Positions 1 through 64,000 of a stretch of 64,000 nucleotides of DNA are shown here, piece after piece. The stretch is from an uncultured Spirochaetota bacterium (GTDB lineage Bacteria > Spirochaetota > UBA4802 > UBA5550). The stretch is taken from contig OW818666.1 of the NCBI GenBank assembly GCA_942493035.1, positions 3,936,813-4,000,812 on the forward strand, in the 5' to 3' direction. A program made the position numbers and the translations under genes. Each line of letters begins with the position of its first letter. Positions within the stretch are counted from its first letter, which is position 1. The notes beneath the pieces were generated by a model. The model saw only the letters and a program-made list of their open reading frames with translations, had not been told where the DNA came from and did no database searches.

Positions 1-1632
1 TTTAATAGCACGTAGTATATTCATCTGTTCTTTGCCGAGATGTTCCTCCATCCACGGTGCAATCATTTTACCGACACCATGATGATGACTCAGCGAGCCG
101 CCGCTTTTACATATAGCATCTATTACCCCTTCCTGAAACTTCACATAATCTTTTACACCGCTATCTTTCATAATAAATATAAAATAAAGATTTGTCCCCT
201 GGGAATAAAAATGTGAACTGTGGGTCATGCAGATTGTCTCTGGACGGGCTTTTATGAATTTTCTCACTTCACTGTGTACTTTATGAAGATTATCCCAGCA
301 CACACCGGTTTCCAGTGTATCTATAAGAATTCCATAATCGTGAAGATCCTCTCTTAAATAGGGATCTTTGTATCTTCCCGGTTCCCACATCTTTGTGGGG
401 AATCCTGTGATATACATACCGCCATGCTTTCTGCAGATTTTTTTTACCTGTTTTTTTACATTTTTTGTAAAATGTTTTTCCCCTTCGCTTGAACCGAGGA
501 AGAGACATCGCTGCATTGGTTTGAATCCGCGCAGCTGCATTGCTTTATCAAGAATTGTGCCATCAATGCCGTACAGCTTAAGACCTATGTGAGTCTCCTC
601 TTCATCAGAGATACGGAATACTGCTGGCATTCCAAATTCAGCCTGAGATATCTCTCTGCCTGCATTTATAGCATCCTGAAATGTGGGGAATATAAAGCCG
701 AATCTTTCTCTATTCTCCGGCATGTATTTAAATACTTTAAGTGTCAGTTCAACGAGAACACCGAATGTTCCTTCGTTTCCCTTCATTATATCATTAACTT
801 TCGGTCCGGTTGCAGTTCCGGGATAATCGAGAGTTGTAAAGGTTCCCGCCGGAGTAATATATTTCTGGCTCAGAACAATATCGTATGCATCTCCATAGTA
901 TGATGATCCCTGTCCTGAACCGAGGGTTACAATCCATCCGCCGGCTGATGAGTACTCAAAAGACTGAGGGAAATGTCCGCATGTAAATTTTGTTTTAGCG
1001 TTCAATATTTCAGGAGCATTGTTTAGCGCTTTTTCAAGATCGGGACCCATTATTCCCGCCTGGACTTTAACTGTATGGTTGAGTTCGTTCAGTTCAAGAA
1101 CCTTGTTCATGTGAGTATTCATTACAAGTGTAACTCCGCCTTTCGATGCCTTAAGACCGAAATTGACAGAAGAACCTCCGCCGTAAACATAAACAGGAAT
1201 TTTCTGGGTGTTACAGTATTTTATAACTTCAGAGATAACAGCTTCTGATATGGGATGTATAACTATATCTGAAACAGTACTGATTTTCCCGTTGCGGAGA
1301 TTGATTGCTTCTTCAACAGTTTTACCGGTTGAATATTTCAGTCTGTTATACTCATCAATCTGAGTATTTTCTTTCCCTGCAATTTTTTCGAGTTTAGCAA
1401 CCTGTTCCTTCTTAAGTTTAACCGGTTTTTTGAATGATACAATTTCATCTCCATTGCTTTTTTCAGATGCAAAATGTGAATCATCAAGATGAAACTGGTT
1501 TTTTATCTCTTCAAAAAGCTTATGATTCGGATGCTTAAATCCTTCAGGTGCACCCCATTTGAATATTGATCTGTAGCTTTTTTCCACCGGAGCGGATTCT
1601 CTCCATGCCGGTTCAATTATTTTCTTTGTCAT
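1..1632 (-). CDS. FAD-binding oxidoreductase, FAD-linked oxidase family (alkyldihydroxyacetonephosphate synthase / GlcD-like); N-terminus complete, C-terminus beyond window edge
   Basis: ATG at 1632-1630 preceded by AGGAGAA; frame open to position 1 (absent from ORF track because no stop lies inside the window). Hand translation MTKKIIEPAWRESAPVEKSYRSIFKWGAPEGF... contains PCMH-type FAD-binding segments (VYVYGGGSSVNFG, GNEGTFGVLVELTLKV) and C-terminal HHHGVG. Long N-terminal extension before the FAD domain. Confidence 0.65.
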   Translation of the reverse strand, partial: MTKKIIEPAWRESAPVEKSYRSIFKWGAPEGFKHPNHKLFEEIKNQFHLDDSHFASEKSNGDEIVSFKKPVKLKKEQVAKLEKIAGKENTQIDEYNRLKYSTGKTVEEAINLRNGKISTVSDIVIHPISEAVISEVIKYCNTQKIPVYVYGGGSSVNFGLKASKGGVTLVMNTHMNKVLELNELNHTVKVQAGIMGPDLEKALNNAPEILNAKTKFTCGHFPQSFEYSSAGGWIVTLGSGQGSSYYGDAYDIVLSQKYITPAGTFTTLDYPGTATGPKVNDIMKGNEGTFGVLVELTLKVFKYMPENRERFGFIFPTFQDAINAGREISQAEFGMPAVFRISDEEETHIGLKLYGIDGTILDKAMQLRGFKPMQRCLFLGSSEGEKHFTKNVKKQVKKICRKHGGMYITGFPTKMWEPGRYKDPYLREDLHDYGILIDTLETGVCWDNLHKVHSEVRKFIKARPETICMTHSSHFYSQGTNLYFIFIMKDSGVKDYVKFQEGVIDAICKSGGSLSHHHGVGKMIAPWMEEHLGKEQMNILRAIK

Positions 1633-1648
1633 GATAAGTTCTCCTGAT

Positions 1649-3277
1649 TTATGGTTTTGTAAAAAGTTTTTCCGATTCAAGTATCTCTCTGCTTTTTCTA
1701 TCCTGATCCCAGCCTAAAATTGTTCCTGCTGTATCAGCTATCTTCATAAGTGTATCTTTTCCGGGATGGCCAAGTGTGCCTAAACCGGTTCTCCTGAATA
1801 AAATATCCGTAAGTTTTAAAGCCATTTCATTCTCTACAGCATAAATAATCTGTGCCGGGATTTCACCTTCAGTTGTGAGAGGTGTAGCTAAAGCTTTGTC
1901 TTTTTCCGCAATATCCATGAGACTATCTATCTCGGTGCCGTAAACTCTTGAAAGATAATCTACTGATTCTGAAGGGAGATTGCTATACTTTGTTTTACAG
2001 AATTCTACGAATGCATTGATATCTTCTATTTCAGAACCGTATAGAAATTCTTTATCGGTTCCGGCTTTTTTTTGCGGCAGTCCGAGTTTTCTGCACGCCA
2101 TTTTCATTACGTTTTCGGCAAGGTTCCGGCTTGTTGTATATTTTCCACCTTCAACTGTGATCAGTCCATCCAAACCGTCTAAACTGTTATCAAAGATTTC
2201 ATATTTTCTTGAAGATTCATAAACATCTGCAGTCTGATCCTCAACAAGGGGGCGCAGTCCGCCGTAACAGTAAAGAATATCATCATATGAAATTTTAACA
2301 TTTTCACCAAAGGATGCATTTACATCATCAACCAGTTCCATGACGCTCTCTTTTCTGATTTTCCAGTCATCGGGGCTTCCGATGTATTCTTTATCCGTTG
2401 TTCCTATTAACGAATAACCTCTCCATGGTATTATAAAAATATGCCGTCCCCCGGGAGTTGACGATGTAACAAGATACTTGCTGAGAATTTTTTTTGTAAT
2501 TATATGTATCCCTTCAGATCTGCGGAGAACCTCTTTATGCTCTTCAGTTCCAGTGAGAGATAAAACTCTGTCTGCCCATGGACCGGCACAGTTTATTGTA
2601 ATCTTTCCTTTTATTGATAATTCGCGGTTGCTGATTTTATCTAAAACATTTACTCCATCTATTCTGGTGTTGTTGATTCTGAATCCTTTTACTTCCATGT
2701 AATTTGCAACATCAGCACCTTTTGCTGCTGCTGACTTGATGAAAGCAAGTGTGAGACGTTCAGGACAGAGGCTTGCGCAATCATAATACACAAGTGATCC
2801 ATCCTGCTCTTTACTGTCCAGTGTCGGTTCCTGTTTAACGGTTTCTTTTCTGGAGAAGTTTTTGTGTGACGGGAGTTTTTTACTTTTGTCCCATGTAAAT
2901 TTTTTATCGAAAGATAATATGTCATAAAGAATCATACCGATTTTAAGTAGATGTTTCTGTTTTTTCATCGCAGGATTATTGAATATTATCATGTTTCCGA
3001 TGGGGTAAACAAAATTCGGCGCTATATTTTCAAGCACACGTCTCTCTTTTAAGGATTCACGTACAAGTGAGAGTTCAAAATTTGCCAGATATCGAAGACC
3101 ACCATGAATCAGTTTTGATGTTGCAGATGATGTTTTTGAACCGAAATCATCTTTTTCCACTAATGCAACAGAGAGTCCCCTTGATGCTGCATCGTATGCA
3201 ACTGCAGCTCCGGTTATACCTCCGCCGATTACGATTATATCGTATTCATTGCTGCTGTTAAATTCAGATCTTATCAT
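1649..3277 (-). CDS. FAD-dependent glycerol-3-phosphate dehydrogenase/oxidase (GlpA/GlpD/GlpO family)
   Basis: 542 aa; N-terminal dinucleotide fold DIIVIGGGITGAAVAYDAASRGLSVALVEKDDFGSKTSSATSKLIHGGLRYL; ATG start with GGAGAG SD. Confidence 0.85.
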   Translation of the reverse strand: MIRSEFNSSNEYDIIVIGGGITGAAVAYDAASRGLSVALVEKDDFGSKTSSATSKLIHGGLRYLANFELSLVRESLKERRVLENIAPNFVYPIGNMIIFNNPAMKKQKHLLKIGMILYDILSFDKKFTWDKSKKLPSHKNFSRKETVKQEPTLDSKEQDGSLVYYDCASLCPERLTLAFIKSAAAKGADVANYMEVKGFRINNTRIDGVNVLDKISNRELSIKGKITINCAGPWADRVLSLTGTEEHKEVLRRSEGIHIITKKILSKYLVTSSTPGGRHIFIIPWRGYSLIGTTDKEYIGSPDDWKIRKESVMELVDDVNASFGENVKISYDDILYCYGGLRPLVEDQTADVYESSRKYEIFDNSLDGLDGLITVEGGKYTTSRNLAENVMKMACRKLGLPQKKAGTDKEFLYGSEIEDINAFVEFCKTKYSNLPSESVDYLSRVYGTEIDSLMDIAEKDKALATPLTTEGEIPAQIIYAVENEMALKLTDILFRRTGLGTLGHPGKDTLMKIADTAGTILGWDQDRKSREILESEKLFTKP

Positions 3278-3965
3278 AATTACTCTCCAGATAAATTAAA
3301 GTTTTTTTCTCAGCATAAACTATTACATCTGACATAATTTTTTTTGCTGATTTTGCATCACCGGCTATTATAGCTTTTGAAATTTCAGTATGGAATTTTG
3401 TTGTAACTTTTATATTCTCATCGATTGTGAAGTAGAGCTGGCCGAAATCCTTGAATATATCGTTAAAAAAATTGAGAATGAATATGTAGAGTATATTATT
3501 CCCTGCTCTTGCGATCATCTGATGAATAGATATGTCCTTTTCAATCAAAGATTTTTTCGAAGTAAGTATTTGCTGGAAAGATCCGATGTCTGAATCAGTT
3601 CTGTTAAGTGCCGCTTTTTCTGCCATTTCGGGAGAAATTATTCTGCGAAGTTCCAGAATGTCTTTAAAGACATCAGCGGTTTTGTCTTTCTTCAGATATA
3701 GAATATGTTTTAAAAGTTCAAGGTTTCCTGAATCCCTATAGTCTTTTATATATATTCCATCCCCCTGACGGACAGAGAGAAGACCAAGAGATTCCAGTTT
3801 CCTCAATGCTTCACGGAGTGTGTGACGGTTTACATTCATTTTGTCAGAAACTTCCCTTTCCGGAGGGAGTTTTTCTCCAGGGATAAGAGCTCCTGATATT
3901 ATACGGTTTATAATCTGAGCAGCAACTTCATCACTTAAATTTTTTTTGTTTATTTCAGTAAACAT
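3264..3965 (-). CDS. GntR-family transcriptional regulator (FadR-like, FCD domain)
   Basis: 233 aa; N-terminal winged HTH (EKLPPEREVSDKMNVNRHTLREALRKLESLGLL) plus C-terminal ligand domain; overlaps the downstream G3P dehydrogenase gene by 14 nt. Confidence 0.8.
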   Translation of the reverse strand: MFTEINKKNLSDEVAAQIINRIISGALIPGEKLPPEREVSDKMNVNRHTLREALRKLESLGLLSVRQGDGIYIKDYRDSGNLELLKHILYLKKDKTADVFKDILELRRIISPEMAEKAALNRTDSDIGSFQQILTSKKSLIEKDISIHQMIARAGNNILYIFILNFFNDIFKDFGQLYFTIDENIKVTTKFHTEISKAIIAGDAKSAKKIMSDVIVYAEKKTLIYLESNYDKI

Positions 3966-3984
3966 TTATTACACTCTTTGGTAT

Positions 3985-3999
3985 ATTGGTTGAACCAAT
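3985..3999. promoter_or_regulatory. Perfect palindrome ATTGGTTGAACCAAT just upstream of the GntR gene; candidate GntR-type operator
   Basis: Fits the GT-N3-AC core typical of GntR/FadR operators; lies 20-35 nt upstream of the GntR start. Confidence 0.3.
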
Positions 4000-4039
4000 A
4001 ACACAAACTATTATTTTGTTATAAAAGTCAAATTATTTT

Positions 4040-4232
4040 TAGTATTTATTCCTTAATTTTTCTAAAGTGCGGTCCCAAAAACCTCGTTTAAGAAACCGCA
4101 GGGAGCCATGCGGGGCTTATAAAGGGGCTGCTGCCCCTTTGACCCTGTAAAGGTTGAGTTTATAGAATTGCCCTAAAGTAATAAAAGCGATATATCCCCG
4201 CCGCCGAAGGCGGCGGGGATATATAATTTTTT
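4040..4232 (+). repeat. Hairpin-repeat family B copy, opposite orientation, with ~125-nt GC-rich structured insert
   Basis: Reverse-complemented module AGTATTTATTCCTTAATTTTTCTAAAG (4042-4067), GC-rich segment 4068-4180 with nested stems (GGGGCTGCTGCCCC), then hairpin CCCCGCCGCC-GAAG-GGCGGCGGGG (4196-4218) and an A/T run. Confidence 0.5.
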
Positions 4233-4434
4233 TCACTAAAAATTATATTTATGAATAATTACTGAATTATTTTTATTTTTTGCTATTTTTTCCTTTTACT
4301 TTACAAATAGTTTCTTTTAACGATAAATGGCTTTATAGTAGCTTGTATGATATTTTAAATCAGTAATAATTCATATACTCTTTACTGCGGTAGATTAAAA
4401 GTTACGCTTTAGATGCAAATGGAGTTTAAAATAA

Positions 4435-6087
4435 ATGAAATTCAGTGAATTTAATCTTGATGAGAAAATATTAAAAGGTATTGAAGATGCAGGTTTTGTT
4501 AACTGTACGGAAGTGCAGGCGGAGTCTTTAAAGTATACACTTGACGGGAAAGATATCCTTGTTCAATCCCAGACAGGGACCGGGAAAACTGCCGCATTTA
4601 TGATTCCGCTTTATCACCTCCTTTTAACTAATGAAAAGATGAAAAATAAAAAAGTTCTTATTCTGGCTCCAACAAGAGAACTTGTAATACAGATAGAGAA
4701 AGAGGGGAAACTTCTTGGTGCCCATCTTGATATTAAAATTCAGAGCTTCTACGGCGGTGTCGGGTATAATCAGCAGGAAAATGCCATGAAGGAGGGAGTC
4801 GATATTTACGTAGGAACTCCCGGAAGACTAATGGATTTTGCCAGCAGCGGAAAGATCAAATTCGGAGAGTTTGGTATTCTTGTTATAGATGAAGCTGACA
4901 GAATGTTTGATATGGGATTTTTCCCGGATATAAAAAGAATGATGAAACGCATGGTTTCACCATCTGACAGAATCTCTATGCTTTTCAGTGCTACTTTAAG
5001 TTCCAAGGTAAAGAATCTTGCATGGGAATATATGAATGACCCTGTTGAAGTTACTATTTCCGGCGGACAGGTTACGGTTGAAAAAATTAAGCAGGTTCTT
5101 TATCATGTGGGAACCAATGAAAAGATAAGTCTTCTTCTTGGAATTCTTAAGACACAGAATCCTCAAAACGCGCTTGTATTCACAAATACCAAACAGGACG
5201 CAGTAAAAGTCGCCGCAAGACTTGCAGGTAACGGATACGAATGCAGCTATATTATTGGTGACCTTCCACAGAGTAAGCGGTCTAAAATTATTGAAAATAT
5301 TAAATCGGGTAAACTGAAATATCTAGTTGCAACAGATGTTGCTGCAAGAGGACTTCATATTAACGATCTCGATATTGTAATAAACTACGATATTCCCGAA
5401 GATTTTGAAAATTATGTTCACAGAATCGGGCGGACTGCAAGAGCCGGTAAAACCGGTATGGCCGTAACTTTTGCATGTGAGAAATTTGTATATGGACTTG
5501 AGGCTATAGAGTCATATATAAAAATGAAGATTCCCGTAGAGTGGGCCGGGGACGAGATGTTTGCTGAAGATATGAGTAAAGATGAATTTATCAGAAATTA
5601 TATGAGAGAATCAAAGCAGACAAGAATTGTTTCTGAACATGATGATAAAAAGACAGACAAATTCAGCAAAGATAGAAAAGGGAAAGATAGACCTGCTGCT
5701 GGAGCAAGACCTGAGAAGAAAGATTTCCGGAAAGGTCCTGATAAGAGAGAGGATAAAGATTTCAAAACCAAAAAGAATATTACTGAGACAAAACCTAAAG
5801 CTCCATCCGATAAGAAGGTTTATGATAAAAACAGTAATGATAAAAATAACCGTAAAAAAGATACTGTTACCGAAAAAGTAAATGATAGAGCATCTAAAAA
5901 TCTTACTCCTGATAAGAGAATGGATTATTATAAAGAGAAATACGGAGAGGATTTTACTGTTAAAAGAGAGATTACTGCAGATCCTTCGAAAAAAAGTAAA
6001 AAACCGCCGGTTACAGCTGCAGCAAAGACTCCAGAAAAAAGCAGTTCACTTATTAGCAGGATAAAATCTATTTTCAGAAAGAAATAA
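4435..6087 (+). CDS. DEAD-box ATP-dependent RNA helicase with lysine-rich basic C-terminal tail
   Basis: 550 aa; Q-motif/Walker A (SQTGTGKT), DEAD motif (VIDEADRM), SAT, HRIGRTAR; GGAG SD upstream of ATG. Confidence 0.9.
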   Translation: MKFSEFNLDEKILKGIEDAGFVNCTEVQAESLKYTLDGKDILVQSQTGTGKTAAFMIPLYHLLLTNEKMKNKKVLILAPTRELVIQIEKEGKLLGAHLDIKIQSFYGGVGYNQQENAMKEGVDIYVGTPGRLMDFASSGKIKFGEFGILVIDEADRMFDMGFFPDIKRMMKRMVSPSDRISMLFSATLSSKVKNLAWEYMNDPVEVTISGGQVTVEKIKQVLYHVGTNEKISLLLGILKTQNPQNALVFTNTKQDAVKVAARLAGNGYECSYIIGDLPQSKRSKIIENIKSGKLKYLVATDVAARGLHINDLDIVINYDIPEDFENYVHRIGRTARAGKTGMAVTFACEKFVYGLEAIESYIKMKIPVEWAGDEMFAEDMSKDEFIRNYMRESKQTRIVSEHDDKKTDKFSKDRKGKDRPAAGARPEKKDFRKGPDKREDKDFKTKKNITETKPKAPSDKKVYDKNSNDKNNRKKDTVTEKVNDRASKNLTPDKRMDYYKEKYGEDFTVKREITADPSKKSKKPPVTAAAKTPEKSSSLISRIKSIFRKK

Positions 6088-6183
6088 TCGTAACTGATTA
6101 AAACCTGGTGTTATTTTATCTCCGCAGCACCATGGAGAGCAAATTCACCATCAGTTTAAGCGAAGATACTTATTCATTATAAT

Positions 6184-6212
6184 AGAAAAGGGGCCCCAGG
6201 CCCCTTTTCTAT
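6184..6212. terminator. Rho-independent terminator, bidirectional
   Basis: AAAAGGGGCCCCAGGCCCCTTTTCT between convergent helicase and TPR genes. Confidence 0.65.
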
Positions 6213-6259
6213 TTTGTAAATTTATCAGATTTTATTCCATTTTATAATCCCGGTAATGT

Positions 6260-7069
6260 TTAAATTGCAACACTCCCTCTGGCTTCAATAAGATAATCTA
6301 TGGCGGAATCGGTATTGCCGGAAAATAGATGACATAAGCTGAGCGAAATAAGGTTATCTCTGGTTTTTGATGGAGTTTCTTCAAGTTTCTGAATTTTTTC
6401 TTCAATCGATCCATATTTGTCAGTGAGTATTGCAACAGGTATAGTTTTTACATAATCATTAAAGTTTTTAAATTTTTCTGAGCTGTTTTTGATCTGCTTG
6501 ATTTCATTTGCAGATTCTGCAGTTTTTCCTGAACTGAAAAGCAATTCCGATTTTATTCTCTGAATTGCATCAGAATTAGATTTAAGAGAGGATAATTTAT
6601 TTATAAACTTAAGAGAATCATCGATTCTACCCTGATTATGATAGAGAACTGCAAGAGAAGTAAGAGCTGTAGTGTTTACCGGATCTGTCATAAGGACATT
6701 AATGAAATTTGATTCAGCAGCTTTAAAATTATTTAATCTGCTGTAACATAGACCTATGAGTAAAAAATTCATGTGGAATTTGCTGTTTAGAAGTTTGGAT
6801 TTTTCCAGAACTAAAATTGCGTTTTTAAAATCTGCTTTTTTATAATACAGGCATCCTATATTGTAAAATGTAATGTAATCCTCTTTCAATGAGTTTGCTT
6901 TACAAAAAGATTTAATCGCCTGATCGAATCTTTTTAATTCGGTTAATTTTGCTGCTAATTCAATATATGCATCACGATCAGCTGGATTATGTCTTATATA
7001 ATCAACTATTTTTATCAGACTTTCATTATTGTATAACTCTGTCTGGTTATTATTTATTGTATTCAGCAT
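6260..7069 (-). CDS. Tetratricopeptide-repeat (TPR) protein
   Basis: 269 aa with several TPR-like units (YNIGCLYYKKADFKNAILVLEKS...). Confidence 0.55.
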   Translation of the reverse strand: MLNTINNNQTELYNNESLIKIVDYIRHNPADRDAYIELAAKLTELKRFDQAIKSFCKANSLKEDYITFYNIGCLYYKKADFKNAILVLEKSKLLNSKFHMNFLLIGLCYSRLNNFKAAESNFINVLMTDPVNTTALTSLAVLYHNQGRIDDSLKFINKLSSLKSNSDAIQRIKSELLFSSGKTAESANEIKQIKNSSEKFKNFNDYVKTIPVAILTDKYGSIEEKIQKLEETPSKTRDNLISLSLCHLFSGNTDSAIDYLIEARGSVAI

Positions 7070-7083
7070 TTTTCCCCGCTAAA

Positions 7084-8133
7084 CTATTCTGATTTTATAA
7101 CCCGGTTTCTTCCAAGAGCCTTTGCAGAGTATAAAGCTGTGTCTGATCTTTTAATGAGATCAATACCGCTTTTATCAATGTTATGGTTGAATTGAGCCAG
7201 ACCTATACTGATAGTTATATGAATATCTTTTTTATCATTTTTATATACTTCAGCTTCAATTTTTTTTCTTAAGCGTTCTGCTATAGTATATGCAGCATCA
7301 AGGTCTGTTTCTGTTAATATTATTGCAAATTCTTCGCCGCCGTATCTGGACGCTATGTCAAAAGCGCGAATATTCTGATGAATTATGGAGGCAGTTCCCT
7401 TTAAAATAACATCCCCCTGCTGGTGGCCATAGGTATCATTAATATCTTTGAAGTGATCCAGGTCGGCCATAATAAGGGTTAAGGGTGTACCCGTACGTTC
7501 TGATCTTTTTATTTCCTCTACAAGTCTCTCCTGAAAATAATGATGTATAAAGAGTCCTGTCATCCTGTCCAGGGTTGCCATTCTGTAAAGACGGGAATTT
7601 TCAACCGCTATTGAAGCAAATTTTGCCATTTTTTCAAGAAATAGAAAATCCTGGTCAGTATATGAATTTTCCATAATTTTCTGACTTAAAAATATAAGTC
7701 CATTAATTGAATTTTTAGATTTTAATGGAATTACTATTTCAGGCTTCAACATCTCATATGTTTCCTTTGTTGAAGGATCTGCAGACATAAGTTCTCTGGC
7801 CTTTTCAGAGTCTATTATGCCGCAATTTGAATAGAGATAATTGATTAGATTTGATTTTGATACTATTTTTAAATCAGGCTCAAGAGTATAACCCCGTGAC
7901 ATATATAAAGTAAGTTCATCATTTTCAAGATTGGAATTTAAAAAAATAGCAGCCTTATCGACAATCATCTGCCCTATGCATATATATAGAATTGATTCAA
8001 CAAGACTATCAAATTCAAGATTTGACGACAGACTTAAAGCAATTTCGAGCAGGTTTTGCAGGTCAAATACCATCTTCTCAAGATTGTCTCTATCAAGTGA
8101 ATTAATATGTTTATTATTATGAATAGTTGTCAT
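7084..8133 (-). CDS. Diguanylate cyclase, GAF-GGDEF
   Basis: 349 aa; C-terminal GGDEF domain with intact RYGGEEF motif; N-terminal GAF-like domain. Confidence 0.9.
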   Translation of the reverse strand: MTTIHNNKHINSLDRDNLEKMVFDLQNLLEIALSLSSNLEFDSLVESILYICIGQMIVDKAAIFLNSNLENDELTLYMSRGYTLEPDLKIVSKSNLINYLYSNCGIIDSEKARELMSADPSTKETYEMLKPEIVIPLKSKNSINGLIFLSQKIMENSYTDQDFLFLEKMAKFASIAVENSRLYRMATLDRMTGLFIHHYFQERLVEEIKRSERTGTPLTLIMADLDHFKDINDTYGHQQGDVILKGTASIIHQNIRAFDIASRYGGEEFAIILTETDLDAAYTIAERLRKKIEAEVYKNDKKDIHITISIGLAQFNHNIDKSGIDLIKRSDTALYSAKALGRNRVIKSE

Positions 8134-8364
8134 ATGTTTTATATTATACTCTAAAAGGTATATCGGTTTTTTAAAGTATTATTTGTATCTTTTTAATTTT
8201 TTAGTCAATTTTATCGAAAAAATATTTGATAAAGATCAGGTATTTAGTGATAAACTGGCTGTTATCCGAGCACGCCGTTGATCAGATAACAGCTGTTTTA
8301 AGCAGTTACAGGATAATATATTTTTATTAAATATTTTAATAAAAATTAACATAAAAAACAAAAA

Positions 8365-8440
8365 TTATATATCCCCGTCGCCTTCGGCGACGGGGATAAT
8401 AGAGCCTTTTTTACAATAGAAAAATTAAGGAATAAATACT
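8365..8440 (+). repeat. Hairpin-repeat family B copy
   Basis: ATATATCCCCGTCGCC-TTCG-GCGACGGGGATAATAGAG, T-run, TAGAAAAATTAAGGAATAAATAC; stem carries compensatory G>T / C>A changes. Confidence 0.55.
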
Positions 8441-8667
8441 GTATTAAAACACAAATTATATGAAATTTTTTTTTGACAATGATCGTGAATTCAGTACTAT
8501 TTATTAAAGAAAAAAGCCTTTACAATTTATTAACGCAAAAAATATTATTCATTTTTTAATATAGAAATGTAAGAGTTATACTTGGGGAAAGTATACGGTA
8601 TCATTTTTCGGGTTTTTATTAAAAAGCCTTATAAATAGTTGCTAATATGTTTAAAGGAGAAAGATCG

Positions 8668-11394
8668 ATGGCTAAAAGAGTTTATAGTTTTGGCGCAGGA
8701 ATTGCAGAGGGTAGTGCCGACATGAAAAATCTGCTTGGCGGTAAAGGGGCGGGTTTGGCTGAAATGTCTGTTCTTGGTGTACCTGTATCTGCCGGATTTA
8801 CTATCACTACTGAAGTATGTACAGAGTATTATGATAATAACAAAGAGTTTCCTGCGGGTCTGGACAAAGATGTTGAAGCTGCGATGAAGAAAGTTGAAAA
8901 AATTATGGGTCACGGTTTTGGCGATGTTGAAAACCCATTGCTGGTTTCAGTAAGATCCGGAGCAAGAGTTTCAATGCCTGGTATGATGGATACTGTTCTA
9001 AATCTTGGTTTAAATGATCAGACAATAAAGGGGATCATCAGCAAAACAGGAAATGAAAGATTTGCATGGGATTCATACAGAAGATTTATTCAGATGTATG
9101 GTGATGTTGTAATGGGCCTTAAACCTGAATCTGCAGATGAGATTGATCCATTTGAAGAAGTAATGGATAAAGTTAAACATGAAAAGGGTTACACTTCAGA
9201 CGTTGATATGACTGTTGATGATCTTAAAGATTTAGTTAAAAGATTTAAAGCTATGATTAAAGCTAAATTGAAACGTCCATTTCCGGATGATCCGAAAGAG
9301 CAGCTATGGGAAGCTATTGGCGCAGTTTTTGGTTCATGGAATAATGAAAGAGCTATTTTATACAGAAAAATGAATCAGTTTGATGATGACTGGGGTACAG
9401 CTGTTACCGTACAGTCTATGGTATTTGGTAATATGGGGAATACCTGTGCAACAGGTGTTGCTTTTACAAGAGACCCCTCAACAGGGGAGAAAGCTTTTTA
9501 TGGTGAATATCTGGTAAATGCACAGGGTGAAGACGTTGTTGCAGGTATCAGAACTCCTCAGCAGGTTACACTTGTAAGCTCAAGAAACTGGGCAAAAGAG
9601 AATGGAGTAAGTGAAAAAGACAGAAAAGAAAAGTTTCCGTCTCTTCAGGAGTGTATGCCCAAGGCATATGATGAACTTGTAAAAGTTTATACTAAACTCG
9701 AAAAACATTATAAAGATATGCAGGACATTGAGTTTACAATTGAGAATGAAAAATTGTGGATGCTTCAGACAAGAAGCGGTAAAAGAACTGCAGCTGCAGC
9801 TGTAAATATTGCCGTTGATATGGTAAACGAAAAGCTTATAGATAAGAAGACTGCTCTTCTCAGAATAGATCCTGCTTCTCTTGATCAGCTTCTTCATCCT
9901 ACTTTTGATCCGAAAGGAAAAAAGGATGTAATAGCAAAAGGTCTTCCCGCTTCACCTGGTGCTGCGTATGGTAAAGTTGTATTCAACGCAGAAGAGGCAC
10001 ATGACTGGGCGGAGAAGGGTGAAAAGGTAATTCTTGTAAGGATAGAGACTTCACCTGAAGATCTTAAAGGAATGAACGCTGCACAGGGTATTCTTACACA
10101 GCGCGGCGGAATGACTTCTCATGCAGCTGTTGTTGCCAGAGGTATGGGTAAGTGCTGTGTTTGCGGCTGTGGTGTTCTAGGTATTGATTACGCTAAAAGA
10201 ACTATGACTGTGGCTGGAAGAGTTATAAAAGAGGGTGATTTTATCTCTCTTGATGGTTCTACCGGTGAAGTTATGTCTGGTAAAGTAGATACTGTTGAAG
10301 CGAAACTTTCAGGTAATTTTGAAACGATAATGAAATGGGCAGACGAATATAAAAAGCTTTCTGTTCGTACAAATGCAGATACCCCTCATGATGCTGCTGT
10401 TGCAAGAAAGTTCGGCGCGAAGGGAATTGGTCTCTGCCGTACAGAACATATGTTCTTCGAAGGGGATAGAATTAAAGCTGTAAGAGAGATGATCCTTTCC
10501 GAAGATGTTGAAGGAAGAAAGAAAGCTCTGAAAAAACTGCTTCCCATGCAGAAAAAGGATTTCACTGGAATTCTGAGTGCAATGGCAGGATATGGAGTTA
10601 CAATCAGGCTTCTCGATCCCCCTCTTCATGAATTTGTACCTCACGACGAAGAGAGTCAGAAAATTATGGCTAAAGAGATGGGAATGTCTCTTGAAAAAGT
10701 TAAAGCAAGGGTTGAATCTCTTCATGAGTTTAATCCAATGCTCGGACATAGGGGATGCCGTCTTGGAATAACATACCCTGAAATTACAGAGATGCAGGCT
10801 CAGGCGATATTTGAAGCTGCCTGTGAGCTTAAGAAAAAGGGTGTGGATGTAAAACCTGAAGTTATGGTTCCTCTAGTTGGAACTTTCAGAGAGATTGTTA
10901 TTCAGAAGAAAATTATCGTAGATACAGCTGAGAAAGTTATGGCACAGAAGAAAATTCGTGTTGATTATCAGGTTGGAACAATGATTGAAGTTCCAAGAGC
11001 GTGTCTCACTGCTGATAATATAGCTGCTGAAGCTGAATTCTTCTCATTTGGAACTAATGACCTTACTCAGATGACATTTGGTTTCAGCCGTGATGACGCG
11101 GGTTCCTTTTTACCTGAGTATGTTGATAGAAAAATTATATCAGTAGATCCATTTAAGACTATTGACAGAACAGGTGTTGGCGAACTGATGAAGCAGGCAG
11201 TTGCCAAGGGTCGTAAAGTGAACAAATTTCTGAAAATCGGAATTTGCGGAGAGCATGGTGGGGATCCGAATTCAATTGAATTCTGTCATATGCTTGGTCT
11301 CGATTATGTAAGTTGTTCACCTTACAGAGTTCCAATCGCAAGACTTGCAGCTGCACATGCTGTGATCTTGAATGATGAGAAAAAAAGTAAATAA
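8668..11394 (+). CDS. ppdK: Pyruvate, phosphate dikinase
   Basis: About 908 aa from ATG 8668 (AAAGGAGA SD); the track ORF starts 21 nt upstream. N-terminal ATP-grasp (MAKRVYSF...GGKGAGLAEM), phosphohistidine region (GGMTSHAAVVARGMGK), C-terminal PEP-utilising domain. Confidence 0.95.
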   Translation: MAKRVYSFGAGIAEGSADMKNLLGGKGAGLAEMSVLGVPVSAGFTITTEVCTEYYDNNKEFPAGLDKDVEAAMKKVEKIMGHGFGDVENPLLVSVRSGARVSMPGMMDTVLNLGLNDQTIKGIISKTGNERFAWDSYRRFIQMYGDVVMGLKPESADEIDPFEEVMDKVKHEKGYTSDVDMTVDDLKDLVKRFKAMIKAKLKRPFPDDPKEQLWEAIGAVFGSWNNERAILYRKMNQFDDDWGTAVTVQSMVFGNMGNTCATGVAFTRDPSTGEKAFYGEYLVNAQGEDVVAGIRTPQQVTLVSSRNWAKENGVSEKDRKEKFPSLQECMPKAYDELVKVYTKLEKHYKDMQDIEFTIENEKLWMLQTRSGKRTAAAAVNIAVDMVNEKLIDKKTALLRIDPASLDQLLHPTFDPKGKKDVIAKGLPASPGAAYGKVVFNAEEAHDWAEKGEKVILVRIETSPEDLKGMNAAQGILTQRGGMTSHAAVVARGMGKCCVCGCGVLGIDYAKRTMTVAGRVIKEGDFISLDGSTGEVMSGKVDTVEAKLSGNFETIMKWADEYKKLSVRTNADTPHDAAVARKFGAKGIGLCRTEHMFFEGDRIKAVREMILSEDVEGRKKALKKLLPMQKKDFTGILSAMAGYGVTIRLLDPPLHEFVPHDEESQKIMAKEMGMSLEKVKARVESLHEFNPMLGHRGCRLGITYPEITEMQAQAIFEAACELKKKGVDVKPEVMVPLVGTFREIVIQKKIIVDTAEKVMAQKKIRVDYQVGTMIEVPRACLTADNIAAEAEFFSFGTNDLTQMTFGFSRDDAGSFLPEYVDRKIISVDPFKTIDRTGVGELMKQAVAKGRKVNKFLKIGICGEHGGDPNSIEFCHMLGLDYVSCSPYRVPIARLAAAHAVILNDEKKSK

Positions 11395-11415
11395 AGAGAT
11401 ATTGTTTAATAAGCG

Positions 11416-11456
11416 AAAAAAAAAGAGCGACCATAATGGCCGCTCTTTTTTTTCTT
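11416..11456 (+). terminator. Rho-independent terminator after ppdK
   Basis: AAAAAAAAAGAGCGACCATAATGGCCGCTCTTTTTTTT. Confidence 0.7.
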
Positions 11457-11752
11457 AAGATAGGACGCATGAGTATATATTTGCGCTTCTTATCTTAAGA
11501 AAAATGGTGATAAATTGCTCTTCGTTACATCACTGGTACAGTAAAGATAAAATTAAAGCAGTATTTGAGTAGTTACGTGCTTTCACAAAAATAAAAAAAT
11601 TAATAGTAGAAATAGTTATTGAAAATATATTCATGGTCATAAAAAGTTTTTTAAATACTTTACTCAATTGTTTCCCCTATTTACAGATAGGGAACAAATT
11701 TTAAAATTCAATACCTTTTTTCAGGTATATATTCCGGTCGGATGGTTTAACT

Positions 11753-12481
11753 ATGAAGAAGTTTTCATTTTTTTTGATAATATTTACAATAATAAATTCA
11801 AACGCATTTGCTGCATATGACCAGGCGCTGTCGTTATTTCAGGAAAAAAAATATCAGGAATCACTTAATATTCTGGCTGAAGATCTGATTGTAGCAGATG
11901 ATTTTAAACCAGGTTCTCCGAATTACAAAATAAGATTTCTCGCAGCCCATATTCACTGGAAGCTTGGAAATGATGAATCTGCTTCACTGCATTTTAGAAA
12001 ATGCATGTCAATTGATAAAGCAAAAGTTGATCCTTATATAGATCTTGCAATGCTATATTTAGAGAGAGGACGATTGAATGGAGCTTATTCTATTGCAGAA
12101 GATGGTTTAAAGATTAAAGAAGACCCTATGCTGTTCTGGATCCTGGGGAGAGTCACCTATCAGAAAGAGAATTATGCGAGAGCAAAGGAGTTACTTGAAA
12201 AAGCTGTCTCTCTTGATCCTGAACTATATTTTTCATATAACGATCTGGGTATGGTTCTTATGAAATTAAGTAAGTTCGGCGATGCAAATGCTGCGTTTTC
12301 AGTAGCGCTTGCAGTAAATCCGCAATCTGCAGAGATCAATGCAAATCTTGCACATAGTCTTCTGATGCTGGGAAAATTTGATGAGGCGGATGGCTATGCA
12401 AAAAAAGGACTGGAATTAGCTCCAGATAATGAGATCATTAAAAATCTTATAAAAAAAATAGAAGAAAGTAAGAAAAAATAA
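11753..12481 (+). CDS. Secreted TPR-repeat protein
   Basis: 242 aa; signal peptide MKKFSFFLIIFTIINSNAFA followed by TPR-like repeats. Confidence 0.55.
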   Translation: MKKFSFFLIIFTIINSNAFAAYDQALSLFQEKKYQESLNILAEDLIVADDFKPGSPNYKIRFLAAHIHWKLGNDESASLHFRKCMSIDKAKVDPYIDLAMLYLERGRLNGAYSIAEDGLKIKEDPMLFWILGRVTYQKENYARAKELLEKAVSLDPELYFSYNDLGMVLMKLSKFGDANAAFSVALAVNPQSAEINANLAHSLLMLGKFDEADGYAKKGLELAPDNEIIKNLIKKIEESKKK

Positions 12482-12493
12482 ACGGTGGTGATT

Positions 12494-13675
12494 ATGGGAG
12501 TTTCTTTAAAAATTCAGGAATCAATTGAAAAATCTTCATGGATAAGGAAGATGTTTGAAGAGGGTGCAAAACTGAAGGCAGAAGTCGGTGCAGATAATGT
12601 ATATGATTTCAGTCTGGGTAATCCCGATCTTGAACCCCCTGTGGAATTTTTTCAGGCTCTTAAAAAGATGTCTGATTCAACTGCTGCAGGTATGCATGGC
12701 TATATGCCTAACTCAGGATTTGCCGATGTGAGAAATTCTATTTCGCAAAAAGTAGAGAAGGACCATAAAATAAAACTTGATGGTAATTCTCTGGTGATGA
12801 CATGCGGAGCTGCCGGAGGGATGAATATAATCCTGAAAACTATCCTCGACCCGGGTGATGAGATAATTGCTATTAAACCGTACTTTGCTGAATATGGTTT
12901 TTATATTTCAAATCATCAGGGTACGCTTGTACTGGTAGATTCGAATGATGATTTTTCAATAAATATTGATGCAATTGAAAAAGCAATAACGCCTAAAACA
13001 AAGGGTATTATTATTAATAATCCGAATAATCCTACCGGAAAAGTCTACGGCGAAAAAGAGATTGAATCGCTTTGCGAAATGCTTAGACGAAAAAGCTCAG
13101 GAGACAAGAGTATATTTCTTATTTCAGATGAACCTTATAGAGAGATTGTATATGATGACATAGTTGTTTCACCGGTTTTATCAAAATACAAAAACACACT
13201 TGTTGTAAATTCATATTCAAAATCGCTTTCGCTCCCTGGAGAGAGGATCGGTTATGTTGCGGTGAATCCGGAAGCAGATAATTATGCTCTCCTTATGGCC
13301 GGGTTGAATCTGAGCAACAGAATTCTTGGATTTGTAAATGCTCCAGCTTTAATGCAGAGAATTGTTGCACAATTAAATGATGCGGCTGTAAATGTAAGTA
13401 TTTATAAAAAAAGACGCGATATACTTATGGCCGGTTTGAAAGAAGCAGGTTATGAGTTTTCAGTTCCAGATGGCGCTTTTTATCTGTTCTGTAAATCTCC
13501 GGGTGGAGATGATGTAAAGTTTGTAAGACATCTTCAGAAATTTAATATTCTGGCAGTTCCAGGTGTGGGATTCGGCGGTCCCGGTTATTTTCGTCTTGCC
13601 TATTGTACTTCTGAAAAAGTTATTGAGAGAGCAATCCCTAAGTTCAAAGAAGCTCTAGCTTCATTTGATAAGTAA
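12494..13675 (+). CDS. PLP-dependent aminotransferase, class I/II (aspartate/alanine aminotransferase-like)
   Basis: Fold-type I features, PLP-lysine context NSYSKSLSLPGERIGY; track start 12485 is GTG, ATG at 12494 preferred. Confidence 0.8.
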   Translation: MGVSLKIQESIEKSSWIRKMFEEGAKLKAEVGADNVYDFSLGNPDLEPPVEFFQALKKMSDSTAAGMHGYMPNSGFADVRNSISQKVEKDHKIKLDGNSLVMTCGAAGGMNIILKTILDPGDEIIAIKPYFAEYGFYISNHQGTLVLVDSNDDFSINIDAIEKAITPKTKGIIINNPNNPTGKVYGEKEIESLCEMLRRKSSGDKSIFLISDEPYREIVYDDIVVSPVLSKYKNTLVVNSYSKSLSLPGERIGYVAVNPEADNYALLMAGLNLSNRILGFVNAPALMQRIVAQLNDAAVNVSIYKKRRDILMAGLKEAGYEFSVPDGAFYLFCKSPGGDDVKFVRHLQKFNILAVPGVGFGGPGYFRLAYCTSEKVIERAIPKFKEALASFDK

Positions 13676-13691
13676 AAAAGTTCTATTATAT

Positions 13692-13730
13692 AACAAAACG
13701 GCCACGTATTCTACGCGGCCGTTTTGTTAT
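13692..13730. terminator. Rho-independent terminator, bidirectional
   Basis: AAAACGGCCACGTATTCTACGCGGCCGTTTTGTT between convergent genes. Confidence 0.6.
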
Positions 13731-13845
13731 ATAAATGATTGTTGTTTAGCAACTGATTATAAACTGGTGGTTAAAATATTCTCCTCCGCGCCGGTGGCGC
13801 AGAGGAGATAAAATAGCTTCGGTTTATGAGCGGTTACGTAATGTG

Positions 13846-16839
13846 TTATTCTTCACTGGCATTAAGTCTAGCTTTTATTGCTTTTTTATTTACAGGGATC
13901 TTTATCTCTTCATCCTGTTCATCATCAGACATGTTTGTTTTGTCTTCGCTGGTTCCCTGGTTTGTTTCAATAGTTATCTTCTGATTAAGCTGATCAATTT
14001 GAGATTGAAGTTTTGCATCGCCCGGATCGAGAATTATTGCTTTTTCGAGATTCTCTTTGGCTTTATCAAGAAGTTTTATTTTTTCATAGGATATGCCAAG
14101 GTAAAGATATAGAGTGGCGGTATTTACTCCAAGCTCCTTTGCTTTTTCAAGATAGTCTATCGATTCTTTAAACTTATCACTTGAAAATTGTAATATCCCC
14201 ATCTGGTAAAGAACCTGAGGGTGATCTTTATTCAGTTTGAGTGCCATATCGAGATATTTAAATGCGTTGTTTAAGTCCTGCAATGTTATATACAAAAGAC
14301 CGAATCTATAGTTAGCATCGAAGTTATTGCTGTTCATCGTAAGAATTGCACGATAAAGAATTGCCGCATCATCCCACTTTTTTTCTTTTTCGAGCCGCAA
14401 TGCTTCACTGTAATAATAACTTTCTTTATATTCCAGAATAAGCTGAAGGTAATTTTTCAGGTCATTATTATATGGAGTAAGTTTTTTTAGCTGAAATAAA
14501 AGATCGGTTTCCTGATCATAAGCATTTATTGATTCTGCATATTCTGTTCTTTTTAGAAGATTGAGTATTGAAGAATTTCTTGAAAGATCGGATCTGAATT
14601 TAGAGATATAATTGTAACTCTCTTTATCTGTTATAAATAGTGAACTTAGCAATTCTGTTTTTTCTGAAAAGTAATACTCAGTAAGTTTTTCGGGAATATT
14701 TCTTATTTTAACCGGTGTGTATACATAAGAATTTTTCCCTGCTGATGGTAATAAATACTGTTTAAAGTTATTCAGGTCATCGAAAATTATATTCTGGAAG
14801 GGGTGAGTTTCGTCATAAAAAATAAGACCATAAATATTATTTTTTTCTATAATTCTGTTAATTGTTTCAAGTGAGTTCTGGCTTATTTTTAAACTGTTAA
14901 TGTTATCAGATGAGACAATTAAAGCGATATTAGAGAAAATAAAAACAAGATGATGTTTATAAATTTCTGAAAGAGCAGACAACGAATTGGATAAAATATT
15001 ATAATTTGATAATTGAAGATCTACTAAGCTGAAATATAATCCATCCTCAGTTAATCTTTTTTTTGCTAATGTGTAGTATTCTCTTGAGAATCTGAATGAG
15101 TGAAAATTCTGATCAAATATATTCGGGGAATCAATTATTGAAGTATACTGGTCTTTGCTGTCTATCATGAAATTCAGAATTTCTTTATCCTGAGCTACAT
15201 ACAGAGATCTCCCTGATACCGGGAGTTTGTTCCCGTTAACAAATTTTTCAGAGACATTATCAATTAATGTCGAATTATTATAAAATCCGAATATCGGATT
15301 TCTGAAAAACTTCTGATTGCTGTCAATGATTAATATTTTTGAATCTTCAGCGCAAAAAAGAGAAGTTGCTGCTGCGGCTCTTTTCAAATTCCGTATAGTA
15401 CTCTCTGAAAGATAAAATATGGTTGAACCGGAGTTTTTTATCTCTCCTCTTTCACTTATATAGTGGAGGTTGTAATTTGTATTCTGAAGTAACTCAAAAT
15501 TTGTTATATTATTTACAAAAGATCTGTTATTAAAGGGAATTTTAAAGTAAAGATGCATAAAAATTAATGCCGGAATAAATGCCAGCGAAAATACAAAATA
15601 AAAAATCTTTTTACTGGAACTCAGCTTTGAATTAAATAAATATAATCCCGGTATAATGATATTGAGAGATGTGATTATATATAGTATTAAAAAGAAAAAT
15701 ATATTCGTATAATTTACAAGGGATGCAGATATTATTAAAGGTATCGGGAGGATAAAAAGAGAAAAACTTATTATGCTGAATCTTTTTTCATGTTTATAAT
15801 TTGTTGTTATATTCAGAATCGTCTGCTTTATTGAAAAACCGAATATAATTGAAGGTAGAATCAGAAAACTGAATCCTGTTAAAGGATGGATTTTGTTTTC
15901 ATAGTTATATAGAAAAAACAGATATGATAAAAAAAATATAGGGAATAGCATTTCACTGAATACGTGCCAGGTTGAAAACTTTATTATTTTTCCAAGAATA
16001 ATTCCTGCTGTCATTGAGAAGAGCATAACAGATATATATAAAAAATTGTAATAATAAATATCTCCAAAAAACTTGTTGAATACGATAAGACCTAAAAAAA
16101 GATAGATTGTAATATATGAAAAGTTTGTATAAGTATAGAAAAGGTCATCTCTGTAGATTTCTGTGCTTGTTTCTATATGATCATCATCAGGGTAATGCTG
16201 TGCAATAAGGGATTCAGGATTGAATGGAATATTTAAAAAAATTAATAAGAACAATAGAGCAACGGCTGATGCAATAATAGAATAATTAAAGTAAACTGTA
16301 TCCGGATAAAGCATGTGTGAAATAAGTGAAGCAACGGCAGCAGATGAGATTGATAAAAACAGGACGGCAATATACTGTGATAATAGATTTTTTTCATCTA
16401 TGAAATCACCAGTTGAAATTTTTAAATAGTAGCAATTAATTAATCCAGCCAGAAAGGCCGGTACTATAATTATCAATGAAGCAAGGTATCGTGAATTGAC
16501 GTAAAGGTTGAAATGTGAAAATTTTTCACCCAATAACTGAACTTTGAAAATATAAAAAATAATTGAGAATAAAAATATTAGTGCAGCTGTTATGTTTATT
16601 AATTTATAGTATTTTATAGAGGAATAAATTGTTTTTCCCACTATATTTCCAGCTAAAAAAGAAAAAAGAGATATAAATAATATTATCCGGACTATTGGAT
16701 AATATGGTAAATACTGTTTGAAAACTAGAATTGAATTCGATAATATACATGTAATGATAATAAAAGTTAAAAATAGAGCAGAAAGGATCATCCATCTTCG
16801 TGATATATCGGGATAACTGAACTGTTTAAAATGACTCAT
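13846..16839 (-). CDS. Large polytopic membrane protein with C-terminal TPR repeats
   Basis: 997 aa; more than 12 hydrophobic helices in the N-terminal 470 aa, then a soluble region and C-terminal TPR units. Confidence 0.55.
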   Translation of the reverse strand: MSHFKQFSYPDISRRWMILSALFLTFIIITCILSNSILVFKQYLPYYPIVRIILFISLFSFLAGNIVGKTIYSSIKYYKLINITAALIFLFSIIFYIFKVQLLGEKFSHFNLYVNSRYLASLIIIVPAFLAGLINCYYLKISTGDFIDEKNLLSQYIAVLFLSISSAAVASLISHMLYPDTVYFNYSIIASAVALLFLLIFLNIPFNPESLIAQHYPDDDHIETSTEIYRDDLFYTYTNFSYITIYLFLGLIVFNKFFGDIYYYNFLYISVMLFSMTAGIILGKIIKFSTWHVFSEMLFPIFFLSYLFFLYNYENKIHPLTGFSFLILPSIIFGFSIKQTILNITTNYKHEKRFSIISFSLFILPIPLIISASLVNYTNIFFFLILYIITSLNIIIPGLYLFNSKLSSSKKIFYFVFSLAFIPALIFMHLYFKIPFNNRSFVNNITNFELLQNTNYNLHYISERGEIKNSGSTIFYLSESTIRNLKRAAAATSLFCAEDSKILIIDSNQKFFRNPIFGFYNNSTLIDNVSEKFVNGNKLPVSGRSLYVAQDKEILNFMIDSKDQYTSIIDSPNIFDQNFHSFRFSREYYTLAKKRLTEDGLYFSLVDLQLSNYNILSNSLSALSEIYKHHLVFIFSNIALIVSSDNINSLKISQNSLETINRIIEKNNIYGLIFYDETHPFQNIIFDDLNNFKQYLLPSAGKNSYVYTPVKIRNIPEKLTEYYFSEKTELLSSLFITDKESYNYISKFRSDLSRNSSILNLLKRTEYAESINAYDQETDLLFQLKKLTPYNNDLKNYLQLILEYKESYYYSEALRLEKEKKWDDAAILYRAILTMNSNNFDANYRFGLLYITLQDLNNAFKYLDMALKLNKDHPQVLYQMGILQFSSDKFKESIDYLEKAKELGVNTATLYLYLGISYEKIKLLDKAKENLEKAIILDPGDAKLQSQIDQLNQKITIETNQGTSEDKTNMSDDEQDEEIKIPVNKKAIKARLNASEE

Positions 16840-17077
16840 CTGTAGAGACTCCTCTCTCGGTCTGATTATAATAAATAAAGAAATAATGCTTATTATAAAA
16901 TCGGTTATGTCTGCTGAAATTTGAATTATTTATATAGTTAGAATTAAAAAAGCAAAGAATGATTTTTACAACCAATTTTTTCCGATAATATTAATATAGT
17001 ATAAAAGAATTCAAAAATTATGATCAATAGATTTTTAAGTATTGAATTCAAATATCTTGTAAAACGGGATTTTTCCG

Positions 17078-18367
17078 ATGAAAAAAATTATTCTCTGTAT
17101 TCCTTATATTATCGTTCTGATTTCATTACTCTCAGCTCAGCCGGCAGATGATTATGCTTCTCTTTTTGAAAAGAAGGAGTATGAAAAAGCATATGAGGTT
17201 ATTATTACCACTCTTAACGGAATATACAGCAAAAGAGTTGAGGATCGTAAAATACCTGCTGGTTATATAGCCTTGAGTAATGTGGGCGAAGATACCGATC
17301 TGCTTACTTTATTCAGACAGAGAAAAGAAAAAGGATTTTTTATTGAAGATAACAGCGAATTAGCTGATCTTCACTTTTTTGCCGGGAGATGTGCTTCAGC
17401 ACTGGATAAAAAAAAAGACGGGCTTAATCATTATATTCAATCTTTACGATTCAGAAAAATTGAGCCTTTAAGAGATGATGTTCTTTTTTATGAGATTGCA
17501 GGTATTTTTAAAACATACAAAGATACTCTTTTTTTTAAAGGGTATATAGATGCTCTGGAGCAGGCTTATACTCTTAATCCCGCTAATCCTCTGTATTCAT
17601 ATGAACTTGGAGATAGTTTATATTCAACTAAGGATAAGAAAAAAGCGATTTTTCATTTTAGACGATATCTTGAGAATACAGATGGTGAGGTAAAACCGGA
17701 GGTATATCTTAAACTTGGAGGATTATACGAAAGTATTGAGAAGTATCTTGAAACTGAAAAATATTATAATGAATATCTGAGAATTAAACCTGACGATTCT
17801 GAGATACTGTTTGCACTTGGTTACATTGCATATTCTAAAACAGGGAATTATATTTTAGCGGAATCTTCTCTTCAGCGGTCACTTAAAATTCTTAAAGAGG
17901 GTGATATTTACAGGAGATCCAAATCATATGAATATCTGGGCGATATGGCCTATAATAATTTGAAATATGATAAAGCTCTTCTTTTCTATAATGAATGTAT
18001 TAATTATCAGTCTAAGATTCTGGAGTTAAATGTTAAAAAAGATGATGAAAGAAAAAAATTGACTCTTGAAATTAATAAACTGAAAGAAGCATTAATTAAT
18101 AACAAAGAGTTTGAAAAATATGAGGATTATGAAATTCTGCTAGATGACAGAAATAAAATTGATAAAGAACTGGAAATTCTGAATCTTGAATTTAATAAAC
18201 TGCAGCCGGGCAGGGTCAGATGGTTTATGGCTGTTTCTTATGAAAAAATTGAAAAATATAATGAAGCAATTCAATATTACAGAGAATCAATTAAGTACAA
18301 CTATAATCCGAATAATGCAAGGGACCTGATAGTAAAATTACAGTTGAAAATTAAAAGGGGTTATTAG
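17078..18367 (+). CDS. Secreted TPR-like repeat protein
   Basis: 429 aa; signal peptide; TPR-like helical repeats and coiled-coil segment. Confidence 0.5.
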   Translation: MKKIILCIPYIIVLISLLSAQPADDYASLFEKKEYEKAYEVIITTLNGIYSKRVEDRKIPAGYIALSNVGEDTDLLTLFRQRKEKGFFIEDNSELADLHFFAGRCASALDKKKDGLNHYIQSLRFRKIEPLRDDVLFYEIAGIFKTYKDTLFFKGYIDALEQAYTLNPANPLYSYELGDSLYSTKDKKKAIFHFRRYLENTDGEVKPEVYLKLGGLYESIEKYLETEKYYNEYLRIKPDDSEILFALGYIAYSKTGNYILAESSLQRSLKILKEGDIYRRSKSYEYLGDMAYNNLKYDKALLFYNECINYQSKILELNVKKDDERKKLTLEINKLKEALINNKEFEKYEDYEILLDDRNKIDKELEILNLEFNKLQPGRVRWFMAVSYEKIEKYNEAIQYYRESIKYNYNPNNARDLIVKLQLKIKRGY

Positions 18368-18564
18368 TATATTGCAATCCACATGAAAGTGTATTATTTT
18401 TTCTTTTTAACAGATAGTAAAATATATATCTGCAGTGTAAACTCCCGTAGTTAATGGGGACAAATTCTATTCTTTCCACCTTCGGGATTATGAGGCATTT
18501 TAAGTAATTAATTCGTATTTAAGAAAGTGAATAACTGGAAAATTTTTTTATGTAAGAGGTTTTT

Positions 18565-19314
18565 ATGTCAGGACATAGTAAATGGTCTACAATTAAAAGA
18601 AAAAAGGGTGTTACAGATGCTAAACGCGGCGCTCTTTTTACAAAGCTTATAAGAGAGATAACTGTTGCTGCTAGAGCAGGTGGAGAGGAGCTTGATTCAA
18701 ATCCAAGGTTAAGGACTGCAGTTTTAAAAGCAAAATCAAACAATATGCCTAATGATAATATTGATAGAGCAATAAAAAAAGGCGTTGGTAATGTCGATGG
18801 AGCGGTTTACGAAGAAGTAAGATATGAGGGTTATGGTCCCGGTGGTGTGGCTATTATGGTTGATTGTATTACCGATAATAAAAACCGGACGACTCCTGAA
18901 ATAAGATCTATATTCGGTAAAAATGGCGGAAATCTTGGTGAAACCGGTTCAGTTAATTATCTTTTTGAAAAGAAAGGTATGCTTGTTATTGAATCACCAA
19001 CAATTACTGAGGATCAGGTTTTAGAGATGCTTCTTGATTTTGATGTCGAAGATGTGAAAAGTGAAGATGGAAATATTATTGTAACTACATCTCCTGAGGG
19101 TTATCCGGCTGTGGCTGATTTTCTTGTTAAGGAAAACTTTACTCTTCTTGAAAATCAGATTTCATATATACCTAAAACGACTGTTGCGCTTGATGAGAAA
19201 AAAGCAGCTCAATGTTTAAGGATTATGGAACTGCTTGAAGAGCAGGATGATGCACAGGAAGTATATTCAAACTATGATATTTCTGATGAAATAATGGCGA
19301 AACTTGGCGAGTAA
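18565..19314 (+). CDS. yebC: YebC/PmpR-family DNA-binding regulatory protein
   Basis: 249 aa; hallmark N-terminus MSGHSKWSTIKRKKGVTDAKRGALFTKLIREITVAAR; AAGAGG SD. Confidence 0.95.
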   Translation: MSGHSKWSTIKRKKGVTDAKRGALFTKLIREITVAARAGGEELDSNPRLRTAVLKAKSNNMPNDNIDRAIKKGVGNVDGAVYEEVRYEGYGPGGVAIMVDCITDNKNRTTPEIRSIFGKNGGNLGETGSVNYLFEKKGMLVIESPTITEDQVLEMLLDFDVEDVKSEDGNIIVTTSPEGYPAVADFLVKENFTLLENQISYIPKTTVALDEKKAAQCLRIMELLEEQDDAQEVYSNYDISDEIMAKLGE

Positions 19315-19792
19315 TTTAAAAATACTCGGAATTGATCCCGGCTATGATATAGTCGGGTGGTCAATTCTTAATAATGGATTTAAAGTAGAGAATTACGGTG
19401 TAATAAAAACGTCCCCCGCAGATGAATTCGACGAAAGACTCCTGTCTATACACAATGGCCTTAATAATATTATTGAAGAATTCAATCCTGATTGTGCCGC
19501 CGTAGAAAAAATTTTTTTTCAGAAAAATGTAAAAACCGCAATACCTGTAGCTAAAGCTGTAGGAGTTATACTTCTTACCTTAAAACTCAAGGGGATAAGC
19601 TATACGGAGTATTCCCCTACGGAGATAAAGCATTCTGTAACCGGTTATGGAAAAGCTACAAAGGACCAGATATATTTTATGATGAAAAAACTTCTTAAGC
19701 TGGATAGTATTGAAGGACCGGATGATGCTGCCGATGCTCTTGCAATTGCGATTTGTCATCAATTAAGCGGGAAAAGTTTATCTTTAAAATAA
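19304..19792 (+). CDS. ruvC: Crossover junction endodeoxyribonuclease RuvC
   Basis: 162 aa; KILGIDPGY catalytic Asp region; classic yebC-ruvC pairing; start appears to be TTG overlapping the yebC stop. Confidence 0.9.
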   Translation: MASNLKILGIDPGYDIVGWSILNNGFKVENYGVIKTSPADEFDERLLSIHNGLNNIIEEFNPDCAAVEKIFFQKNVKTAIPVAKAVGVILLTLKLKGISYTEYSPTEIKHSVTGYGKATKDQIYFMMKKLLKLDSIEGPDDAADALAIAICHQLSGKSLSLK

Positions 19793-19817
19793 ATTGTATC
19801 ATCAGTACAACGTGTTT

Positions 19818-19842
19818 CACCGCCGCCAAAGGCGGCGGGGTG
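19818..19842 (+). repeat. Hairpin-repeat family B, short copy
   Basis: CACCGCCGCC-AAAG-GCGGCGGGGTG between convergent ruvC and the beta-CASP RNase gene. Confidence 0.4.
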
Positions 19843-19904
19843 AGTTACTCATAAGCCGGTGATATCTTATCTTTGATGAGCCACCGGCGCGGAGGAGAGC
19901 AATT

Positions 19905-21509
19905 TTAAAGTTCGTCTATTATCATGGATAACATTTCTTTTGCATCGTTGATATCATCCTGAAGTCTTTTAATCGATTCAAGTCTGTTTTCAGATTTAGC
20001 TTTATTATACTTTTCTGTGAGTATTTTTAAAGAGTTAGTAAGAGCTTCAATCTGGCTGTCAACAGGTGAGAATCTTTCGGTCGTTTCAGATCCGTATGCT
20101 GCAAATTCTGAATGCATTGTTTCAAGATCAACAATCTCTCCCCATCTCGGTACATATGCAGTTAAACCAAACTCGCTGCTTACAAGTTTGCCGAAAAATT
20201 CCGCCGATTCCTCTTCGCCATGTACAACAAAAACCTTTGTTTTGGGATTCTTATTGGTACTGAGCCATTTTAGCAGTGCATCCTTATCCGCATGAGCAGA
20301 AAATCCCCCAAGTGTATGAATCTGAGCATTTACAGCAATATCCTCTCCATAAATCTTTACCTGTTTAGCTCCATCAATGATTCTTCTACCAAGTGTACCT
20401 TCAGCCTGATAACCTACAAAAACTACACTGGATTCTTTTTTGTATAAATTGTTCTGAAGATGGTATTGTATTCGTCCTGCGGTACACATTCCGCTGGCTG
20501 AGATGATTATAGCTCCCTTTGCTTCAGTAAGGAGTTTTGATTCTTCAGATGTTTTCGTAAATTTTAAATTCGGAAAATCAAGGGGATTATCTCCCGACAT
20601 AAGAATTTTAATCATCTCATCATCAAAGCACTGCTTGTTTTCTCTGAAAATTTCTGTAGCAGAAATCGCCAGGGGTGAATCGATAAAAACCGGGATGCGT
20701 GGAAGCTCTCCGCTTTTAAAAAGCCTGTTAAGAGTAAAAATTATCTCCTGAGTCCTCTCTATTGCAAAAGCTGGGATTATAATATTTCCTTTTTGATTTA
20801 TAGAACTCAAAAGGATGTTTTTAAATTCCTCGTATGTATCCTCTCTGTTTTTATGGAGTCTGTCACCATAAGTGGATTCAATAAGAATTATATCAGCATC
20901 TTCAAGCAGCTCAGGATCTCTGATTATTGACTGATCCCTGGTGCCTATATCTCCGGAAAAGACGACTTTTGTTTTTTTTCCTTTTTCATCAATCCACATT
21001 TCAATAAATGCAGAACCGAGGATATGTCCTGCATCACGGAACCGGACCTCAACTCTTGGATGTATCTGTACTATTTCGCCATAATTAACAGGAACGAAAT
21101 GGCTTAGTGAATTTTCAGCATCTTCAGGAGTATAGAGAGGTTCAACTTCAGGACGGCCGAGTTTCTTGTTCCGCTTGTTTATCCATTTTGTATCCATCTC
21201 CTGTATGTGGGCACTGTCCGGCAGCATTACCGAGCATAAATCAGCGGTGGCTTTTGTTGCATATATGTTCCCGAAAAACCCCTCCTTTACCAGCTTAGGG
21301 ATTAATCCGCTGTGATCTATGTGAGCATGAGTAAGAAGCATGCAGTCAATTTTTTGAGGAGCGTATATCAGATGAAGCTGATTCCTTTGAACAAGTTCCT
21401 GTTTTCCCTGAAACATTCCACAATCTATCATTATTGTAAAGTCATCATCTTTGATAATATATGAAGATCCAGTGACTGTTCTTGCACCACCAACGAATTC
21501 AATTTTCAT
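19905..21509 (-). CDS. MBL-fold beta-CASP ribonuclease (TTHA0252/RNase J-like)
   Basis: Metallo-beta-lactamase motif LLTHAHIDHSG; N-terminus MKIEFVGGARTVTGSSYII; C-terminal coiled-coil extension; ATG at 21509 with GAGGTG SD. Confidence 0.8.
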   Translation of the reverse strand: MKIEFVGGARTVTGSSYIIKDDDFTIMIDCGMFQGKQELVQRNQLHLIYAPQKIDCMLLTHAHIDHSGLIPKLVKEGFFGNIYATKATADLCSVMLPDSAHIQEMDTKWINKRNKKLGRPEVEPLYTPEDAENSLSHFVPVNYGEIVQIHPRVEVRFRDAGHILGSAFIEMWIDEKGKKTKVVFSGDIGTRDQSIIRDPELLEDADIILIESTYGDRLHKNREDTYEEFKNILLSSINQKGNIIIPAFAIERTQEIIFTLNRLFKSGELPRIPVFIDSPLAISATEIFRENKQCFDDEMIKILMSGDNPLDFPNLKFTKTSEESKLLTEAKGAIIISASGMCTAGRIQYHLQNNLYKKESSVVFVGYQAEGTLGRRIIDGAKQVKIYGEDIAVNAQIHTLGGFSAHADKDALLKWLSTNKNPKTKVFVVHGEEESAEFFGKLVSSEFGLTAYVPRWGEIVDLETMHSEFAAYGSETTERFSPVDSQIEALTNSLKILTEKYNKAKSENRLESIKRLQDDINDAKEMLSMIIDEL

Positions 21510-21824
21510 AAATAAACACCTCAAGTAAATTTTGTCTAATTTTGCATAGTTAATTCTAAGTTCAAATATAATTCTTTTTTGTTACTTCGGATAGCACAAA
21601 AAATGCATATATAAAAAAGAGATTTCTTTTTTAGAGCCAGAGGTTTCCGGTTTTCAATTATACTACAGTATTTTCAAAGGTCATTCTTCAGGTTTTGTTT
21701 TAATATTGAAAGAGTATGAACCTCTTCCCGGGAGAATCTGAGGGTAAAACGGCTAAATTCAATTATTAACTGTTATAGTAGAGAATAGATCTGATTTAGG
21801 TAAAATGAAATTGCTGTTTCAGAT

Positions 21825-21853
21825 AAAAAAACCGGTCATAATGACCGGTTTTA
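21825..21853 (-). terminator. Rho-independent terminator of the ABC transporter operon
   Basis: Palindrome ACCGGTCATAATGACCGGT flanked by A/T runs. Confidence 0.6.
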
Positions 21854-21876
21854 GAAATTTATTATATAAATTTATC

Positions 21877-22614
21877 TTAAGCTCTAAGCACATTTTTTAA
21901 AAAGCGCTGAGTTCTCTCTTTTTTCGGGTGATTGAATATTTCGTCCGGTGTTCCCATCTCTATAACTTCCGCACCATCCATGTAGACAACTTTGGTTGCT
22001 GCAGCTTTTGCAAAACCCATCTCATGAGAAACAACAACCATGGTCATCCCTTCACGGGCAAGATCGAGCATTACATCAAGGACCTCTTTTGTCATTTCGG
22101 GATCGAGTGCTGACGTAGGTTCATCAAAGAGCATTACTTTGGGATTCATCGCAAGTGCTCTTGCAATTGCCACACGCTGCTGCTGTCCGCCGGAGAGCTG
22201 TTCGGGGTAAGCTTTTTCCTTATCAGAAAGGCCGACTCTTTTCAGTAGAATTCGGGCATTCTCTTCAGCATCTTTCGGATTAACTTTTTTTACAATACGC
22301 GGCGCAAGTGTTATGTTTTCAATTACCGTCAGATGCGGGAATAGATTGAATGACTGAAAAACCATTCCGGTCTCTTCTCTTATCAGTCTGATATTTGCTT
22401 TTGGTCCAGTAACAAGATCCTCTTCTATCCATATGTCCCCGCTGGTAACATTTTCGAGTCTGTTGATACATCTGAGCAGAGTACTTTTGCCGCTCCCTGA
22501 AGATCCGATTATAAAGAAGACATCACCCTTTTTAACTTCAAGGCTTACATTTTTAAGGGCGATTACATCGTCAAAATTCTTTGATACGTTTATTACTTTA
22601 ACTCTGCTTGGCAT
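21877..22614 (-). CDS. Amino-acid ABC transporter ATP-binding protein
   Basis: Walker [10 protein letters not shown], signature [15 protein letters not shown], Walker [12 protein letters not shown]. Confidence 0.95.
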
Positions 22615-23428
22615 CTGTTTTCATCCTCTCTTCCATTATTGCAACAAGTCTTGAAAAGAACAGCGTCAGAATTAAATAAATTATTGCAATCATCGTGTAG
22701 GTTTCAAAATAATCGAAAGATATTGAAGCAAATTCCCGTCCTCTTCTTAACAGATCAGATACGGCAAGGATTGAAACCAGCGATGAATCTTTCAGCAGTG
22801 CTATAAATTCATTTCCTATCGGTGGTAAAACTACTTTCAATGTCTGAGGAAGTATGATTCTGAAAATTGCCTGTCCTCTTGTAAAACCGAGTGCAAGTGC
22901 TGCTTCCATCTGTCCTTTAGGAATGGATTGTATCCCCGCTCTGAAAATTTCACTGATATATGCACCATAGCATATTGCAATTGCGATAACGGCTGAAGAG
23001 ATATCTGAAATTCGTACAAATTTTGCAAGAGCATAGTATATATAGAATAACTGAACAAGGAGTGGTATTCCCCTTATTACTTCAACATATACTGTACTTA
23101 TTCTGTTAATGAAAGCGTGTCTTGAAATCCTTCCAAGTCCGATAATCAGTCCAACCAGTAGTGCAAAGACTATCGATAGTACTGTAACCTCGAAAGTCAT
23201 AATCAATCCGCTTGATTTATAATCAAAATGCCAGTTCTGATCGAAACCGACAACGAATTTAAATAGCTGCCGGTAAGGTTCCGGAGCAACAACAAGGAGC
23301 AATACCAGTGTGGCTATTGCTCCGTAAAATGCGATTCTCCAGGCGGAAAAGAGGGAGGAGTCATCCCTTCCCGGGATGAGTACTCCATCTGTAACATTTA
23401 TTTTGGTTTTTGTATTTATCTTAGCCAC
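22598..23428 (-). CDS. Amino-acid ABC transporter permease
   Basis: 276 aa multi-TM protein with permease EAA-like loop; apparent GTG start overlapping the binding-protein gene. Confidence 0.85.
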
Positions 23429-24174
23429 TTTTTCTCTAACTCTTTATCAATCCCTTTTTCTTTAACCTTCTTAAGCCCGTTGTTGATTAAGTCAAGGATT
23501 TCTTTATTACCTTTTGTTACAGCAACACCATACTCCTCTGTAGTAAAAGGCTGACCAACGATTTTTAGTATAGTCTTGTATTTAGGATTCTGAAGAGCAA
23601 AGTCTGCAGCGATCGGTGAATCACATACGATCGCATCTATTCTTCCTTTAGCGAGATCTTCCATTGCAAGACCGAGTTCATCATACTCTTTTGCAGTAAT
23701 TTTAGGATTCTTTTTAATTTCAATTGCTCCGGTAGTTCCAATCTGAGCACCGACTTTTTTCCCTTCAAACTGAGCAAGAGTCTCAAGACCGCTAAGTTCT
23801 TTCTTAACAACAATAATCTGTCCTGCATTTACATAAGGTACTGAAAAATCCATTGTGTTCTGTCTTTCAGCAGTGATGGTAACAGAAGAAACAACTGCAT
23901 CGTATTTACCAGCTGCAAGTCCTGCAAAAATTCCATCCCATGCCTGATTCTTAAATTCTACTTCAAATCCGCCCTCTTTTGCAGCAGCGTTCAGCATATC
24001 GATGTCAAAACCTACGATATTTTTATTGGCATCAATATATTCCATTGGAGGCCATGTTGCATCAGTAGCGATAACAATTTTTTTACCTTTTGCGCCATCT
24101 TTTCCGCAAGCTGAAAAGATGCAAAGCACTGATATTGCAGCAATCATTGATAGAATAATACCTTTTTTAATCAT
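23416..24174 (-). CDS. Amino-acid ABC transporter substrate-binding lipoprotein
   Basis: 252 aa; lipobox FSAC after signal peptide; periplasmic binding protein family 3 features. Confidence 0.85.
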   Translation of the reverse strand: MIKKGIILSMIAAISVLCIFSACGKDGAKGKKIVIATDATWPPMEYIDANKNIVGFDIDMLNAAAKEGGFEVEFKNQAWDGIFAGLAAGKYDAVVSSVTITAERQNTMDFSVPYVNAGQIIVVKKELSGLETLAQFEGKKVGAQIGTTGAIEIKKNPKITAKEYDELGLAMEDLAKGRIDAIVCDSPIAADFALQNPKYKTILKIVGQPFTTEEYGVAVTKGNKEILDLINNGLKKVKEKGIDKELEKKWLR

Positions 24175-24577
24175 TTTGATCTCCTGTTATTTTTTTACTG
24201 CCCTCTGCTGAAGTATTCTGGTGAGAATTGGGATAGAAACAGAGAACTTATCTTATTAGTTCATTTCATGTATTAAAAAAATCAAGAAAAATTTGTTACG
24301 CAATTATTTCATTCAAATGAAATTTTTTTTCTAAGTGGAAATGGCACGATACCCGAATATATAAATAAGGAGAAATATGCAAAAAAAGATATATGAGGCT
24401 AGATGAGTATTATATTTTGTAATAAACGGATATTAAAGGCTATAATCGGCTATAAATAGCCTTAAACGGGCTTAATAAAAAGGTACCTTCACCCGAATCT
24501 ATAAATGTCAGGAGAACCAAACTGACGCACCAGGCAAGGATGCCGGGTTTACAACAAACGATTCATGGAGGAATCAA

Positions 24578-25423
24578 ATGATTATTAACCACAATATGTC
24601 CGCTATTAATGCAAACAGAGCCCTAAAATTTCAGAACTGGAACGTAAGCAAGAATATGGAAGCTCTCTCTTCCGGTTTGAGAATTAACAAAGCTGGCGAT
24701 GATGCATCAGGTCTTGCAGTATCAGAAAAAATGAGAACTCAGATTAACGGTTTAAGACAGGCTGAAAGAAATACTGAAGATGGTATGTCTTTTATCCAGA
24801 CAACTGAAGGATATCTTGATGAAGTATCAAGCATTATCCAGAGAGTCAGGGTTCTTGCTGTACAATCTTCAAACGGAATCTATTCTGTAGAAGACAGACA
24901 GCTTATCCAGGTTGAAGTTTCTCAGCTGGTTGATGAAGTAGATAGAATTGCATCACAGGCGGAGTTTAACAAAATGAATCTTCTTCAGGGAGATTTTGCA
25001 AGAGTAAGTGTTACAGCATCTATGTGGATACACATGGGAGCAAACATGCATCAGAGAGAAAGAATATTCATTCAGACAATGACTGCTAAAGCTCTTGGTC
25101 TGAAAAATATGACAGGTAACCCTATCACTCTTTCAACTGCTGGTGAAGCGAACAGAAACATCGGGGTTATGGACAATGCTCTTCATGTACTTTCAAAGCA
25201 GAGAGCGGATTTAGGAGCATACTACAACAGGATGGAACATGCTGCTAAAGGCTTAATGACAGCGTATGAAAACATTCAATCATCTGAAAGCCGTATTAGA
25301 GACGCAGATATGGCAGAGACTATGGTTGATTTTACTAAGAATCAGATTCTTGTGCAGAGTGGTACTGCGATGCTTGCTCAGGCGAATTCAAAGTCTCAGG
25401 GAATTCTCCAGTTACTTAGATAA
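24578..25423 (+). CDS. flaB: Flagellar filament core protein FlaB (spirochete flagellin)
   Basis: 281 aa; N-terminus [18 protein letters not shown], conserved flagellin N- and C-terminal domains. Confidence 0.95.
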
Positions 25424-25449
25424 ACAAGGTTTATTATCATTTATTCTTA

Positions 25450-25660
25450 CCCCGGCGGGCTTGGGAGAGCCGGCCGGGTTTCCCTTTTGGGAGAAAAATA
25501 GAGTTCTTTGAAAACGATATTATAGCGAGCATGAGGCCCCGCAGGGGCATAACGGAGGGGCGAAGTAAGGGCGAAAAATCTTTCGCCCTTACTTCGCCCA
25601 TACTTCTTCGCCAACACAACCCGCCCACAGGCGAGGCCGCATGGTCGCTGTAATGAAGGC
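25450..25660 (+). other. GC-rich structured intergenic element between the flaB genes, with a 19-bp perfect hairpin (25558-25599)
   Basis: GGGCGAAGTAAGGGCGAAA-AATC-TTTCGCCCTTACTTCGCCC plus smaller stems; GC content far above the local background. Confidence 0.4.
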
Positions 25661-25780
25661 GTCTGTATTCCCTATAGTAAGAGTACAAACCTGGTATCAA
25701 ATGCCTGATAAGGATGTCAGGCAGTTTCGAGTCCTGTAGGAGGGACTTTAAACATCTAATTAAACAAAGGAGTGTTTAAT

Positions 25781-26632
25781 ATGATTATCAATCATAACAT
25801 GAGTGCAATCAATGCTAATAAAGCGTTGAAGTTCAAGCAGTGGGATACAAACAAGTCAATGGAATCTCTTTCCTCTGGTCTCCGGATCAATAAGGCTGGA
25901 GATGATGCTTCAGGACTTGCTGTGTCTGAAAAGATGAGAACACAGATTCAGGGTTTAAGACAGGCTGAGAGAAATACTGAGGATGGTATGTCTTTCGTTC
26001 AGACTACTGAAGGGTATCTGAACCAGACTACTGAAATACTTCAAAGGATTAGAGTTCTTGCCGTACAATCTTCAAACGGTATCTATTCTGATCAGGATAG
26101 ACAGCTTATCCAGGTTGAAGTTTCAGCTCTTGTTGACGAAGTTGACAGGATAGCATCACAGGCTGAGTTTAATAAATTTAAACTTCTGCTGGGGGATTTC
26201 TCAAAAACCGGTGCGAAAGCCAGTATGTGGTTTCATATGGGTGCAAATATGAATCAGCGGGAGAGGGTTTATATTGGTACTATGACTGCGAACGGTTTAG
26301 GTCTTAAAGAAAAAAATGGCGCCTTTATCGCTGATCTGGCATCTGCTGACAGCGCAAACAGAACTATTGGTGTGGTCGACGATGCTCTTCACAAAATTTC
26401 TAAGCAGCGGGCGGACCTTGGCGCATATTTTAACAGACTCGACTATGCTACAAGAGGTCTAATGACTGCCTATGAAAATATACAAGCATCCGAAAGCCGG
26501 ATAAGAGACGCTGATATGGCTGAAACAATGGTTGATTTAACAAAAGATCAAGTTCTAGTGCAGAGTGGTACTGCGATGTTAGCTCAGGCAAATATGAAAA
26601 CAAGAACCATTCTTCAGCTTCTTGGCGGTTGA
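25781..26632 (+). CDS. flaB: Flagellar filament core protein FlaB, second paralog
   Basis: About 283 aa from ATG 25781 (AAAGGAG SD; track start is GTG); N-terminus [18 protein letters not shown]. Confidence 0.95.
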
Positions 26633-26667
26633 TTTAAAAACAGACGACTATTTTCAAATAGGGAATA

Positions 26668-26702
26668 CAAAAAATCCCGCCTAATGGCGGGATTTTTTTT
26701 TA
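26668..26702. terminator. Rho-independent terminator, bidirectional
   Basis: AAAAAATCCCGCCTAATGGCGGGATTTTTTTT between convergent flaB and the OMP gene. Confidence 0.7.
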
Positions 26703-26716
26703 ATATAATGCTATTA

Positions 26717-27316
26717 TTAGAAATTAGATGTTTCAAGAGGGAAACTTATACCGATTCTTCCGACCGGACCGGACATATCAATTTCTACATTTTCAGAATT
26801 TTCAACTGGTGCTCCTCTGTATCCGCCTTCAACAATTAATGAAAGTCTGGAATCTGCTCCTAGTTTGATCTCTGCTCCAACCATTGCCTGCCAGGTTAAA
26901 CCATCAAATCTGTCTTTGAAATCAGGATGACGGTACCATGTCCATGAATAACCAACTCCGCCTGTAACATAAGGCATAAATCCATAATCTTCCATCATAT
27001 CTGCAAGTCTTATTGTGGCTACGCCAAGAAGAGGGAGAGTATATAGATTTGTTTTGTCAACTTCAACTCCGCTGACTTTTGCAACTGCGATATCAGAGGT
27101 TTCGTCTTTCCACTGAATCCAGCCAAAACCTGTTTCAGCACCTACTGTAAAATATTTATCAACTCCAATATTCAACGTTAAAGCTGAATCAAATCCGGCT
27201 TTTTCAGTCGCATCAGGATACTGAACTCCGCCTTTGATATTAAGAGTTGAGTTTTCAGCAAATACTGCCACTGAAAAAATAAGTATAGCCAGTGTTGCTA
27301 ATATTTTTCTTTTCAT
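26717..27316 (-). CDS. Outer-membrane beta-barrel protein (OmpW/porin-like)
   Basis: Signal peptide MKRKILATLAILIFSVAVFA, alternating amphipathic strands, C-terminal F; ATG 27316 with AAGGAG SD (track start is TTG). Confidence 0.55.
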   Translation of the reverse strand: MKRKILATLAILIFSVAVFAENSTLNIKGGVQYPDATEKAGFDSALTLNIGVDKYFTVGAETGFGWIQWKDETSDIAVAKVSGVEVDKTNLYTLPLLGVATIRLADMMEDYGFMPYVTGGVGYSWTWYRHPDFKDRFDGLTWQAMVGAEIKLGADSRLSLIVEGGYRGAPVENSENVEIDMSGPVGRIGISFPLETSNF

Positions 27317-27460
27317 CTGCAAGCTCCTTTTATTATTATTTTATTAAACTATAAAAACTCTTAAAAAAAGTCAAGTATATTCAAAATTATATCCATTGTA
27401 TAATATTATTACATTATTGTATTAAAGCGGACAATTCAATTATTATAATTGAAGTCATAA

Positions 27461-27560
27461 TATATAGTAACTACTCATAAATTGCAGGTAATTATGATTT
27501 TCCCCGCGACTACGGCGCGGGGAAACAGATTTCACCACCGGTTTATGAACAGTTACTATA
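27461..27560. repeat. ~100-bp palindromic element with central GC hairpin (family B-like)
   Basis: Arms ATATATAGTAACTACTCATAAA / TTTATGAACAGTTACTATATAT flank the hairpin CCCCGCG-ACTAC-GGCGCGGGG. Confidence 0.4.
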
Positions 27561-27732
27561 TATAATAATTGCAAAAAATGAATAATGTTGACAAAAGTAT
27601 GGTTGGAATATGGAAAAGTATTTATAATTATAATAATGGGTTTGAAACTGTTTTTTACAGAAATAGTATTAGAAATTTTTTTAAAATATATAACAGGCAA
27701 ATGCCTTTTAAACAGAATGAGTGAGGTGCAAT

Positions 27733-28260
27733 ATGGCAGCAGTCGGAGTGATTCTCGGCAGTGATTCGGATCTCCCCAAGGTAAGGGATTGTTTTGAAAT
27801 TCTTGATCAGTTTGCTATTGATTATGAAGTAATAGTTTCATCAGCACACAGGTCTCCGGAAAAGACTGTAGAATGGGTTCAGAGCGCATCTGACAGAGGT
27901 TTGAAAGTAATCATTGCTGTTGCCGGTGGTGCAGCACATCTCCCCGGTGTTGTTGCAGCTCAAACTGTTCTGCCGGTGCTTGGTGTGCCGGTTGAGACAA
28001 AAATTGCAGGGGGGCTTGATTCAATACTCTCCATACTGCAGATGCCTGCTGGAATACCGGTTGCTACTATGCCTACGGGTAAATCGGGCGGAGCTAATGC
28101 GGCTCTTTTTGCTATCAGTATACTGGCAGTGGGTGATAATAGTATAACTGAAAAACTTATAAGCTACAGGAAAAAGATGGAGACAAAAATTACCGAGAAG
28201 AACAATAGTATCAAAGAGATGGGTTTGATGAAATACATAGATAAATTAGAGGGAAAATAA
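27733..28260 (+). CDS. purE: N5-carboxyaminoimidazole ribonucleotide mutase PurE
   Basis: GVILGSDSDLP, AGGAAHLPGV motifs; ATG 27733 (track start is GTG). Confidence 0.9.
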   Translation: MAAVGVILGSDSDLPKVRDCFEILDQFAIDYEVIVSSAHRSPEKTVEWVQSASDRGLKVIIAVAGGAAHLPGVVAAQTVLPVLGVPVETKIAGGLDSILSILQMPAGIPVATMPTGKSGGANAALFAISILAVGDNSITEKLISYRKKMETKITEKNNSIKEMGLMKYIDKLEGK

Positions 28261-29825
28261 TGATAAAACATAACGCGGAAATTCCGAAAGAACGGGTTCT
28301 GATTTTAGATTTTGGTTCACAATATACTCAGCTCATTGCACGTAAGATCCGGGAGCTAAAAGTCTACGCTGAGATAGTCCCATTCCATACATCCATGGAT
28401 GAGATAATGAGAGAGAAACCATCTGCTATAATTCTTTCAGGCGGGCCGTCATCTATTGATGAAAAGGGTGCTCCCCAAGTCTCTGATGAGATATTTAAAC
28501 TTGGGGTACCTGTTCTTGGAATCTGCTATGGACTTTATCTTGTTGTTCATGCTTTCAAAGGGAAGAGTGCAGGTGCAAGCTCCAGAGAGTATGGACGTGC
28601 TTTTATCACACAGAAGGAAAAGTCTGATCTGTTTAAAGGTTTTAAAGCAAAAGAGCAGGTCTGGATGAGTCATGGTGATAAAGTTGTTAAGATGCCTGAA
28701 GGTTTTAAAGTTACAGCTTCATCGGAAAATGCAGAGATTGCAGCTATTGAGAATAAAGAAAAAAGAGTATATGGTGTACAGTTTCATCCGGAAGTTTACC
28801 ACACAACAAACGGAACAAAGTTTTTGAGCAACTTTGTATTTGGAATTTGTAAGCTTAAGCCTACATGGACGATGGATTCCTTTATCGAATCTTCAATTGC
28901 TACAATTAGAAAAGATGTCGGAGACGGAACAGTTCTTCTTGGACTTTCAGGGGGAGTTGACTCTTCTGTTACCGCTGAACTATTACATAAAGCGATTGGT
29001 GACAGACTATACTGTGTGTTTGTTAATAATGGTGTACTTCGAAAGGATGAGGCTAAGAAGGTTGTAGACCGGTATCAGAAAAATATGAAGTTAAATCTTA
29101 TATATGTTGATGCATCTGCTAGATTCCTGGGTAAACTTAAAGGTGTTGGGGATCCTGAGAAGAAGAGAAAGATTATCGGTAAAGAGTTTGTTGCTGTATT
29201 TATGGAAGAGGCTAAGAAGATTGGGAAATTTGATTTTCTTGCACAGGGCACACTTTATCCCGATGTAATTGAGTCTGTTTCTACTAAAGGTCCATCTGAT
29301 ACTATAAAGAGTCATCACAACAGAGTTCCTGAAATTCTGAAACTGATTAAGTCAGGGAAGGTTGTTGAACCTCTGAAAGAATTATTCAAGGATGAGGTAA
29401 GGGAACTTGGCGTTAAGCTTGGTATGGCAGAAGAGCTTATTCACAGACATCCATTTCCAGGCCCGGGACTTGCAATTCGTATTGTGGGGGATGTTACTCC
29501 TGAAAGAATTGCGACACTGCAGCATGCAGATGAGATATTGATTAACGAAATTAGAGATGCGGGATTATATAATAAACTCTGGCAGATATTTGCAGTTTTT
29601 CTTCCTGTAAAATCTGTGGGGGTTATGGGGGATAAGAGGACATACGAGAATGTTATTGCTATACGCGGAGTTACCTCTGTTGACGCAATGACCGCGGATT
29701 GGGCTTATCTTCCGGAAGATCTTCTAAGACGAGTATCAAATAGAATTATAAATGAGGTCAAGGGGATTAACCGGGTTGTTTACGATATCTCTTCGAAGCC
29801 GCCATCCACGATTGAGTGGGAGTAG
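28260..29825 (+). CDS. guaA: GMP synthase (glutamine-hydrolysing)
   Basis: 521 aa; GATase1 domain (GICYG), ATP-pyrophosphatase SGGVDSSV, C-terminal dimerisation domain; start overlaps the purE stop (TAATG). Confidence 0.95.
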   Translation: MIKHNAEIPKERVLILDFGSQYTQLIARKIRELKVYAEIVPFHTSMDEIMREKPSAIILSGGPSSIDEKGAPQVSDEIFKLGVPVLGICYGLYLVVHAFKGKSAGASSREYGRAFITQKEKSDLFKGFKAKEQVWMSHGDKVVKMPEGFKVTASSENAEIAAIENKEKRVYGVQFHPEVYHTTNGTKFLSNFVFGICKLKPTWTMDSFIESSIATIRKDVGDGTVLLGLSGGVDSSVTAELLHKAIGDRLYCVFVNNGVLRKDEAKKVVDRYQKNMKLNLIYVDASARFLGKLKGVGDPEKKRKIIGKEFVAVFMEEAKKIGKFDFLAQGTLYPDVIESVSTKGPSDTIKSHHNRVPEILKLIKSGKVVEPLKELFKDEVRELGVKLGMAEELIHRHPFPGPGLAIRIVGDVTPERIATLQHADEILINEIRDAGLYNKLWQIFAVFLPVKSVGVMGDKRTYENVIAIRGVTSVDAMTADWAYLPEDLLRRVSNRIINEVKGINRVVYDISSKPPSTIEWE

Positions 29826-29899
29826 AATTTTTAAATATTGCAGGGACGAATTTTTGAGGTTATGTCGGGATGTTGTGAAAATATCAGGTGAAATTATAT

Positions 29900-29935
29900 A
29901 GTAGAGACGTAGCATGCTACGTCTCTACATTTTTA
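29900..29935. terminator. Rho-independent terminator, bidirectional
   Basis: GTAGAGACGTAGCATGCTACGTCTCTAC followed by ATTTTT, between convergent guaA and alaS. Confidence 0.7.
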
Positions 29936-29947
29936 GAATGTTTTGAA

Positions 29948-32575
29948 TTAATTCACCATCTTCTCAGCAAGCTTGACAGCCTCTTCAACAGCCTTTTCCA
30001 GATTTGCTGCATCTTTTCCACCGGCCTGGGCCATATCCTTTCTTCCTCCGCCGCCACCGCCGACAATTCCGACTGTTTCCTTGACGAGCTTGCCGCAGTC
30101 AATTCCTTTCTCCACAGCCTTGTTAGTTGCTGCATAGAGAAGCATTGCTTTGCCGCCGATATCTGAACCAAAACATACTACTGAGTTCTGGACTCTCTCT
30201 CTTATTGAGTCTGAAAGTCCGCGCAGTGTATCAACATCCATATCCTTAAATGTTCTGGAGATGATTTTTATTCCATTGATATCTTTTCCCGACGCGATTA
30301 TCCCCTCGAGATCGGATGTGAGGGATGACTTTTTCATCTTGTCGATCTCTTTCTCAAGAGCTTTGCTTTTTGTTACAATTTCATCTACTTTTTTAACAAG
30401 TCCCGACTCAGATATATTTACTGTTTCTGAAAGTATTGATACTATTTTATTCTGTTCGTTGAATCTGTCGAGAAGTCCCTTCAGGGTTACAGCTTCAATT
30501 CTTCTGATTCCGGCACCTGGTGAACTCTCTTTCAGTATTTTGAAGAGTCCGATTTTTCCTGTGTTTGTAACGTGGGTTCCGCCGCAGAGTTCCATGCTGA
30601 AACCGGGGACTTCAAGTACACGGACTGTATCCTCATACTTCTCATCAAATACTGCCATGGCGCCTTTTTTAACAGCATCGTTTATGTTCATTATCTCTGT
30701 TGTTACATCGACATTTTCCCAGATGACTTCGTTGACCATATTTTCAATCTGAATTATTTCTTCATTGGTCAGAGAGTTGAAGTGTGAAAAATCGAAGCGG
30801 AGTTTTTCCGGATCGACAATTGAACCGGCCTGTTTAACGTGATTTCCAAGAGTTTTGCGCAGAGCTGCCTGGAGCAGGTGTGTCGCCGTGTGATTTGCAC
30901 GGATCAGGTTTCTGTTTACTATATCCAGTTTTGCTTCAGCTTTATTACCTGTTTTAAATGTTCCTGATGAAACAGTTCCAACGTGGATTATTGTTTTATT
31001 GGTTTTTTTGGTATCTTCTACTGTAAATACTGAGTCACCGCAGACTATCTGACCCTTGTCTCCAACCTGTCCGCCTGATTCGCCGTAGAATGGTGTACGG
31101 TCCAGGACGATAAGCCCACGATCACCGGCAGAGAGAGTATCAGTCTTTGAAGTCTCCTTGTATAATGCCAGTATTTTAACCTCTGCAGAGTCTGAATCGT
31201 ATCCGAGGAATTCAGTGTTGCCGCATGTTGAAATGATCTCGTCATAAACTGTATCGAGCCCCATGTCGCTCCCTTTCCAGCTCTGCTTGCCACGCTCACG
31301 CTGTTTTGACATCTCGGTGTTGAAGCCTTCTGTATCAACAGAGAGCCCCTGCTCGATGGCCATCTCTGTTGTCATTTCAAGAGGGAATCCGAATGTATCG
31401 TAAAGAACAAATGCGTCATTTCCGGTGATGGTTTTCTCTCCGCTTTTCTTCACGGATTTGACAATCTCATCGAGTCGGTCCATTCCGTTTTCGATTGTTT
31501 CCAGGAATCTTCTCTCTTCGGATTCGATTACACTTTTTACATTTGAAGCGCTCCCTATTATTTCGGGATAGAACTCACCCATGATGTCTACAATAGGATC
31601 AACGACTTTATATACAAATGGTTCTTTAAATCCAAGGAATCTGCTGTATCGAAGCGCACGGCGGAGAACTCTTCTCAGGACATATCCTCTTCCGTCGTTT
31701 GAAGGATATATTCCGTCAGACATTGCGAATGTTAAGGTTCTTGCGTGCTCAACTATTACTTTTATAGGGAGAGTGTTGTTCCCCTCATATTTCATTCCAG
31801 ATTCGCGGCTTACAAATTCAATGAGAGATTTAAGTTCGTCTGTTTCGAAAACAGAGTCTACTCCCTGGACAAGGGTGGTGAGTCTTTCGAGTCCCATACC
31901 TGTATCGATTCCTGTACGGGGGAGGGGATTCAGTGCTCCGGTTTCGTCCTGGTTAAACTGATTGAAAACAAGGTTCCAGTATTCAAGGTAGCGGTCGCAG
32001 TCGCAACCCGGTTTGCAGTCTGCAGAACCGCATCCGAACTCCTCCCCTCTGTCGTAGTAGAGTTCTGAACATGGACCGCATGCTCCGGTAAGTCCGGCAG
32101 GTCCCCAGAAGTTATCTTTTTTTCCAAGGCGAACAATTCTTTCGGCAGGGATTCCTATTCTTTTATTCCATATTTCGTGAGCTTCGTTGTCATCTTCGTA
32201 TATGGTGGCCCAGAGTTTTTCCTTAGGGAATTTAATTATGTTTGTAGAATAGTCCCAGGCAAATTCGATCGCTTCGGTTTTAAAATAATCACCGAATGAA
32301 AAGTTTCCAAGCATTTCAAAAAGTGTAAGGTGGCGCTTAGTCCGTCCAACCTGTTCAAGGTCGCTTGTACGGAGGCATTTCTGTATGGAAGCGGCGCGTG
32401 TATATTCAAGATCTACTGTACCGGCAAACATCGGTTTGAACTGTACCATTCCGGCAGTTGTGAACAGTAATGTCGGGTCATCTTTAGGCATGAGTGAACT
32501 TGACGGTACAATCCTGTGACCATTCTCTTTGAAGAAATCTATGAAAGATCTGCGTAAATCTTTAGCTTTATGCAT
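29948..32575 (-). CDS. alaS: Alanine--tRNA ligase
   Basis: About 875 aa from ATG 32575 (MHKAKDLRRSFIDFF); class II core, editing-domain motif HTATHLLQAALR, C-terminal DHHA1-like region. Confidence 0.95.
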   Translation of the reverse strand: MHKAKDLRRSFIDFFKENGHRIVPSSSLMPKDDPTLLFTTAGMVQFKPMFAGTVDLEYTRAASIQKCLRTSDLEQVGRTKRHLTLFEMLGNFSFGDYFKTEAIEFAWDYSTNIIKFPKEKLWATIYEDDNEAHEIWNKRIGIPAERIVRLGKKDNFWGPAGLTGACGPCSELYYDRGEEFGCGSADCKPGCDCDRYLEYWNLVFNQFNQDETGALNPLPRTGIDTGMGLERLTTLVQGVDSVFETDELKSLIEFVSRESGMKYEGNNTLPIKVIVEHARTLTFAMSDGIYPSNDGRGYVLRRVLRRALRYSRFLGFKEPFVYKVVDPIVDIMGEFYPEIIGSASNVKSVIESEERRFLETIENGMDRLDEIVKSVKKSGEKTITGNDAFVLYDTFGFPLEMTTEMAIEQGLSVDTEGFNTEMSKQRERGKQSWKGSDMGLDTVYDEIISTCGNTEFLGYDSDSAEVKILALYKETSKTDTLSAGDRGLIVLDRTPFYGESGGQVGDKGQIVCGDSVFTVEDTKKTNKTIIHVGTVSSGTFKTGNKAEAKLDIVNRNLIRANHTATHLLQAALRKTLGNHVKQAGSIVDPEKLRFDFSHFNSLTNEEIIQIENMVNEVIWENVDVTTEIMNINDAVKKGAMAVFDEKYEDTVRVLEVPGFSMELCGGTHVTNTGKIGLFKILKESSPGAGIRRIEAVTLKGLLDRFNEQNKIVSILSETVNISESGLVKKVDEIVTKSKALEKEIDKMKKSSLTSDLEGIIASGKDINGIKIISRTFKDMDVDTLRGLSDSIRERVQNSVVCFGSDIGGKAMLLYAATNKAVEKGIDCGKLVKETVGIVGGGGGGRKDMAQAGGKDAANLEKAVEEAVKLAEKMVN

Positions 32576-32795
32576 GAAGTTACCTTTTTTATTTATTAAT
32601 GCGATATTAATGTAATCTGTCAGGAATATGAGGTTTTTTTTCAAGAATTATTTGTATTGGAAGATGTTAAGGGGAAGTAAGTTAAGTAATCAAATGAATT
32701 AAAAATCAGATTAATCAGCAGAGAGTCATTAAACTCTCTGCTGAAGTATTATTGAAAGAATGGCCTGAAATGACCACTTTAGTTTAAGGATGACA

Positions 32796-33662
32796 TTAAT
32801 TGGTTTTTTTAATTATAAGAGTGTAATCGCCCTGAGTATTCCAGTAAGAACCTTGTTGAATAACTACAGTTCTGGCACTCTCTACTGTGTAATTTTCATT
32901 ATAAGGAGCATTATCAATTCTTGAAATGAAAGTTGATGATCCGGTATTGATGAGATTTGCTATGCTTCCCTGTGCAAGATTAAAAACAGAAAAGTTATAA
33001 GAGTATTTTCCAGCAGGAACAATTAATTTATATGTATCTCTTGATGGACTACCGTAAGAAGAGTTACATTCTCCCGAAAGAGTTATTTTAGAGTAAGGCG
33101 TTATGTTAATTGATATAGTTCCATCTTCATTATAATCGTCAAAATTATTGAAAGATGAAAAATAAGCTGAAGTTTGATTCCTGTCTATTCTTGTTGTAAT
33201 TTTTCCAATGAGAGTTCTATTTAAAACTCCTCCGTTCCATACTTTTCCGGAAAATGATAATTGAACATCGGAATCATGCCATTTCTCAACGGTGAGCGTA
33301 AAATCATCATTGAATGGGGATGTTTTAAAAGTTCCGCTGTCCTCTCTGAAAACAACTTTTACACCATCGTCTCCAGGTTTTAATATTTCACCTTCTATTA
33401 GATCTTTTTTCAAATGGAAAATAATTGGGTGTTCCAATTGACTTCCCTGATGTTTAAAGTTTATGTGCCAGTACTCATAATCCGGGTAGAGTTTTATTCC
33501 TCTGGTGTCTTCATGTTCAGAAGCAGTGATAGTTTTTGAATCTGCCTGAAGCGTTAGTTGTGCATAAGATGAATTGCCTTCTTTCTCATCGGGTTCAGTA
33601 TCGATACAACTGACCATTCCAAGAAAGAGAATGGCTGCTAAAAAAACTTTAAATTTGTTCAT
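32796..33662 (-). CDS. Hypothetical lipoprotein
   Basis: Start chosen at ATG 33662 (GGAG SD) giving signal/lipobox MNKFKVFLAAILFLGMVSC; no recognisable family. Confidence 0.45.
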   Translation of the reverse strand: MNKFKVFLAAILFLGMVSCIDTEPDEKEGNSSYAQLTLQADSKTITASEHEDTRGIKLYPDYEYWHINFKHQGSQLEHPIIFHLKKDLIEGEILKPGDDGVKVVFREDSGTFKTSPFNDDFTLTVEKWHDSDVQLSFSGKVWNGGVLNRTLIGKITTRIDRNQTSAYFSSFNNFDDYNEDGTISINITPYSKITLSGECNSSYGSPSRDTYKLIVPAGKYSYNFSVFNLAQGSIANLINTGSSTFISRIDNAPYNENYTVESARTVVIQQGSYWNTQGDYTLIIKKTN

Positions 33663-33795
33663 TTGAAACTCCATATTGATATTTTTTAAGTCATTAATAC
33701 ATACGTTCCAAACGTGCCTTGAAATAAAAAAAAGTAAAATAAAAAATACCCGGATAAAAAAATTGGTTTTTCCCGGGTATTTGTAATTCATGAAG

Positions 33796-35145
33796 TTATC
33801 CTGCGAGTTTTGTGCTTCTTCTCCAAATGTTAAGACGATCTGCCTGTTTTATCATATCCTCTCTGAAATCGGGATGAGCTATTTCTATGAGAGATTCAGC
33901 GCGCTGCCATGTAGATTTACCCTTCATCTGCGCACAGCCGAATTCTGTAATTACATAATGTGTTATTGATCTGGGACATGTGACAATTGTTCCAGATGAG
34001 AAAGTCGGTACTATTCGAGAGTGAACTGTGCCATCCTTATCTTTATAAGTTGAGCTTATACAGATAAGGCCTTTTCCTCCGCGTGAATTAAAAGCACCCA
34101 TAATAAAATCGAGCTGTCCGCCGGTGCCTGATATCTGTCTTGATCCGTTAGATTCTGAAGCAACCTGTGAAAAAAGATCCACTTCAAGCGCATTGTTTAT
34201 TGCCACAACTTTATCATTAAGTCCGATGATTCTCGGATCGTTTGTGTAGTTTACAGGATAGGATGCGCAGACGGGATTATTGTGCATAAAATCGTAAAGT
34301 TTTTTTGATCCCATTGCGAATGTATAAACCATTTTGCCTTTGTCTATATTTTTCTTCTTCCCTGTGATTCTTCCTGCTTCGTACATTTCGACATAGGAAT
34401 CTGCAAGCATTTCTGTGTGGACACCGATATCTTTCAGATCACTCTGTGCTATCATCGAACCGACAACATTGGGGAGTCCGCCGATACCTAGCTGAATTGT
34501 TGAACCATCTTCAATAAGATCCATAACATACTTTGCGATCTCTTTATCGGTTTCTGTAACCGGAGCTGCAGGGAGCTGAATAAGGGGACAGTTGCTCCCT
34601 TCGATAATCATATCCACCTCTGAAATATGTATACCCTCTGACGCACCGCCGAGGCATCTTGGTATGCTTGTGTTCACTTCAACGATAACTTTTACAGCCT
34701 TCTGGCAGTATGCATATCCGATTGAATTAGAAGTTGAAAAATTGAAAAATCCGGTTTCATCCATAGGTGTTACCTGAAGACATACAACATCAACTTTGTT
34801 ATATTTAGCGATGATCTCCGGTCCCTGATGATATGTAAAAGGGATATAATTGACAAGACCCTGTTCTGAATACTTTCTACCCATGCCGGAGAAGTGCCAG
34901 TCGTCCCATGTAAATACAGATCGATCCTTGTCGGCTTCTACACATTTCAGCGGCTTTGCTCTGGTTGTTGTAACGATAATGACATCTTTAAGTTCATTTT
35001 TTCTTGCTGCCAGTGCATTGTCCATTGCTTCGACATTCTGAACAAATTCCCCGAGGAAAACCACATCACCCGATTTCACAATTTTTGCTGCGACATCGGC
35101 TGTCTTTAATTTTTCCTGATATTGTGAGCTCCACATATTTGACAT
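33796..35145 (-). CDS. Acetyl-CoA hydrolase/transferase-family CoA-transferase (4-hydroxybutyrate / butyryl-CoA:acetate CoA-transferase-like)
   Basis: 449 aa; N-terminus MSNMWSSQYQEKLKTADVAAKIVKSGDVV typical of this family; next to crotonase. Confidence 0.75.
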   Translation of the reverse strand: MSNMWSSQYQEKLKTADVAAKIVKSGDVVFLGEFVQNVEAMDNALAARKNELKDVIIVTTTRAKPLKCVEADKDRSVFTWDDWHFSGMGRKYSEQGLVNYIPFTYHQGPEIIAKYNKVDVVCLQVTPMDETGFFNFSTSNSIGYAYCQKAVKVIVEVNTSIPRCLGGASEGIHISEVDMIIEGSNCPLIQLPAAPVTETDKEIAKYVMDLIEDGSTIQLGIGGLPNVVGSMIAQSDLKDIGVHTEMLADSYVEMYEAGRITGKKKNIDKGKMVYTFAMGSKKLYDFMHNNPVCASYPVNYTNDPRIIGLNDKVVAINNALEVDLFSQVASESNGSRQISGTGGQLDFIMGAFNSRGGKGLICISSTYKDKDGTVHSRIVPTFSSGTIVTCPRSITHYVITEFGCAQMKGKSTWQRAESLIEIAHPDFREDMIKQADRLNIWRRSTKLAG

Positions 35146-35234
35146 TTTGCGCCTCCTTTCCCCTGATAAATCTTTTTATGTATTACATTAAGTCTGTCAC
35201 ATCCGCGGCATTTTAACCGCGGATGTAGTTTGAA

Positions 35235-36026
35235 TTATTTTAATTTGAAAGCGGGGGATCTTTTTTCAGTAAAAGCATTCATCCCCTCTTTCTGATCCTC
35301 TGTTGCGAAACATAGCGCAAATATCTGATTTTCAAATATTATAGCAGTTTCTAAATCAGTTTCGATTCCCCTGTTAATTGCCATTTTGGAATATCTCACT
35401 GCTATCTGGGCTTTAGATGCTATCTTTCCCGCCATATCAATTGCCACATCAATAAGATCTTCAAATGGAACAACCTTGTTTACAAGACCGATCTTTGCCG
35501 CTTCACAGGCAGAGATAGAATCACCCGTATAGATCAGTTCTTTTGCTTTTGCTATCCCTACGAGTCTGGGGAGACGGATACATCCTGAATAACCGGGAGT
35601 AATTCCAAGGCTTACCTCAGGCTGACCGAATTTTGCGTTCTCACTTGCGATTCTTAAATCACAAGCCATTGCAAGTTCGCAGCCCCCCCCAAGAGCAAAA
35701 CCGTTAACTGCTGCTATTGTAGGAATTTTCATTTTATCAATTTTGTTAAATACTGATGACCCGAGTTCACCCCAGGCCCGCCCCTCTTCGCTGTTATAAT
35801 TTTTCATTTCGTTTATGTCTGCACCTGCAACAAAGGATTTTCCGTCGCCTGTAATGATAAGTGCATAAACTTCAGAATCATCATTGACCATGTCAATGGC
35901 CTGTCCAAGTTCAATAAGCACCATTGCATTTAAAGCATTAAGCGATTTTGGTCTGGAAATTGTCAGGATGGCCACACGGCCCTCTTTCCGGTATTTGAGA
36001 TTTTCAAATTCATGTTCTGTTTTCAT
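35235..36026 (-). CDS. Enoyl-CoA hydratase (crotonase family)
   Basis: 263 aa; ALNAM...ITGDGKSFVAGADI and GGGCELAMACD crotonase-fold motifs. Confidence 0.9.
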   Translation of the reverse strand: MKTEHEFENLKYRKEGRVAILTISRPKSLNALNAMVLIELGQAIDMVNDDSEVYALIITGDGKSFVAGADINEMKNYNSEEGRAWGELGSSVFNKIDKMKIPTIAAVNGFALGGGCELAMACDLRIASENAKFGQPEVSLGITPGYSGCIRLPRLVGIAKAKELIYTGDSISACEAAKIGLVNKVVPFEDLIDVAIDMAGKIASKAQIAVRYSKMAINRGIETDLETAIIFENQIFALCFATEDQKEGMNAFTEKRSPAFKLK

Positions 36027-36112
36027 AATTTTAACCTTAATATTAAGATTCTGATACTACAAAGGAGATAACATATTAAGGGGGTAATTGGAATAGCCTT
36101 CGTATCTATTGA

Positions 36113-36166
36113 TTTGTGGTCGTATTAATTATTTTTCTGTGGCAGTGTGCGGCATTTGTTTTTTCT
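36113..36166. promoter_or_regulatory. Shared upstream motif, copy 1 (TTTGTGGTCGTATTAATTATTTTTCTGTGG...)
   Basis: 24-nt exact match to 42092-42148; lies upstream of the crotonase operon start. Confidence 0.4.
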
Positions 36167-36238
36167 ATAGAGTTTTGATGAGACTCCAGCCTAAATTATT
36201 AAATTGAAAAAGGTAAAAAATTTCTTGACAAAAATATA

Positions 36239-36266
36239 ATACTATATAGTATATTTCTATATAGAA
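36239..36266 (+). promoter_or_regulatory. Tandem palindromes ATACTATATAGTAT and TTCTATATAGAA in the MarR promoter; candidate MarR operator
   Basis: Perfect palindromes with CTATATAG core just downstream of a TTGACA box (36225-36230), 20-45 nt upstream of the MarR start. Confidence 0.4.
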
Positions 36267-36284
36267 TAAAAAGGATGAGTTCAT

Positions 36285-36731
36285 ATGGAAGAGTATCGCG
36301 GTGGTTTTCTTATAAGCCAAATAAAACAAATGAGTGGCAGATTATTCAATCAGCTGCTTTTAAAGAAGAATGTTGACGCCTTCAATGGAGAACAGGGACG
36401 TATTTTATATATTCTCTGGCAGGAAGATAGCATTACAATCCGGGAATTGGCAAATCGTACCGGGTTGGCTGTTACAACACTTACCAGCATGTTGGATCGG
36501 ATGGAGCAGGCAGAACTTATTGTTCGAAAATCTGACCCCGATGATAGAAGAAAGACATTAATTCAATTAGGGGAAAATGCCAGATCTTTGCAAAAGGATT
36601 ATGAAGAAGTATCCACAGAGATGGGCTCCCTGTTTTATCAAGGATTTAATAAGCAGGAAATACTGCAGTGTGAAAGGTATTTAATAAAAATATTAGAAAA
36701 TATGCAAGAAATAGAACAACAAAAGAAGTGA
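36285..36731 (+). CDS. MarR-family transcriptional regulator
   Basis: 148 aa; winged-helix core ITIRELANRTGLAVTTLTSMLDRMEQAELIVRKSDPDDRR. Confidence 0.85.
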   Translation: MEEYRGGFLISQIKQMSGRLFNQLLLKKNVDAFNGEQGRILYILWQEDSITIRELANRTGLAVTTLTSMLDRMEQAELIVRKSDPDDRRKTLIQLGENARSLQKDYEEVSTEMGSLFYQGFNKQEILQCERYLIKILENMQEIEQQKK

Positions 36732-36738
36732 AGTTTTT

Positions 36739-36861
36739 ATGATTTCTGTATACACCGGTTTCATAATGAGATTTGAAAGAAAAGGAATTATGAATAGAGT
36801 TAGAATACCTGCTGATGGAAAAGTTATTCTCTTTAGTAATAGAATCAAAATAGGAAAATGA
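36739..36861 (+). CDS. Small ORF (40 aa), translationally coupled to the following radical SAM gene
   Basis: MISVYTGFIMRFERKGIMNRVRIPADGKVILFSNRIKIGK; stop overlaps the ATG of the next gene (ATGATGG). Could be a chance ORF. Confidence 0.2.
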   Translation: MISVYTGFIMRFERKGIMNRVRIPADGKVILFSNRIKIGK

Positions 36862-37559
36862 TGGAAAAAATAGATATCAAACAATATATCAAAAACTTAG
36901 ATGCTGTTACGGGGTGCTCGATTGGCTGTAGTTATTGTTATGCCCGAGTTAACAATCAAAGATTTCCTGTTACAGTTGATTTTTCAGTACCGGAACTAAT
37001 AGAAAAACGGTTGAAACGAATCAGCACAAAAACTCCCAACATATATTTGATGACAAGTGCCAGCGATTTTTCCGGCTGGAAGGATGAATGGAGAGGTAGA
37101 GTTTTTGACTGTATGAAGCAGAATCCACAGCATATCTATTTGTTTTTAACAAAACGTCCGGACTTGATAGACTACTTTACAGACATGAAAAATGTCTGGT
37201 TTGGGGTTACGGTAAACAACAATGATGACAAAGCGCGTATTAAGATCATGAGAAAAAATATAAAGGCGTATCGTTATTTTATAACGTTCGAACCTTTACA
37301 TGAGGATTTAGGCAAACTTGATCTGGATGGGATTTCCTGGATTGTGATCGGCACGGAGACAGGAAAAAGAAAAGGAAAGATTGATGCAAGGGCAGAATGG
37401 GTAACGAATATTAGCAGACAAGCCCAAAAGTATAATATTCCGGTATTCATGAAGGCTGCACTTGAAGATGTTGTCAGGGGAGAGAATATGATACAAAACT
37501 TCCCGGATGACTTTAATAGAATATTTAAGCTGAATGGAAAGGAATTGCACTATGGTTGA
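36858..37559 (+). CDS. Radical SAM-like protein, Gp37/Gp68 (DUF5131)-type, SPL superfamily
   Basis: 233 aa; N-terminal CX3CX2C cluster GCSIGCSYCYA. Confidence 0.65.
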   Translation: MMEKIDIKQYIKNLDAVTGCSIGCSYCYARVNNQRFPVTVDFSVPELIEKRLKRISTKTPNIYLMTSASDFSGWKDEWRGRVFDCMKQNPQHIYLFLTKRPDLIDYFTDMKNVWFGVTVNNNDDKARIKIMRKNIKAYRYFITFEPLHEDLGKLDLDGISWIVIGTETGKRKGKIDARAEWVTNISRQAQKYNIPVFMKAALEDVVRGENMIQNFPDDFNRIFKLNGKELHYG

Positions 37560-38448
37560 AAAGATACAGGAGATTCATACAAAAAGTGTTTTGACAAAAT
37601 CAAATCTGCCGATAGCAGGATATTCAGTTAATCCGTATGTAGGATGTCCTCACAGTTGTAAGTATTGTTATGCCACTTTTATGAAGCGTTTTACAAACCA
37701 TACAGAACCATGGGGTACTTTTCTGGATGTCAAGAATTGGCCGCCTATAACCAATCCGAAAAAATATAAGGGAAAAACGATTATTATTGGTTCCGTTACA
37801 GATGCTTATCATCCGTTGGAAGAGAAATATAAACGCACACGGCAATTTTTAGAACAAATGCAGGGAAGCGAAGCAAATCTTATCATAACCACCAAGTCAG
37901 ATTTGGTGCTGCGGGATTTGGACCTGATAAAAACATTTCCCGATCCTCTGGTTTCCTGGTCAATCAATACTCTCGATGAGAATTTTCGCTCTGATATGGA
38001 TTCAGCTTCTTCCATTGAACAGAGGATCGCAGCCATGAAGATCTTTCATGATGCAGGTATTCGAACTACCTGTTTCATCTCACCGATATTTCCGGGGATA
38101 ACGGATGTTCTGGCAATAATCAACAGGATAAAAGATCAATGCGATTATATATGGCTTGAAAACTTGAACCTGAGAGGAGATTATAAATCTGTCATAATGA
38201 ATTATATTGAAAGTCGTTATCCTGATTTAGTTCCGTTATATAAAGAAATCTATCAAAACAAAAGCAGACAGTATTGGGAGGAATTGAATAATCAAATTGC
38301 TTCTTACACAGAACAGAATGGTTATTTATATCTTATTAACGAAGAACCATTTCAAAAAAATTCAACTGGAAAACCGATTATCATCAACTATTTTTACCAT
38401 GAAAAAATCCGGCAAACTGCTAAAAAAATAACACCTCAAAAATTCTGA
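37552..38448 (+). CDS. Radical SAM protein, spore-photoproduct-lyase (SplB/COG1533)-like
   Basis: About 298 aa from ATG 37552 (AAGGAA SD); N-terminal CX3CX2C cluster GCPHSCKYCYA; overlaps the previous gene. Confidence 0.75.
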   Translation: MVEKIQEIHTKSVLTKSNLPIAGYSVNPYVGCPHSCKYCYATFMKRFTNHTEPWGTFLDVKNWPPITNPKKYKGKTIIIGSVTDAYHPLEEKYKRTRQFLEQMQGSEANLIITTKSDLVLRDLDLIKTFPDPLVSWSINTLDENFRSDMDSASSIEQRIAAMKIFHDAGIRTTCFISPIFPGITDVLAIINRIKDQCDYIWLENLNLRGDYKSVIMNYIESRYPDLVPLYKEIYQNKSRQYWEELNNQIASYTEQNGYLYLINEEPFQKNSTGKPIIINYFYHEKIRQTAKKITPQKF

Positions 38449-38562
38449 GTTAAAACAATCAATACACAATATTCGACTTCTCTTGTTTCTATAATTTTTA
38501 ATCATACTGTTTCTTTGACATTCCTTTTTATAGATTAATACCATAAAGTATTTAAAAAATAG

Positions 38563-38610
38563 TACTATATAGAAATAAAATTACTTGACGAATAATATTA
38601 CTATATAGTA
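38563..38610 (+). promoter_or_regulatory. Two copies of the CTATATAG-core palindrome flanking a TTGACG box
   Basis: TACTATATAGA (38563-38573) and TACTATATAGTA (38599-38610), same motif as the MarR promoter operators. Confidence 0.35.
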
Positions 38611-38647
38611 CTGTTTTATATAGTAATATTATGGAGGTGTCTTTTAA

Positions 38648-38863
38648 ATGGATGATTTACAGTTAAAAAGAATAAGTAGCGACTTATTGAAAACTGCGGA
38701 GGTGGCATATTTATAAACGATAACTGGTGATGGTTTTCCTGAAACACGCGGATTATTAAATCTTAAGAATGAAAAGCAATTTCCAGATTATACATTACTA
38801 AAGATGAAACCGACGGTTGTAAAAGGGTATCATCAGGGCAATACTTACAAGTTGGAATTTTAA
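38648..38863 (+). pseudogene. Remnant of a pyridoxamine 5'-phosphate oxidase-like (PPOX/general stress protein 26) gene with in-frame TAA and truncated 3' end
   Basis: MDDLQLKRISSDLLKTAEVAYL*TITGDGFPETRGLLNLKNEK... reads like a PPOX-family N-terminus, interrupted by TAA at 38714-38716 and ending after about 70 codons. Confidence 0.35.
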
Positions 38864-38940
38864 AAAACACATATTTAGTGTTATTAAAACTACAGCATAA
38901 AATTTAAATTTATTTAAAATTAATATAACAGGAGAATAAG

Positions 38941-39330
38941 ATGAAAGGACAACAAGTAATTGAAACTTTTTATGAAGCTTTAGCAAAAGGAGATGTTCCA
39001 ACAGCATTTTCATTTTTTACAACAGATGTAAAGTGGAATCAACCAGGAAGTAATAAATTTTCAGGTATTAAAAACAATCCTGATGAAATTGGAGCTATGT
39101 TTGGTGAAATGTCGGCAGTCACAAATGGTACTTTGCTTATAGTTCCCAATGGTCCGTTGATGGTAAGTGGTGACTTGATAGCTTGCCCGGTAAGATTTAC
39201 CGGAAAAAAAGGGGATAAGAGTATGGATTTGACAGGACTTGACCTGTTTGAAGTGAAAACCGGCAAAATCACCCAGGTCTGGCTTTTCACTGAAGATCAA
39301 AAGAGCGAAGATGATTTCTGGGGGAAATAA
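38941..39330 (+). CDS. NTF2-like / SnoaL-like small protein
   Basis: 129 aa; N-terminus MKGQQVIETFYEALAKGDVPTAFSFFTTDVKWNQPG typical of the ketosteroid-isomerase-like fold; AGGAG SD. Confidence 0.55.
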   Translation: MKGQQVIETFYEALAKGDVPTAFSFFTTDVKWNQPGSNKFSGIKNNPDEIGAMFGEMSAVTNGTLLIVPNGPLMVSGDLIACPVRFTGKKGDKSMDLTGLDLFEVKTGKITQVWLFTEDQKSEDDFWGK

Positions 39331-39404
39331 AATATTATTCAAAAATCTGAATACTTTGTAGAAATGGCGTTGAAACTCTCTGTGTGATATCACAGATTAC
39401 TGTT

Positions 39405-39441
39405 TAAAAAAGAGAGCCGCTGAATTAGCGGCTCTCTTTCA
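39405..39441. terminator. Rho-independent terminator, bidirectional
   Basis: AAAAAAGAGAGCCGCTGAATTAGCGGCTCTCTTTCAC between convergent genes. Confidence 0.65.
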
Positions 39442-39462
39442 CAAAAGTATGACAGTAAAATA

Positions 39463-40659
39463 TCAGTAAGTGTAGTTATATTTTCCATCTTTTGTAAGAT
39501 ATTTACCTATAACCATTCTCTGCACCTGAACTGTACCTTCGAATATCTGCATAATCTTTGCATCTCTCATGAATTTTTCTGCGGGATACTCTTTTGAATA
39601 TCCGTAGCCGCCGAAAATCTGCACTGCATCAACTGTGTTTTTCATAGCAGTATCTGCTGCGTACATTTTAGCCATGTTTGAGAGCATTTTAAAAGGGAGA
39701 CCGTTATCCTGAAGCCATGCAGCTTTCTGATAAAGAAGTCTGGCTGCTTCGGTAGTTGTGGCCATGTCAGCCAGCATAAAATGTATTGCCTGGAATGATG
39801 AGATCGGTTTTCCGAACTGTTTTCTTTCGTTTGAATATGCAAGCGCTGCGTTGAGTGCACCGGTTGATATACCTGTAGCCATAGCTGCAACAGCTGTTCT
39901 TGAGTAGTCAAGAGTCTCCATAAGTATTGCAGTTCCATTCCCCTCTCCGCCGATACACATCCAGCCGGGAACTCTTACATCATCAAATATTACTTCAGTT
40001 GTACTTGTGCTTCTAATACCGAGTTTATCCTCTTTGTTTCCGATTTTGACACCTGGAAAATCCCGGTCTACCATGAAGCAGCAGATACCCTTATTGCCGA
40101 GACTTTTGTCTATAGTGGCAAAAACAGAAAACTGTTTTGCGAATCCGCCGTTTGTAATAAACTGTTTTGTTCCGTTAAGAATCCAGTCGTTTCCATCTTT
40201 TGTGCATTTCATTGACATTCCAAGAGCATCGGATCCTGCACCCGGCTCTGTGAGACAGAACGCGCACATTGCACCTTCAAGCATTCTTCCGAACCACCAT
40301 TTTTTCTGCTCGTCATTTGCTCCAACCATAATCGGATCGGCAGCGAGGAGTGAAGATGCAACAACGGTTGTTGCTATTCCGGCATCTCTCTGTCCCAGTT
40401 CGTCAATTACTGTGTATCTTGTGAGGTTGTCAAGTCCCTGTCCGCCGTATTCTCCGGGAACTCCTATGTTTGTTAGACCAAGATCGTGCATTTTTGCAAG
40501 TACATCCATTGGAACTTTGTCTTCATGATCCCACTGACCGGCGAAGGGTTTGATCTCTTTGTCGGCAAACTCAGCAGTCATCTGCCTGATCATCTCCTGC
40601 TCTTCTGTAAGTCTGAATCCGAATCCGCTCTCTACCTGGCTGCTTATTACTGTATTCAT
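39463..40659 (-). CDS. Acyl-CoA dehydrogenase (butyryl-CoA dehydrogenase-like)
   Basis: About 398 aa from ATG 40659 (AGAGGA SD; the track extension runs through a repeat); ACAD N-, middle and C-terminal domain features. Confidence 0.9.
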   Translation of the reverse strand: MNTVISSQVESGFGFRLTEEQEMIRQMTAEFADKEIKPFAGQWDHEDKVPMDVLAKMHDLGLTNIGVPGEYGGQGLDNLTRYTVIDELGQRDAGIATTVVASSLLAADPIMVGANDEQKKWWFGRMLEGAMCAFCLTEPGAGSDALGMSMKCTKDGNDWILNGTKQFITNGGFAKQFSVFATIDKSLGNKGICCFMVDRDFPGVKIGNKEDKLGIRSTSTTEVIFDDVRVPGWMCIGGEGNGTAILMETLDYSRTAVAAMATGISTGALNAALAYSNERKQFGKPISSFQAIHFMLADMATTTEAARLLYQKAAWLQDNGLPFKMLSNMAKMYAADTAMKNTVDAVQIFGGYGYSKEYPAEKFMRDAKIMQIFEGTVQVQRMVIGKYLTKDGKYNYTY

Positions 40660-40689
40660 TTTTATTCCTCTTTTTACTATAAATTTTAA

Positions 40690-40726
40690 ATATTCCCGCC
40701 GCCTTTGGCGGCGGGAATAATAGAGC
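40690..40726 (+). repeat. Hairpin-repeat family B copy
   Basis: ATATTCCCGCCGCC-TTTG-GCGGCGGGAATAATAGAG between the thiolase stop and the acyl-CoA dehydrogenase start. Confidence 0.5.
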
Positions 40727-40738
40727 ATTTATTTTTTA

Positions 40739-41941
40739 TTAAATTTTTGTTGTCCAGAGTGATGCCATTGCAGGTCCTGTTCCAACACAGAGGGATGCTC
40801 CTCCGTATGAATAGCCTTTTCTTTTCATTTCATAAAGAAGAGTAACAATCAGTCTTGCCCCTGTGCATCCTATCGGGTGGCCAAGTGCAATTCCGGAACC
40901 GTAATGATTTACTTTATTCAGATCAAGATCAAGATTGTGGTCAATTTTCAGTTTTCTCTGGCATCCGATAAATTGCGGAGCAAAAGCTTCATTTATTTCC
41001 CAGTAATCAACATCATCAAATTTAATTCCGGTTCCTTCCAGACATTTCGGGATTGCTTCAGCAGGTCCTATTCCCATGATCTCAGGTTCAACACCGTATG
41101 AACATACATTCATGAGCTTACCAAGAGGTTTTAGTCCAAGCTTTTCAGCTCTGCTTTTTGACATAAGTACAAGTGCAGCAGCTCCGTCATTTATACCTGA
41201 TGCGTTAGCAGCTGTAACAACTCCGCCGTCGGGTTTAAAAGCAGGACGGAGTTTAGCCATTGACTCAACACTTGCATCTGGAATGAAGTGTTCATCCTTT
41301 GCGAATACTGTGGTGCCTTTTTTAGTTTTAATCTCTACGGGAACAATCTCTTCGTCAAACACACCTGATTCTACAGCCTTTGCTGCTCTCTGATGGCTTA
41401 GCAGCGCCAGGTTGTCACACTCTTCACGTGTAATATTATATTTAACTGCAACATTTTCAGCTGTGAGTCCCATGTGTCCAGGAACAAGTGAATCGAAAAG
41501 TGCATCGTGAGTTAGCGCGTCAACAAGTTCTCCGCTTCCCATTCTATAACCGTTTCTGGCGCCTGGAAGCATATAGGGGACGGCCGACATATTTTCCACT
41601 CCAACAACAAGAGCGATCTCTGTTTTTCCCAGCATGATATTGCTTGCAGCAATTTCCATTGCCCGCATTCCTGATGAACAGTTCTGATTCACAACCATGG
41701 CGGAACTTCTGAAAGGGAGTCCGCATGCAAGTCCGACGATTCTTGCAGGAAGAGAATTCTGCATATGCTGGTAAACCTGACCCATTACTATTTCATCGAT
41801 GCTTTGAGAATCAATTCCCGCACGTTTAATCGCTTCCTTTCCTGCTGTTACAGCAAGATCTTTGGCAGTTACATCTTTCAGGGATCCTAAAAATTTACCT
41901 ATAGGTGTTCTGCATGCTCCAACTACTACTACTTCATTCAT
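40739..41941 (-). CDS. Acetyl-CoA C-acetyltransferase (thiolase)
   Basis: 400 aa; thiolase active-site Cys context and C-terminal signature GGASLCVGTGPAMA; GGAGG SD. Confidence 0.9.
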   Translation of the reverse strand: MNEVVVVGACRTPIGKFLGSLKDVTAKDLAVTAGKEAIKRAGIDSQSIDEIVMGQVYQHMQNSLPARIVGLACGLPFRSSAMVVNQNCSSGMRAMEIAASNIMLGKTEIALVVGVENMSAVPYMLPGARNGYRMGSGELVDALTHDALFDSLVPGHMGLTAENVAVKYNITREECDNLALLSHQRAAKAVESGVFDEEIVPVEIKTKKGTTVFAKDEHFIPDASVESMAKLRPAFKPDGGVVTAANASGINDGAAALVLMSKSRAEKLGLKPLGKLMNVCSYGVEPEIMGIGPAEAIPKCLEGTGIKFDDVDYWEINEAFAPQFIGCQRKLKIDHNLDLDLNKVNHYGSGIALGHPIGCTGARLIVTLLYEMKRKGYSYGGASLCVGTGPAMASLWTTKI

Positions 41942-42091
41942 AAATAGCCTCCATTATCTAATTATTAAAAACGGATTGCCTTTTGTATTCGAAGCGGTAC
42001 AGCTTCGACAATGAGTCTTTAAATAATTTAAAATCATATAAAGAGAGATAAGGCATAAAAAGTATTAATGCAATAGCCGTCATAGAGGGAG

Positions 42092-42148
42092 TTTTGTGGT
42101 CGTATTAATTATTTTTTTGTGGTGAGAGGGGTGCAGCGGAATTTTTTT
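42092..42148. promoter_or_regulatory. Shared upstream motif, copy 2 (TTTGTGGTCGTATTAATTATTTTTTTGTGG...)
   Basis: 24-nt exact match to 36113-36166; upstream of the thiolase / acyl-CoA dehydrogenase operon. Confidence 0.4.
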
Positions 42149-42385
42149 ATTGTATGCTTAAAAAAACACATCGATCGTCACCTCTATTTTAATATAGACT
42201 TATGTATTACTCTTTAATCGTATTGAATAAATATAGATTGTTAGAAAAGATACAATCAGTACCTTCGGATAAGTTTCAACCTGTCCCTTTAACTCTAAAA
42301 ATTTCAGCATCAACTCGCTGGAGTTAGCAGGATTATCTTATTTAAATTTATATAATTAGAATCTCGTAACTAAGGTAAATTACTG

Positions 42386-43477
42386 ATGAAATTTTATTCC
42401 ATACTGATCCCGCTATTGATTATTCTTTCTGTAACAACATTGCCTTTAAGGGCTGTTTCCGAAGAAGAATCGGATAAAAAAATTTTAACCGAAGATAATG
42501 CCGCATTAAATATTTATGGAGGATATAATTTATCATATTGGAAAATAGTCCCCAGTATATTTTTTGAATTCAGTTATAATAATGAACCGTATAAAATAAA
42601 GCAGTTTGGTATAAAAACAAATTATTCATTATTCTCTTTTGGATTAGAATATAACAACAGCAATATATCTTTCTCCAACGCTTTTAATTTAGATGAAAAT
42701 AATGAAGAAAATCGGAGCCATCTTGCCGAACAGTTGAAAATATTTAACGGATTATCATTTGGAAATCTGTCAATATTCATCTCAGCAACGTATCAGAAAT
42801 TCAACACTACTGCAACTTCAAGTCAGGAAGACGATATTAACTATTATTCGAAAAATGACGGATTAATAATAGTTAAAGAGTACGACACAATTGAGTGGTT
42901 CACTAAATATTCAAAATACGATCTTAGATTTGATTATTCAACATCCGATGCCGGAATTTTCAGTTTGGGTATAAGATATATGAATTATGAAGCTCCAACC
43001 GAAGTTGATATAAGTAAACAGAATTCAACTACCAGCGGTAAAATTATACTCTTCACAAAAAATAAAATAATCGATCCATATTTTGGAATTACTTTAAAAA
43101 ACCGGTTTTCAGACAGCTTCTATTCTTTCTTTTCTGTTTCAGGGAGTATGCTGCTTACATCGTACTATCCTGAAAGTCAATATTTCGATATAGCTTACAA
43201 TAATCCTTTATCATTTGAATCTTTTTCTATTACGGGAATCTACACTTGCAGTTATGCATTTCATTTAACCGGAGAGCACTATAGAATTGAAACCGGTATT
43301 AAAGCAGAAGTATTCATGGCATCTTTATCATACGACAGTACGCTTGAAGATGATATTACCGCCAGAAGCCAGACAGGTACACCAGTTGTGTTTAATACCG
43401 GTGATGAAGTTGAACTGAACTTCAGCAGAACCGAAGTATTCTGGGGATATTATATAAAGGCATCATCATTTTTTTAA
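42386..43477 (+). CDS. Hypothetical secreted protein, possible outer-membrane beta-barrel
   Basis: 363 aa; signal peptide; N/Y/S-rich; C-terminal aromatic residues (SSFF). Confidence 0.4.
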   Translation: MKFYSILIPLLIILSVTTLPLRAVSEEESDKKILTEDNAALNIYGGYNLSYWKIVPSIFFEFSYNNEPYKIKQFGIKTNYSLFSFGLEYNNSNISFSNAFNLDENNEENRSHLAEQLKIFNGLSFGNLSIFISATYQKFNTTATSSQEDDINYYSKNDGLIIVKEYDTIEWFTKYSKYDLRFDYSTSDAGIFSLGIRYMNYEAPTEVDISKQNSTTSGKIILFTKNKIIDPYFGITLKNRFSDSFYSFFSVSGSMLLTSYYPESQYFDIAYNNPLSFESFSITGIYTCSYAFHLTGEHYRIETGIKAEVFMASLSYDSTLEDDITARSQTGTPVVFNTGDEVELNFSRTEVFWGYYIKASSFF

Positions 43478-43805
43478 TTATTCAATTTTATCTACGGATT
43501 TTACAGGCATCACGGACCAGCTTATCCTCTTAATAATTTAAACAATTTCAGAGTTTTTAAATTATTTTTTAGCCATTGAATATTCCGAAGATAATGAGTA
43601 GAACTGTATGCAGACAATTTTTACACTCCGGATCAGGAATGCTGAAGGAGCAACTCACTTGTTTTTGAAGATATCCCGAAAAGTATATGATACTATTATG
43701 TGTTTAACATTCCTCCCTAAATTGAAAATAAAGTATCATCCTTGACAAATACTCTTTAACAAGACTGCATTAATCCAGTAAAAATAATCCTCCAAGGATG
43801 AATAA

Positions 43806-45995
43806 ATGCGAATTTTTGCTACAGCTATCCTTTTCTGTATCCTAACTGCCGTATCGGCAACTTCCGTTAATTCGGCACCGGCTGCAGTGCAGGGAGTGCT
43901 CGACTTGAGGAGTTTCAGTTTCACAGATAACAATATAGCGGATATCACCGGTGAATATCTTTTTTATTGGGATAAGTTCGTCAACTATGAAGATCTATTT
44001 CTGGAAAGCAGCGGTGGAGAAATATTCTCCGGACCGAGGCTCTGGAACTGGAAGGAAGGGGATAGTAAACTCTATCCTGCAATCGGCAAGGGAACATTTG
44101 CAGTTAAAATACTTCTCCCCGAAGGACATCCACGTCTGGCCGTACGAACAGATACAGTCTTCAGTGCGTATACACTTTTTGCTGACGGAAAACCGGTTAT
44201 AACAAAGGGGACTCCAGGAAACGGAGAGTCAACTTCAATCCCGTACATCTGCCCTGATTATGCAGTGATAGACAATTCCACTCCAGAACTGATACTATCA
44301 TTTCATATATCCAACTATCATGCAGAGTGGGGCGGATTCTGGGAGCCGGTTAAGATCGGAAGTGAGCGTGCTATCCGCAATGAGTGGATATCATCACTTA
44401 CAAAAATATATATCCTTTTTGGAGCTTTAATTATTATGGCGTTATATCATATAGCCATATTTGTTCTGCGAAGAGACGACAAGGCGCCACTCTATTTTGC
44501 TCTTTTCTGCATCCTGATGGCAGCAAGAGCAATAACTATGGATCAGAGACTGATTACTCATTTAATCGGAGGATTTAACTGGAGGATTCTGAGAAGTCTT
44601 GAATACTTTGGTCTTTTTATGGGAGTCCCGGTTTTTGTACTTTTTCTTTACTCTCTGTTCCGGGAATGTGTCTCTCTGAAATTTGTGCGTGTGGTAATCT
44701 ATACCGGAACGGCTTTTACCTTTCTCGAGATAATCAGAATACCATTTATATATCCTTACCTGCTTAATTTATTTCAGGTACTACTTCTTGTTACATGTAT
44801 TTATTTTGTATATGTTCTCATTATTGCATTCCGGAAAGGTTACGACGGGGTTATTATTTTTTCATCAGGACTTGCAATATTTCTGGCGACAATAATTAAT
44901 GATCTGCTGCATTCGATATCAGTAATCAACACAGGATACTACGCTCCTTTTGGTCTGATGGGATTTATGCTGTCACAGGCATATCTTCTCTCCCGGAGAT
45001 TTTCAAAAGCATATAACACCGCAGAGATCCTTAGCGAAGAACTTCTTATAGAAAAAAAATCACTGCTGGATCTTGTTGAAAGGATCAGGCTTTCGGTGAC
45101 TGAGCTTAATGATTTTTCAGGAATGATAAGAAAAACGGCAGACACACTTCAGGCTAAGATGGAAATACAGGGGAGCACACTTGTGGAGACATCAGCCGCA
45201 ACAGAAGAGGTCAGCGCTTCAATAGCATCCATTTCGGATAAAACTATGGAACAGAATGATATAGTTCACCAGACAATTCCGGTTTTGAATGAATATCTTG
45301 CAGGTTTGAAAAGAATTATAGATGCATCTTCACGGGCAGAAACTCTTAGTATTGAAAACACCCGCCGTACTGAAGAGAGTGCAGTGAAACTCAATGAAAT
45401 CATAAAGGGAATGGAGGATATCCGTATCTCATCGAATGAGATTAGCGAAATAACTGATGTTATAAATGAGATTGCTGAAAAGACAAATCTTCTCTCTTTA
45501 AACGCGGCTATCGAGGCTGCCCGCGCCGGAGCTTCAGGCAGGGGATTTGCTGTTGTTGCCGAAGAGATTGGTAAGCTGGCTGACCTTTCGATAACTCAGT
45601 CTAAATCGATTCATTCACACATTCAATCGGCTGTGTCAAAAATTGAGGCCGAGATTAAGATTGTTTATGACTCGGAAATAATTATAAGAGGGATAGGTGT
45701 TGATGCCGGGGCCGTACTTGAAAGTGTAAGATCAATAGGATTGCTCTGCAGTGATCAGGAGAAAAAGGCATCTGCTCTTCGAAAAGGCTCAATTGAAATT
45801 ACAGGCGGTTCCGAGGTGATAACCCAGGCTATGAGTGAACAGAAGATAACTGTATCTGAAGTAGCTAAGGCCGTAGAACAACTTAACGAGATTATGTTCG
45901 ATGTAGTTGAAAGTGTTTCCGTGCTGATGGATTCACTGGTGGTACTTAATTCACAGACGGGCGCTCTCTCAAAGATGGTTGAGGAAAAGATTTAA
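43806..45995 (+). CDS. Methyl-accepting chemotaxis protein with 7TMR-DISM-type sensor
   Basis: 729 aa; signal peptide, extracellular domain, seven-TM block, C-terminal MCP signalling domain ([31 protein letters not shown]). Confidence 0.85.
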
Positions 45996-46048
45996 TTTAA
46001 AATCAGTAATTACACCTAAATATAATTTTTAGAGTAAAAGGCAAAAAA

Positions 46049-46120
46049 ATATATCCCCGCCGCCATTGGCGGCGGGGATAATAGAGTTTTGTTACTTTAG
46101 AAAAGTTAAGGAATAAATAC
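46049..46120 (+). repeat. Hairpin-repeat family B copy
   Basis: ATATATCCCCGCCGCC-ATTG-GCGGCGGGGATAATAGAG, then TTTAGAAAAGTTAAGGAATAAATAC. Confidence 0.55.
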
Positions 46121-46211
46121 TGATTTAAACTGTATTTATTGATTATTTTTTGCCAAATTTGTAATGAATATATTGAATCTAAAATAGAAAATACTACAAA
46201 CCGGGGGATCG

Positions 46212-47345
46212 ATGTTAAAACGAACCGCAATGATTTTTCTGTTACTCTCTGTAACCTGTTTTTTTTCCTGTGATTTTGAGAAAAGCGGATCATCTGAAAA
46301 AGATCAGAAGTCACGCCCGTTTCTTATGGGATTCACTCCATGGCCCTATGATGCAACAATCGAAGCTGTCGACTGGTCGTATGAAAAGATCAATGAAAAC
46401 GGGGATATTATCTCGCACCACATGGAAGAGGGTGTCCCATGGCAGGAATCTTTTTCCGGCTCAGACTTTCCAGCCGAACTTATTTCAGAGATTGAATCCC
46501 GCACAATAAGATATATCGACGGTAAAAAGGTTCTGCTCTCGGTATCCCCTCTTAATATGGCACGGGATGGAATGGCTCTCAACCGCGGTTCATCAGAAAG
46601 TATGCCTCTGCCTGCGCCATGGAATACATACGCTTTGAACAGTATTGAGGTCAAAACTTCATTTTTAAATTACTCGAAGAGAATGATTGAATATTTTGAT
46701 CCCGATTTCCTCATCATCGGGGTTGAGGTTAATCTTCTTATCCGCAACACGCCTTCTCTCTGGCAGCAGTATCTTGAGCTTCATCGCTATGTATATACTG
46801 AATTGAAAAAATTTTATCCATCATTGCAAATCGGTGTTTCTGTCGTCTGCACCGCCTACTTCCCGGAGTGGTCATCTGAAGATAATATTGATGATCAGTT
46901 ATCGGGACTTGAAGATCTCGATTCTTCAATTGATTTTCTTGCGTTCTCGGTGCATCCGTTTATGAGTGCATTGACAGCTGAATCTTTTCCGGACGATTAT
47001 ATGCAGAGGCTCTTTGCTCTAACAGATAAACCGGTAGCTATCTCCGAGAGCAGTTATCCCGCGCAAAGTTGGCAGACAATAAACGCCCCAATAATTGATT
47101 TTAACGGTACACCTGAAAAACAGAAGAATTTTGTTTCGCTTATGCTGGAACAATCGGCCGAATCAAATGCGTTATTTGTTATCTGGTTTTCTATTCGTGA
47201 TTTTGATGCACTATGGAACGGTCTCCTGAACCAGGATGCGCTCTCACTCATCTGGCGCGACACTGGATTATATGATGAACAGGGAGATGGACGTTTAGCG
47301 CTTGATACCTGGACAGACTGGTTTGATATGGGAGTATCAGAGTAA
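46212..47345 (+). CDS. Hypothetical lipoprotein, possibly glycoside-hydrolase-like
   Basis: 377 aa; lipobox FFSC; acidic and aromatic-rich soluble domain; family assignment uncertain. Confidence 0.4.
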   Translation: MLKRTAMIFLLLSVTCFFSCDFEKSGSSEKDQKSRPFLMGFTPWPYDATIEAVDWSYEKINENGDIISHHMEEGVPWQESFSGSDFPAELISEIESRTIRYIDGKKVLLSVSPLNMARDGMALNRGSSESMPLPAPWNTYALNSIEVKTSFLNYSKRMIEYFDPDFLIIGVEVNLLIRNTPSLWQQYLELHRYVYTELKKFYPSLQIGVSVVCTAYFPEWSSEDNIDDQLSGLEDLDSSIDFLAFSVHPFMSALTAESFPDDYMQRLFALTDKPVAISESSYPAQSWQTINAPIIDFNGTPEKQKNFVSLMLEQSAESNALFVIWFSIRDFDALWNGLLNQDALSLIWRDTGLYDEQGDGRLALDTWTDWFDMGVSE

Positions 47346-47414
47346 TGAACAATAGCGGGAGCGAGGCTGACTTTTTAAATCATTTTTTAAATTCATTGAA
47401 GGACTGAAGATTAT

Positions 47415-48374
47415 ATGAAAAAATTTTTAATCGTTACTATCTTTTTACTGACATCATTTAATTCCGGTATAGCGGAAACAAATGATCAATCAATAGATTA
47501 TTTTGAAGATAAATTTACTGTCCGTACATCTATTAAAAATTCTTTCCTGCAGTTCAGAATTATTGATCCTGATCAGGAAGGAGAAGATATTAAATATTTA
47601 CCCAATGTGAAAACAGCAATCAGCGCATTAATTTATTACGAATCGTTCGCCTTATCGGTTTCAAAGGATTTTAATCTAAGAAATGATGAAAAAAAGGGGG
47701 ACACTGAATACTATGATTTCCAGCTGTATTATTTTACAGAAAATTTAGGCTGTGAATTATATTACCAGAGATATAAAGGCTACTATCTGGATGATCCGGA
47801 AAACTTCGGTTATGTTGCTGGAGATTCTAAAACAATAAGATCCGATATAAGTACATCTCATCAGGGATTGAATATCTACTATATATTTACTGATGCTTAT
47901 TCTATGAACGCCGCAATGAATCAGGGGGAGAAGCAGAATGAATTGAAAGGTTCATTTATGATAATGGGTTCATTTAATCGTGTAAAGCTGGATAGCAGCT
48001 ACAGTTTAATTCCTGAGAATCAGCATATATATTATGATGAAGATTCAAACTATACTGGCGGAAAATATTTTACACTTTCAATTTCACCCGGTGCGGGAAT
48101 TATTATACCTTATGAAGATATTTTTGCTTCTTTTGCTGTCTTTATAGGTTATGGAAAGTCATATAGTGAATATCAGAATCTTGATGACCGGCAGACAGGT
48201 GTTGATAATGTTCTGAAAGTTAATATGAAGTTTTCAGCCGGTTATAATGCTGATAATCTATTTTACGGAATTGTCTGTAATTACGATGCAACAAATTTAG
48301 TAGAAAATGAAAATCAGTTCGAAAATTCGTTTGAGGCGGGATTTGTAGAGTTATTTTTAGGTACGCGCTTTTAA
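47415..48374 (+). CDS. Hypothetical secreted protein, possible outer-membrane beta-barrel
   Basis: 319 aa; signal peptide MKKFLIVTIFLLTSFNSGIA; Y/G-rich alternating pattern; C-terminal F. Confidence 0.4.
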   Translation: MKKFLIVTIFLLTSFNSGIAETNDQSIDYFEDKFTVRTSIKNSFLQFRIIDPDQEGEDIKYLPNVKTAISALIYYESFALSVSKDFNLRNDEKKGDTEYYDFQLYYFTENLGCELYYQRYKGYYLDDPENFGYVAGDSKTIRSDISTSHQGLNIYYIFTDAYSMNAAMNQGEKQNELKGSFMIMGSFNRVKLDSSYSLIPENQHIYYDEDSNYTGGKYFTLSISPGAGIIIPYEDIFASFAVFIGYGKSYSEYQNLDDRQTGVDNVLKVNMKFSAGYNADNLFYGIVCNYDATNLVENENQFENSFEAGFVELFLGTRF

Positions 48375-48533
48375 AAGTTTTCAATTTACTCATAAGAAAT
48401 AATTTAATATTAAGTGAATTGAAAACTTTTTGTCAACAATGAAACTAAATGATTCTATTTATAAGTTTCAGTATACTACCGTAATTACAAAGAGTTACAT
48501 TATATCCTCTGAAGTCAAACTCCTGTTAACTCA

Positions 48534-49202
48534 TCACTCCTCAGTCTTCTGAACCCATTTGATTGCGTATGATAAAAGCTCATTCGATGATGAAATATTC
48601 ATCTTCTCTTTTATTCTTTCCCTGTATGTTCCGATTGTATTTACATTAAGATTTAATGACTCGGCTATATCTTTCCTTGTATATCCTTTCCCGATGAGCC
48701 GGAAAATTTCCAGCTCTCTCCCTGTGAGCATTGATGCTGGATCATCATCGATATTTTTCTTTCCGGCCTCTCCACCCTTGGCCAGAAAATTGCTCAGCAG
48801 CCGGTCATTCATACTCTCGCTTATATAAATCTTTCCGGAGATAATCTGCCGGATGGCGGTTGTAACCTGTCCGGACATCTCCTGTTTCATTATATATCCT
48901 CTTGCTCCGGTGACCAATGCCCGTTCGGCATAAACTTTTTCATCATGCATCGATAGAACCAGTGAAGGTATGTTCAGATTGTTGTCCTGAATAAATTTGA
49001 TCAGCTCCAGGCCGCTTGTATCCTTCAGAGTAATATCCGCGATGACAAGATCCGGTTTTAGCTGGCGGACTTTATGTGTCGCGGAAAAAACATCTTCAGC
49101 CTCGCCGCAGACCTCCATGTCAGATTCTTCGTTGATCAGCTGGATAAGCCCTTTTCTGAATATGGGGTGATCATCAACTATAAATATTCGTAATTTCTTC
49201 AT
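48534..49202 (-). CDS. Response regulator, NarL/FixJ (LuxR HTH) family
   Basis: Receiver domain (IFIVDDHPIF...) plus C-terminal LuxR-type HTH (LTGRELEIFRLIGKGYTRKDIAESLNLNVNTI); ATG 49202 with GGAAGGA SD. Confidence 0.9.
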   Translation of the reverse strand: MKKLRIFIVDDHPIFRKGLIQLINEESDMEVCGEAEDVFSATHKVRQLKPDLVIADITLKDTSGLELIKFIQDNNLNIPSLVLSMHDEKVYAERALVTGARGYIMKQEMSGQVTTAIRQIISGKIYISESMNDRLLSNFLAKGGEAGKKNIDDDPASMLTGRELEIFRLIGKGYTRKDIAESLNLNVNTIGTYRERIKEKMNISSSNELLSYAIKWVQKTEE

Positions 49203-50982
49203 ATGTTTTTTCCTTCCAGTCCCACTCATTTTTCTTATTGTTAATTCTTGGAAATTTCAGAAGTATCTCTGTTCCCGATCCGGGATTGCTGTTTATATCA
49301 AGTGAACCGCCGATTGCCCTTGCACGATATTTCATCAGCTCAAGTCCTATTCCCGGGGATGATATTTCATTCTCATTAAATCCTTTTCCGTCATCTTCTA
49401 TGGATAGATAAATGTTGTCTTCATTTGAAGAATACGTTATGATAATGTTTTTAACCTCACCATGTTTAACCGCATTATTGACTGCTTCCTGTACAATGTA
49501 GTACATATTTATTGCAACCTGGCTGTTATATATTCTCACATCCATATTGAAATTATGAAAAATACAATTTATAGCAAAAATTTTTTCTGTTTTATTTATC
49601 AGATCGGTAATGGCAAAGCTCAGTCCATTCTCCTCAAGTCTTACAGGGCATAGACCTCTGGCAGTGACTCTTGCTTTTTCATGAGCCTCCTGAAGGTATG
49701 CGTGTATCTCCTCTGCAATTTTAACTTCAGGATTATTCTGATTCTTCAGCCGTTTTAAAAGGAGTGAACACATTGCTTCTATTCCCACAAGGTGCTGTCC
49801 CAGGTCATCATGCAGGTACTGACCGATTTTATAGCGTTCACGACTGGCTGCAGTCAGTACCTCTTTTTCAAGCTGTATCTGGTCCGTTACGTCGTAACCT
49901 ACCCATATTATACATTTCTCAGACTGAAGCTCAATAATTTCAGCTGCAATTGATACTGTTCTTATACCATTAATTTTTGAATACATCTGAGTTACGTAGC
50001 TTCTGAGTTTACCCTCTTTAATAAGTTCGTTGATAAATCTGTTCCTGTCTTCCCGGTCTGTAAAAAATTTTATATCAGTTGATGTGTTGCCGATGAGCTC
50101 CTCTTTCGAGTAACCTACAAGTTTTGTATAACTTTCGTTAACGTCAACGTATCGTCCCTCTTTGAGAGTTGTAATGGAACTGGGTGCAGGACTTGCGTGA
50201 AAGGCTTTTGAATACTTTTCATCTGAGATGCGGAGTTTCTGTTCTGTTATTTTTAATTCGGTTATGTCTGAAAACATGAACATGCACCCTACAACTTTCT
50301 TGTTCAGATCAAAAAAAAGTTTCGGCGATGCAATAACATGAAAAATCTTATCATTGGTTTTTATGCTGTCAAATTCAAGATATGGTGGAAGCATATCCGG
50401 TTTATTTTTCATCCAGTAGAGCCATTCATCGACTATTTTACTGTCGAAGAATTCTCGGATATGTTTTCCCAGAATATCCTTTTTATCCACACCGGCCATT
50501 TTGCATATTTCTGTAGAGGCCAGTTTGATGATACCCTCCCTATCATGGAAAGCAACAGCGTCTTTGAGATTATCAGCTATTGACCCGATAATAAGCCCGC
50601 CGTCATGGAGCAGTCTTTCAGGAGCCATTTGTCCTGTTATGTCATAAAATGTCGCATAGTAACAACGGCGTTCACTGTTATACGATATGGTTGCAGAGAT
50701 CAGTTTTCTCGGATTTTTATCTTTTATTGAACACCAGAATTTTCCCGATGGGATACCATTCATGCTGCCGAAAACTGCTGCATGTTCAAGGGGGGTGTAG
50801 GGATAATCATATATTATCAGATCGTGCCAGTGTTTGTGAATTACATTTGCAGGGGAGAGGCCTGATATCTTTAAAAATTCTCTATTACATTTTAATACTA
50901 TAAGATCACTATCGAGAATTACTGTTGCCAGTCCCGATTGTACTTTAAATAAATCATCACTGAATAAATAATCAGAATTCAT
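49174..50982 (-). CDS. Cytoplasmic PAS-domain sensor histidine kinase (HisKA_3 / NarL-partner type)
   Basis: PAS regions, then H-box YLHDDLGQHL and HATPase_c; 3' end overlaps the response-regulator start by 29 nt; ATG 50982 (track start is TTG). Confidence 0.8.
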   Translation of the reverse strand: MNSDYLFSDDLFKVQSGLATVILDSDLIVLKCNREFLKISGLSPANVIHKHWHDLIIYDYPYTPLEHAAVFGSMNGIPSGKFWCSIKDKNPRKLISATISYNSERRCYYATFYDITGQMAPERLLHDGGLIIGSIADNLKDAVAFHDREGIIKLASTEICKMAGVDKKDILGKHIREFFDSKIVDEWLYWMKNKPDMLPPYLEFDSIKTNDKIFHVIASPKLFFDLNKKVVGCMFMFSDITELKITEQKLRISDEKYSKAFHASPAPSSITTLKEGRYVDVNESYTKLVGYSKEELIGNTSTDIKFFTDREDRNRFINELIKEGKLRSYVTQMYSKINGIRTVSIAAEIIELQSEKCIIWVGYDVTDQIQLEKEVLTAASRERYKIGQYLHDDLGQHLVGIEAMCSLLLKRLKNQNNPEVKIAEEIHAYLQEAHEKARVTARGLCPVRLEENGLSFAITDLINKTEKIFAINCIFHNFNMDVRIYNSQVAINMYYIVQEAVNNAVKHGEVKNIIITYSSNEDNIYLSIEDDGKGFNENEISSPGIGLELMKYRARAIGGSLDINSNPGSGTEILLKFPRINNKKNEWDWKEKTYEEITNIYS

Positions 50983-51079
50983 TGTATTTACCAATTGATA
51001 TACTTAGGCAGTTGCCGGTTGAAAAATGTCAATATTAATTAAGCATACAATTAATAGTTATGAAGTTTAATCACGAAAT

Positions 51080-51364
51080 CTAAAGCAGTGCATCGTATCT
51101 TTTTTTTATCGGATTAAGGAGATACTCAAGGCCATAAATTTTTATTTCATAGAGTGTAGATAAAAGCATTCCAAGTCTCCCTGAAGGGAAACCGTTTTCA
51201 TGATACCATACAACATAATGTTCAGGGAGATTGCACAACGTCACACCTTTGTATTTTCCGTATGGCATCTCTGTAGTTACCAGATCAAACAGTACAGTTG
51301 GATCCATCATCTCATTCATACTCTTTTCATTATTTTCCATCAGAGACAGCGCCTTTTGTTTCAT
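51080..51364 (-). CDS. DUF3820-like small protein
   Basis: Conserved MPYGKYKG...LP..Y..W core; start ambiguous (51364, 51340 or 51319) and overlaps the upstream tgt-fusion gene. Confidence 0.5.
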   Translation of the reverse strand: MKQKALSLMENNEKSMNEMMDPTVLFDLVTTEMPYGKYKGVTLCNLPEHYVVWYHENGFPSGRLGMLLSTLYEIKIYGLEYLLNPIKKRYDALL

Positions 51365-53381
51365 GAAACTGAGGGTGATTTAAAATGAGTTTTTCAATCC
51401 GATCCTGTTCATCTTTAGAGATGTATTCATCGAACTTTGCGCTGCTCCTTTTGAATCGTTCAAGCCACTCAGTTCCAAGGAGTTTTATGTCGGAGTTTTT
51501 AATTTCCAGTGATGTGAATGCAGCAGTGGTATCGTTTTTAGGACCTGTTCCCTTTCCTGATCCGGTATAAAAACCTGCAGCAAGAAGTGATCCTCTTACC
51601 ATGGTGGAGCTTGAATATGTAAAGAGTTTAGCAGGTCTGTTTATGCAGTGATTGTATATACGTTTAAATACAGAATAATTCCAGAGAGTTCCATTTGTAT
51701 TCAAAGAGAACGGATCGAAGAAAATGCAGTGCGGCTGATGAGATTTTTCAATATGATCAAGAAAATCCCCCTCAACAAGATTCCATTCAATATTAAACTT
51801 ATCAGATCTCCATGACCCTTTGTTAAGAATTGAAGCAGGAGCTGAGTGCCGCACATGATGAAAAAGTGACGGATTTTTTACTGTAAGGAGGAATGAGTCG
51901 AGATCATTTTCAAAGCTTACTATGCGCACCACTTTCTGAAAATTATTTTCAGAATATAGTTTTTCACATTCCAGTATTGCAGCCATTGCATTAGTCGCTG
52001 AACCCATCCCCACATCCCAGATAACAAGTTCGTCATCGGTAATTGAATTGAGCATCACTTCCAGCTCTGACTGGTCAACGTAAAGAGTTTTTGCTTCAGT
52101 TAAAGGTTCAATAACAGAATGCATTATCTCCCCCGATTTTATATGACGAATGCTGTGAAATCCCGCATCCTGTTTTACAATCTGGTAGTCTCCAAGTGCA
52201 GGTAGCTCTGACTTTTTTTTGCGAATAGGGTGAGTTACCGGATGTTCATCGTCATCCCGTACTAACAGTTCTTTCTGTTCGGAGTAGTAAGATGCAAAGG
52301 TTCCTTTTAGAATATGATTCCGCATTGAATTCATAAGATTGCGGTAAAAAGTGAGATTATGTATTCCAATGAGATTGCCGCCATAGTACTCCTGAGTCTT
52401 AGTCAGGTGATGGAGATAGGCGCGGCTGTATCTGCTGCATGCCGGGCAGGAACAGTTTTCGTCAAGGGGTCTGTCCTGGAATTTATAGATCCCTCTGCGC
52501 AGCTCCATTCTTCCATGGGATGTATATGCAACTCCCTGCTGTGCCATTGCAGTCGGGAGGATGCAGTCGAACATATCGACACCACGGTGAACTCCCTCTA
52601 AAAGGTCTATTGGAGTTCCCACACCCATGAGATATCTCGGATAGTCGCGCGGGAGGAGTGATGCGGTAAACTCAGTCATGTCCTTTCTTTCATCTTCAGA
52701 TTCACCAACTGCAAGCCCGCCGATTGCAAATCCGTCAAAGGGGAGGGATGTAATCTGTCCTGCGCTCATTTTCCGGAGTTCCGGGAAACATGCACCCTGT
52801 ACAATTCCGAAAATAGATTGAGCTGAATCTCCCCTTGCTGCTATACTTCTCTCTGCCCATCTTGCTGTAATATCGGCTGCCTCTCTGCAGAGAGACTCTT
52901 CTGATGTGGACGGAATACACTGATCCATTGCCATCATTATATCGCTGTTAATTAATTTCTGTGTTCCGATACTTGTTTCCGGACTTAAAAGAATTTTTCT
53001 GCCATCGTGATAACTTCTGAAGACGGCACCATCTTCAGTTACTTTAACATCTTTTGAAAGTGAAAATACCTGAAAGCCTCCTGAGTCAGTAAGTACAGAT
53101 CTCTTCCAGTTCATGAACTGATGTATCCCTCCGAACTTCCGGAAAACATCAGTCCCGGGGCGGAGCAGCAGATGATATGTATTTGCCAGTAGAACAGGAA
53201 ACCCCAAATCCTCAACGGCAGTAGTATCCTGTGAACGGAGTACAGCAAGGGTCGCTACGGGCATAAATACAGGTGTCTGTACGGTATTGTGCAGTGTAGT
53301 GAAAGTGGATGCACGTGCAGCTGAATTTTCCGCTTCAGCTTCAACGGTGAAACCAAGGCGATGTATATTTTTTAAGTTCAT
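51330..53381 (-). CDS. tgt: Queuine tRNA-ribosyltransferase (Tgt) fused to a C-terminal MnmC2-like (DUF752) methyltransferase-like domain
   Basis: 683 aa. Residues 1-370 match Tgt (LTDSGGFQVFSL, Zn site CSCPACSRYSRAYLHHL); residues 440-650 resemble the MnmC methyltransferase domain (VIWDVGMGSATN, FFDPFSLNTNGTLWN, FTYSSSTMVRGSLLAAGF). Confidence 0.8.
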   Translation of the reverse strand: MNLKNIHRLGFTVEAEAENSAARASTFTTLHNTVQTPVFMPVATLAVLRSQDTTAVEDLGFPVLLANTYHLLLRPGTDVFRKFGGIHQFMNWKRSVLTDSGGFQVFSLSKDVKVTEDGAVFRSYHDGRKILLSPETSIGTQKLINSDIMMAMDQCIPSTSEESLCREAADITARWAERSIAARGDSAQSIFGIVQGACFPELRKMSAGQITSLPFDGFAIGGLAVGESEDERKDMTEFTASLLPRDYPRYLMGVGTPIDLLEGVHRGVDMFDCILPTAMAQQGVAYTSHGRMELRRGIYKFQDRPLDENCSCPACSRYSRAYLHHLTKTQEYYGGNLIGIHNLTFYRNLMNSMRNHILKGTFASYYSEQKELLVRDDDEHPVTHPIRKKKSELPALGDYQIVKQDAGFHSIRHIKSGEIMHSVIEPLTEAKTLYVDQSELEVMLNSITDDELVIWDVGMGSATNAMAAILECEKLYSENNFQKVVRIVSFENDLDSFLLTVKNPSLFHHVRHSAPASILNKGSWRSDKFNIEWNLVEGDFLDHIEKSHQPHCIFFDPFSLNTNGTLWNYSVFKRIYNHCINRPAKLFTYSSSTMVRGSLLAAGFYTGSGKGTGPKNDTTAAFTSLEIKNSDIKLLGTEWLERFKRSSAKFDEYISKDEQDRIEKLILNHPQFHETKGAVSDGK

Positions 53382-53451
53382 TATTGTCTATTAATCCTTT
53401 TTGTTCTTAAAGGGATTAAGAGATTTTTTATGATTCCGGGTCAAGTTTTTT

Positions 53452-53910
53452 ATGAGGGATTTTTTTATCGGGGAGAGGATATTATTAATTGAGCGAATGA
53501 TCCTTTCCGTTGGGGTGAATGATTATTCGCCCGTACGAGGTTGAGAGAAATTTTATAAAGGGGATATTTTTAGGAGTGGGATTTTTTTATCGGGGGAGAG
53601 GGGATTTTTAATTGAGCGAATGATCCTTTCCGTTGGGGCGAATGATTATTCGCCAGTACGAGGTTGAGAGAAATTTTATAAAGGGGATATTTTTAGGAGT
53701 GGGATTTTTTTATCGGGGAGAGGGGATTTTTTAATTGAGCGAATGATCCTATCCGTTGGGGCGAATGATTATTCGCCCGTACGAGGTTGAGAGAAATTTT
53801 ATAAAGGGGATATTTTTAGGAGTGGGATTTTTTTATTGGGGAGAGGATATTTTTAATTGAGCGAATGATCCTATCCGTTGGGGCGAATGATTATTCGCCC
53901 GTACGTGATT
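53452..53910 (+). repeat. Tandem array of four ~122-bp units, each with REP hairpin GGGCGAATGATTATTCGCCC
   Basis: Near-identical units beginning AGTGGGATTTTTTTATCGGGGAGAGG...; each holds GAGCGAATGATCC plus the palindromic GGGCGAAT-GATT-ATTCGCCC followed by GTACG. Confidence 0.85.
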
Positions 53911-54013
53911 GGGAGAATAATATTTATAAAATATTTTTTATTAAGGGAATTTTTTAAAAATTTCTCTGCTGCTATCGTATTCATATGTAAGAAATATTAT
54001 TAAGGAATTTAAA

Positions 54014-54565
54014 ATGTCATATAATCCGGTTTTTCATCATAGGCGATCTATTCGTTTAAAGAGATTTGATTATTCTTCTTCGGGTGCATATTTTGTTACT
54101 TTATGTGTAAAAAATAGAACAAAAATTTTTGGCTATATTGTCGGTGGTAAAATGATTTTAAATGCTGCCGGTATAGCAGCTCAGTTATGCTGGCAGGAGA
54201 TACCTTTACATTATCCCTTTGTTTCTCTGGATGTATTTGTTATTATGCCCGATCATATTCATGGGATAATTTTGATTAAGGAATCGGATTTGAGGTGGGG
54301 AAAGGATACTGATGTCGTGGAGAATGATTATTCGCCTGTACGTGAAAATGATAATTTGTTTCATAATAAGCGGCCGCGCGGTACTTCAAAAACAATCGGA
54401 TCGGTTGTTCGCGGATATAAGATAGGTGTAACAAAATGGTTCCGTAAGCATACACTTGTCGAGTCTGTCTGGCAGCGAGATTATTATGAGAATATTATAA
54501 GAAATTATGATGATTTAAATCGAATTCGTAGGTATATTATAAATAATCCGCAGAAGTGGAGATAG
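54014..54565 (+). CDS. REP-associated tyrosine transposase (RAYT; IS200/IS605-like HUH Y1 transposase)
   Basis: 183 aa; N-terminal GAYFVTLCVKNR, HUH motif PDHIHGII, C-terminal WQRDYYENIIR...YIINNPQKW, all resembling E. coli RayT/YafM; flanked on both sides by REP copies. Confidence 0.8.
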   Translation: MSYNPVFHHRRSIRLKRFDYSSSGAYFVTLCVKNRTKIFGYIVGGKMILNAAGIAAQLCWQEIPLHYPFVSLDVFVIMPDHIHGIILIKESDLRWGKDTDVVENDYSPVRENDNLFHNKRPRGTSKTIGSVVRGYKIGVTKWFRKHTLVESVWQRDYYENIIRNYDDLNRIRRYIINNPQKWR

Positions 54566-54595
54566 ATTTGTTTTTAATTCAGGATGTGCGAATAA

Positions 54596-54675
54596 TCTTT
54601 TTTTTCGGGAGAATTATATCTTGATTTGAGAGAATGATATTATCTGTCGGGGCGAATGATTATTCGCCCGTACGG
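54596..54675 (+). repeat. REP unit downstream of the RAYT gene
   Basis: TTGATTTGAGAGAATGATATTATCTGTCGGGGCGAATGATTATTCGCCCGTACGG, same unit as the upstream array. Confidence 0.75.
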
Positions 54676-54715
54676 ATATAGATTGAATTATAAGTATTTA
54701 GTGGAGAAAATAAAA

Positions 54716-55078
54716 ATGAAAATTATTTCGCAGGTCTTAATCGGATTAATAGCATTTCAGCATCTGTATATTCTATGGATCGAGATGTTTGTATGGACTA
54801 CAGTGGGGAGGAAAGTGTTCAGAGGTTTTCCAAAAGAATTTTTTCATACAACAAAGGCTATGGCTGCCAATCAGGGTTTATACAACGGATTTCTTGCTGC
54901 AGGATTAATATGGTCGCTTCTGATATCAGATAGAATCTGGAGTTTTCAGGTTTCACTTTTTTTTCTGGCGTGTGTAGTTACAGCGGGTGTTTTCGGAGCT
55001 TTTACAGCGGATAAGAAGATATTTTTTGTTCAGGCTCTCCCTGCTTTAATTGCAATGGCTGTTTTATTTCTGGCTTAG
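54716..55078 (+). CDS. Small membrane protein, DUF1304-like
   Basis: About 120 aa from ATG 54716 (GGAGAAAA SD); the track ORF start at 54656 lies inside the REP hairpin and is rejected; 3-4 TM helices, NQGLYNGFLAAGL motif. Confidence 0.5.
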   Translation: MKIISQVLIGLIAFQHLYILWIEMFVWTTVGRKVFRGFPKEFFHTTKAMAANQGLYNGFLAAGLIWSLLISDRIWSFQVSLFFLACVVTAGVFGAFTADKKIFFVQALPALIAMAVLFLA

Positions 55079-55085
55079 ATTTATT

Positions 55086-55106
55086 GGGGCGAATGATTCA
55101 TCGCCC
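55086..55106. repeat. REP variant hairpin, terminator-like between convergent genes
   Basis: GGGGCGAATGATTCATCGCCC. Confidence 0.6.
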
Positions 55107-55112
55107 TTACTT

Positions 55113-56174
55113 TTATTCTGTAAATTCATGATGGATTTCGAGAAATTGATCGATGTTTTTAATAAATAGTTCTGCAAGTTCCGGATCAAAAATTTTTCCG
55201 GAATTGTCTTTGATGTAGATGCATGAATCATTGATGTTCCATGCATCCTTGTAAACCCTTGAATGTGATATTGCATCAAATACATCTACTATGGTTGTTA
55301 TCCTGGCATTGAGAGGGATATCCTTTCCGCTGATACCGTTGGGATATCCGGAGCCGTCCCAGTTCTCATGGTGACACAAAGCAATCTCTGCTGCCAGTTT
55401 CAGTACAGGGAGTTCTGATGTATTGAAAATCGAGTAGCCGATAGTTGTATGTGTTTTGATTACAGCAAATTCTTCATCGGTAAGTTCTCCAGGTTTATTT
55501 AAGATGCTGTCAGGAATTCCGATTTTTCCCACATCGTGCATCGGGGAGGCGAGTTTTATATCAAGTGCCTGATATTCAGTCATTCCATAGAGTTTTCCTA
55601 GAAGATAGGTATATTCTGAAACTCTCTGTACATGGTTTCCTGTTTCGTGAGATCGTGTTTCGACAACGTCACCAAGTTTAAGAATAATCTCTTTTTGAGC
55701 TGCAATAAGTGATCTGCTCATCTCAATTACCTGGGCTGTTTTTCGTACAACTTCCTCTTCAAGATGTTCACGGTAAAGCCGGTTTTCAGATTTAAGACGT
55801 GCATTCTCAAATACACGATTCAAGGTTATAGGTAACACTGAAAAACTGGTTATAGGTTTAGGAATAAAATCCCAGGCTCCTCTTCTTAAAGCTTCAACTG
55901 CTTTCTCTATTAATCCGATACCGGACAATACTATTATAGGCATATTAGGATTTTCCGGTGCTACTCTTTCTATAACCTCAAAACCATTAATTTCGGGCAT
56001 GTTGAGATCCGTTATAACCGCATCATATTTTTTTGATCTAATCATTTCGACTGCTTCGCGTCCATTAGAAGCAGTATCGGTGCGATACCCGACGTGTTCG
56101 AGATAGGCAGATATAGATTCTCTTATAACCTTTTCATCATCAACGACAAGAATTAATTTATCTTCGCAATCCAT
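55113..56174 (-). CDS. Response regulator with HD-GYP domain (c-di-GMP phosphodiesterase type)
   Basis: 353 aa; receiver domain (LVVDDEKVIRESI...DAVITDLNMPEINGFE) plus HD-GYP domain (HHENWDGSGYP). Confidence 0.9.
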   Translation of the reverse strand: MDCEDKLILVVDDEKVIRESISAYLEHVGYRTDTASNGREAVEMIRSKKYDAVITDLNMPEINGFEVIERVAPENPNMPIIVLSGIGLIEKAVEALRRGAWDFIPKPITSFSVLPITLNRVFENARLKSENRLYREHLEEEVVRKTAQVIEMSRSLIAAQKEIILKLGDVVETRSHETGNHVQRVSEYTYLLGKLYGMTEYQALDIKLASPMHDVGKIGIPDSILNKPGELTDEEFAVIKTHTTIGYSIFNTSELPVLKLAAEIALCHHENWDGSGYPNGISGKDIPLNARITTIVDVFDAISHSRVYKDAWNINDSCIYIKDNSGKIFDPELAELFIKNIDQFLEIHHEFTE

Positions 56175-56296
56175 TCATTCACCTGTTATTTAACCTGAAT
56201 TAAACTTTGTAATGAAATATCTCTGTTCAATATAATAGTTTAATTTTTATCCGGTAATTATTCCTAAATATAATTTTTATTGTAAAAAACAAAAAT

Positions 56297-56369
56297 TTTA
56301 TATCCCCGCAGCTTCCGGGGGCGTAGATAATAGAGTTTTTTTATTTCAGAAAAGTTAAGGAATAAATAC
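56297..56369 (+). repeat. Hairpin-repeat family B copy, degenerate stem
   Basis: TTATATCCCCGCAGCTTCCGGGGGCGTAGATAATAGAG, T-run, TTTCAGAAAAGTTAAGGAATAAATAC. Confidence 0.5.
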
Positions 56370-56406
56370 CGTTTTTTATCACTGAAAATTCTTGGGAACA
56401 TGAATT

Positions 56407-58263
56407 TTAAATACTATAGATTATAGTTTCATTCAGGCAATATTCAATAAATTCATAAACTTCATTTTTGCTGATCTTAGGATATTTTTTCAGCATATCT
56501 TTTAGCGTATTTTTCTCTGTAAGACCGTAGAGGAAATCGCTTAGTTCTTTTTCAACGATCAGAGGTTTAACTTCTCCGCCGCAATTGTAAACTATTACTG
56601 CTGTTTTTTCAGGACGGAATCTGGATAAAAACTCCTCTAATGTATATTCACCAACACTCATGAGCTCATCGAAATTGTATTTAAGTGAAATAAACTCAGT
56701 TGCCGGTGAGAGTTTAAACAGTGTATTATCATTGAAGGATACTTTTAATTCTCCAGTGTATGGGCCTTTAAGCAGAGAGTTGTTTAAAGCTCCATGTATT
56801 GTAATAATATCCTTCATGACAGGGAAGAGATTCTTTTTATCATTCCTTGTGAATATCTCCTGCACAAATGATAATTGTGAAGATGTTATATCATCTATTG
56901 AATTTCGGGATAATAGTTTTGCAGCGGATTGATGAAGTGCATAATTATCCAGCAGATCAGCCGGTTCCATATCAAGTGTTTCGATAATCATAAACATCCA
57001 TCCTGCAGCTCCCCCCTGATTATAGAAAATATTGCAGGAATTTTTTAATGACTCTGCGGAAGCCATATCCTTTTCAGAAAATCCGGGTGATGAGATGAGT
57101 GTATATGGCGCGTCATCGGTAAATTTTAAATTAAATGATTCTGCATTGTCATACAGAACTGTTCCCGGGAGCACTGCAAGGGGAAATATATCCAGATGGT
57201 TCGGCTGAAGGGTAAGTGCGTAATTTAAACTTTGTTTAAAACCGTCAAGGGTATCTCCGGGGAGTCCATATATCAGGTCCAGGCCGAATATTACACCGGC
57301 TTCATTGAGCAGGGCAATTTTATCGGCATATTTATCAGGATCAATATTTCTGTTCACATTGGAAAGAACTTCAGGGATTGCACTTTGCAGACCTATCTGA
57401 AGGCTGCAGTTTATCATGGCGAACAGTTGAGCCATCTCTGAATCTAAAAATTCAGTGCGGACTTCAAATGTGAAGTGTATAAGCGGAGCAGTTTTAATTA
57501 TCATGCGGAGTATTTTTTTTGCACGTTTAACATCACGGTTGAATGTCGGATCGAGGACAAATACCTGATTTACATTTTCCGATTCAAATAGTTCAAGCTC
57601 CTTCTGGATGCGCTCAAGAGAGTACTGCCGTACACCTGCAACTCCTCGCGACTCAAAACAGAAACTGCACTTAAAAGGACATCCTCTGGAGAGTTCCCAT
57701 AGAACTCCTGAATATTTTTTTACGTCAATAACTCCGGATAAAAAAGGGGAGGGGAGTTCATCAAGATTCATTATCGGGCACTGATTTTTATCTGAATCGG
57801 CAGTCTGGTTTTTTACAATTACCGCATCGATATTATTGCAGGGTTCTTTTTTTTGTATTTTTTTAATTACTTCAGTGAGGGCAAGCTCACCTTCACCCTT
57901 GATTACAAAGTCGAATGGTCCGCTTTCCAGAAGTCTTTCAGGAAGAGCTGTAGCCTCGGCTCCCCCTGCAAAGAGAACTTTATCTGGAAAATTGTTATGA
58001 ATGATGTGACATATTTCCAGAGTCAGGTGTCTGTTCCATAGGTAAGTGGAAAAACCGATCATGTCCGGGGAATTTCCGCATATCTGATCCGCAATCAGCT
58101 GAGCATCAGTGTCGAGATAAAAGTCAAGATATGAGACCTCTGTTTTATTATTAATTTCCAGAACTGAATCAAGCTGTGATTTCAGCAGGGCAGCAGCGAG
58201 GGGCATCGCCTGTGGTGAATTTTTTATGTGAATTGATACTATTATCAGTTTCAGTTTTTTCAA
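56407..58263 (-). CDS. B12-binding domain radical SAM protein with C-terminal extension (DUF4080-like)
   Basis: 618 aa; N-terminal cobalamin-binding-like domain, radical SAM cluster CPFKCSFC, about 200-aa C-terminal domain; apparent TTG start with AGGGA SD. Confidence 0.8.
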   Translation of the reverse strand: MKKLKLIIVSIHIKNSPQAMPLAAALLKSQLDSVLEINNKTEVSYLDFYLDTDAQLIADQICGNSPDMIGFSTYLWNRHLTLEICHIIHNNFPDKVLFAGGAEATALPERLLESGPFDFVIKGEGELALTEVIKKIQKKEPCNNIDAVIVKNQTADSDKNQCPIMNLDELPSPFLSGVIDVKKYSGVLWELSRGCPFKCSFCFESRGVAGVRQYSLERIQKELELFESENVNQVFVLDPTFNRDVKRAKKILRMIIKTAPLIHFTFEVRTEFLDSEMAQLFAMINCSLQIGLQSAIPEVLSNVNRNIDPDKYADKIALLNEAGVIFGLDLIYGLPGDTLDGFKQSLNYALTLQPNHLDIFPLAVLPGTVLYDNAESFNLKFTDDAPYTLISSPGFSEKDMASAESLKNSCNIFYNQGGAAGWMFMIIETLDMEPADLLDNYALHQSAAKLLSRNSIDDITSSQLSFVQEIFTRNDKKNLFPVMKDIITIHGALNNSLLKGPYTGELKVSFNDNTLFKLSPATEFISLKYNFDELMSVGEYTLEEFLSRFRPEKTAVIVYNCGGEVKPLIVEKELSDFLYGLTEKNTLKDMLKKYPKISKNEVYEFIEYCLNETIIYSI

Positions 58264-58437
58264 ATAATTATCCCTATTGTTTATATAAAGATAAGTTCTG
58301 CCGGTATCATTACAAGTATTTTATTTGTTGTAAATATATAATAATGGAAAGATTTTTTTCGTATGGTTCAACTGTTTTATTTTAAAGAATATTCCTGCCG
58401 TACGATTTTATATACAGCAGGAATATTCTATAGATTC

Positions 58438-59196
58438 TTATTGAGTCAGTTTTCTTATTATATCGTCGGCACACTTTTTTCCGGACAGAAGCATCCCTCC
58501 GAAGATGGGACCCATACGCGGTGAACCGAAGTATCCGCATGCAGCCATTCCTGTTACGTATAAGCCGGGATAAATTTCTCTGGTATTTTCTACAGTCATC
58601 AATTCACCCATATCTGAATTCATTGGAGCTTCACCTTTGGGCGGATCAATAATCCCGCGTTTTGCAAGCATTGAAACTATTGCAGAGGGGTGGCCCGTTG
58701 AATCTACAACAATATCCGATGAAATCATAAGCGGATCAACATGAAGACCCGTTGCTCTTACCGGTGACCAGTTTATAACAACTCCGCTCATTGCGCCATT
58801 TTTGACTGATACATCTTCCACTTCAACAGTATTAAAAATGGTCAGACCTGCATCGACAGCATGTGCAGTTAACTTTGCTGCCATTTCCACTGAATCGAGA
58901 GAATAATAATCGCCGGGATGTTCGGTAAGGTGCAGAGAGAATTCTCTTGCTATCGGTATACTCTCCTTCTGCAGTATAACCCTGTTCATCATCATACCGC
59001 CGCCCCATACTCCGCCACCTATAGAAAGCTTGCTTTCGAAGAGTGCAGTTTTAATACCGGCGTGTGAAAGGTAGTATCCAAGGACAACTCCCGACGGACC
59101 TCCTCCGACTATTACAACCTGATTTCTCAGGTGTGCCAACAGCTTTGCTGAAAATGTTTCGATTACCAGTTGAGAAATTATTGATTCATCAAGCAT
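58438..59196 (-). CDS. thi4: Thi4-family thiazole synthase
   Basis: 252 aa; VVIVGGGPSGVVLGYYL dinucleotide fold and SIGGGVWGGGMMMN; GGAGG SD; TPP riboswitch upstream. Confidence 0.85.
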   Translation of the reverse strand: MLDESIISQLVIETFSAKLLAHLRNQVVIVGGGPSGVVLGYYLSHAGIKTALFESKLSIGGGVWGGGMMMNRVILQKESIPIAREFSLHLTEHPGDYYSLDSVEMAAKLTAHAVDAGLTIFNTVEVEDVSVKNGAMSGVVINWSPVRATGLHVDPLMISSDIVVDSTGHPSAIVSMLAKRGIIDPPKGEAPMNSDMGELMTVENTREIYPGLYVTGMAACGYFGSPRMGPIFGGMLLSGKKCADDIIRKLTQ

Positions 59197-59224
59197 GGTT
59201 CCTCCGTTTTATATTTTAAAAAAT

Positions 59225-59362
59225 AAAAAAGCCGCGTACGGAGGAACGCGGCATATACATTGATAATCTATAGTTATTGTACTGCCGTTTCCCTCCGCCG
59301 GTATTAACCGGATCAGGTAAAAAGGGTATAATCTCAGCACGCATTTACTGCGGCACCCCTAA
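59225..59362 (-). promoter_or_regulatory. TPP (THI-box) riboswitch with terminator expression platform
   Basis: Minus strand reads UAGGGGUGCCGCAGUAAAUGCGUGCUGAGAUUAUACCCUUUUACCUGAUCCGGUUAAUACCGGCGGAGGGAAACGG, then hairpin GCCGCGUUCCUCCGUACGCGGC plus U-run, then GGAGGAA SD and the thi4 AUG. Confidence 0.9.
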
Positions 59363-59534
59363 CGGTAAAAATTTTATCAAAGAACTGATTTATTAAAAAA
59401 TCTACCGGGCATTGATGTCAATTAATTATTATATTTTTAATCTAATAAAAATATAATAATTTAAAGCGCTGTGAATTTCTATTATAAACAAGCCAGTGTC
59501 GAAAAACCATGATTCTAAAAACTAGCTGATATTA

Positions 59535-59867
59535 TTAACCTGCTATTTCTCTTTTCATCGCTTCGAATTCTTCTTTTGTTATTTCACCTTTTGCATAACG
59601 TAACTTTAATATTTCCAGAGGCTTTTCTTTACCCCCTGACAAAAAACCATCTTTTTTAAAATAGTTAATTCCCAAGAAAATCAATAGGCCCAGAATAACT
59701 AATGAAAAAATTCCCATAAAGATACCTCCACCATTAAAAAATTCGAACCAGTGCGGTCCCATGAATCCATCATAACCGCATCCGCTGCCTCCTCTCCAGG
59801 CATATAATGTGTTTGCTGTGAAAGATAAAAATAAACCGGTCATAACTATAATTAACCACTTTTTCAT
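59535..59867 (-). CDS. Membrane protein with C-terminal SHOCT domain
   Basis: About 110 aa from ATG 59867 (AAGAGG SD); two TM helices; C-terminus LEILKLRYAKGEITKEEFEAMKREIAG. Confidence 0.6.
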   Translation of the reverse strand: MKKWLIIVMTGLFLSFTANTLYAWRGGSGCGYDGFMGPHWFEFFNGGGIFMGIFSLVILGLLIFLGINYFKKDGFLSGGKEKPLEILKLRYAKGEITKEEFEAMKREIAG

Positions 59868-59981
59868 AATCTTTAACCTCTTAATTTTAATTGTTAGACC
59901 TGATAAAAAGAAGAAAGGTTCCATTATGATATTTTTTCAGTAATTATTCCTGAATATAATTTTAGTGAAAAAAACTAAAAT

Positions 59982-60021
59982 TATATATCCCCGCCACCGA
60001 AGACGGCGGGGATAATAGAGC
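59982..60021 (+). repeat. Hairpin-repeat family B copy
   Basis: TATATATCCCCGCCACC-GAAG-ACGGCGGGGATAATAGAG. Confidence 0.5.
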
Positions 60022-60138
60022 CTTTATATAGATGCTTGCAGTTTTTTGAAGAGAACTAAAATTATCTTCATAGTTAAAAAATGGTTGCAGAGGCGTCATA
60101 AATTAAGTAAATATATTTATACAGTTAAGGAGATTTTC

Positions 60139-61206
60139 ATGAAGATATTAAAAAAAATTACTATTGCAGTATTGAGTTTTTTCCTTATTTTATTTGGGCT
60201 TTTCTATTTTTCAACATTTCATCCTGATGAGATTCAGAAAGAGAAATTTGTAACAGGAGAAAATCTCCCTCTTCTTCAAAAAGGGAAAGAATACAAAGTG
60301 CTTTCATGGAATGTGCAGTACATGGCCGGAAAAAATTACGTTTTTTTCTACGATGAATGGGATGGTTCGGGTCCTGATATCCGACCTACTGCAGAGGATA
60401 TAGCCGTTACTTTTAAACGTGTTGCTGAGATAATTAAAAATGAAAATCCCGATTTTATTCTTTTACAGGAGATGGATTGTGATGCCAAACGGACTGATCG
60501 TCAGGATCAGATGGCGGAACTGCTGAAACTTCTCCCGTCAGAATATGCATCATATACAGATTCATACTACTGGAAGGCGGCATTTGTTCCACACCCTCAA
60601 ATAATGGGAAGAGTGGGAATGAAAGTTTCTATAATCTCAAAATATAAGATTCAAAGCGCAACAAGATATCAGCTTCCGCTGATGCCTAATAATTATATAG
60701 TTGAAAACCTTCAGTTTAAAAGAGCTGTACTTGAAGCTGCTTTTCCTGTTAAAAACGGGGAGAGTATTTCTCTGATGTCTACTCATCTTGATGCTTTTGC
60801 ACAGGGATCGGATACTATGCAGAAACAGGTGCAGTATATTTCAGATCTTCTAACAGATAAGAGCAATAAGAAACGTGATTGGATTATCGCTGGAGATTTT
60901 AATCTGCTCCCTCCCGGAAACAGTTATGATTTTTTACCGGAAAATGAAAAACAATATTTTCAGAAAGATAGTGAAATGAAAGTTTTATATGATAAATTCA
61001 ATGTTCTTCCTACTTTGGGAAACATGCTGAAAAACAGAAATGCGTATTTTACACATTTTGCAAATTATAATAAGGAAGCAGATAGAACTATTGATTATGT
61101 GATTCATTCAGACAAAGTTAGAATGACTAATTTTTATGTAAGATCAAAAGATACGAAAGATATTTCGGATCATTTTCCGGTTATTATGAAGTTTGTAATA
61201 AATTAA
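60139..61206 (+). CDS. Membrane-anchored endonuclease/exonuclease/phosphatase (EEP) family protein
   Basis: About 355 aa from ATG 60139 (AAGGAG SD); N-terminal TM helix; EEP motifs (LSWNVQY, LLQEMD, IIAGDFN, SDHFPV). Confidence 0.75.
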   Translation: MKILKKITIAVLSFFLILFGLFYFSTFHPDEIQKEKFVTGENLPLLQKGKEYKVLSWNVQYMAGKNYVFFYDEWDGSGPDIRPTAEDIAVTFKRVAEIIKNENPDFILLQEMDCDAKRTDRQDQMAELLKLLPSEYASYTDSYYWKAAFVPHPQIMGRVGMKVSIISKYKIQSATRYQLPLMPNNYIVENLQFKRAVLEAAFPVKNGESISLMSTHLDAFAQGSDTMQKQVQYISDLLTDKSNKKRDWIIAGDFNLLPPGNSYDFLPENEKQYFQKDSEMKVLYDKFNVLPTLGNMLKNRNAYFTHFANYNKEADRTIDYVIHSDKVRMTNFYVRSKDTKDISDHFPVIMKFVIN

Positions 61207-61212
61207 AAAAAT

Positions 61213-61248
61213 GGATCATCCGGTAGTGATGCTGATACCGGATGATCC
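61213..61248. terminator. Hairpin terminator with 13-bp perfect stem, bidirectional
   Basis: GGATCATCCGGTA-GTGATGCTGA-TACCGGATGATCC between convergent genes. Confidence 0.6.
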
Positions 61249-61280
61249 GCAATTAACTAATGTGTGTTTTCAAAATATAA

Positions 61281-62858
61281 TCAAGCCACTACCTCTACAC
61301 TCGAATCATCTGAGATAATAACATTCAGTTTGTCCGCAAGTTGTTTAAGTTTTACATAATTAGTTTTTAGTATCTGCGCACTGCCGGCAATGTTCTGTAC
61401 AATTGAACTGGTGTTATCTATTGAAACTACAATTTCATTAATGGCTGTTGATTGTTCTGAACTTGCATTCTTTATGATTTCCGATTTCTCCTGAACACTG
61501 CCGGTTTTATCGAGCATATCATGCTGAATAACGCTTTGCTTTAAAATTGTTTCCATGGTTTCTGTTGCTTTTTTTTCTGCGGCAATAAGAGATGTCCCTA
61601 TACTTTCAATGAATTTGACTATCTCTCCGACTATGATACCGGATGATTCCATATCTTTGCGGTTATTGCTTATCAGATCTTTTATCTTACTCAATTCAAT
61701 TGTGGAGTTATCTGCAAGTTTTCCCACTTCATCGGCAACAACACCGAAACCGCGTCCATGTTCTCCGGCTCTGGCTGCTTCGATAGATGCATTGAGAGCA
61801 AGGAGATTTATTCTTTCAAAAAAATCATCCATAATGTCAGCAATGCTCTGCATATTTATGGAGTTCGCAAGTATCTTGCTGTTTATATCGCTTATAGCCT
61901 GAGATGATTTTTTTCCGCTCAAAGCGATAGAGGTGATAACAGCAAACTCATTCTGCAGATCAACTCCGTATATCTGAAGCTGGTTTATAAGTTCATAAAG
62001 TGAATGTATGCTGCTTCCGAGTTCTGAAACGGATTCGTTCTGATTTGCCGCTGCATTATCTACATTTACTGTATTTGCAGAGATCTCTTCCATTGATGCA
62101 GCAAGTTCTTCAATTGTTGCAGCCTGAGTCTGAGTACTGATAAATATATCTGTTATAACATCCTCTGTTGAATTTATGGATGTTGTAAGCTCATTGTATG
62201 ATGTGCGGATTGTTTCAATCAGGTGAGTTATATATTCATTTTTTTCTGATGTGATTTTCGCTTCATTTTCACTTGCGCTTATTGCAAGACGAAGAAATTT
62301 CATTACAAAGTATGTAATGGTATATGTCAGGATAATTGACACTATCCCCATTATTGTTCCTGCACGTATAAGCTCAATTTTATCAGCAGCTCCGGCAGTT
62401 GCCATTGATGAATCAAAACGGCTCTGATTCCATATAAAAAGGCCTATTATAAGAAATACGACAATAAACTGAATAATTCTTGGTGCAAACATTGCAGCTA
62501 AGACAAGCATGGGATAAACAAAATATATAATCGTTACCATTGTTATTTCAGGGGTCCGGGCTTCTGCTCCTCCAATCGAAATGAGACATTGAAAAAGTAC
62601 AAAAAATGAGGCAGCGCTGCTCAGTTTTCCTCTGTATATCAGGAAGATGGTAATTACAGCAGATGTAATGGAACTTAAGCAGGAGACTGCCAGCTTCATG
62701 AAATCTATTCTGCCGATGAAAATAAAGAATGTTGTAATCATTAGTAATAAAAATATGAAAGCAATGACGAAAAGAAACTGCGCGCTTGAACGTTCTACTA
62801 TTCCTTTATTATTGTAATTATGAAAAAGTCTTTTTTTTAAACCCATGAAAAGTACCAT
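61281..62858 (-). CDS. Methyl-accepting chemotaxis protein with N-terminal multi-TM domain
   Basis: 525 aa; several TM helices, then MCP signalling domain ([31 protein letters not shown]). Confidence 0.85.
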
Positions 62859-62942
62859 TTTTTCCTCTCTTGCGGATAAGGCTTTTTTATATATTTTTTT
62901 GGAAATTTTTTTTAAATTTAATTTTTAGTATAAAAAAAAGAA

Positions 62943-63015
62943 TTATATATCCCCGCCGCCGAAGGGGGCGGGGATAATAGAACTTTTTTTACTTCAGAAA
63001 AGTTAAAGAATAAAT
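62943..63015 (+). repeat. Hairpin-repeat family B copy
   Basis: TATATATCCCCGCCGCC-GAAG-GGGGCGGGGATAATAGAAC, T-run, TTCAGAAAAGTTAAAGAATAAATGC. Confidence 0.55.
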
Positions 63016-63124
63016 GCATATTTTATTGATCCTGAATTCATATAATTCTGTTTTATTAAAAAATTGAGCCGGACTTTAATCCGGCTCGATGAAAGTTCAG
63101 GAAGTATGAATAGAGAATTGATCT

Positions 63125-63880
63125 TTAGAAAATTGTATATCCTCCATCTATCTGGTACGCTGCTCCGTGAATGAAAGAAGAATCATCAGAAGCAAGGAAG
63201 AGCGCTAGTTTTGCTACCTCTTCAGATTTTCCCGGTCTACCGGCCGGTGAAGCTTTGATTTTCATGTTCAGAGGGTGCTGAGGCATTTCAAGAACTCTCT
63301 GTATCATCGCGGTTTCAATTGGTCCGGGACAGATAGCATTTGTTCTGATCCCCTGTGGTCCATGCATAAAAGCGAGCTGTCTTGTAAAACCAAGAAGGCC
63401 ATGTTTAGCTGCTGTATACACAAGTCCGCCGCGGCCTGCAGCAAAAGATGCCATAGAAGCTATATTGATAATGTTTCCTTTTCCGTTTTTAACCATGTGA
63501 GGTATAGCTTTTTTAGATGCGAGGAAGGGGCCTTTAAGATTTACAGCCATTACCTGATCCCACTCTTCAATTGTTGTGTCGAATATTGATGAGAGAGTTC
63601 CGCCAATGCCGGCGTTGTTTACAAGTATGTCGATCTTTCCGAAATCGGAGACAGTTTTGTTCATCAGATTTTCAACATCAGATTCTTTTGATGCGTCAGC
63701 CTGAACAAAGATCGCGGTTCCCCCCTCTTTCTTTATAAGGTCAACGGTTGCTTCTCCTGTATCTTTAAGGAAATCTGATACAACAACTTTTGCTCCCTCT
63801 TTTGCGTACTCTCTGGCGATCTCGCGTCCTATTCCGCTTCCGGCGCCGGTTACTATTGCAACTTTATCTTTTAATTTCAT
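63125..63880 (-). CDS. SDR-family oxidoreductase (3-oxoacyl-ACP reductase-like)
   Basis: 251 aa; TGAGSGIG Rossmann motif, NNAG, catalytic YTAAK. Confidence 0.9.
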   Translation of the reverse strand: MKLKDKVAIVTGAGSGIGREIAREYAKEGAKVVVSDFLKDTGEATVDLIKKEGGTAIFVQADASKESDVENLMNKTVSDFGKIDILVNNAGIGGTLSSIFDTTIEEWDQVMAVNLKGPFLASKKAIPHMVKNGKGNIINIASMASFAAGRGGLVYTAAKHGLLGFTRQLAFMHGPQGIRTNAICPGPIETAMIQRVLEMPQHPLNMKIKASPAGRPGKSEEVAKLALFLASDDSSFIHGAAYQIDGGYTIF

Positions 63881-63944
63881 AATTCAAAACCTCATTTAAT
63901 ATTAAAATATTATTGAATTTCAACAAACTGCTTTATATAACCAT

Positions 63945-63985
63945 CCGGCCCCCAACCCCCGGAGTCGGGCTTTGGGATAATAATA
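63945..63985 (+). repeat. Degenerate GC hairpin, possibly family B-related
   Basis: CCCAACCCCCGGAGTCGGGCTTTGGGATAATAATAA. Confidence 0.3.
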
Positions 63986-64000
63986 AAAACGTTAAAAATT

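Follow-up and report, generated by a model that had tools for sequence, protein, structure and literature searches.

What kind of functional unit is formed by a MarR-type regulator, a 40-codon open reading frame and two overlapping radical SAM genes is the question raised by a locus found in a 64,000-nucleotide stretch of DNA (the window) from an uncultured Spirochaetota bacterium. The first-pass annotation described the gene content as we find it, and its Pfam family assignments hold, but it declared that the cassette matched no module it could name. Such a module exists in the form of the NCBIfam three-model set 'radical SAM mobile pair' (TIGR04470, TIGR04471 and TIGR04472), which fits exactly and which RefSeq annotates on plasmids. 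For all three proteins, here termed A, B and MarR, the best NCBIfam match is the respective mobile-pair model over its full length. B matches TIGR04470 with 477.5 bits (E 1.4e-143, model positions 1-285 of 285) and passes the cut-off of 410 bits. A scores 296.4 bits with TIGR04471 (E 1.1e-88, model positions 2-219 of 220) and misses the cut-off of 355 bits, despite which this model is by far its top family match, so that A represents a divergent branch of the TIGR04471 family. MarR reaches 176.4 bits with TIGR04472, 'radical SAM mobile pair system MarR' (E 3e-52, model positions 2-139 of 141), where the cut-off of 240 is missed, and its runner-up NCBIfam model obtains only 47.8 bits. A and B are arranged in tandem with marR beside them, and the same MarR-A-B order is found on the Selenomonas plasmid pSRC6 and in the related locus L013. 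The locus is very probably a rearranged and partly decayed copy of the mobile-pair cassette. It shares with this system the adjacent A and B genes, which overlap or abut on one strand, and the neighbouring MarR gene. The system is distributed sporadically, with copies on plasmids and mobilisable elements. The window copy differs by a relic of an MBL gene between MarR and A, by a second, putatively operator-controlled unit with a dead PNPOx gene and by the divergence of A and MarR, which leaves B as the only protein to reach its curated cut-off. The window is in this respect a new, degenerate member of a family that is already defined and uncharacterised: as stated in the earlier annotation, its function has not been described, since a literature search on the module names retrieved no paper on the radical SAM mobile pair and no experimental datum for any member, and a search on Rv2578c and PA0069 returned nothing pertinent.

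The genes of the cassette follow each other in the order marR-(MBL relic)-A-B on the plus strand (Table 1), and all previously noted reading frames are present in the ORF list. The 40-codon ORF begins 7 nt past the stop codon of marR and ends in a TGA that overlaps with the start codon region of A (ATGATGG). Gene A may start at 36858 or 36861, the latter being the start of the database copy P0122 with its 232 residues. A and B overlap by 8 nt (ATGGTTGA) at the stop codon of A, preceded by GGAAAGGA, and for B a start at 37552 appears more likely than one at 37534, because the database copy P0001 contains 298 residues. Position 36225, where the cassette had been taken to begin, coincides with the -35 box TTGACA of the marR promoter.

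Table 1. Features of the cassette and of the adjoining downstream unit, with positions in the window.
Feature	Position	Strand	Evidence
Promoter 1 with putative tandem operator	36225..36265	+	Sequence reading
MarR-family regulator	36285..36731	+	Pfam, NCBIfam
40-codon ORF, 3' remnant of a gene for an MBL-fold (Lactamase_B_2) hydrolase	36739..36861	+	Smith-Waterman, DNA alignment
Pair protein A, DUF5131 (phage Gp37/Gp68-type) radical SAM-like enzyme	36861..37559	+	
Pair protein B, radical SAM enzyme	37552..38448	+	
Second promoter region with putative operators	38553..38632	+	Palindromes
Decayed PNPOx-family (FMN-binding split-barrel) gene	38648..38863	+	phmmer, alignment to L175
SnoaL-like (NTF2-fold) gene	38941..39330	+	Pfam SnoaL_2
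Hairpin GAGAGCCGCT/AGCGGCTCTC with T-run	39412..39436	-	Read from sequence

The 40-codon ORF, previously described as a possible small peptide gene, is instead the frameshifted 3' remnant of a gene encoding an MBL-fold hydrolase. An intact MBL gene is located at the equivalent position in L003, L175, L163 and other related loci. In Smith-Waterman alignments to the C-terminus of the MBL proteins of L003 and L175, the ORF obtains z-scores of 5.3-6.3 as read and of 8.4-9.1 once its frame is restored, with none of 2000 shuffles scoring as high, and 42 of 56 nucleotides are identical to the 3' end of the MBL gene of L003. The reading frame has been extended by a deletion of one nucleotide between 36819 and 36820, and in the ancestral frame TAG 36834-36836 would be the stop codon. 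A default BLASTP comparison of the 40-residue ORF with the L003 MBL protein gave no match, and the signal emerged from Smith-Waterman alignment with shuffles, DNA alignment and restoration of the frame. An HMM composed mostly of near-identical Bacteroides MBL genes placed the relic at rank 2 of 1807 frames with an E-value of 2.3, which is too weak by itself and was not relied upon. A Pfam MarR match of the small ORF (E 0.034) is similarly weak and was judged to be due to chance. The position of the ORF just 5' of two radical SAM genes, with its stop overlapping the start of A, could alternatively point to a RiPP or related peptide-modification system, where the ORF would encode a precursor peptide that is modified by A, B or both. 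We find this explanation scarcely credible in light of the origin of the ORF in a gene of which relatives have an intact copy at the same position, the lack of any tblastn homologue in more than 160 related loci, the absence of a Shine-Dalgarno sequence upstream when reading the sequence, the canonical cassettes on pSRC6 and on Bacteroides plasmids, which carry no ORF at that position, and the finding by Pfam of no SPASM, twitch or RRE domain in A or B. The modification of a small peptide, which had been listed as a candidate role of the cassette, is thus essentially refuted.

The two enzymes had been regarded as paralogous members of the SPL superfamily, which is correct with respect to their predicted structures, where spore photoproduct lyase (PDB 4fhc) is the top structural match for each, with the model of B being poor (pLDDT <50) over residues 30-62 including the cluster loop. 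The term paralogous goes too far, as the profile-profile match between A and B (92.6% probability, E 4.5e-7) is confined to the N-terminal 130 columns. Several long B-like proteins that were considered as fusions of A and B (P0002, P0012, P0017, P0030 and P0046) turned out to be assembly duplications and provide no Rosetta-stone evidence. A is assigned to Pfam DUF5131 (PF07505; 120.9 bits, E 8.3e-35, gathering threshold 28.9 bits) and carries the motif GCSIGCSYCYA, with CxxxCxYCY encoded at 36915-36941. B is assigned to Radical_SAM (PF04055; 60.2 bits, gathering threshold 29.5 bits), where the CxxxCxxC cluster motif is contained in GCPHSCKYCYA, with CxxxCxYCY at 37645-37671. A search of the PDB with both sequences found no related solved structure. 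Both proteins share with SPL (SplB) the CxxxCxYCY cluster motif and the architecture of radical SAM partial TIM barrels; the motif includes the tyrosines on either side of the third cysteine of SPL. SPL itself uses a catalytic cysteine as hydrogen donor (Cys141 in B. subtilis) and a DNA-flipping beta-hairpin. The likeness resides in the predicted fold, whereas the sequence scores with the SPL models TIGR04070 and TIGR03886 are as low as 16.7 and 14.8 bits for A and 13.2 and 16.8 bits for B, compared to cut-offs of 400 and 437. A and B are also shorter, with 232 and 298 residues as opposed to 340, and their cassette is not linked to sporulation and occurs in bacteria that form no spores, among them Bacteroides and Fusobacteriaceae.

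After the mobile-pair model, B is closest in sequence to the SplB-like PA0069 (NF033668; 129.8 bits, E 1e-37, below the cut-off of 360) and Rv2578c families (NF038135; 102.4 bits, E 2e-29, below the cut-off of 430), to which it is related without being a member. Both families probably correspond to the COG1533 group, whose radical SAM proteins are LexA-controlled in many phyla, are presumed to act in DNA repair and are biochemically uncharacterised (PMC4951493, PMC8565304). The pair differs from these proteins by its control by MarR, HxlR or AraC instead of LexA, and by B being mobile and pairing with A or DUF1848; no LexA-type control is evident at the window locus. A is a clear member of the DUF5131/phage Gp37-Gp68 family, with homologues of 27-32% identity in Enterocloster, Gordonia and Mycobacterium phages, and is distinguished by its placement in a subfamily tied to B and to stress-type regulators and by a location that is here not in a prophage. 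DUF5131 is grouped with SPL in Megacluster-5-2 of RadicalSAM.org (PMC9477430).

Chance does not account for the gene arrangement, since this set of genes is found together again and again in genomes that are unrelated. The neighbourhood comparison bears out the proposed linkage of the two radical SAM genes with MarR: A is located directly upstream of B in 48 of 73 B-anchored species-level loci, 30 of which 73 contain a MarR of the window type, and B directly follows A in 78 of 80 A-anchored metagenome loci. B is found without A in the other 25 B-anchored loci and A without B in Olivibacter and Brevinema, and the two proteins therefore need not share a substrate. We regard B as the core enzyme, with A in an accessory role and in most cases present alongside it. 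The regulators accompanying the pair belong to the MarR, HxlR, AraC and PadR families and its neighbours in other genomes include nitroreductases, FMN/flavin reductases, PNPOx proteins and MBL hydrolases. Among 61 dereplicated loci we count HxlR in 15, MBL in 10, flavin reductase in seven and nitroreductase in five, while PNPOx is present in three of the closest loci, and the neighbours in Olivibacter encompass glyoxalase/Ble, TPMT, NmrA and DinB_2. Partners such as MBL hydrolases, PNPOx, nitroreductase, SnoaL, glyoxalase/Ble and DinB_2 would suit the detoxification of small molecules as well as the repair of nucleic acids. An NCBIfam scan of the partner flavoproteins found no Nim family among the matches and hence lends no support to a specific link with nitroimidazole resistance. 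Relatives of B were detected on at least 548 stretches from the genomes of GTDB species, and over 8000 protein clusters contain them. The mobile pair has spread horizontally and is carried on plasmids: it is present in 33 plasmid records, and it is found beside Mob and recombinase genes. On pSRC6, RefSeq labels the trio in the order recombinase-MarR-A-B-CAT, and in a plasmid family of about 98 kb from Bacteroides and Parabacteroides it labels A and B within the arrangement AraC-MBL-A-B beside MobC/relaxase. The closest relatives reside in unrelated genomic contexts.

The regulator of the window (Pfam MarR, E 4.2e-17, 62.2 bits) shares 76% of its residues with its counterpart in L003, 70% with that in L165 and 62% with that in L013, and is likely an autorepressor acting through palindromes in its promoter. 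In promoter 1, the -35 box (36225-36230) is separated by a 16-nt spacer from the -10 box TAGTAT (36247-36252). The latter is overlapped by a first palindrome, O1 (ATACTATATAGTAT, 36239-36252), and a second one, O2 (TTCTATATAGAA, 36254-36265), spans the likely transcription start. The motif ACTATATAGWA with up to one mismatch is found 16 times in the window, compared to 3.15 +/- 1.99 expected matches, and all four occurrences of CTATATAG in the 64 kb fall into the two promoter regions. The operator is conserved and associated with this MarR subfamily: of 24 loci that contain MarR, 14 have the tandem arrangement upstream of their cassette, and it is found in none of 33 loci that lack MarR and nowhere in 345 kb of other flanking DNA. 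O1 recurs downstream of B before the decayed PNPOx gene, as does the same operator before intact PNPOx genes in relatives, and this layout, with a second promoter before PNPOx, is common to the window, L165 and L175. In the second promoter region, palindromes at 38560-38577, 38598-38611 and 38614-38626 are grouped around TTGACG (38585-38590), with the -10 box not confidently placed. The organization resembles autoregulated operons of the MarR/OhrR type, with a regulator gene inside the operon that it is predicted to control, tandem palindromes over the -10 box and the +1 site and a second promoter containing the same sites, and it differs by its predicted operator, which is specific to the MarR subfamily of the window.

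The gene following the second promoter had been recognized as a decayed PPOX gene, which we can confirm. It is interrupted by a TAA nonsense codon at 38714-38716 and has lost about 80 codons by an in-frame internal deletion. A phmmer search of 38717-38860 against 1.84 billion representatives retrieved P0242 in two stretches (E 2.5e-12), and the matches are PNPOx_N/Pyrid_ox_like proteins of 151-164 residues. The alignment with the PNPOx protein of L175 covers residues 1-45 and 126-150 only; Pfam and NCBIfam yielded no direct match and a word-indexed search was also empty. The SnoaL-like gene (SnoaL_2, E 1.7e-11) probably closes the second transcription unit as its distal gene and is as such a putative member of the regulon. 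In the Olivibacter locus L170, a fragment with 48% identity lies beside an A homologue and an MBL gene, as does a separate SnoaL gene. The hairpin at the end of this region terminates the acyl-CoA dehydrogenase unit and delimits the island on the right; it was not contained in the automated scan, whose loop and T-run criteria are only partly met by this minus-strand element. Genes for a CoA-transferase and an enoyl-CoA hydratase flank the island at one end and genes for an acyl-CoA dehydrogenase and a thiolase at the other, in agreement with the described position between two acyl-CoA gene sets. That the island constitutes inserted accessory DNA, as previously proposed, is plausible from the variable contexts and plasmid copies of the cassette, yet draws no support from composition or flanking repeats: its genes have a GC content of 0.36-0.38 compared to a window mean of 0.373, their GC3 is the same as in the flanks and no direct repeats were found around it. 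The ORF lists of the surrounding DNA, in which most ORFs are unannotated, showed no gene for a transposase, an integrase or a Mob protein. Two of the six island genes are dead (MBL and PNPOx), with A and B intact, and the cassette may therefore be decaying in this genome.

The explanation that we favour, with somewhat more confidence than doubt, describes the locus as a mobile-pair cassette that is repressed by MarR and induced by a xenobiotic, and whose enzymes A and B process damage to nucleic-acid bases. In this mechanism, a MarR dimer would bind the tandem palindromes (consensus TACTATATAGTA) over the -10 box and the transcription start of the sigma-70-type promoter of marR and thereby repress the operon marR-(MBL relic)-A-B, while the same operator before the second unit would put the gene of the PNPOx-like flavoprotein, which is dead here, and probably also the SnoaL-like gene under its control. 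A small-molecule signal would release MarR, most likely an electrophilic or redox-active xenobiotic, as suggested by the kinds of regulators and neighbours seen with the pair in other genomes. A and B would be made together by translational coupling through their overlap, and each is predicted to bind a [4Fe-4S] cluster via CxxxCxYC and to cleave SAM to a 5'-deoxyadenosyl radical. By hydrogen-atom abstraction, both enzymes might then reverse or process a base damaged by anoxic chemical stress, with B in the core and A in the accessory role. As best guess, the activity of the cassette would be a chemically inducible, radical-based repair or detoxification, and the assignment of the substrate as a nucleic-acid lesion is proposed only tentatively. 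It would be bolder, and in our view doubtful, to regard the pair as an inducible system, so far mainly of anaerobes, which directly reverses a nucleic-acid lesion caused by reduced nitro-aromatic compounds, quinones or other electrophilic xenobiotics and which, as a tolerance trait, would have been disseminated between gut bacteria by Bacteroides plasmids and mobilisable elements, its PNPOx or flavin reductase partners supplying electrons or removing the compound. If true, this would define a second class of radical DNA or RNA repair enzyme after spore photoproduct lyase.

The same genes would also be compatible with the transformation of a small aromatic, nitro or heterocyclic xenobiotic or antibiotic by A and B, in a short detoxification or resistance pathway that includes MBL, PNPOx or flavin reductase and SnoaL, and where MarR, HxlR or AraC sense the compound. 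We consider this possible, if rather unlikely. The recurrent partners, including those in Olivibacter, are typical detoxification enzymes, the regulators are ligand-responsive types and not LexA, the cassette is plasmid-borne and on pSRC6 adjoins a chloramphenicol acetyltransferase gene, and the genes that gut genera co-share include some of COG1533 (PMC10782964). In contrast, the top structural neighbour of A and B is a DNA-repair enzyme and the next sequence relatives of B belong to the SOS-regulated SplB group, provided that the PA0069 and Rv2578c families represent COG1533 as assumed. Moreover, the partners are interchangeable and often absent, with B on its own in about one third of the loci, unlike in a fixed pathway, and in the window MBL and PNPOx are dead while A and B are intact. 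A role in anti-phage defence, in which radical SAM enzymes of the DUF5131 and viperin-like types would produce a modified nucleotide or act against the nucleic acid of phages, appears highly improbable, since the matches of A to the PADLOC-DB 2.0 candidates PDC-M30B and PDC-M41B proceed via the generic DUF5131 domain only, B has no meaningful PADLOC match, MarR and MBL match no defence family and the neighbourhoods contain stress and detoxification genes with ligand-responsive repressors and do not resemble defence islands. To our knowledge, defence systems are also rarely kept under a dedicated MarR repressor. We attribute a similarly small likelihood to the modification of rRNA or tRNA by A and B, which would confer drug tolerance in the manner of Cfr or RlmN.

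The mobile pair, in our preferred reading an inducible system for the processing of nucleic-acid damage, is among the more widespread radical SAM gene sets without known chemistry, and its plasmid family is common to many human-gut species of Bacteroides and Parabacteroides. It is characterized by the contrast between predicted folds that are closest to a DNA-repair enzyme and the location of the genes under xenobiotic-type regulators beside flavoproteins and hydrolases. The present analysis adds a putative operator and regulon, the latter with two promoters and a PNPOx flavoprotein, MBL as a recurrent third component and the distinction between B as core and A as accessory enzyme. The window copy, as a degenerate example, contributes no new biology beyond these handles. 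Once solved, the function of the pair would reveal either a second radical DNA or RNA repair reaction or an anaerobic chemistry, for detoxification or resistance, that is exchanged among gut bacteria.

The cassette in the window, with genes for a MarR-type regulator and the two radical SAM-like proteins A and B, is a degenerate copy of a catalogued but functionally uncharacterised cassette and no new kind of system. Although the first-pass annotation could not assign it to any module it could name, NCBIfam holds three models for exactly this combination, 'radical SAM mobile pair protein B' (TIGR04470), 'protein A' (TIGR04471) and 'radical SAM mobile pair system MarR family transcriptional regulator' (TIGR04472), all of which match at full length with other families far behind. 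Since the curated cut-off is passed by B only (477.5 bits against 410, compared to 296.4 against 355 for A and 176.4 against 240 for the regulator), the window copy represents a divergent branch. A literature search found no paper naming the module or its NCBIfam models. In Pfam, the regulator contains a MarR domain (62 bits), A matches DUF5131 (120.9 bits) and, slightly below threshold, Radical_SAM (25.7 bits), and B matches Radical_SAM (60.2 bits). The ORF list and the raw sequence agree with the gene arrangement described previously, an observation that was confirmed while its interpretation proved right in part. The coordinate 36225, from which that description started, marks the TTGACA hexamer preceding the MarR gene. 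The TGA of a 40-codon reading frame overlaps the ATG of A, and the start of B is likely 37552 because its database copy comprises 298 residues. With this start, B shares 8 nt (ATGGTTGA) with the stop end of A, and a ribosome-binding site (GGAAAGGA) lies upstream.

Features of the cassette and its surroundings in the window
Feature	Position	Strand	Remarks
Promoter 1	from 36225	+	TTGACA, 16-nt spacer, TAGTAT
Perfect palindrome ATACTATATAGTAT	36239-36252		in promoter 1; overlaps -10 box
Second palindrome TTCTATATAGAA	36254-36265		in promoter 1
MarR gene	36285-36731	+	ORF list and raw sequence
40-codon ORF	36739-36861	+	begins 7 nt past MarR stop
Gene A	36861-37559	+	motif GCSIGCSYCYA; database copy P0122 (232 aa) starts at 36861
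Gene B	likely 37552-38448	+	motif GCPHSCKYCYA; database copy P0001 (298 aa)
Second site cluster	38553-38632	+	before good ribosome-binding site and broken reading frame
Broken frame (PNPOx relic)	38648-38863	+	phmmer and alignment to contig L175
SnoaL_2 gene	38941-39330	+	Pfam
Hairpin, T-run on minus strand	39412-39436	-	end of acyl-CoA dehydrogenase unit
CoA-transferase and enoyl-CoA hydratase genes	one flank	-	neighbours of cassette
Acyl-CoA dehydrogenase and thiolase genes	opposite flank	-	neighbours of cassette

The 40-codon reading frame, previously regarded as a possible small peptide gene, is the relic of a gene encoding an MBL-fold hydrolase. It has no tblastn match among the related loci and no Shine-Dalgarno sequence precedes it in the raw sequence. 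In Clostridium sp. SHJSY1 (L003), whose MarR and B proteins are 76% and 81% identical to those of the window, the gene of a 254-aa MBL-fold (Lactamase_B_2) hydrolase is located between the two, and the reading frame aligns end to end with the final 38 residues of this protein (Smith-Waterman scores of 46-49 vs 24 ± 4 in shuffles; 42/56 nt identical to the 3' end of the L003 gene at the DNA level). Restoring the frame at a 1-nt deletion between 36819 and 36820, after GATGGA, yields ...RVRIPADGxSYSL and a stop, compared to ...RVLIPDDGESYVF and a stop in L003, and lifts the z-score to 8.4-9.1, which none of 2000 shuffles reaches. It is this frameshift that extends the reading frame to the TGA overlapping the start of A, and the idea of a peptide precursor was therefore dropped. 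A relic of the MBL gene is found at the identical position in locus L013; genes of this type, present in 10 of 61 dereplicated loci, directly precede A and B in Bacteroides plasmids and in contig L175.

A second relic is found downstream of B. The broken frame has no match in Pfam, NCBIfam or a word-indexed search. Its second half (48 aa), submitted to phmmer in an exhaustive search, retrieved PNPOx_N/Pyrid_ox_like proteins of 151-164 aa (best E 2.5e-12, two stretches). Compared to the intact PNPOx of L175, only residues 1-45 and 126-150 are kept, so that about 80 codons have been deleted in frame, and codon 23 is a TAA, in line with the decayed PPOX gene noted initially. Close relatives have an intact PNPOx gene that is placed likewise with respect to the cassette, with the order operator-promoter, B (73% identical), MarR (70%), operator-promoter, PNPOx in L165, the order operator-promoter, MBL, A (72%), B, MarR, operator-promoter, PNPOx, Lactamase_B in L175, and a divergent HxlR-acetyltransferase gene followed by PNPOx, flavin reductase, A and B in L173. 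Since these relatives carry intact counterparts, the island at 36.2-39.4 kb derives from an L175-like module by rearrangement and decay, with MarR, A and B intact and MBL and PNPOx dead. The L175 module itself (1-5278 of a Logan SRR28335225 contig) is apparently complete and intact.

The operator core CTATATAG has just four occurrences across the 64 kb of the window, two in promoter 1 and the others at 38565 and 38601, and the 11-mer, allowing one mismatch at most, was found 16 times vs 3.15 ± 1.99 expected. Tandem sites are located just upstream of the first cassette gene in 14 of 24 loci having this MarR, with variant half-sites seen by eye in several others, compared to none of the 33 loci without it and none in a further 345 kb of flanking DNA. 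Such a distribution is the signature of an autoregulated operator, to which the MarR protein presumably binds. That the SnoaL-like gene following the PNPOx relic belongs to the same regulon is only suggested. SnoaL genes, together with the same MBL type, are also found near the A homologue of Olivibacter. In Olivibacter jilunii (L170, 5001-10087), an A homologue without B is surrounded by stress- and detoxification-type genes (glyoxalase/Ble-like, MBL 45% identical to that of L003, SnoaL, TPMT-like methyltransferase, NmrA, DinB_2), including an 80-aa fragment 48% identical to the SnoaL-like protein of the window.

The co-occurrence of the three genes in other genomes was borne out. B is widespread, with at least 8000 homologues scored, every one at E ≤ 1e-20, and at least 548 matching stretches in GTDB species genomes. 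Among 73 species-level B loci having sufficient upstream sequence, 25 contain A and this MarR, 23 A only, 5 MarR only and 20 neither. Dereplication at 95% identity (55 clusters) left the orders A-MarR-B (15), A-B (15), MarR-B (6) and B alone (18), and MarR-A-B once, in a Fusobacteriaceae MAG. Conversely, B directly follows A in 78 of 80 A-anchored metagenome loci, a strongly redundant human-gut sample, and is absent next to the A homologues of Olivibacter and Brevinema from other phyla, two of three examined individually. B is thus the core enzyme and A an accessory that usually accompanies it. In a few loci, the position of A directly upstream of B is taken by DUF1848 or by a nitroreductase. 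DUF1848 (PF08902, 330 bits, C-terminal CKYCYA motif) replaces A in a few Lachnospiraceae-type loci (L079 5054-6019, L081, L067, L047), which suggests that B can pair with another radical SAM-like partner. Operons without A in L065, L070, L075, L081 and L082 combine B with a different MarR-type regulator and a nitroreductase that resembles BluB in NCBIfam (53 bits). In Clostridium sp. CAG:1193 (L030, 3908-4678), a second B-like gene, 28% identical, lies upstream of an A-MarR-B cassette. Locus L169, whose A homologue ranks third in closeness (75% identical), is a further decaying copy, its B gene (7723-8155) lacking residues ~82-218. Over-long B-like proteins (P0002, P0012, P0017, P0030, P0046; 358-427 aa), which resembled A-B fusions at first, carry B segments duplicated internally in tandem and look like metagenome assembly artefacts rather than domain fusions.

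Horizontal mobility of the family is well supported, as the closest relatives reside in unrelated genomic contexts and members are found on plasmids. For the window itself, the proposed insertion of accessory DNA is plausible on indirect evidence but not shown by composition. B relatives are found in 33 plasmid records, where RefSeq uses the mobile-pair names. They include a family of ~72-119 kb, many ~98 kb, common to many Bacteroides, Parabacteroides and Phocaeicola species, with the order AraC, MBL-fold hydrolase, A, B adjoining MobC/relaxase and recombinase genes, and the Selenomonas plasmid pSRC6 (recombinase, MarR, A, B, chloramphenicol acetyltransferase). In NZ_CP069564.1 (L163) and more than 20 similar plasmid records, B matches the protein of the window with identical statistics (63.2% identity), and MOB-suite classifies this type as non-mobilizable despite the annotated MobC and relaxase genes. 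In the window, the GC content of the cassette genes (0.36-0.38) is below that of the flanking acyl-CoA genes (0.41-0.44; window mean 0.373), but GC3 does not differ from that of the flanks, GC dips are intergenic, no direct repeats flank the island, and no mobility genes were noted in nearby ORF lists, where most ORFs carry no annotation. The hairpin at the end of the acyl-CoA dehydrogenase unit places the island between two transcription units rather than within one. Directly downstream of the CoA-transferase gene, a low-GC stretch encodes a 331-aa ORF (32796-33791, minus strand) without Pfam match at E ≤ 1e-5, whose hydrophobic N-terminus and Cys, judged by eye, are a possible lipoprotein signal. 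The sole Rfam match of the window is a TPP riboswitch (59273-59370, minus strand; RF00059, 73 bits vs gathering score 54.3).

Both enzymes were modelled with AlphaFold because a PDB sequence search found no relative of either. The previous assignment to the SPL (spore photoproduct lyase) superfamily holds at the level of the fold but not for family membership by sequence, where both score 13-17 bits against cut-offs of at least 400. Their cluster motif is CxxxCxYCY, and SPL has tyrosines at matching positions flanking the third cysteine. Described as paralogous, A and B prove to be only distantly homologous in a profile comparison (hhalign probability 92.6%, E 4.5e-7, N-terminal 130 columns). 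The NCBIfam families next-nearest to B are PA0069 (130 bits) and Rv2578c (102 bits), which we take to be the COG1533 'SplB' group. LexA control of this group is reported for Actinobacteria, several Proteobacteria, Verrucomicrobia and Bacteroidetes, and a role in DNA repair was presumed from it (PMC4951493, PMC8565304); RadicalSAM.org places DUF5131 and SPL within one megacluster (PMC9477430). Homologues of A with 27-32% identity are found in Enterocloster, Gordonia and Mycobacterium phages.

The cassette combines a ligand-type repressor and its conserved operator with a pair of SPL-like radical SAM enzymes that are translated together. Its partners recur but are interchangeable, belonging either to the FMN-dependent proteins (PNPOx, flavin reductase, FMN reductase, nitroreductase) or to the MBL hydrolases, and other loci contain HxlR-, AraC- or PadR-type regulators. 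Such regulators and partners are typically found where cells respond to electrophiles, quinones, aldehydes and nitro compounds, although the flavoproteins could equally serve as reductants for the iron-sulfur clusters. We tentatively favour a damaged nucleic-acid base as substrate, which A and B would process by SPL-like radical chemistry under anoxic chemical stress, in light of their SPL-like folds, the kinship of B to the SplB-like PA0069/Rv2578c families, which we equate with the SOS-regulated COG1533 genes, and the basic pI of both proteins (9.2 and 8.6). Its main rival, the transformation of a small xenobiotic by A and B jointly with the MBL and PNPOx partners, we consider only somewhat less likely. 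A function in anti-phage defence is unlikely, as A matches PADLOC candidates via its generic DUF5131 domain only, and so is a Cfr-like modification of RNA, whereas the maturation of a RiPP is refuted by the identity of the 40-codon reading frame as MBL relic.

For experiments, the L175 module would be a better template than the copy in the window, and it is the still uncharacterised chemistry of this family and its spread among gut anaerobes, rather than the window copy itself, that make it of interest.

Follow-up and report, generated by a model that had tools for sequence, protein, structure and literature searches.

The marO operator of Escherichia coli has its site I in the interval from the -35 to the -10 element and its site II near the ribosome-binding site. 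MarR binds marO as a dimer at two similar sites, with a footprint of 21 bp; OhrR blocks polymerase through its contact with the -10 element (PMC2724296). The name 'radical SAM mobile pair' comes from annotation pipelines; the pair is carried on plasmids and by thousands of genomes from the gut and the environment. A literature search on its function, control and operator returned nothing relevant beyond one table entry for DUF5131.

The locus described here lies within a 64-kb window (the whole stretch of DNA that was analysed, 37% GC) and can be compared with each of these systems. As with E. coli MarR/marO, a winged-helix repressor is encoded in the operon that it would control, each promoter has two similar dyad sites, and the layout of the sites is that of marO. 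The operator sequence is, however, unrelated, the E. coli protein is distant (NCBIfam MarR model, 32 bits), and in place of marA and the control of efflux the targets are radical SAM enzymes and FMN-binding proteins. Bacillus subtilis OhrR, with its ohrA operator (PDB 1z91 / 1z9c), is the best sequence match of solved structure (E 5e-10), and its contact with the -10 element resembles the role proposed below for the upstream site of each promoter. OhrR senses peroxide through a conserved cysteine, whereas the clade of the window MarR has no conserved one (in most relatives F, I or L stands in place of C128, the sole Cys of the window protein), and the OhrR operator differs in sequence from the palindrome of the window. 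The curated cassette TIGR04472/TIGR04471/TIGR04470 comprises these three genes in this order, and its members above the cut-off share the operator core.

On comparative grounds, the palindromes with the core CTATATAG are very probably operators of the MarR protein encoded at nt 36285–36731, imported together with its target genes on a 3.25-kb island. The mechanism, by analogy, would be ordinary textbook MarR repression. The palindromes mark out an uncharacterised and widespread gene set that is now open to experiment, and they provide a DNA probe with which binding can be assayed, a promoter-reporter for inducer screens, and the hypothesis of a partnership between radical SAM and FMN proteins.

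The acquired island and its genes

The island (nt 36153–39405, plus strand) is delimited by comparison with a sister Spirochaetota genome (L091; AlaS 94% identical), similarity to which reaches nt 36152 and picks up again at nt 39406. In that genome the island is absent, and 239 bp alone separate the acyl-CoA dehydrogenase and enoyl-CoA hydratase genes; in another genome (L093) a DUF362 gene occupies the position. The G+C content of the island is 0.342, compared with 0.375 for the rest of the window, and an Rfam search of the island returned nothing. MarR, the palindromes, the two radical SAM genes and a now-broken flavoprotein gene most likely came together by horizontal transfer. The locus shows a recent import from Clostridia-like bacteria into a Spirochaetota lineage, an import that is already decaying.

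Three consecutive genes on the plus strand, marR, pair A and pair B, make up the NCBIfam 'radical SAM mobile pair' cassette. The marR gene (nt 36285–36731, plus strand) is intact and encodes 148 aa, which match the Pfam MarR family (PF01047) over residues 36–90 (62.2 bits, cut-off 24.6) and score 176.4 bits with TIGR04472, below the curated cut-off of 240. A sequence search against the PDB retrieved MarR-family proteins exclusively. All of the clade-invariant residues are present, and the DNA-binding domain (residues 36–90) holds most of the positions at which 30 clade members do not vary, among them T64, L66, T67, M69, L70, R72, D87 and R89; this concentration agrees with the conservation of the operator core.

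Radical SAM mobile pair protein A (DUF5131; nt 36858–37559, plus strand) carries the cluster motif CSIGCSYC (CX3CX2C) and matches TIGR04471 over its full length (profile positions 2–219 of 220) with 296.4 bits, again below the curated cut-off (355), and Pfam DUF5131 with 120.9 bits. The gene for protein B (nt 37552–38448, plus strand; cluster motif CPHSCKYC) overlaps that of protein A by 8 nt, and its product, of which the 298-aa form is identical to P0001, matches TIGR04470 at full length with 477.5 bits, above the cut-off of 410. The window MarR and protein A fall in a branch in which fuller relatives have, in addition, genes for an MBL-fold hydrolase, a PNPOx-like protein and a flavin reductase.

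The gap between marR and pair A is 126 bp, longer than in relatives, in which the MarR stop codon overlaps or abuts the next gene. No terminator was predicted in this gap, and the gene arrangement suggests that marR, pair A and pair B are probably a single transcription unit. A possible C-terminal remnant of an MBL-fold hydrolase gene (nt 36736–36828, plus strand) is tentatively assigned from a tblastn search of the island alone with residues 216–252 of the L086 MBL protein (38% identity, E 0.006).

Palindromic sites at two predicted promoters of the island

The predicted marR promoter (nt 36225–36252, plus strand) is the top sigma-70-like match in nt 35900–39600 (10 of 12 positions), with a -35 element TTGACA (nt 36225–36230), a 16-nt spacer and a -10 element TAGTAT (nt 36247–36252). 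Its -35 element lines up with the conserved TTGACA of 70 related promoters. A first-pass annotation had placed palindromes over the MarR promoter and around a TTGACG box upstream of a 'PPOX-like' remnant, and every string that it quoted, the box included, was found where it had been located. At the marR promoter the putative operator O1 is a perfect 14-bp palindrome, ATACTATATAGTAT (nt 36239–36252), which indeed spans the spacer and the -10 element and ends 33 nt upstream of the marR start codon. A putative second operator, O2 (TTCTATATAGAA, nt 36255–36266), lies 15 bp from O1, between the -10 element and the ribosome-binding site. The idea that O2 forms an RNA hairpin hiding the ribosome-binding site was dropped, as the stem would be 3–4 A-U-rich pairs. 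The 12-mer consensus of the CTATATAG-core palindromes is TACTATATAGTA, and in the marR promoter of the window it stands 9 nt from the -35 element versus the usual 7. This leaves either a 19-nt spacer to TATATT or the weaker -10 element TAGTAT, and makes expression in the Spirochaetota host uncertain.

The second cluster centres on the -35-like TTGACG (nt 38585–38590, plus strand) of the PNPOx promoter, which aligns with the -35 elements of the marR promoter, of a PNPOx promoter in L014 and of a pair A promoter in L018. It is flanked by two palindromes, as the first-pass annotation had it. Upstream lies an operator-like copy, TACTATATAGAA (nt 38563–38574; quoted earlier as TACTATATAGA, nt 38563–38573), which belongs to a 30-nt inverted repeat flanking TTGACG; downstream, 8 nt after the -35, lies the putative operator O1, an exact 12-mer TACTATATAGTA (nt 38599–38610). 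Two more copies had been overlooked. One is the putative operator O2 (TTTTATATAGTA, nt 38614–38625), 15 bp from O1 and immediately before GGAGG; the other is a degenerate palindrome, TACCATAAAGTA (nt 38539–38550), which coincides with the -10 element of a second promoter-like match (TTGACA at nt 38515) and is weak and of uncertain role. A perfect 16-nt inverted repeat joins nt 38592–38607 and nt 38617–38632. The -10 element of the PNPOx promoter is poor (TACTGT). The two-site module as a whole is the longest direct repeat in nt 36000–39500 (nt 36236–36264 versus nt 38595–38623; 29 nt, 83% identity).

Within the window, the part of the 4.9-Mb genome that was scanned, CTATATAG occurs four times, always inside two promoter-like stretches (nt 36239–36266 and nt 38563–38625), and the 60.7 kb of the window beyond the island contain no copy. 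Dinucleotide-preserving shuffles of the window gave a mean of 1.04 copies, and at least four in 1 of 100 shuffles; within the window the palindrome is more frequent than composition alone would make it. The exact 12-mer is present twice in the window, versus 0.00 in the shuffles; if up to 2 mismatches are allowed, the number rises to 16, versus 2.85 expected. Near-matches at nt 27458 and nt 27554 were dismissed as arms of an unrelated inverted repeat.

Two transcription units are proposed: marR–pair A–pair B, and the PNPOx-like pseudogene followed by an intact SnoaL_2 gene. Each would open with a sigma-70-type promoter in which O1 fills the spacer and overlaps the -10 element, while O2, 15 bp downstream, would cover the likely transcription start and the 5' leader as far as the ribosome-binding site; an extra palindrome lies upstream of the -35 of the PNPOx promoter. 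MarR dimers on O1 and O2 would block RNA polymerase (we infer binding and repression, not activation), and thus MarR would repress itself and both units until a small molecule or stress released it, as in other MarR systems. A point against this reading is that the conserved core of 8–12 bp (14 with flanks) is shorter than the E. coli MarR footprint.

The gene behind the second promoter is a decayed PNPOx-like gene (FMN-binding split barrel; nt 38648–38863, plus strand), recognised by homology to a 156-aa protein of Clostridium estertheticum. Its frame is not intact: there is an in-frame TAA at nt 38714–38716 (codon 23), and about 80 internal codons, corresponding to residues 48–127 of the homologue, are gone. 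The remnant is 49% identical to the C. estertheticum protein over residues 1–47 and 46% identical over residues 128–153 (BLASTP E 7e-17 for the N-terminus and 7e-8 for the C-terminus). The family was assigned through this homologue, which matches Pfam Pyrid_ox_like (57.6 bits) and PNPOx_N; a Pfam search with the remnant by itself gave no match. Downstream, also within the island, lies the intact SnoaL_2 gene (nt 38941–39330, plus strand; Pfam SnoaL_2, 45 bits), and no terminator was predicted from nt 38626 to nt 38941. From this arrangement, the SnoaL_2 gene may be transcribed from the PNPOx promoter, which would then still have an intact target.

It is rather unlikely, but deserves weight, that the operators work at the marR promoter while the cluster at nt 38539–38625 is a fossil of a once-regulated PNPOx gene and gives no output today. 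The death of that gene, the weak predicted -10 element and the further decay suggested by the possible MBL remnant are in keeping with a fossil, as is the fact that SnoaL_2 was not seen as a recurrent neighbour in the other MarR loci. Against this, the sites remain intact (an exact 12-mer, plus copies with 1 and with 2 mismatches) and keep the 15-bp spacing, the unbroken SnoaL_2 gene lies downstream in the same orientation and no terminator was predicted in the interval, and the pseudogene is of an age that still allows alignment at the identities given above.

Conservation across MarR relatives

The proposal that the MarR protein uses these palindromes was examined in 80 loci of other species that encode MarR relatives with 53–76% identity. 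The 12-mer (up to 1 mismatch) occurs within 160 bp upstream of MarR in 67 of the 80, at a density of 5.8 sites per kb in the upstream zone versus 0.016 per kb elsewhere in the loci (about 370-fold), and seven of the ten sites beyond the 160-bp zone lie at other promoters of the same gene sets. The motif-bearing relatives span several phyla and include plasmids. Most relatives that share the operator score 170–216 bits with TIGR04472, and the same core is found in members that pass its cut-off (L077, 288 bits; L044, 273 bits) and at the annotated MarR of the Selenomonas plasmid pSRC6. The comparison supports the shared operators of the putative 'MarR mini-regulon' proposed in the first-pass annotation; they are not peculiar to this genome but a family-wide feature of an acquired island.

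The position of the motif is also conserved. In 54 of 70 promoters the 12-mer starts 7 nt after TTGACA, its terminal TA opening the -10 box, and a second core follows 15 bp downstream in 41 of the 70. Columns C3, A5, T6, A7 and A12 are the same in all 70 promoters, and T1, T8, G10 and T11 in 69, and the core positions of the motif are more informative than the -35 hexamer. The dyad extends past the 12-mer: in 34 of 69 promoters the bases at the flanking pair 0/13 are complementary, versus 16.9 expected, a value reached in none of 5000 shuffles, which is not to be read as a probability since the sequences are related.

This fixed promoter position, which follows the regulator from locus to locus, argues for the self-regulation of MarR that had been suggested. 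Inclusion of the radical SAM genes in the regulon likewise appears sound, given the abutting or overlapping MarR stop codon in relatives and the overlap of pair A and pair B. For the 'PPOX-like' gene the comparison points the same way: a PNPOx gene directly follows MarR in 18 of the 80 loci (a flavin reductase gene in 24), and in C. estertheticum the homologue of the remnant is preceded by a promoter of its own that shows this two-site layout, TTGACA-N8-12-mer-N3-12-mer.

That the palindrome is instead a promoter element, or the site of some different factor (a host protein or an alternative sigma factor, for instance), and is not bound by MarR, is very improbable. Because the right half of O1 is at the same time the beginning of the -10 element, part of the conservation of O1 is promoter conservation, but the conserved left half (C3, T4, A5) mirrors the right half within the little-constrained sigma-70 spacer, and O2 lies downstream of the -10 element. 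Pairs of CTATATAG sites also occur beside unrelated HTH genes. Metagenome and viral contigs, when searched for CTATATAGTA-N5-CTATATAG independently of MarR, gave 136 matches, of which 23 were promoters of the MarR clade and 51 an unrelated repeated element beside a Cro/C1-type HTH gene. The pair is therefore not exclusive to MarR, and its specificity has to be judged in promoter context. On the other hand, the motif travels with MarR across several phyla and plasmids, which makes MarR the only DNA-binding protein that is always present. The motif also vanishes once another regulator takes the place of MarR. Pair B is found with pair A, MBL, PNPOx or flavin reductase genes beside HxlR regulators (L001, L002, L004), and the cargo genes are found beside AraC regulators on Bacteroides plasmids; these versions have the same cargo genes and a different regulator family, and the CTATATAG palindrome is absent from the HxlR- and AraC-linked radical SAM cassettes. 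The motif thus belongs to MarR and not to the enzymes.

With MarR operators as the preferred reading, two further explanations can be treated briefly. That the palindromes serve as recombination sites of a mobile cassette, or as its terminal repeats, is scarcely credible: the cassette is sporadically distributed, has recombinase genes near it on plasmids, and in the island has no other obvious end repeats, but the sites lie away from the island ends (nt 36153 and nt 39405), keep a fixed distance to the -35 element, -10 element and ribosome-binding site in 70 promoters, and share the island with no recombinase gene. Chance occurrence in an AT-rich genome, for which the low G+C content and a few 2-mismatch matches elsewhere in the window might speak, is refuted by the shuffle counts, the confinement of CTATATAG to the island and the enrichment at the promoters of the 80 MarR loci.

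Cargo of the MarR clade

The commonest cargo genes of the clade are those for PNPOx-like proteins and flavin reductases. In the closest MarR relatives (72–74% identity) the operon reads MarR–(MBL)–pair B–PNPOx–flavin reductase–pair A, and the two-site module also occurs in promoters that belong to a Fusobacteriaceae pair A gene and to a stand-alone PNPOx gene (L099), one for each. A family of 117–138-aa proteins follows MarR in 15 loci; an NCBIfam search of the cargo families, this one included, yielded no names.

Tentatively, and with some doubt, the MarR clade and TACTATATAGTA might be regarded as one mobile inducible module directed against a single class of xenobiotic or damage, in which the radical SAM pair acts with flavoproteins. 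Were this so, the operator would be a ready biosensor for the inducer, and hence for the function of the radical SAM pair.

Read as such a module, the locus type has an interchangeable cargo of PNPOx-like and flavin-reductase-like FMN proteins, an MBL-fold hydrolase, a glyoxalase-type protein and the radical SAM pair. On one plasmid the cassette adjoins a chloramphenicol resistance gene.

Paired palindromes of the radical SAM cassette

The marR gene (nt 36285–36731, 148 aa) and the two genes following it are identified by profile matches as a 'radical SAM mobile pair' cassette of NCBIfam: the regulator matches TIGR04472 (176 bits, cut-off 240), protein A of the pair TIGR04471 (296 bits, cut-off 355; second match Pfam DUF5131) and protein B TIGR04470 (477 bits, cut-off 410). 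The CX3CX2C motif is kept in both pair proteins; the pair A and pair B genes share an 8-nt overlap. Upstream of marR, a -35-like TTGACA (nt 36225–36230) is followed by a perfect 14-bp palindrome, ATACTATATAGTAT (O1, nt 36239–36252), and then by TTCTATATAGAA (O2, nt 36255–36266); the distance from the -35 box to O1 is 9 nt, compared with 7 in most relatives. A second cluster, 2.3 kb downstream, contains TACTATATAGAA (nt 38563–38574), the TTGACG (nt 38585–38590) of a promoter with a weak -10, and TACTATATAGTA (its O1, nt 38599–38610). All strings quoted in the first-pass annotation were found in place, and two copies that it had overlooked were added, TTTTATATAGTA (O2 of the second promoter, nt 38614–38625) and the degenerate TACCATAAAGTA (nt 38539–38550).

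The core CTATATAG occurs exactly four times in the 64 kb window, always within these palindromes, against 1.04 copies expected from shuffled sequence, and is absent from the 60.7 kb of the window outside the island described below. The exact 12-mer occurs twice (0.00 expected), and the two-site module is the longest direct repeat of the region (29 nt, 83% identity). Within the window, therefore, composition does not account for the palindromes. The second promoter also contains nested inverted repeats (nt 38553–38632), with a 30-nt pair on either side of TTGACG and a perfect 16-nt pair (nt 38592–38607 and 38617–38632) linking O1 and O2 by their outer halves.

Conservation among MarR relatives

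Eighty loci from different species, encoding relatives of the window MarR (53–76% identity; several phylum labels derive from metagenome bins), were compared. In 67 of them a 12-mer with at most one mismatch to TACTATATAGTA lies within 160 bp upstream of marR, a site density of 5.8 per kb in the upstream zones versus 0.016 per kb across the other 638 kb. Of the 10 sites beyond this zone, seven are again promoters of the same sets of genes: four stand before a gene preceding marR in the operon, two before a PNPOx (pyridoxamine 5'-phosphate oxidase-like) gene and one before pair A. When 70 distinct promoters were aligned on the motif, the order was TTGACA, 7 nt (54/70), the 12-mer, and then GGAGG and the start codon, with the terminal TA of the 12-mer forming the first bases of a TAnwAT -10 box. 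In 41 of the 70, another CTATATAG core follows the first at exactly +15 bp. Positions C3, A5, T6, A7 and A12 are invariant, and T1, T8, G10 and T11 are each kept in 69 promoters; the left half, which lies in the promoter spacer, is conserved beyond what promoter function alone would be expected to give. The two bases immediately flanking the 12-mer are complementary to each other in 34 of 69 cases (16.9 expected), a count reached in 0 of 5000 shuffles, to which no probability is attached as the sequences are related.

MarRs passing the TIGR04472 cut-off (L077, L044 and the annotated MarR of Selenomonas plasmid pSRC6) have the same core, so the predicted operator is common to a clade that reaches beyond the curated family. 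The motif is absent where pair B accompanies HxlR regulators (L001, L002, L004) or, on Bacteroides plasmids, an AraC regulator; the candidate operator thus tracks MarR rather than the enzymes. On one such plasmid from Bacteroides fragilis (L094, NZ_CP069564.1), genes for an MBL-fold (MBL) hydrolase, pair A and pair B adjoin a divergent AraC regulator and the palindrome is missing, an arrangement shared by about 20 near-identical Bacteroidales plasmids. In pSRC6 a chloramphenicol acetyltransferase gene adjoins the MarR-pair A-pair B cassette.

The two-palindrome pattern is also present at unrelated loci. A highly repeated element, CTATATAGTACCTCACTATATAGTGAATTACTACATAAAGATTTA, has the CTATATAG pair at the same 15-bp spacing as the MarR promoters, and lies immediately upstream of an 81-aa Cro/C1-type HTH gene, outside the MarR clade. 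It was seen at L128:2453–2743, L140:1146–1436 and about 50 other metagenome loci (L097, L100, L101 and others), mostly human-gut contigs plus two viral contigs.

The predicted regulon and its proposed control

The ORF behind the second cluster (nt 38648–38863) had been read as a decayed PPOX-like gene, and the decay is borne out by an in-frame stop (TAA, codon 23) and the loss of about 80 codons from its interior. A 156-aa Clostridium estertheticum protein of the PNPOx-like FMN-binding family shares 49% and 46% identity with the two ends of the ORF. That homologue is divergent to marR and has its own promoter, TTGACA-N8-TACTATATGGTA-N3-TTCTATATAGTA, which aligns base for base with nt 38585–38625 of the window. 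Directly 3' of MarR in the 80 loci are a flavin-reductase-like gene (24), a PNPOx-like gene (18) or a small unannotated protein (15); in the remainder, MarR is followed by both genes of the pair, by pair B without pair A, or by an MBL-fold hydrolase. The closest MarR relatives (72–74% identity) have the operon MarR-(MBL)-pair B-PNPOx-flavin reductase-pair A behind a promoter with two exact 12-mers. A metagenome contig (L099:6290–7688) has a stand-alone promoter with two operator-like copies, TTGACA-atag-TACTATATAGTA-cta-TACTATATAGTG, before PNPOx-like and alpha/beta hydrolase genes; no clade MarR was found within about 6 kb of this PNPOx gene, which suggests regulation in trans. The proposal that MarR regulates itself, the radical SAM genes and the PNPOx-like gene is thus well supported by comparative genomics, with the last a real member of the predicted regulon. 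The small protein (117–138 aa; L013:5001–5417, L021:4984–5340 and 13 others), which has no match in Pfam or NCBIfam, is a further, unannotated predicted member.

The promoter layout matches that of described MarR-family repressors: marO has a pair of similar sites for dimeric MarR, and polymerase is blocked by OhrR, which makes contact with the -10 element (PMC2724296). As MarR footprints go, the conserved core is short. MarR dimers would occupy O1 and O2, repressing marR-pair A-pair B and the second unit until released by a ligand. No cysteine is conserved among the clade MarRs, evidence against a thiol switch of the OhrR kind. The second promoter may now be a fossil, unless it drives the intact SnoaL_2 gene (nt 38941–39330) that follows the PNPOx remnant. 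The proposed mechanism is ordinary; of value are the predicted operator and regulon for a widespread, mobile, uncharacterised radical SAM system, on which a literature search found no published work.

An apparently eroded island of clostridial affinity

The relatives of its AlaS place the host bacterium among uncultured Spirochaetota. A sister genome (AlaS 94% identical) has the same gene order, with a gap of 239 bp (L091:7234–7471) between the acyl-CoA dehydrogenase and enoyl-CoA hydratase genes. Its similarity to the window ends at nt 36152 and restarts at nt 39406, which delimits the island to nt 36153–39405, flanked by spacer parts at nt 36027–36152 and 39406–39462; both promoters, the PNPOx remnant and SnoaL_2 are included. 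Another relative has a DUF362 gene in this gap (L093:5265–7504); across related genomes the spacer is empty or carries DUF362 or the MarR island. The nearest relatives of the island are clostridial, and the window MarR shares 77% identity with that of Clostridium sp. SHJSY1, where O1 is identical. In the 126 bp that separate marR from pair A, nt 36736–36828 weakly match the last 37 residues of the MBL-fold hydrolase (E 0.006); this tentative match is probably a deletion remnant of the MBL gene of fuller operons. With this and the PNPOx pseudogene, the island looks eroded.

Elsewhere in the window, a GC-rich hairpin (ttccccgcg...cgcggggaa) is surrounded by the inverted repeat TATATATAGTAACT / AGTTACTATATATA (nt 27455–27570), which has no Rfam match; an outer-membrane beta-barrel gene lies on one side of the repeat and purE on the other. 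The sole Rfam family in the window is a TPP riboswitch (RF00059, 73 bits) at nt 59273–59370 on the minus strand.

Follow-up and report, generated by a model that had tools for sequence, protein, structure and literature searches.

The fusion gene lies at positions 51330..53381 on the minus strand of the window, the whole 64,000-nucleotide stretch of DNA analysed here. It is a single uninterrupted ATG-started ORF of 683 aa with no internal stop, and its stop codon is at 51330-51332. The encoded protein has three parts: a Tgt domain (aa 14-371), a linker (aa 372-395) and a SAM-dependent methyltransferase domain of the MnmC2 fold (aa 396-683). The protein therefore has a TGT+MnmC2 architecture (PF01702 + PF05430), with Tgt N-terminal in one ORF of approximately 660-700 aa. 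All of the best 120 full-length homologs, at 54-100% identity, match it in length, and both Pfam domains are present in 118. A first-pass annotation of the window had placed a canonical Tgt and an MnmC2-like SAM methyltransferase in one polypeptide, and HMM, profile-profile and fold evidence agree with that assignment.

A long ORF of this kind could be an artefact in which an adjacent gene pair was merged by a sequencing or assembly error. Seemingly split pairs of tgt and C-domain do exist, but the only ones found (L091 and L092) are fused genes that were themselves broken by indels. In the split case a single frame runs from the Tgt C-terminus via the linker into 'LGNYEIH', and only then does the frame jump. 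Of the 79 top loci in species-representative genomes, 78 encode the two domains in a single frame without a stop. The linker consensus is also conserved across the family. A merger of two genes by frameshift or misassembly was rejected on this basis, and its probability is negligible.

The Tgt domain (52269..53342, minus strand) is that of a canonical bacterial tRNA-guanine(34) transglycosylase, as defined with PF01702, TIGR00430 and 1ozm. The match to Pfam PF01702 (TGT) covers aa 21-368 with an E-value of 7.9e-135 and 449.9 bits, the equivalog cutoff of NCBIfam TIGR00430 is passed (433 bits versus 306.75), and the Tgt half aligns to Z. mobilis Tgt (1ozm) with an E-value of 3e-99. The catalytic Asp and zinc site recognized in the first-pass annotation are recovered in this alignment as D99, D272 and C310/C312/C315/H341. 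Asp99 (53085..53087, minus strand) corresponds to Z. mobilis D102 and Asp272 (52566..52568, minus strand) to D280; in established Tgt biochemistry, the former position is the general acid/base and the latter the catalytic nucleophile. Additional equivalences are D153/C155 with D156/C158 and Q195 with Q203. The substrate-pocket loop GGLAVGE (aa 221-227; 52701..52721, minus strand) was assigned by alignment to Z. mobilis and by homolog conservation. The bacterial-type pocket residues C155 and V225 (Z. mobilis Cys158 and Val233) are present and invariant, a pair that we take to mark a bacterial preQ1-type Tgt. The zinc site consists of C310-x-C312-x2-C315 (52437-52454) and H341 (52359-52361), together spanning 52359..52454 on the minus strand and matching Z. 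mobilis C318/C320/C323/H349. D99, D153, C155, Q195, GGLAVGE, D272 and the four Zn ligands are invariant across 86 fusion homologs.

The linker (aa 372-395, LLVRDDDEHPVTHPIRKKKSELPA; 52197..52268, minus strand) is basic and Lys-rich, and the basic patch is seen throughout the family consensus. Linker residues 387-391 have a pLDDT below 50 in the AF2 full-length model. The mean pLDDT of the whole chain is 90.2, yet the pTM is only 0.61.

The remainder of the protein (aa 396-683; 51333..52196, minus strand) was assigned as an MnmC2-fold SAM-dependent methyltransferase from PF05430, AF2, Foldseek and hhalign. An MnmC-like C-terminal region had been expected and is present, although at 288 aa it is larger than the approximately 250 residues originally estimated. 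It opens with a beta-hairpin (LGxYE), continues with a Rossmann core and closes with a helical extension that ends in HxQF. Pfam PF05430 (Methyltransf_30) matches aa 512-622 with 52.9 bits against a gathering score of 22, so the similarity of the C-terminal region to this family is significant. NCBIfam NF033855 (tRNA_MNMC2) matches aa 415-622 with 66.6 bits, under its equivalog-domain cutoff of 136 bits, and scores across the subfamily are 59-97 bits against the same cutoff. However, the 204-aa part of the validated Aquifex MnmC2 used as a control also fails, at 113 bits, whereas E. coli reaches 263. Failure to reach the cutoff is therefore no argument against MnmC2 function; the cutoff is conservative and does not decide the function of the C-domain.

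The residues expected of an MnmC2 methyltransferase can be located by alignment. SAM motif I, W455-D-V-G-M-G-S-A462 (51996..52019, minus strand), aligns to GFGTG of E. coli MnmC, where the Gly66-Gly70 loop binds SAM (PMC3648344). The conserved glycines G458 and G460 match the E. coli GxGxG loop, and the third Gly of that loop is replaced by Ala in the window protein. In S489-F-E491 (51909..51917, minus strand), Glu491 aligns to Glu101 in the sequence 'ISFEKF' of E. coli MnmC, a residue critical for SAM binding and methyl transfer (PMC3648344). S-F-E is at least 90% conserved in fused and stand-alone forms alike and is also found in Aquifex. A check of the SAM-binding residues, suggested in the first-pass annotation, thus finds G458/G460 and E491 conserved. 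Motif IV, D556-P-F-S559 (51705..51716, minus strand), aligns to the Asp178 motif 'DGFA' of E. coli and to 'DAFS' of Aquifex. Further downstream, alignment to E. coli MnmC places T588-Y-S-x-S-T-x-V-R596, A-G-F and G-T-G-P-K615 at 51537..51620 (minus strand). Lys615 aligns to a Lys in the E. coli stretch 'GFGRKRE', which contains the RNA-binding Lys236 (PMC3648344 Table 2). By these alignments, the SAM-binding and catalytic positions of MnmC2 (Glu101, Asp178 and the loop) are intact in the C-domain. It is very improbable that the C-domain is catalytically dead and does no more than provide Tgt with an additional module for tRNA binding or oligomerisation. There is no positive evidence for a dead domain, and the Ala in the glycine loop is the one feature that could be cited in its favor. 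Hundreds of diverged sequences show little or no variation in motif I, the acidic residue that follows strand 2, the Asp of motif IV and the basic Lys, or at the 38 conserved positions common to the stand-alone forms, as would be expected if purifying selection acts on a working enzyme.

The fold of the C-domain also points to MnmC2. The AF2 model of the isolated domain has a pLDDT of 92.3 and a pTM of 0.90. The best Foldseek match in the PDB is Aquifex MnmC2 (3vyw; E 8e-15, TM 0.66 over 281 columns), and ranks 1-9 are all MnmC2 or MnmC, including E. coli and Yersinia MnmC (E 8e-15 to 1e-10). The next family follows at 2e-8, approximately six orders of magnitude behind the best match. Comparison of the C-domain with residues 1-250 of E. 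coli MnmC by hhalign gave a probability of 96.5%, whereas phmmer against E. coli-type MnmC gave an E-value of only 0.3; identity to Aquifex MnmC2 is about 26% over aligned columns.

This remoteness from validated MnmC2 leaves some room for an active MnmC2-fold methyltransferase with a target other than nm5U34 or preQ1, such as a different amine in tRNA or rRNA, with the fusion to Tgt merely a convenience for tRNA delivery or co-expression. E. coli MnmC Pro182 is a SAM-binding residue that is more than 98% conserved in bifunctional MnmC (PMC3648344). The position of this residue (D-G-F-A-P motif) is Leu560 in the window protein and is variable across the family. The structural neighbors beyond MnmC2 are rRNA m4,2C synthase and then spermidine synthases, indicating that the fold supports other amine-directed reactions, and the neighborhoods of the fusion genes show no tie to mnmE/G, mnmL or mnmA. 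Nevertheless, a different target is unlikely, given that MnmC2 structures lead the fold comparison so clearly and over nearly the full length of the domain, including its extensions, and that most family-conserved residues are common to Aquifex MnmC2. The complementary gene-content pattern reported for Opitutae in a 2023 preprint, described below, also argues against it.

A survey of species-representative genomes yielded 565 confirmed C-domain matches, of which 78 of the best 79 are fused to Tgt. The carriers of the fusion include Leptospirales, Spirochaetia, Opitutae/Verrucomicrobiota, Bdellovibrionota, Binatia and Riflebacteria, among others. The best match to the window protein in this survey has 67-68% identity; fusions from Opitutae/Verrucomicrobiota belong to the same family, being 44-50% identical to the window C-domain. 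Among the named relatives, the nearest carry the labels Leptospirales, Spirochaetota, SAR324 and 'Deltaproteobacteria TL4'. Cultivable carriers of the fusion include Lacunisphaera limnophila and strain HZ-65. No named Bdellovibrio isolate was among the best 120 homology matches, and a link to the ytqA-adjacent MnmC2 of Bdellovibrio was not made. P0155 lies on a 1-kb contig. The Tgt-MnmC2 fusion is a minority architecture but is not rare, and it is widespread in uncultured bacteria. It had been considered unusual enough to suggest an uncharacterised activity; given that it is frequent in several phyla and already listed in the literature as 'TGT+MnmC2', it is not unusual enough to imply one.

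The C-domain is a member of a divergent subfamily of MnmC2, which also includes genuine stand-alone proteins. Four such members (L006, L007, L009 and L093) are far from any tgt, indicating that the MnmC2-like domain does not need Tgt. Comparison of fused (n=131) and strict stand-alone (n=88) sequences revealed 38 common positions that have the same residue and are at least 90% conserved. No fusion-specific residues were found in this comparison, since no position is conserved differently between the two sets. The majority of the common positions also occur in the validated Aquifex MnmC2. Fused and stand-alone forms interleave in an NJ tree of the C-domain, which has very short internal branches and was used for this qualitative point alone.

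An alternative function for the fusion is that the C-domain N-methylates preQ1 on its 7-aminomethyl group, either at position 34 or in the free base, or performs another SAM-dependent step of the Q pathway. In nm5U as in preQ1 the wobble base carries -CH2-NH2, an amine of exactly the kind that MnmC2 methylates. The tRNA would then contain a methylamino-methyl-7-deazaguanosine, equivalent in RNA to phage mdPreQ1, and the stand-alone proteins would either be true MnmC2 or perform preQ1 methylation in trans. N-methyl-preQ1 is known in nature from phage DNA (PMC10516641). Conservation of the fusion across phyla and divergence of the subfamily from validated MnmC2 are consistent with such a role. 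In addition, in one Bdellovibrionota genome a fused copy lies 5 kb from a stand-alone one, and both seem to be intact. This redundancy sits awkwardly with the same job for both forms. That the fusion persists over many phyla points to a benefit of physical linkage for which two independent activities have no obvious need.

Gene neighborhoods have some bearing on the same question. Canonical tgt is often found in a queA-tgt-yajC-secDF operon. All-against-all clustering of 793 ORFs from approximately 83 loci found no neighbor family in more than seven loci. A conserved operon context (queA, yajC/secDF, mnmE/G or mnmL) was rejected, the individual contexts being unrelated. Across these loci the fusions show neither a classical queA-tgt operon, an absence that could be taken to favor preQ1 methylation, nor a neighborhood link to mnmE/G, mnmL or mnmA. 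A riboswitch upstream of the fusion gene was also rejected; when the window was scanned against Rfam at gathering thresholds, the only hit was a TPP riboswitch, located elsewhere. A REP-like tandem array lies upstream of the gene.

Methylation of preQ1 by the C-domain is nonetheless improbable. The stand-alone proteins have the same conserved residues with no tgt nearby, substitutions specific to the fusion are absent, and the linker is modelled in part with low confidence, at a whole-chain pTM of 0.61. In the preprint, Opitutae genomes with MnmA/G/E have no MnmC homolog other than the fusion. DpdM, the known N-methylase of preQ1, is a metal protein of the unrelated DUF3109 family (PMC10516641), and N-methyl-preQ1 in tRNA was not found in the literature searched. 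It can also be reasoned that methylation of the amine used by QueA would impede completion of queuosine.

The gene had been described as more GC-rich than its surroundings, which is correct (0.431 versus a window gene mean of 0.383, sd 0.040, or about +1.2 sd). However, the difference is only modest, and six other genes in the window have an equal or higher GC content. The excess comes from the Tgt half (0.461), chiefly from codon positions 1 and 2, whereas the C-terminal half is at 0.391. Being mild and confined to the Tgt half, it carries no weight for a foreign origin, which was rejected.

It is likely that the fusion is a bifunctional enzyme with two independent wobble activities, insertion of preQ1 at G34 and conversion of nm5(s2)U34 to mnm5(s2)U34. 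We infer both activities, the nm5U substrate and the rationale for the fusion. The Tgt domain is predicted to exchange G34 for preQ1 in tRNAs with GUN anticodons (Asn, Asp, His and Tyr), which would be the first tRNA-level step towards queuosine. The C-domain is predicted to convert 5-aminomethyl-(2-thio)uridine-34 to 5-methylaminomethyl-(2-thio)uridine-34 in U34 tRNAs (Lys, Glu, Gln and others). The nm5U substrate would probably come from MnmE/MnmG by the ammonium route, as in Aquifex, since the chain includes no MnmC1 oxidase. The two domains would act independently and on different tRNAs. An ordinary MnmC2 role is favored by the existence of stand-alone proteins, the low-confidence linker and pTM of 0.61, the status of the fusion as sole MnmC homolog in the Opitutae genomes, and the frequency of the fusion. 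A plausible rationale for the fusion is 1:1 co-expression of both modifications, where Q34 would tune the pyrimidine-ending half and xm5s2U34 the purine-ending half of the same NAN split codon boxes.

The fusion is not new, since it already appears in a literature list, and most likely represents two ordinary enzymes in one chain. If so, it is an ordinary housekeeping tRNA-modification pair and the main value of its recognition is in annotation. Fusions are currently annotated only as "Tgt", so that a probable MnmC2 activity goes unnoticed in lineages where MnmC otherwise seems to be missing, and stand-alone proteins of the subfamily often bear the name "queuine tRNA-ribosyltransferase" despite having the methyltransferase domain alone. 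The analysis also defines a large MnmC2 subfamily of predicted function, mostly from uncultured Spirochaetota, Verrucomicrobiota, Bdellovibrionota and Binatia. If the two modifications serve the two halves of the NAN split codon boxes, this would offer an explanation, open to testing, of why the fusion has been retained repeatedly. Were preQ1 the substrate instead, lineages bearing the fusion would contain a new tRNA nucleoside, 7-(methylaminomethyl)-7-deazaguanosine.

Each half of the protein can be compared with a characterized enzyme. The N-terminal 370 aa align end to end with Tgt of the Zymomonas mobilis/E. coli type (1OZM, 1ENU), but canonical Tgt ends at approximately 375-386 aa, whereas the window protein carries a 310-aa extension. 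MnmC of E. coli and Yersinia pestis (3PS9, 3AWI, 3SGL, 2QY6) is an MnmC2-MnmC1 fusion whose MnmC2 fold is like that of the window protein, and conserved window residues align to E. coli Glu101, Asp178, Lys236 and the SAM loop. The partner in MnmC is an FAD oxidase of the same pathway, whereas the partner here is Tgt, from a different pathway, and the domain order is reversed, with the methyltransferase C-terminal. DpdM (DUF3109) is the phage dPreQ1 N-methyltransferase that forms mdPreQ1 in DNA downstream of the Tgt-family protein DpdA (PMC10516641). It N-methylates the aminomethyl group of preQ1, the chemistry on which the first-pass annotation had speculated, but has a metal-binding fold that acts on DNA and is without sequence or fold relationship to the MnmC2-like domain.

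Aquifex aeolicus MnmC2 (DUF752; 3VYW) is a stand-alone nm5s2U34 methyltransferase that works without MnmC1, and neither it nor the window protein has an MnmC1 partner domain. The two share the N- and C-terminal elaborations of the fold as well as motif I, S-F-E, D-x-F-S, W, Y-S-x-S-x-x-V-R, A-G-F and K. Unlike the window protein, Aquifex MnmC2 has a Pro after D-A-F-S and is not fused to Tgt. "TGT+MnmC2" fusions are already listed in a 2023 preprint on mnm5s2U synthesis (bioRxiv 10.1101/2023.12.21.572861). These fusions match the window protein in two-domain architecture and length, but come from a different lineage, and the preprint does no more than list them. In its Data S3 the fusion is the only MnmC homolog (COG4121) in three Opitutae genomes that encode MnmA/G/E, and for one of these, HZ-65, the YtqA/MnmL columns are also zero. 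The preprint also describes an Aquifex-type route in which MnmC2 operates without MnmC1, and the pattern in the three Opitutae genomes fits this route.

The gene at window positions 51330-53381 (minus strand) is a single reading frame with an ATG start that encodes 683 residues: a Tgt domain (aa 14-371), a linker (aa 372-395) and an MnmC2-like C-domain (aa 396-683). Pfam places PF01702 (TGT) at aa 21-368 (E 7.9e-135) and PF05430 (Methyltransf_30, the MnmC2 family) at aa 512-622 (52.9 bits against a gathering score of 22), and the N-terminal half passes the NCBIfam Tgt equivalog TIGR00430 with 433 bits (cutoff 306.75). Because these matches place both domains in one ORF, the first-pass annotation, which had proposed from the sequence alone a Tgt and an MnmC2-like methyltransferase in one polypeptide, was correct; that observation is confirmed, and its interpretation is partly supported. 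The C-terminal module, put at about 250 residues, is actually 288 aa.

By sequence, the Tgt half is canonical, with the catalytic Asp and zinc site first ascribed to it. D102 and D280 are the catalytic residues of Z. mobilis Tgt, and the Cys/Val pair of bacterial Tgt is tied to preQ1 specificity. In alignment with the Z. mobilis enzyme (E 3e-99), D99 and D272 correspond to D102 and D280, D153 and C155 to D156 and C158, Q195 to Q203, GGLAVGE (221-227) to the G229-E235 loop, and C310, C312, C315 and H341 to the Zn site C318, C320, C323 and H349. Across an alignment of 86 fusion homologs, none of these residues varies.

The fusion is less unusual than had been supposed. The 120 best full-length homologs (54-100% identity) are all equal in length, and both Pfam domains are present in 118 of them. 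A pattern scan that took a single genome for each GTDB species confirmed at least 565 C-domain matches. At 78 of the best 79 of these loci, Tgt and C-domain share one stop-free frame, which argues against two genes joined by a frameshift. By their record titles, the matches listed include Leptospirales, Spirochaetia, Brevinematales, Chitinispirillaceae, Acidobacteriota, many Opitutae/Verrucomicrobiota, Oligoflexia/Bdellovibrionota/Bacteriovoracaceae, Binatia, Riflebacteria and Thermodesulfobacteriota. The fusion is also already recorded: Data S3 of a preprint (bioRxiv 10.1101/2023.12.21.572861) lists TGT+MnmC2 proteins of 680-696 aa in three Verrucomicrobia genomes, each of which encodes MnmA, MnmG and MnmE and has, by the preprint's listing, the fusion as its sole COG4121 member. 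A functional test of the fusion was found neither in that preprint nor in the other literature searched, and the window protein adds to a catalogued, biochemically uncharacterised family. The annotation of the gene and its family deserves correction, although the fusion itself will not surprise specialists. Fusions go by the name 'Tgt' alone, so that their methyltransferase domain stays hidden, and PF05430-only proteins of about 300 aa (P0135, P0456 and many JGI entries) bear the label 'queuine tRNA-ribosyltransferase', which they apparently received from annotated fusions. A Candidatus Udaeobacter MAG (SMAG_U10962) has a fused copy on each of two contigs, L027 and L035, which could reflect a true duplication, strain heterogeneity or a contaminated bin.

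The genomic context of the fusion gene is not conserved. When 793 ORFs drawn from about 83 loci were clustered, the most frequent neighbouring families occurred at no more than seven loci, and none of the loci showed the queA-tgt-yajC-secDF arrangement. In another lineage (L001:9358-10017, GCA_942491575.1), a 219-aa ThiF-family gene (PF00899), which might encode a TcdA-like tRNA-modification enzyme, lies directly upstream and overlaps the fusion gene start; this arrangement is not kept at other fusion loci. The window neighbours are a LuxR-type response regulator, a PAS histidine kinase, a small QSregVF_b protein, DUF1304, an HD-domain response regulator, a B12 radical-SAM protein and Thi4. 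The QSregVF_b ORF (51080-51364, minus strand; 94 aa, PF12843, E 1e-28), absent at other fusion loci, overlaps the fusion gene 3' end by 35 nt on the same strand; its true start may be a later internal Met. The Thi4-family gene (58438-59196, minus strand) is preceded by a TPP riboswitch (59273-59370, minus strand; Rfam RF00059, 73 bits), an ordinary arrangement.

Directly upstream of the fusion gene, likely in its promoter region, lies a tandem repeat (53456-53917; 3.8 copies of a 123-bp unit, 95% matches) that accounts for the region's strong GC skew. Every unit contains the palindrome GGGCGAATGATTATTCGCCC, single copies of which lie at about 54650-54669, 55087-55106 and 25569-25588. A scan allowing up to three mismatches found 13 strand-specific matches, which fall at about 8 distinct sites; the chance expectation is 0.01. 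The adjoining ORF (54014-54565, plus strand; 183 aa) matches the REP-associated tyrosine transposase model NF047646 with 53.8 bits (E 1.8e-14), short of the cutoff of 80, and nothing in Pfam at 1e-3; taken together with the palindromes on its flanks, it resembles a REP/RAYT system. The fusion gene had also seemed more GC-rich than its surroundings. Its GC content is indeed 0.431 against 0.383 ± 0.040 for 43 window ORFs, but six other ORFs equal or exceed it, and the excess lies in the Tgt half (0.461; GC1 0.53, GC2 0.44, GC3 0.42), the C-terminal half having only 0.391. The amino-acid composition of a highly conserved enzyme would account for this pattern, and an excess so modest and so placed does not indicate horizontal transfer.

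The C-domain also occurs alone. With aa 396-683 as query, an exhaustive phmmer search recovered 1345 representatives at E <=1e-3 and 170 at E <=1e-30, the top matches being mostly 250-340 aa long. Many short matches are fusions cut by contig ends, with the start called at internal Met350 or Met420. Others are genuine stand-alone proteins of 277-304 aa on long contigs lacking tgt nearby (P0285 on L006, P0302 on L007, P0329 on L009 and P0135 on L093), and stand-alones span the entire domain from the N-terminal 'LGxYE' through the terminal 'HxQF'. Three seemingly separate tgt and methyltransferase gene pairs (L091:5760-7840, L092:5860-7783 and L063:4785-6876) are frameshifted fusions. L091 and L092 were rejected as separate genes: one frame covers the Tgt C-terminus and the linker and enters the C-domain before it jumps, as in a fused gene broken by indels. 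Long-read indel error is the probable cause, and pseudogenes are possible. A Bdellovibrionota MAG (GCA_040384145.1) encodes both forms 5 kb apart, a fusion (L007:987-3008, 673 aa) and a stand-alone copy (L007:8001-8837, 278 aa; found again in L054), which are 56% identical, apparently intact and retain all key residues. In a neighbour-joining tree, fused and stand-alone forms are intermixed, with stand-alone forms on the deepest branches; only this qualitative point is taken because the internal branches are very short.

Sequence and model predict that the C-domain is a methyltransferase of the MnmC2 fold whose active site is intact. Its domain-only AlphaFold model, which is confident (pLDDT 92.3, pTM 0.90), has MnmC2/MnmC structures as its best nine PDB matches, led by Aquifex MnmC2 (3VYW; E 8e-15, TM 0.66 across 281 columns) and including the E. 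coli YfcK N-domain, E. coli MnmC and Yersinia MnmC; the next family is an archaeal rRNA m4,2C synthase (2e-8), followed by spermidine synthases. Profile alignment with E. coli MnmC residues 1-250 (probability 96.5%) pairs G458-x-G460-x-A462 with the SAM loop GFGTG, E491 with the Glu of 'ISFEKF', D556-P-F-S559-L560 with 'DGFAP' and K615 with the Lys of 'GFGRKRE'. In the structural study of E. coli MnmC that assigns their roles (PMC3648344), these are the Gly66-Gly70 loop, Glu101, Asp178-Pro182 and Lys236; the SAM-binding and catalytic residues have counterparts in G458/G460, E491 and D556. The position equivalent to Pro182, Leu560 here, is variable across the family. The MnmC2 domain model NF033855 matches aa 415-622 with 66.6 bits and the subfamily with 59-97 bits, below its cutoff of 136; missing this cutoff does not settle MnmC2 identity because the validated Aquifex enzyme, at 113 bits, misses the cutoff too.

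It had been suggested that the C-domain might methylate a queuosine precursor. The chemistry is reasonable, as nm5U and preQ1 both have an aminomethyl group on the wobble base, and N-methyl-preQ1 is known from phage DNA, but its maker there, DpdM, is an unrelated DUF3109 metal protein (PMC10516641), and N-methyl-preQ1 in tRNA was not found in the literature searched. Stand-alone forms, moreover, keep the same conserved residues. Between 131 fused and 88 strict stand-alone domains, 38 positions are at least 90% conserved with the identical residue in both sets, most of them also in Aquifex MnmC2, and none is conserved as different residues. Conservation is confined to the fused set at five positions, and for three of these the nearest stand-alone clades retain the fused-type residue at some positions. 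Fusion-specific substitutions are lacking. The full-length model (mean pLDDT 90.2, pTM 0.61, with pLDDT <50 at residues 387-391 of the linker) fits a pair of well-folded domains that may lack a fixed mutual position, which also speaks against this function. The linker is basic (…IRKKKSELPA…), and the basic patch recurs in the family consensus. Finally, the preprint's listing makes the fusion the sole MnmC homolog in three Opitutae genomes (10.1101/2023.12.21.572861). Methylation of a queuosine precursor is therefore very improbable.

The most economical reading of sequence and models is that the fusion is probably a bifunctional enzyme whose two wobble-position activities are independent of each other. 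Tgt would insert preQ1 at G34 of GUN-anticodon tRNAs, and the C-domain would convert nm5(s2)U34 to mnm5(s2)U34 with SAM. Q34 tRNAs decode the NAY codons for His, Asn, Asp and Tyr, and xm5s2U34 tRNAs the NAR codons for Gln, Lys and Glu. By these textbook decoding rules, the two sets would together cover both halves of the same split boxes, and stoichiometric co-expression of both modifications is a plausible advantage of fusion. Our confidence goes no higher because the subfamily lies far from both validated MnmC2 enzymes and because the Bdellovibrionota genome holds both fused and stand-alone copies, an apparent redundancy. That the subfamily acts on another amine target, neither nm5U34 nor preQ1, is unlikely. 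For the bifunctional enzyme, nm5U would be supplied by MnmE/MnmG through the ammonium route, as the preprint describes for Aquifex (10.1101/2023.12.21.572861), whose MnmC2 shares about 26% identity with the C-domain subfamily.

Follow-up and report, generated by a model that had tools for sequence, protein, structure and literature searches.

A probable REPtron with a predicted subclass 2.4 RAYT and a head-to-tail REP array in a probable spirochete

The locus described here lies in a 64-kb stretch of DNA, which was analysed as a whole and is referred to below as the window. Its central gene encodes a 183-aa protein of the RAYT type, is present in one copy within the window and is accompanied by four REP hairpins upstream and two downstream (Table 1). 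The upstream hairpins belong to an array of repeated units that occupies the divergent intergenic region between a tgt-mnmC-like gene and the RAYT gene. Downstream, one further unit is followed by a gene of the DUF1304 family, and a distal REP sits between this gene and the convergent response-regulator/HD genes. Ten large ORFs of the window matched in NCBIfam only families of housekeeping, chemotaxis and signalling functions, such as pyruvate phosphate dikinase, alanine-tRNA ligase and GMP synthase, and none of these families points to a particular taxon.

Table 1. Features of the RAYT locus (positions are those of the window)
Feature	Position	Strand	Remarks
Array, four ~123-bp units (u1-u4)	53456..53950	+	Tandem Repeats Finder, repeat search
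REP u1 GTTGGGGTGAATGATTATTCGCCCGTAC	53509..53536	+	one stem mismatch
REP u2 GTTGGGGCGAATGATTATTCGCCAGTAC	53632..53659	+	one stem mismatch
REP u3 GTTGGGGCGAATGATTATTCGCCCGTAC	53755..53782	+	8-bp stem, 4-nt loop, outer CGT/ACG stem
REP u4	53877..53904	+	then GTGA, also seen after the intragenic copy
RAYT / TnpAREP-like Y1 HUH nuclease, 183 aa, predicted subclass 2.4	54014..54565	+	NCBIfam, PDB profile, AF2, Foldseek
HUH motif H81-I82-H83 (PDHIHG)	54254-54262	+	aligned with H59-M60-H61 of 4er8
Variable loop, residues 93-119, predicted disordered	54290..54370	+	pLDDT <50; between HUH strand and next helix
Intragenic REP GTCGTGGAGAATGATTATTCGCCTGTAC	54314..54341	+	in frame, codes V-V-E-N-D-Y-S-P-V-R
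Catalytic Y174	54533-54535	+	motif RRYIINNP, aligned with Y115 of TnpAREP
Downstream unit d1	54595..54674	+	80 nt, 78% identical to array unit
REP GTCGGGGCGAATGATTATTCGCCCGTAC in d1	54646-54673	+	hairpin
DUF1304 gene, 120 aa	54716..55078	+	Pfam PF06993, E=3e-40; between two direct REPs
Distal variant REP ATTGGGGCGAATGATTCATCGCCCTTAC	55083..55110	+	two mismatches; followed by T-tract

Tandem Repeats Finder reported a repeat at 53456-53917 with a period of 123, 3.8 copies and 95% matches, and a repeat search returned four 123-nt copies at 53460-53950, in agreement with the four tandem units that a preliminary description of this DNA had placed upstream of the ORF. The additional unit and the variant that it reported downstream were likewise recovered, as d1 and as the distal REP beyond the next gene. 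The array units are 89-95% identical and arranged head to tail, each containing G-rich/T-run motifs, a half-REP left arm (GAGCGAATGAT) and one complete REP hairpin. At all flanking sites the REP core is GGGCGAAT-GATT-ATTCGCCC, in one orientation throughout, and an exact 20-nt palindrome is found in three of the copies (u3, u4 and d1). A search with the 18-mer GGCGAATGATTATTCGCC, allowing up to three mismatches, located seven sites, counted as 14 matches on the two strands because the 18-mer is a palindrome, against 0.05 in shuffled sequences; the palindrome with a GATT loop described earlier for the units is thus confirmed. Folded as single-stranded DNA, the unit containing REP u3 gave -11.8 kcal/mol on the plus strand and -11.4 kcal/mol on the minus strand. 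The other 62 kb of the window hold no further REP of the locus type. One different REP-like hairpin occurs in the window at about 25.55 kb. A promoter scan gave a count not above the shuffled expectation, and GC skew, weakly positive on the plus strand, assigns the REPs to neither replication strand.

The two feet of the hairpin differ in their conservation. On the minus strand, opposite the gene, the foot is GTAC in every extragenic copy but the distal one, which has GTAA (five of six conserved). On the plus strand the foot varies (GTTG, GTCG and GCTG). No 5' GT[AG]G foot was found in the REPs of the locus, GTAC and GTTG/GTCG each being one base away from GTAG. The arrangement had been called a classic RAYT-REP one, a label that does not hold: judged by the GATT loop and the GTAC tail, all seven copies, including one inside the gene, are oriented head to tail, with no inverted REPIN/BIME pairs among them. 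The sole inverted element is a weak half-site (77%) at 54579-54600.

The RAYT identity of the ORF, also proposed in the preliminary description, was upheld by several lines of evidence. The NCBIfam model NF047646 (REP_Tyr_transpos) matched residues 20-181 with E=1.8e-14, so that a check against RAYT profiles was positive in this respect, but the score of 53.8 bits lies below the curated equivalog cut-off of 80, and Pfam PF01797 (Y1_Tnp) gave 17.3 bits (E=0.0053), below its gathering cut-off of 23. A precomputed Pfam match is also absent in most homologues of the ORF, of which 3317 were found. When the PDB was searched with a profile built from 40 homologues, the sole match was 4er8, E. coli TnpAREP (E=1.8e-5). 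An AF2 model of the protein (pLDDT 80.2, pTM 0.74) was compared with the PDB by Foldseek, and the best 30 matches were all Y1 transposases (IS608, ISDra2, IS200 and TnpAREP), with the smallest rmsd, 2.7 A, for 4er8.

The ORF therefore has the Y1 fold, with the HUH, Tyr and Asn residues intact. The HUH motif is located where it was first noted, and H81 and Y174 are invariant among the 40 homologues, in which H83 is conserved to at least 90%; the motif reads DHIH, with D80 in place of the N found in at least 90% of homologues. The segment WQRDYYENIIR, previously taken for the C-terminal tyrosine region, is instead the W motif (W153-Q154, aligned with W94/Q95 of E. coli TnpAREP), and the catalytic tyrosine is Y174. 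It forms part of the class 2 tyrosine motif Y---NP (Y174-I-I-N-N178-P179), in which N178, the metal ligand, aligns with N119 of the E. coli enzyme. TnpAY1 subclass 2.4 (Quentin, Siguier, Chandler and Fichant, 2018, PMC6006769), equivalent to RAYT group 4 (Bertels et al., 2017, PMC5581495), has the key motifs NH[IFV]H, WQ and YIxNNP (PMC6006769). On sequence grounds, WQ, YIINNP and a variable disordered loop after the HUH motif probably place the protein in this divergent subclass, since these features, together with an in-frame REP, fit the published definition, whereas DHIH departs from NH[IFV]H.

This in-frame REP is a seventh copy at the locus, overlooked in the first inventory, which was otherwise correct for the flanking copies. 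REP sequence within the gene has already been published for subclass 2.4 (PMC6006769). It shares 25 of 28 nt with the REP of d1; the three substitutions all fall at G:C positions of the stem and leave a weaker hairpin (-3.1 kcal/mol). The intragenic copy can be matched securely to the flanking ones over only about 30 nt; the notion that the intragenic REP is a longer copy of the unit was rejected, the similarity of its 5' flank to that of d1 being marginal (p ~0.02, uncorrected). Among 120 homologues the loop region is hypervariable, with lengths of 22-80 aa, and REP-derived peptides were seen in the loops of about 110 of 124 retrieved homologue sequences, multiplications of the left arm as (VGAN)n among them. 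Intragenic and flanking REP types agree in three of five unrelated loci. At the DNA level, the loop cassette of the window is unalignable with those of relatives whose RAYT proteins are 72-77% identical, which indicates that the cassette was replaced in the window lineage.

These four relatives, on related metagenomic spirochete contigs, keep the position of the locus and share its flanking genes. The gene order TGT-MnmC, RAYT, DUF1304 and onwards to radical SAM is the same in contigs L121 and L122, while the shorter contigs L123, L124 and L125 begin in the array and have the downstream genes in common. The whole unit of about 123 bp is conserved in L121 and in L123-L125. The length of the array varies among related contigs, with two units upstream and two downstream in L121, at least three and two in L123, and four and one in the window. 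The closest syntenic homologue cluster includes a protein of Spirochaetae bacterium HGW-Spirochaetae-5, and on this basis the host is probably a spirochete (Spirochaetota), as had been suggested.

A comparison of L124 and L125 suggests what can happen between direct REPs. At 99.4-99.7% identity, these contigs are set apart by a single REP-to-REP interval of 446 bp; the segment, containing the DUF1304 gene, is kept in L125 and precisely missing in L124. The alignment thus points to a 446-bp REP-to-REP deletion that removed the DUF1304 gene in one of two near-identical strains. The junction lies within an identical REP sequence of 16-20 nt, so that it does not tell possible mechanisms apart. The distal REP of the window, together with its T-tract, scores as an intrinsic terminator, and this REP probably doubles as a terminator hairpin between the convergent genes.

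The REP core of the locus is not confined to spirochetes. It is identical to a widespread double-foot REP (GTAGGGGCGAATGATTATTCGCCCCTAC) that was found at no fewer than 120 loci. The core is scattered over at least eight phyla and, in many other genomes, lies dispersed away from RAYT genes. It also occurs in viral contigs and in tandem arrays at loci L180, L200, L025 and L230. A scan of a genome collection with the 18-mer returned at least 120 stretches from other phyla, with no spirochete among the 80 record titles listed. In metagenomes, the 22-mer with the GTAC tail was matched by 107 stretches, most of them from high-GC organisms with GTAGG...CCGTAC variants and none from relatives of the window organism. 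RAYT proteins associated with the same REP type are on average slightly closer (67.9% identity within types, 65.2% between; none of 2000 permutations reached this difference), a link that is significant but small and is confounded by relatedness.

We consider it probable that the locus is a vertically inherited REPtron, present once in the chromosome, in which a subclass 2.4 RAYT would act on its cognate REP by a cleavage like that of TnpAREP. It is regarded as a REPtron because an ORF of the RAYT-type Y1 HUH class is flanked by its own hairpin repeats. The cognate hairpin would consist of the 8-bp GGGCGAAT/ATTCGCCC stem, the 4-nt loop and the conserved 5'-GTAC foot on the strand opposite the gene, and units of about 123 bp carrying it would have been tandemly amplified, four upstream and one downstream. 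E. coli TnpAREP and IS608 TnpA suggest by analogy that the enzyme may bind the hairpin in its folded state, along with the 5' foot, while the DNA is transiently single-stranded, and may then cleave and rejoin the DNA next to the hairpin. If the enzyme cut at two direct REPs and then transferred a strand, the segment between them would be deleted or duplicated. Such REP-to-REP transfer could give rise to growth and shrinkage of the array, to the 446-bp loss of the DUF1304 gene and to overwriting of the intragenic cassette by a flanking REP. In E. coli, a change of G4 in the GTAG foot abolished cleavage; with a GTAC foot, recognition must differ here if the enzyme is active.

A further proposal concerns the in-frame REP, which might be a functional 'seed and record' element rather than a tolerated accident, with the cassette overwritten or expanded from genomic REPs by the RAYT itself. 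With the hairpin inside the coding sequence, transfer of the gene by itself would bring both enzyme and substrate, and such co-transfer would explain an identical REP core of 18-28 nt across phyla and in viral contigs. The replacement of the cassette in the window, the (VGAN)n multiplications and the tendency of intragenic REPs to vary together with flanking ones were counted in its favour. We nevertheless regard this proposal as unlikely. Were it true, the loop would serve as a natural record from which RAYT activity can be read, with the 123-bp arrays and the REP-to-REP loss of a gene as traces of that activity.

The strongest alternative to an acting REPtron, and in our judgement a rather improbable one, is a relic RAYT, passive or inactive, with the changes in the array and the loss of the DUF1304 gene resulting from host replication slippage or unequal homologous recombination and the hairpins kept as terminators or mRNA stabilizers. 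Head-to-tail units of such high identity are ideal substrates for slippage, and either host process can, without a RAYT, alter repeat number or delete DNA between 20-nt direct repeats; the DUF1304 junction fits either mechanism. The terminator score of the distal REP and the confinement of locus-type REPs to this part of the window also suit a relic. However, conservation of the protein, both at its catalytic residues and over its full length, extends to thousands of homologues and to the four relatives. In addition, the REP core goes with the RAYT subclass from phylum to phylum, and intragenic REPs co-vary with flanking ones, which is hard to account for without a relationship between enzyme and hairpin.

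It is very improbable that the segment is an autonomous insertion sequence of the IS200/IS605 type, mobile as a unit with the hairpins as its ends. The Y1 transposase fold and the subterminal hairpins on either side of the gene would be expected of such an element, but the flanking genes are shared with the four relatives, the RAYT gene is single-copy in the window, and no tnpB-like ORF is present. Further, each supposed end consists of direct repeats in several copies, where an insertion sequence would have a distinct left and a distinct right end, and the tyrosine motif is the class 2 RAYT Y---NP and not the Y---Q of IS200. Least probable of all is that the array is another kind of repeat locus (CRISPR-like, a structured RNA cluster or a protein-coding repeat) beside an unrelated ORF, as its regular spacing, the palindrome in each unit and one gene caller's reading through such units as an N-terminal extension (P0004) might suggest, since the read-through ORF is not conserved, Rfam found no RNA family at the locus (its sole match in the whole window being a TPP riboswitch elsewhere), the ORF is clearly a Y1 nuclease, and the whole 123-nt period repeats, leaving no unique spacers and thus refuting a CRISPR array.

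As a domesticated transposase that coexists with its non-autonomous repeats, the RAYT with its REPs is a standard example, but experiments come almost entirely from gamma-proteobacterial groups. The locus is a compact and well-preserved candidate example of subclass 2.4, with an intact predicted catalytic centre, a variant GTAC foot and a regular head-to-tail array. The apparently recent renewal of the intragenic REP is also of note, as is the natural deletion, from REP to REP, by which two near-identical strains differ in a whole gene. With these features, the locus lends itself to studies of whether enzymes of subclass 2.4 are active and of how they remodel the DNA between direct hairpins. 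The current picture of RAYT biology is unchanged by the locus, a kind already described in 2018 (PMC6006769).

Compared with the subclass 2.4 REPtrons, the locus has the same WQ and YIxNNP motifs, a similar protein length (about 190 aa), a peripheral insertion of variable length between beta3 (HUH) and alphaC, in-frame REP copies within the gene, flanking REPs with a G:C-rich stem base, a low gene copy number and a patchy distribution over phyla. It differs in its HUH motif (DHIH against NH[IFV]H), in its feet (GTAC and GTTG/GTCG against GT[AG]G / C[TC]AC), in having REPs within conserved units of about 123 bp in a regular head-to-tail array, and in its probable host, Spirochaetota being absent from the main text of PMC6006769.

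With E. coli TnpAREP (subclass 2.2; 4er8, PMC3479197; Ton-Hoang et al., 2012, PMC3333891), the protein shares the fold, the aligned HUH histidines (H59, H61 / H81, H83), tyrosine (Y115/Y174) and asparagine (N119/N178), and the W94-Q95 region, which contacts the 5' tetranucleotide in E. coli. Both are encoded by a single-copy chromosomal gene between its own hairpins (here, single-copy in the window). In contrast, the E. coli REPs are bulged, have a GTAG foot and occur as inverted pairs (BIMEs/REPINs) in hundreds of copies; the E. coli enzyme has a C-terminal extension (E161) that is missing here, its gene has no intragenic REP, and the sequence similarity is weak (phmmer E=0.21).

The TnpA proteins of IS200/IS605 elements (IS608 and ISDra2) also have the Y1 HUH fold, and by analogy subterminal hairpins and an adjacent tetranucleotide on single-stranded DNA would be common to both systems. 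Those elements are mobile and multi-copy, with distinct left and right ends and often tnpB, whereas here the position is constant and identical hairpins recur on both sides. Finally, the head-to-tail (HT) GTAG-REP dimers and REP groups (Di Nocera et al., 2013, PMC3733652) resemble the locus in their tandem orientation and in the presence of REPs inside genes, although here a composite 123-bp unit is repeated rather than the hairpin alone, and the array directly abuts the RAYT gene.

The 183-aa ORF at 54014-54565 (plus strand) had been described as a REP-associated tyrosine transposase (RAYT) on the basis of an HUH motif and a C-terminal tyrosine region, and a search with Y1_Tnp (PF01797) and RAYT profiles had been proposed. 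The NCBIfam profile REP_Tyr_transpos matched it with E=1.8e-14 (53.8 bits), yet neither this match nor that of Pfam Y1_Tnp (17.3 bits) reached the curated cut-offs of 80 and 23, respectively. A phmmer search of the PDB returned only E. coli TnpAREP (4er8, E=0.21), which was again the sole match, at E=1.8e-5, for a profile of 40 homologues. An AlphaFold2 model built from the same 40-homologue alignment (mean pLDDT 80, pTM 0.74) had only Y1 transposases among its best 30 Foldseek matches in the PDB (IS608, ISDra2, IS200 and TnpAREP); of these, 4er8 superposed most closely (rmsd 2.7 A) and had the highest query-normalised TM-score (0.58). Alignment to TnpAREP paired H59-M60-H61 with H81-I82-H83, W94-Q95 with W153-Q154, the catalytic Y115 with Y174 and the metal ligand N119 with N178 (residue roles from PMC3479197). 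Thus, the HUH motif stands, whereas WQRDYYENIIR, taken earlier for the tyrosine region, corresponds to the W motif, and RRYIINNP contains the catalytic tyrosine. The Y1 nuclease is apparently intact. Homologues of the protein number 3317 in the database and are spread over many phyla, several carrying the JGI name 'REP element-mobilizing transposase RayT'. One homologue, P0004 (296 aa, on a 1346-bp JGI contig), is not a longer RAYT, as its N-terminal 108 residues come from reading through two upstream REP units (…VGANDYSPVRDW…) and the extension is a gene-calling artefact.

The gene is preceded by a tandem array, which sits between it and the start of a divergently transcribed tgt/mnmC-like fusion gene (51330-53381, minus strand). 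The 683-aa product of this gene joins a queuine tRNA-ribosyltransferase (TGT) to an MnmC-type SAM methyltransferase domain (PF05430, Methyltransf_30) and is also conserved in the related loci L121 and L122. Tandem Repeats Finder placed the array at 53456-53917 (period 123, 3.8 copies, 95% matches), and a repeat search of the window resolved the array into four copies of 123 nt (53460-53950) and added a fifth copy of 80 nt, 78% identical, directly 3' of the ORF at 54595-54674. Each unit terminates in the hairpin GGGCGAAT-GATT-ATTCGCCC. With up to three mismatches, the 18-nt REP core occurs at seven sites, counted as 14 two-strand matches because the core is palindromic, against 0.05 expected from shuffles. 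The units and palindromes of the preliminary description were therefore recovered, together with a copy inside the ORF that it had overlooked.

REP elements of the RAYT locus, in window positions
Element	Position	Location	Length (nt)
REP u1	53509-53536	array	28
REP u2	53632-53659	array	28
REP u3	53755-53782	array	28
REP u4	53877-53904	array	28
Intragenic REP	54314-54341	within ORF	28
REP d1	54646-54673	downstream unit	28
REP d2 (distal)	55083-55110	3' of DUF1304 gene	28

All seven elements share one orientation. On the plus strand the element reads GT(T/C)G-GGGCGAAT-GATT-ATTCGCCC-GTAC, and as single-stranded DNA the hairpin is predicted to fold into an 8-bp stem capped by a 4-nt loop, plus a short outer stem. 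GTAC, which is a minus-strand 5' foot, persists in relatives and in five of the window's six extragenic copies (d2 has GTAA), while the foot on the other side varies among GTTG, GTCG and GCTG. From this pattern of conservation we infer that the minus strand would carry the recognised foot. The distal REP, followed by TACTTTTATT, is the sole terminator-like site in the region and lies between convergent genes, and has thus probably been co-opted as a terminator. A search of the other 62 kb of the window yielded no further copy of the locus REP. A small number of copies would not be exceptional, since the flanking 16-mers of group 4 RAYTs are reported to occur only about 14 times genome-wide (Bertels et al., PMC5581495). 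At 54656-54715, a mechanical 140-aa DUF1304 ORF begins at an ATG within the loop of a REP (MIIRPYG…); translation most likely begins at 54716 instead, which gives the 120 aa called in relatives.

Quentin and colleagues defined TnpAY1 subclass 2.4, equated with Bertels group 4, by the motifs NH[IFV]H, WQ and YIxNNP, a median length of 194 aa, an insertion of variable length between beta3 and alphaC, GT[AG]G REPs of the long or 'double foot' kind on the flanks and, uniquely, in-frame REP sequences within the gene (Quentin et al., 2018; PMC6006769). WQ and YIINNP are present in the window ORF, as are a loop modelled as disordered (residues 93-119) and an in-frame REP coding VVENDYSPV; its sole departure is DHIH in place of NHxH. 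Translated-REP peptides occupy the loop of about 110 of 124 retrieved homologue sequences (GAKNFSP-type in about 70, GAN[ND][YH]SP-type in about 32, VQNFEP-type in 7), often preceded by multiplied left arms such as (VGAN)n. Among five unrelated loci with both a RAYT and a REP match, the intragenic and flanking types agree in three (L198, L102 and L170). The window's intragenic REP agrees with the window's flanking REPs in 25 of 28 positions, an agreement that includes the GTACGTGA tail seen in unit 4, and the cassette that contains it is unalignable with that of relatives, whose copy is older and degenerate with a flipped loop (AATC). The in-frame copy is thus genuine, although this property of subclass 2.4 had been published before. 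Left-arm multiplication was also seen in the loops of the homologues P0044, P0031, P0070, P0033, P0043 and P0009 (e.g. VGANVGANAGANAGANVGANVGANNYSPLR) and outside genes, at 965-1020 of the related locus L123 (GGAGCGAATGTT GGGGCGAATGTT GGGTCGAAAAATAATTCGCCC); the variable loop of close relatives differs in 8-aa (24-nt) steps.

RAYTs 72-77% identical to that of the window were found in four related loci: L121/L122 (protein P0002), L123 (P0003), and L124 and L125 (both P0005). One member of this cluster is annotated as Spirochaetae bacterium HGW-Spirochaetae-5 (phylum Spirochaetota). Neighbours are kept in all of them: L121 and L122 have the full order TGT-MnmC / RAYT / DUF1304 / radical SAM, and L123-L125 begin within the array and have the downstream genes in common. 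The RAYT gene is therefore inherited in place rather than hopping. Conservation extends over the whole unit of about 120 nt, beyond the hairpin alone. The proposed comparison of array lengths did reveal variation, with two units upstream and two downstream in L121, at least three and two in L123, and four and one in the window.

L124 and L125, two metagenomic strains, encode identical RAYTs, are 99.4-99.7% identical in sequence and differ by a single 446-bp indel. Its ends fall at equivalent positions of two successive direct REPs, and it contains the DUF1304 gene. As this gene is present in every other relative, L124 has undergone a deletion. The indel region corresponds to 925-990 of L124, where one REP is left, and 933-1435 of L125. 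The end points of rearrangement are thus direct-orientation hairpins. By analogy with TnpAREP and IS608 TnpA (PMC3479197, PMC3333891), the enzyme would bind DNA that is transiently single-stranded, at a folded hairpin and its 5' foot, and would cut and rejoin it; at a pair of direct REPs, the outcome would be loss or duplication of the intervening segment. The main competing explanation attributes all of this to host slippage or to recombination between direct repeats, with the RAYT as a bystander, and the junctions do not discriminate between the two.

The 18-nt core was also sought in one genome per GTDB species (596 Gb), where by our own estimate about 17 exact matches are expected by chance. 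At least 120 stretches with at least 135 exact matches were found, nearly all of those listed in the double-foot form (GTAG)GGGCGAATGATTATTCGCCCCTAC, in hosts of at least eight phyla by record title (Chloroflexota, Desulfobacterota, Bacteroidota, Planctomycetota, Patescibacteria, Pseudomonadota, Elusimicrobiota and Lentisphaerota). Only 2 of the 120 loci among the matches listed have a RAYT homologue, so elsewhere the exact hairpin is a dispersed repeat. Similarly, 33 IMG/VR predicted viral contigs carry the core, none with a RAYT. In these GTDB loci and viral contigs (L001-L120, L233-L265), the core usually appears as GTAGGGGCGAATGATTATTCGCCCCTAC, almost always far from RAYT genes. Tandem arrays of this hairpin also occur in other organisms (64 bp x 3.6 copies in L180, 43 bp x 4.6 in L200, and others), and head-to-tail arrangement is thus a recurrent behaviour of this REP rather than a peculiarity of this locus. 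Another retrieved stretch, L127, has three copies of a composite repeat within 5 kb (1520-1640, 3630-3740 and 5050-5160), in which the GTTG...GTAC REP is enclosed by the arms of another type of palindrome (GTAGGGGCAGACCTGTGTGTCTGCCC ... GGGCGGACACACAGGTCCGCCCCTAC); this element is also present on viral contig L236.

Several other features of the window were observed. An intergenic, very stable nested REP-like palindrome at 25548-25603 (GGGGCGAAGTAAGGGCGAAAAATCTTTCGCCCTTACTTCGCCC) has a GGGCGAAAAATCTTTCGCCC core, GTAAG/CTTAC feet, a perfect 19-bp stem inside a second, outer stem (GCGAGCATGAGGCC / GGCCGCATGGTCGC) and four TTCGCCCnTAC half-sites; the surrounding 141 nt (25510-25650) fold as DNA at -43.8 kcal/mol (z=-8.7). 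Its core is of the 'GAKNFSP-type', a different family from the RAYT-locus REP. A TPP riboswitch (Rfam RF00059, 73 bits) lies at 59273-59370 (minus strand), upstream of a Thi4-like gene (58438-59196). A 539-aa metallo-beta-lactamase/beta-CASP nuclease (19905-21524, minus strand) matches NCBIfam 'type VII CRISPR-associated Cas14' with E=3.9e-126 (422 bits, far under the cut-off of 800) and also aCPSF1; a housekeeping role as an RNase J/CPSF-like enzyme is probable.

The RAYT-REP interpretation of the preliminary description was essentially right: the locus is a REPtron, that is, a RAYT with flanking REPs, of the already described subclass 2.4/group 4, published intragenic REP included. Its novelty is modest and lies in the probable spirochete host, the GTAC foot, the regular 123-bp head-to-tail array, whose length differs between relatives, the natural loss of a gene by deletion from REP to REP, and one identical REP core common to many phyla and viral contigs. 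Such identity between phyla contrasts with the REPs of Enterobacteria and Pseudomonas, which are lineage-specific.
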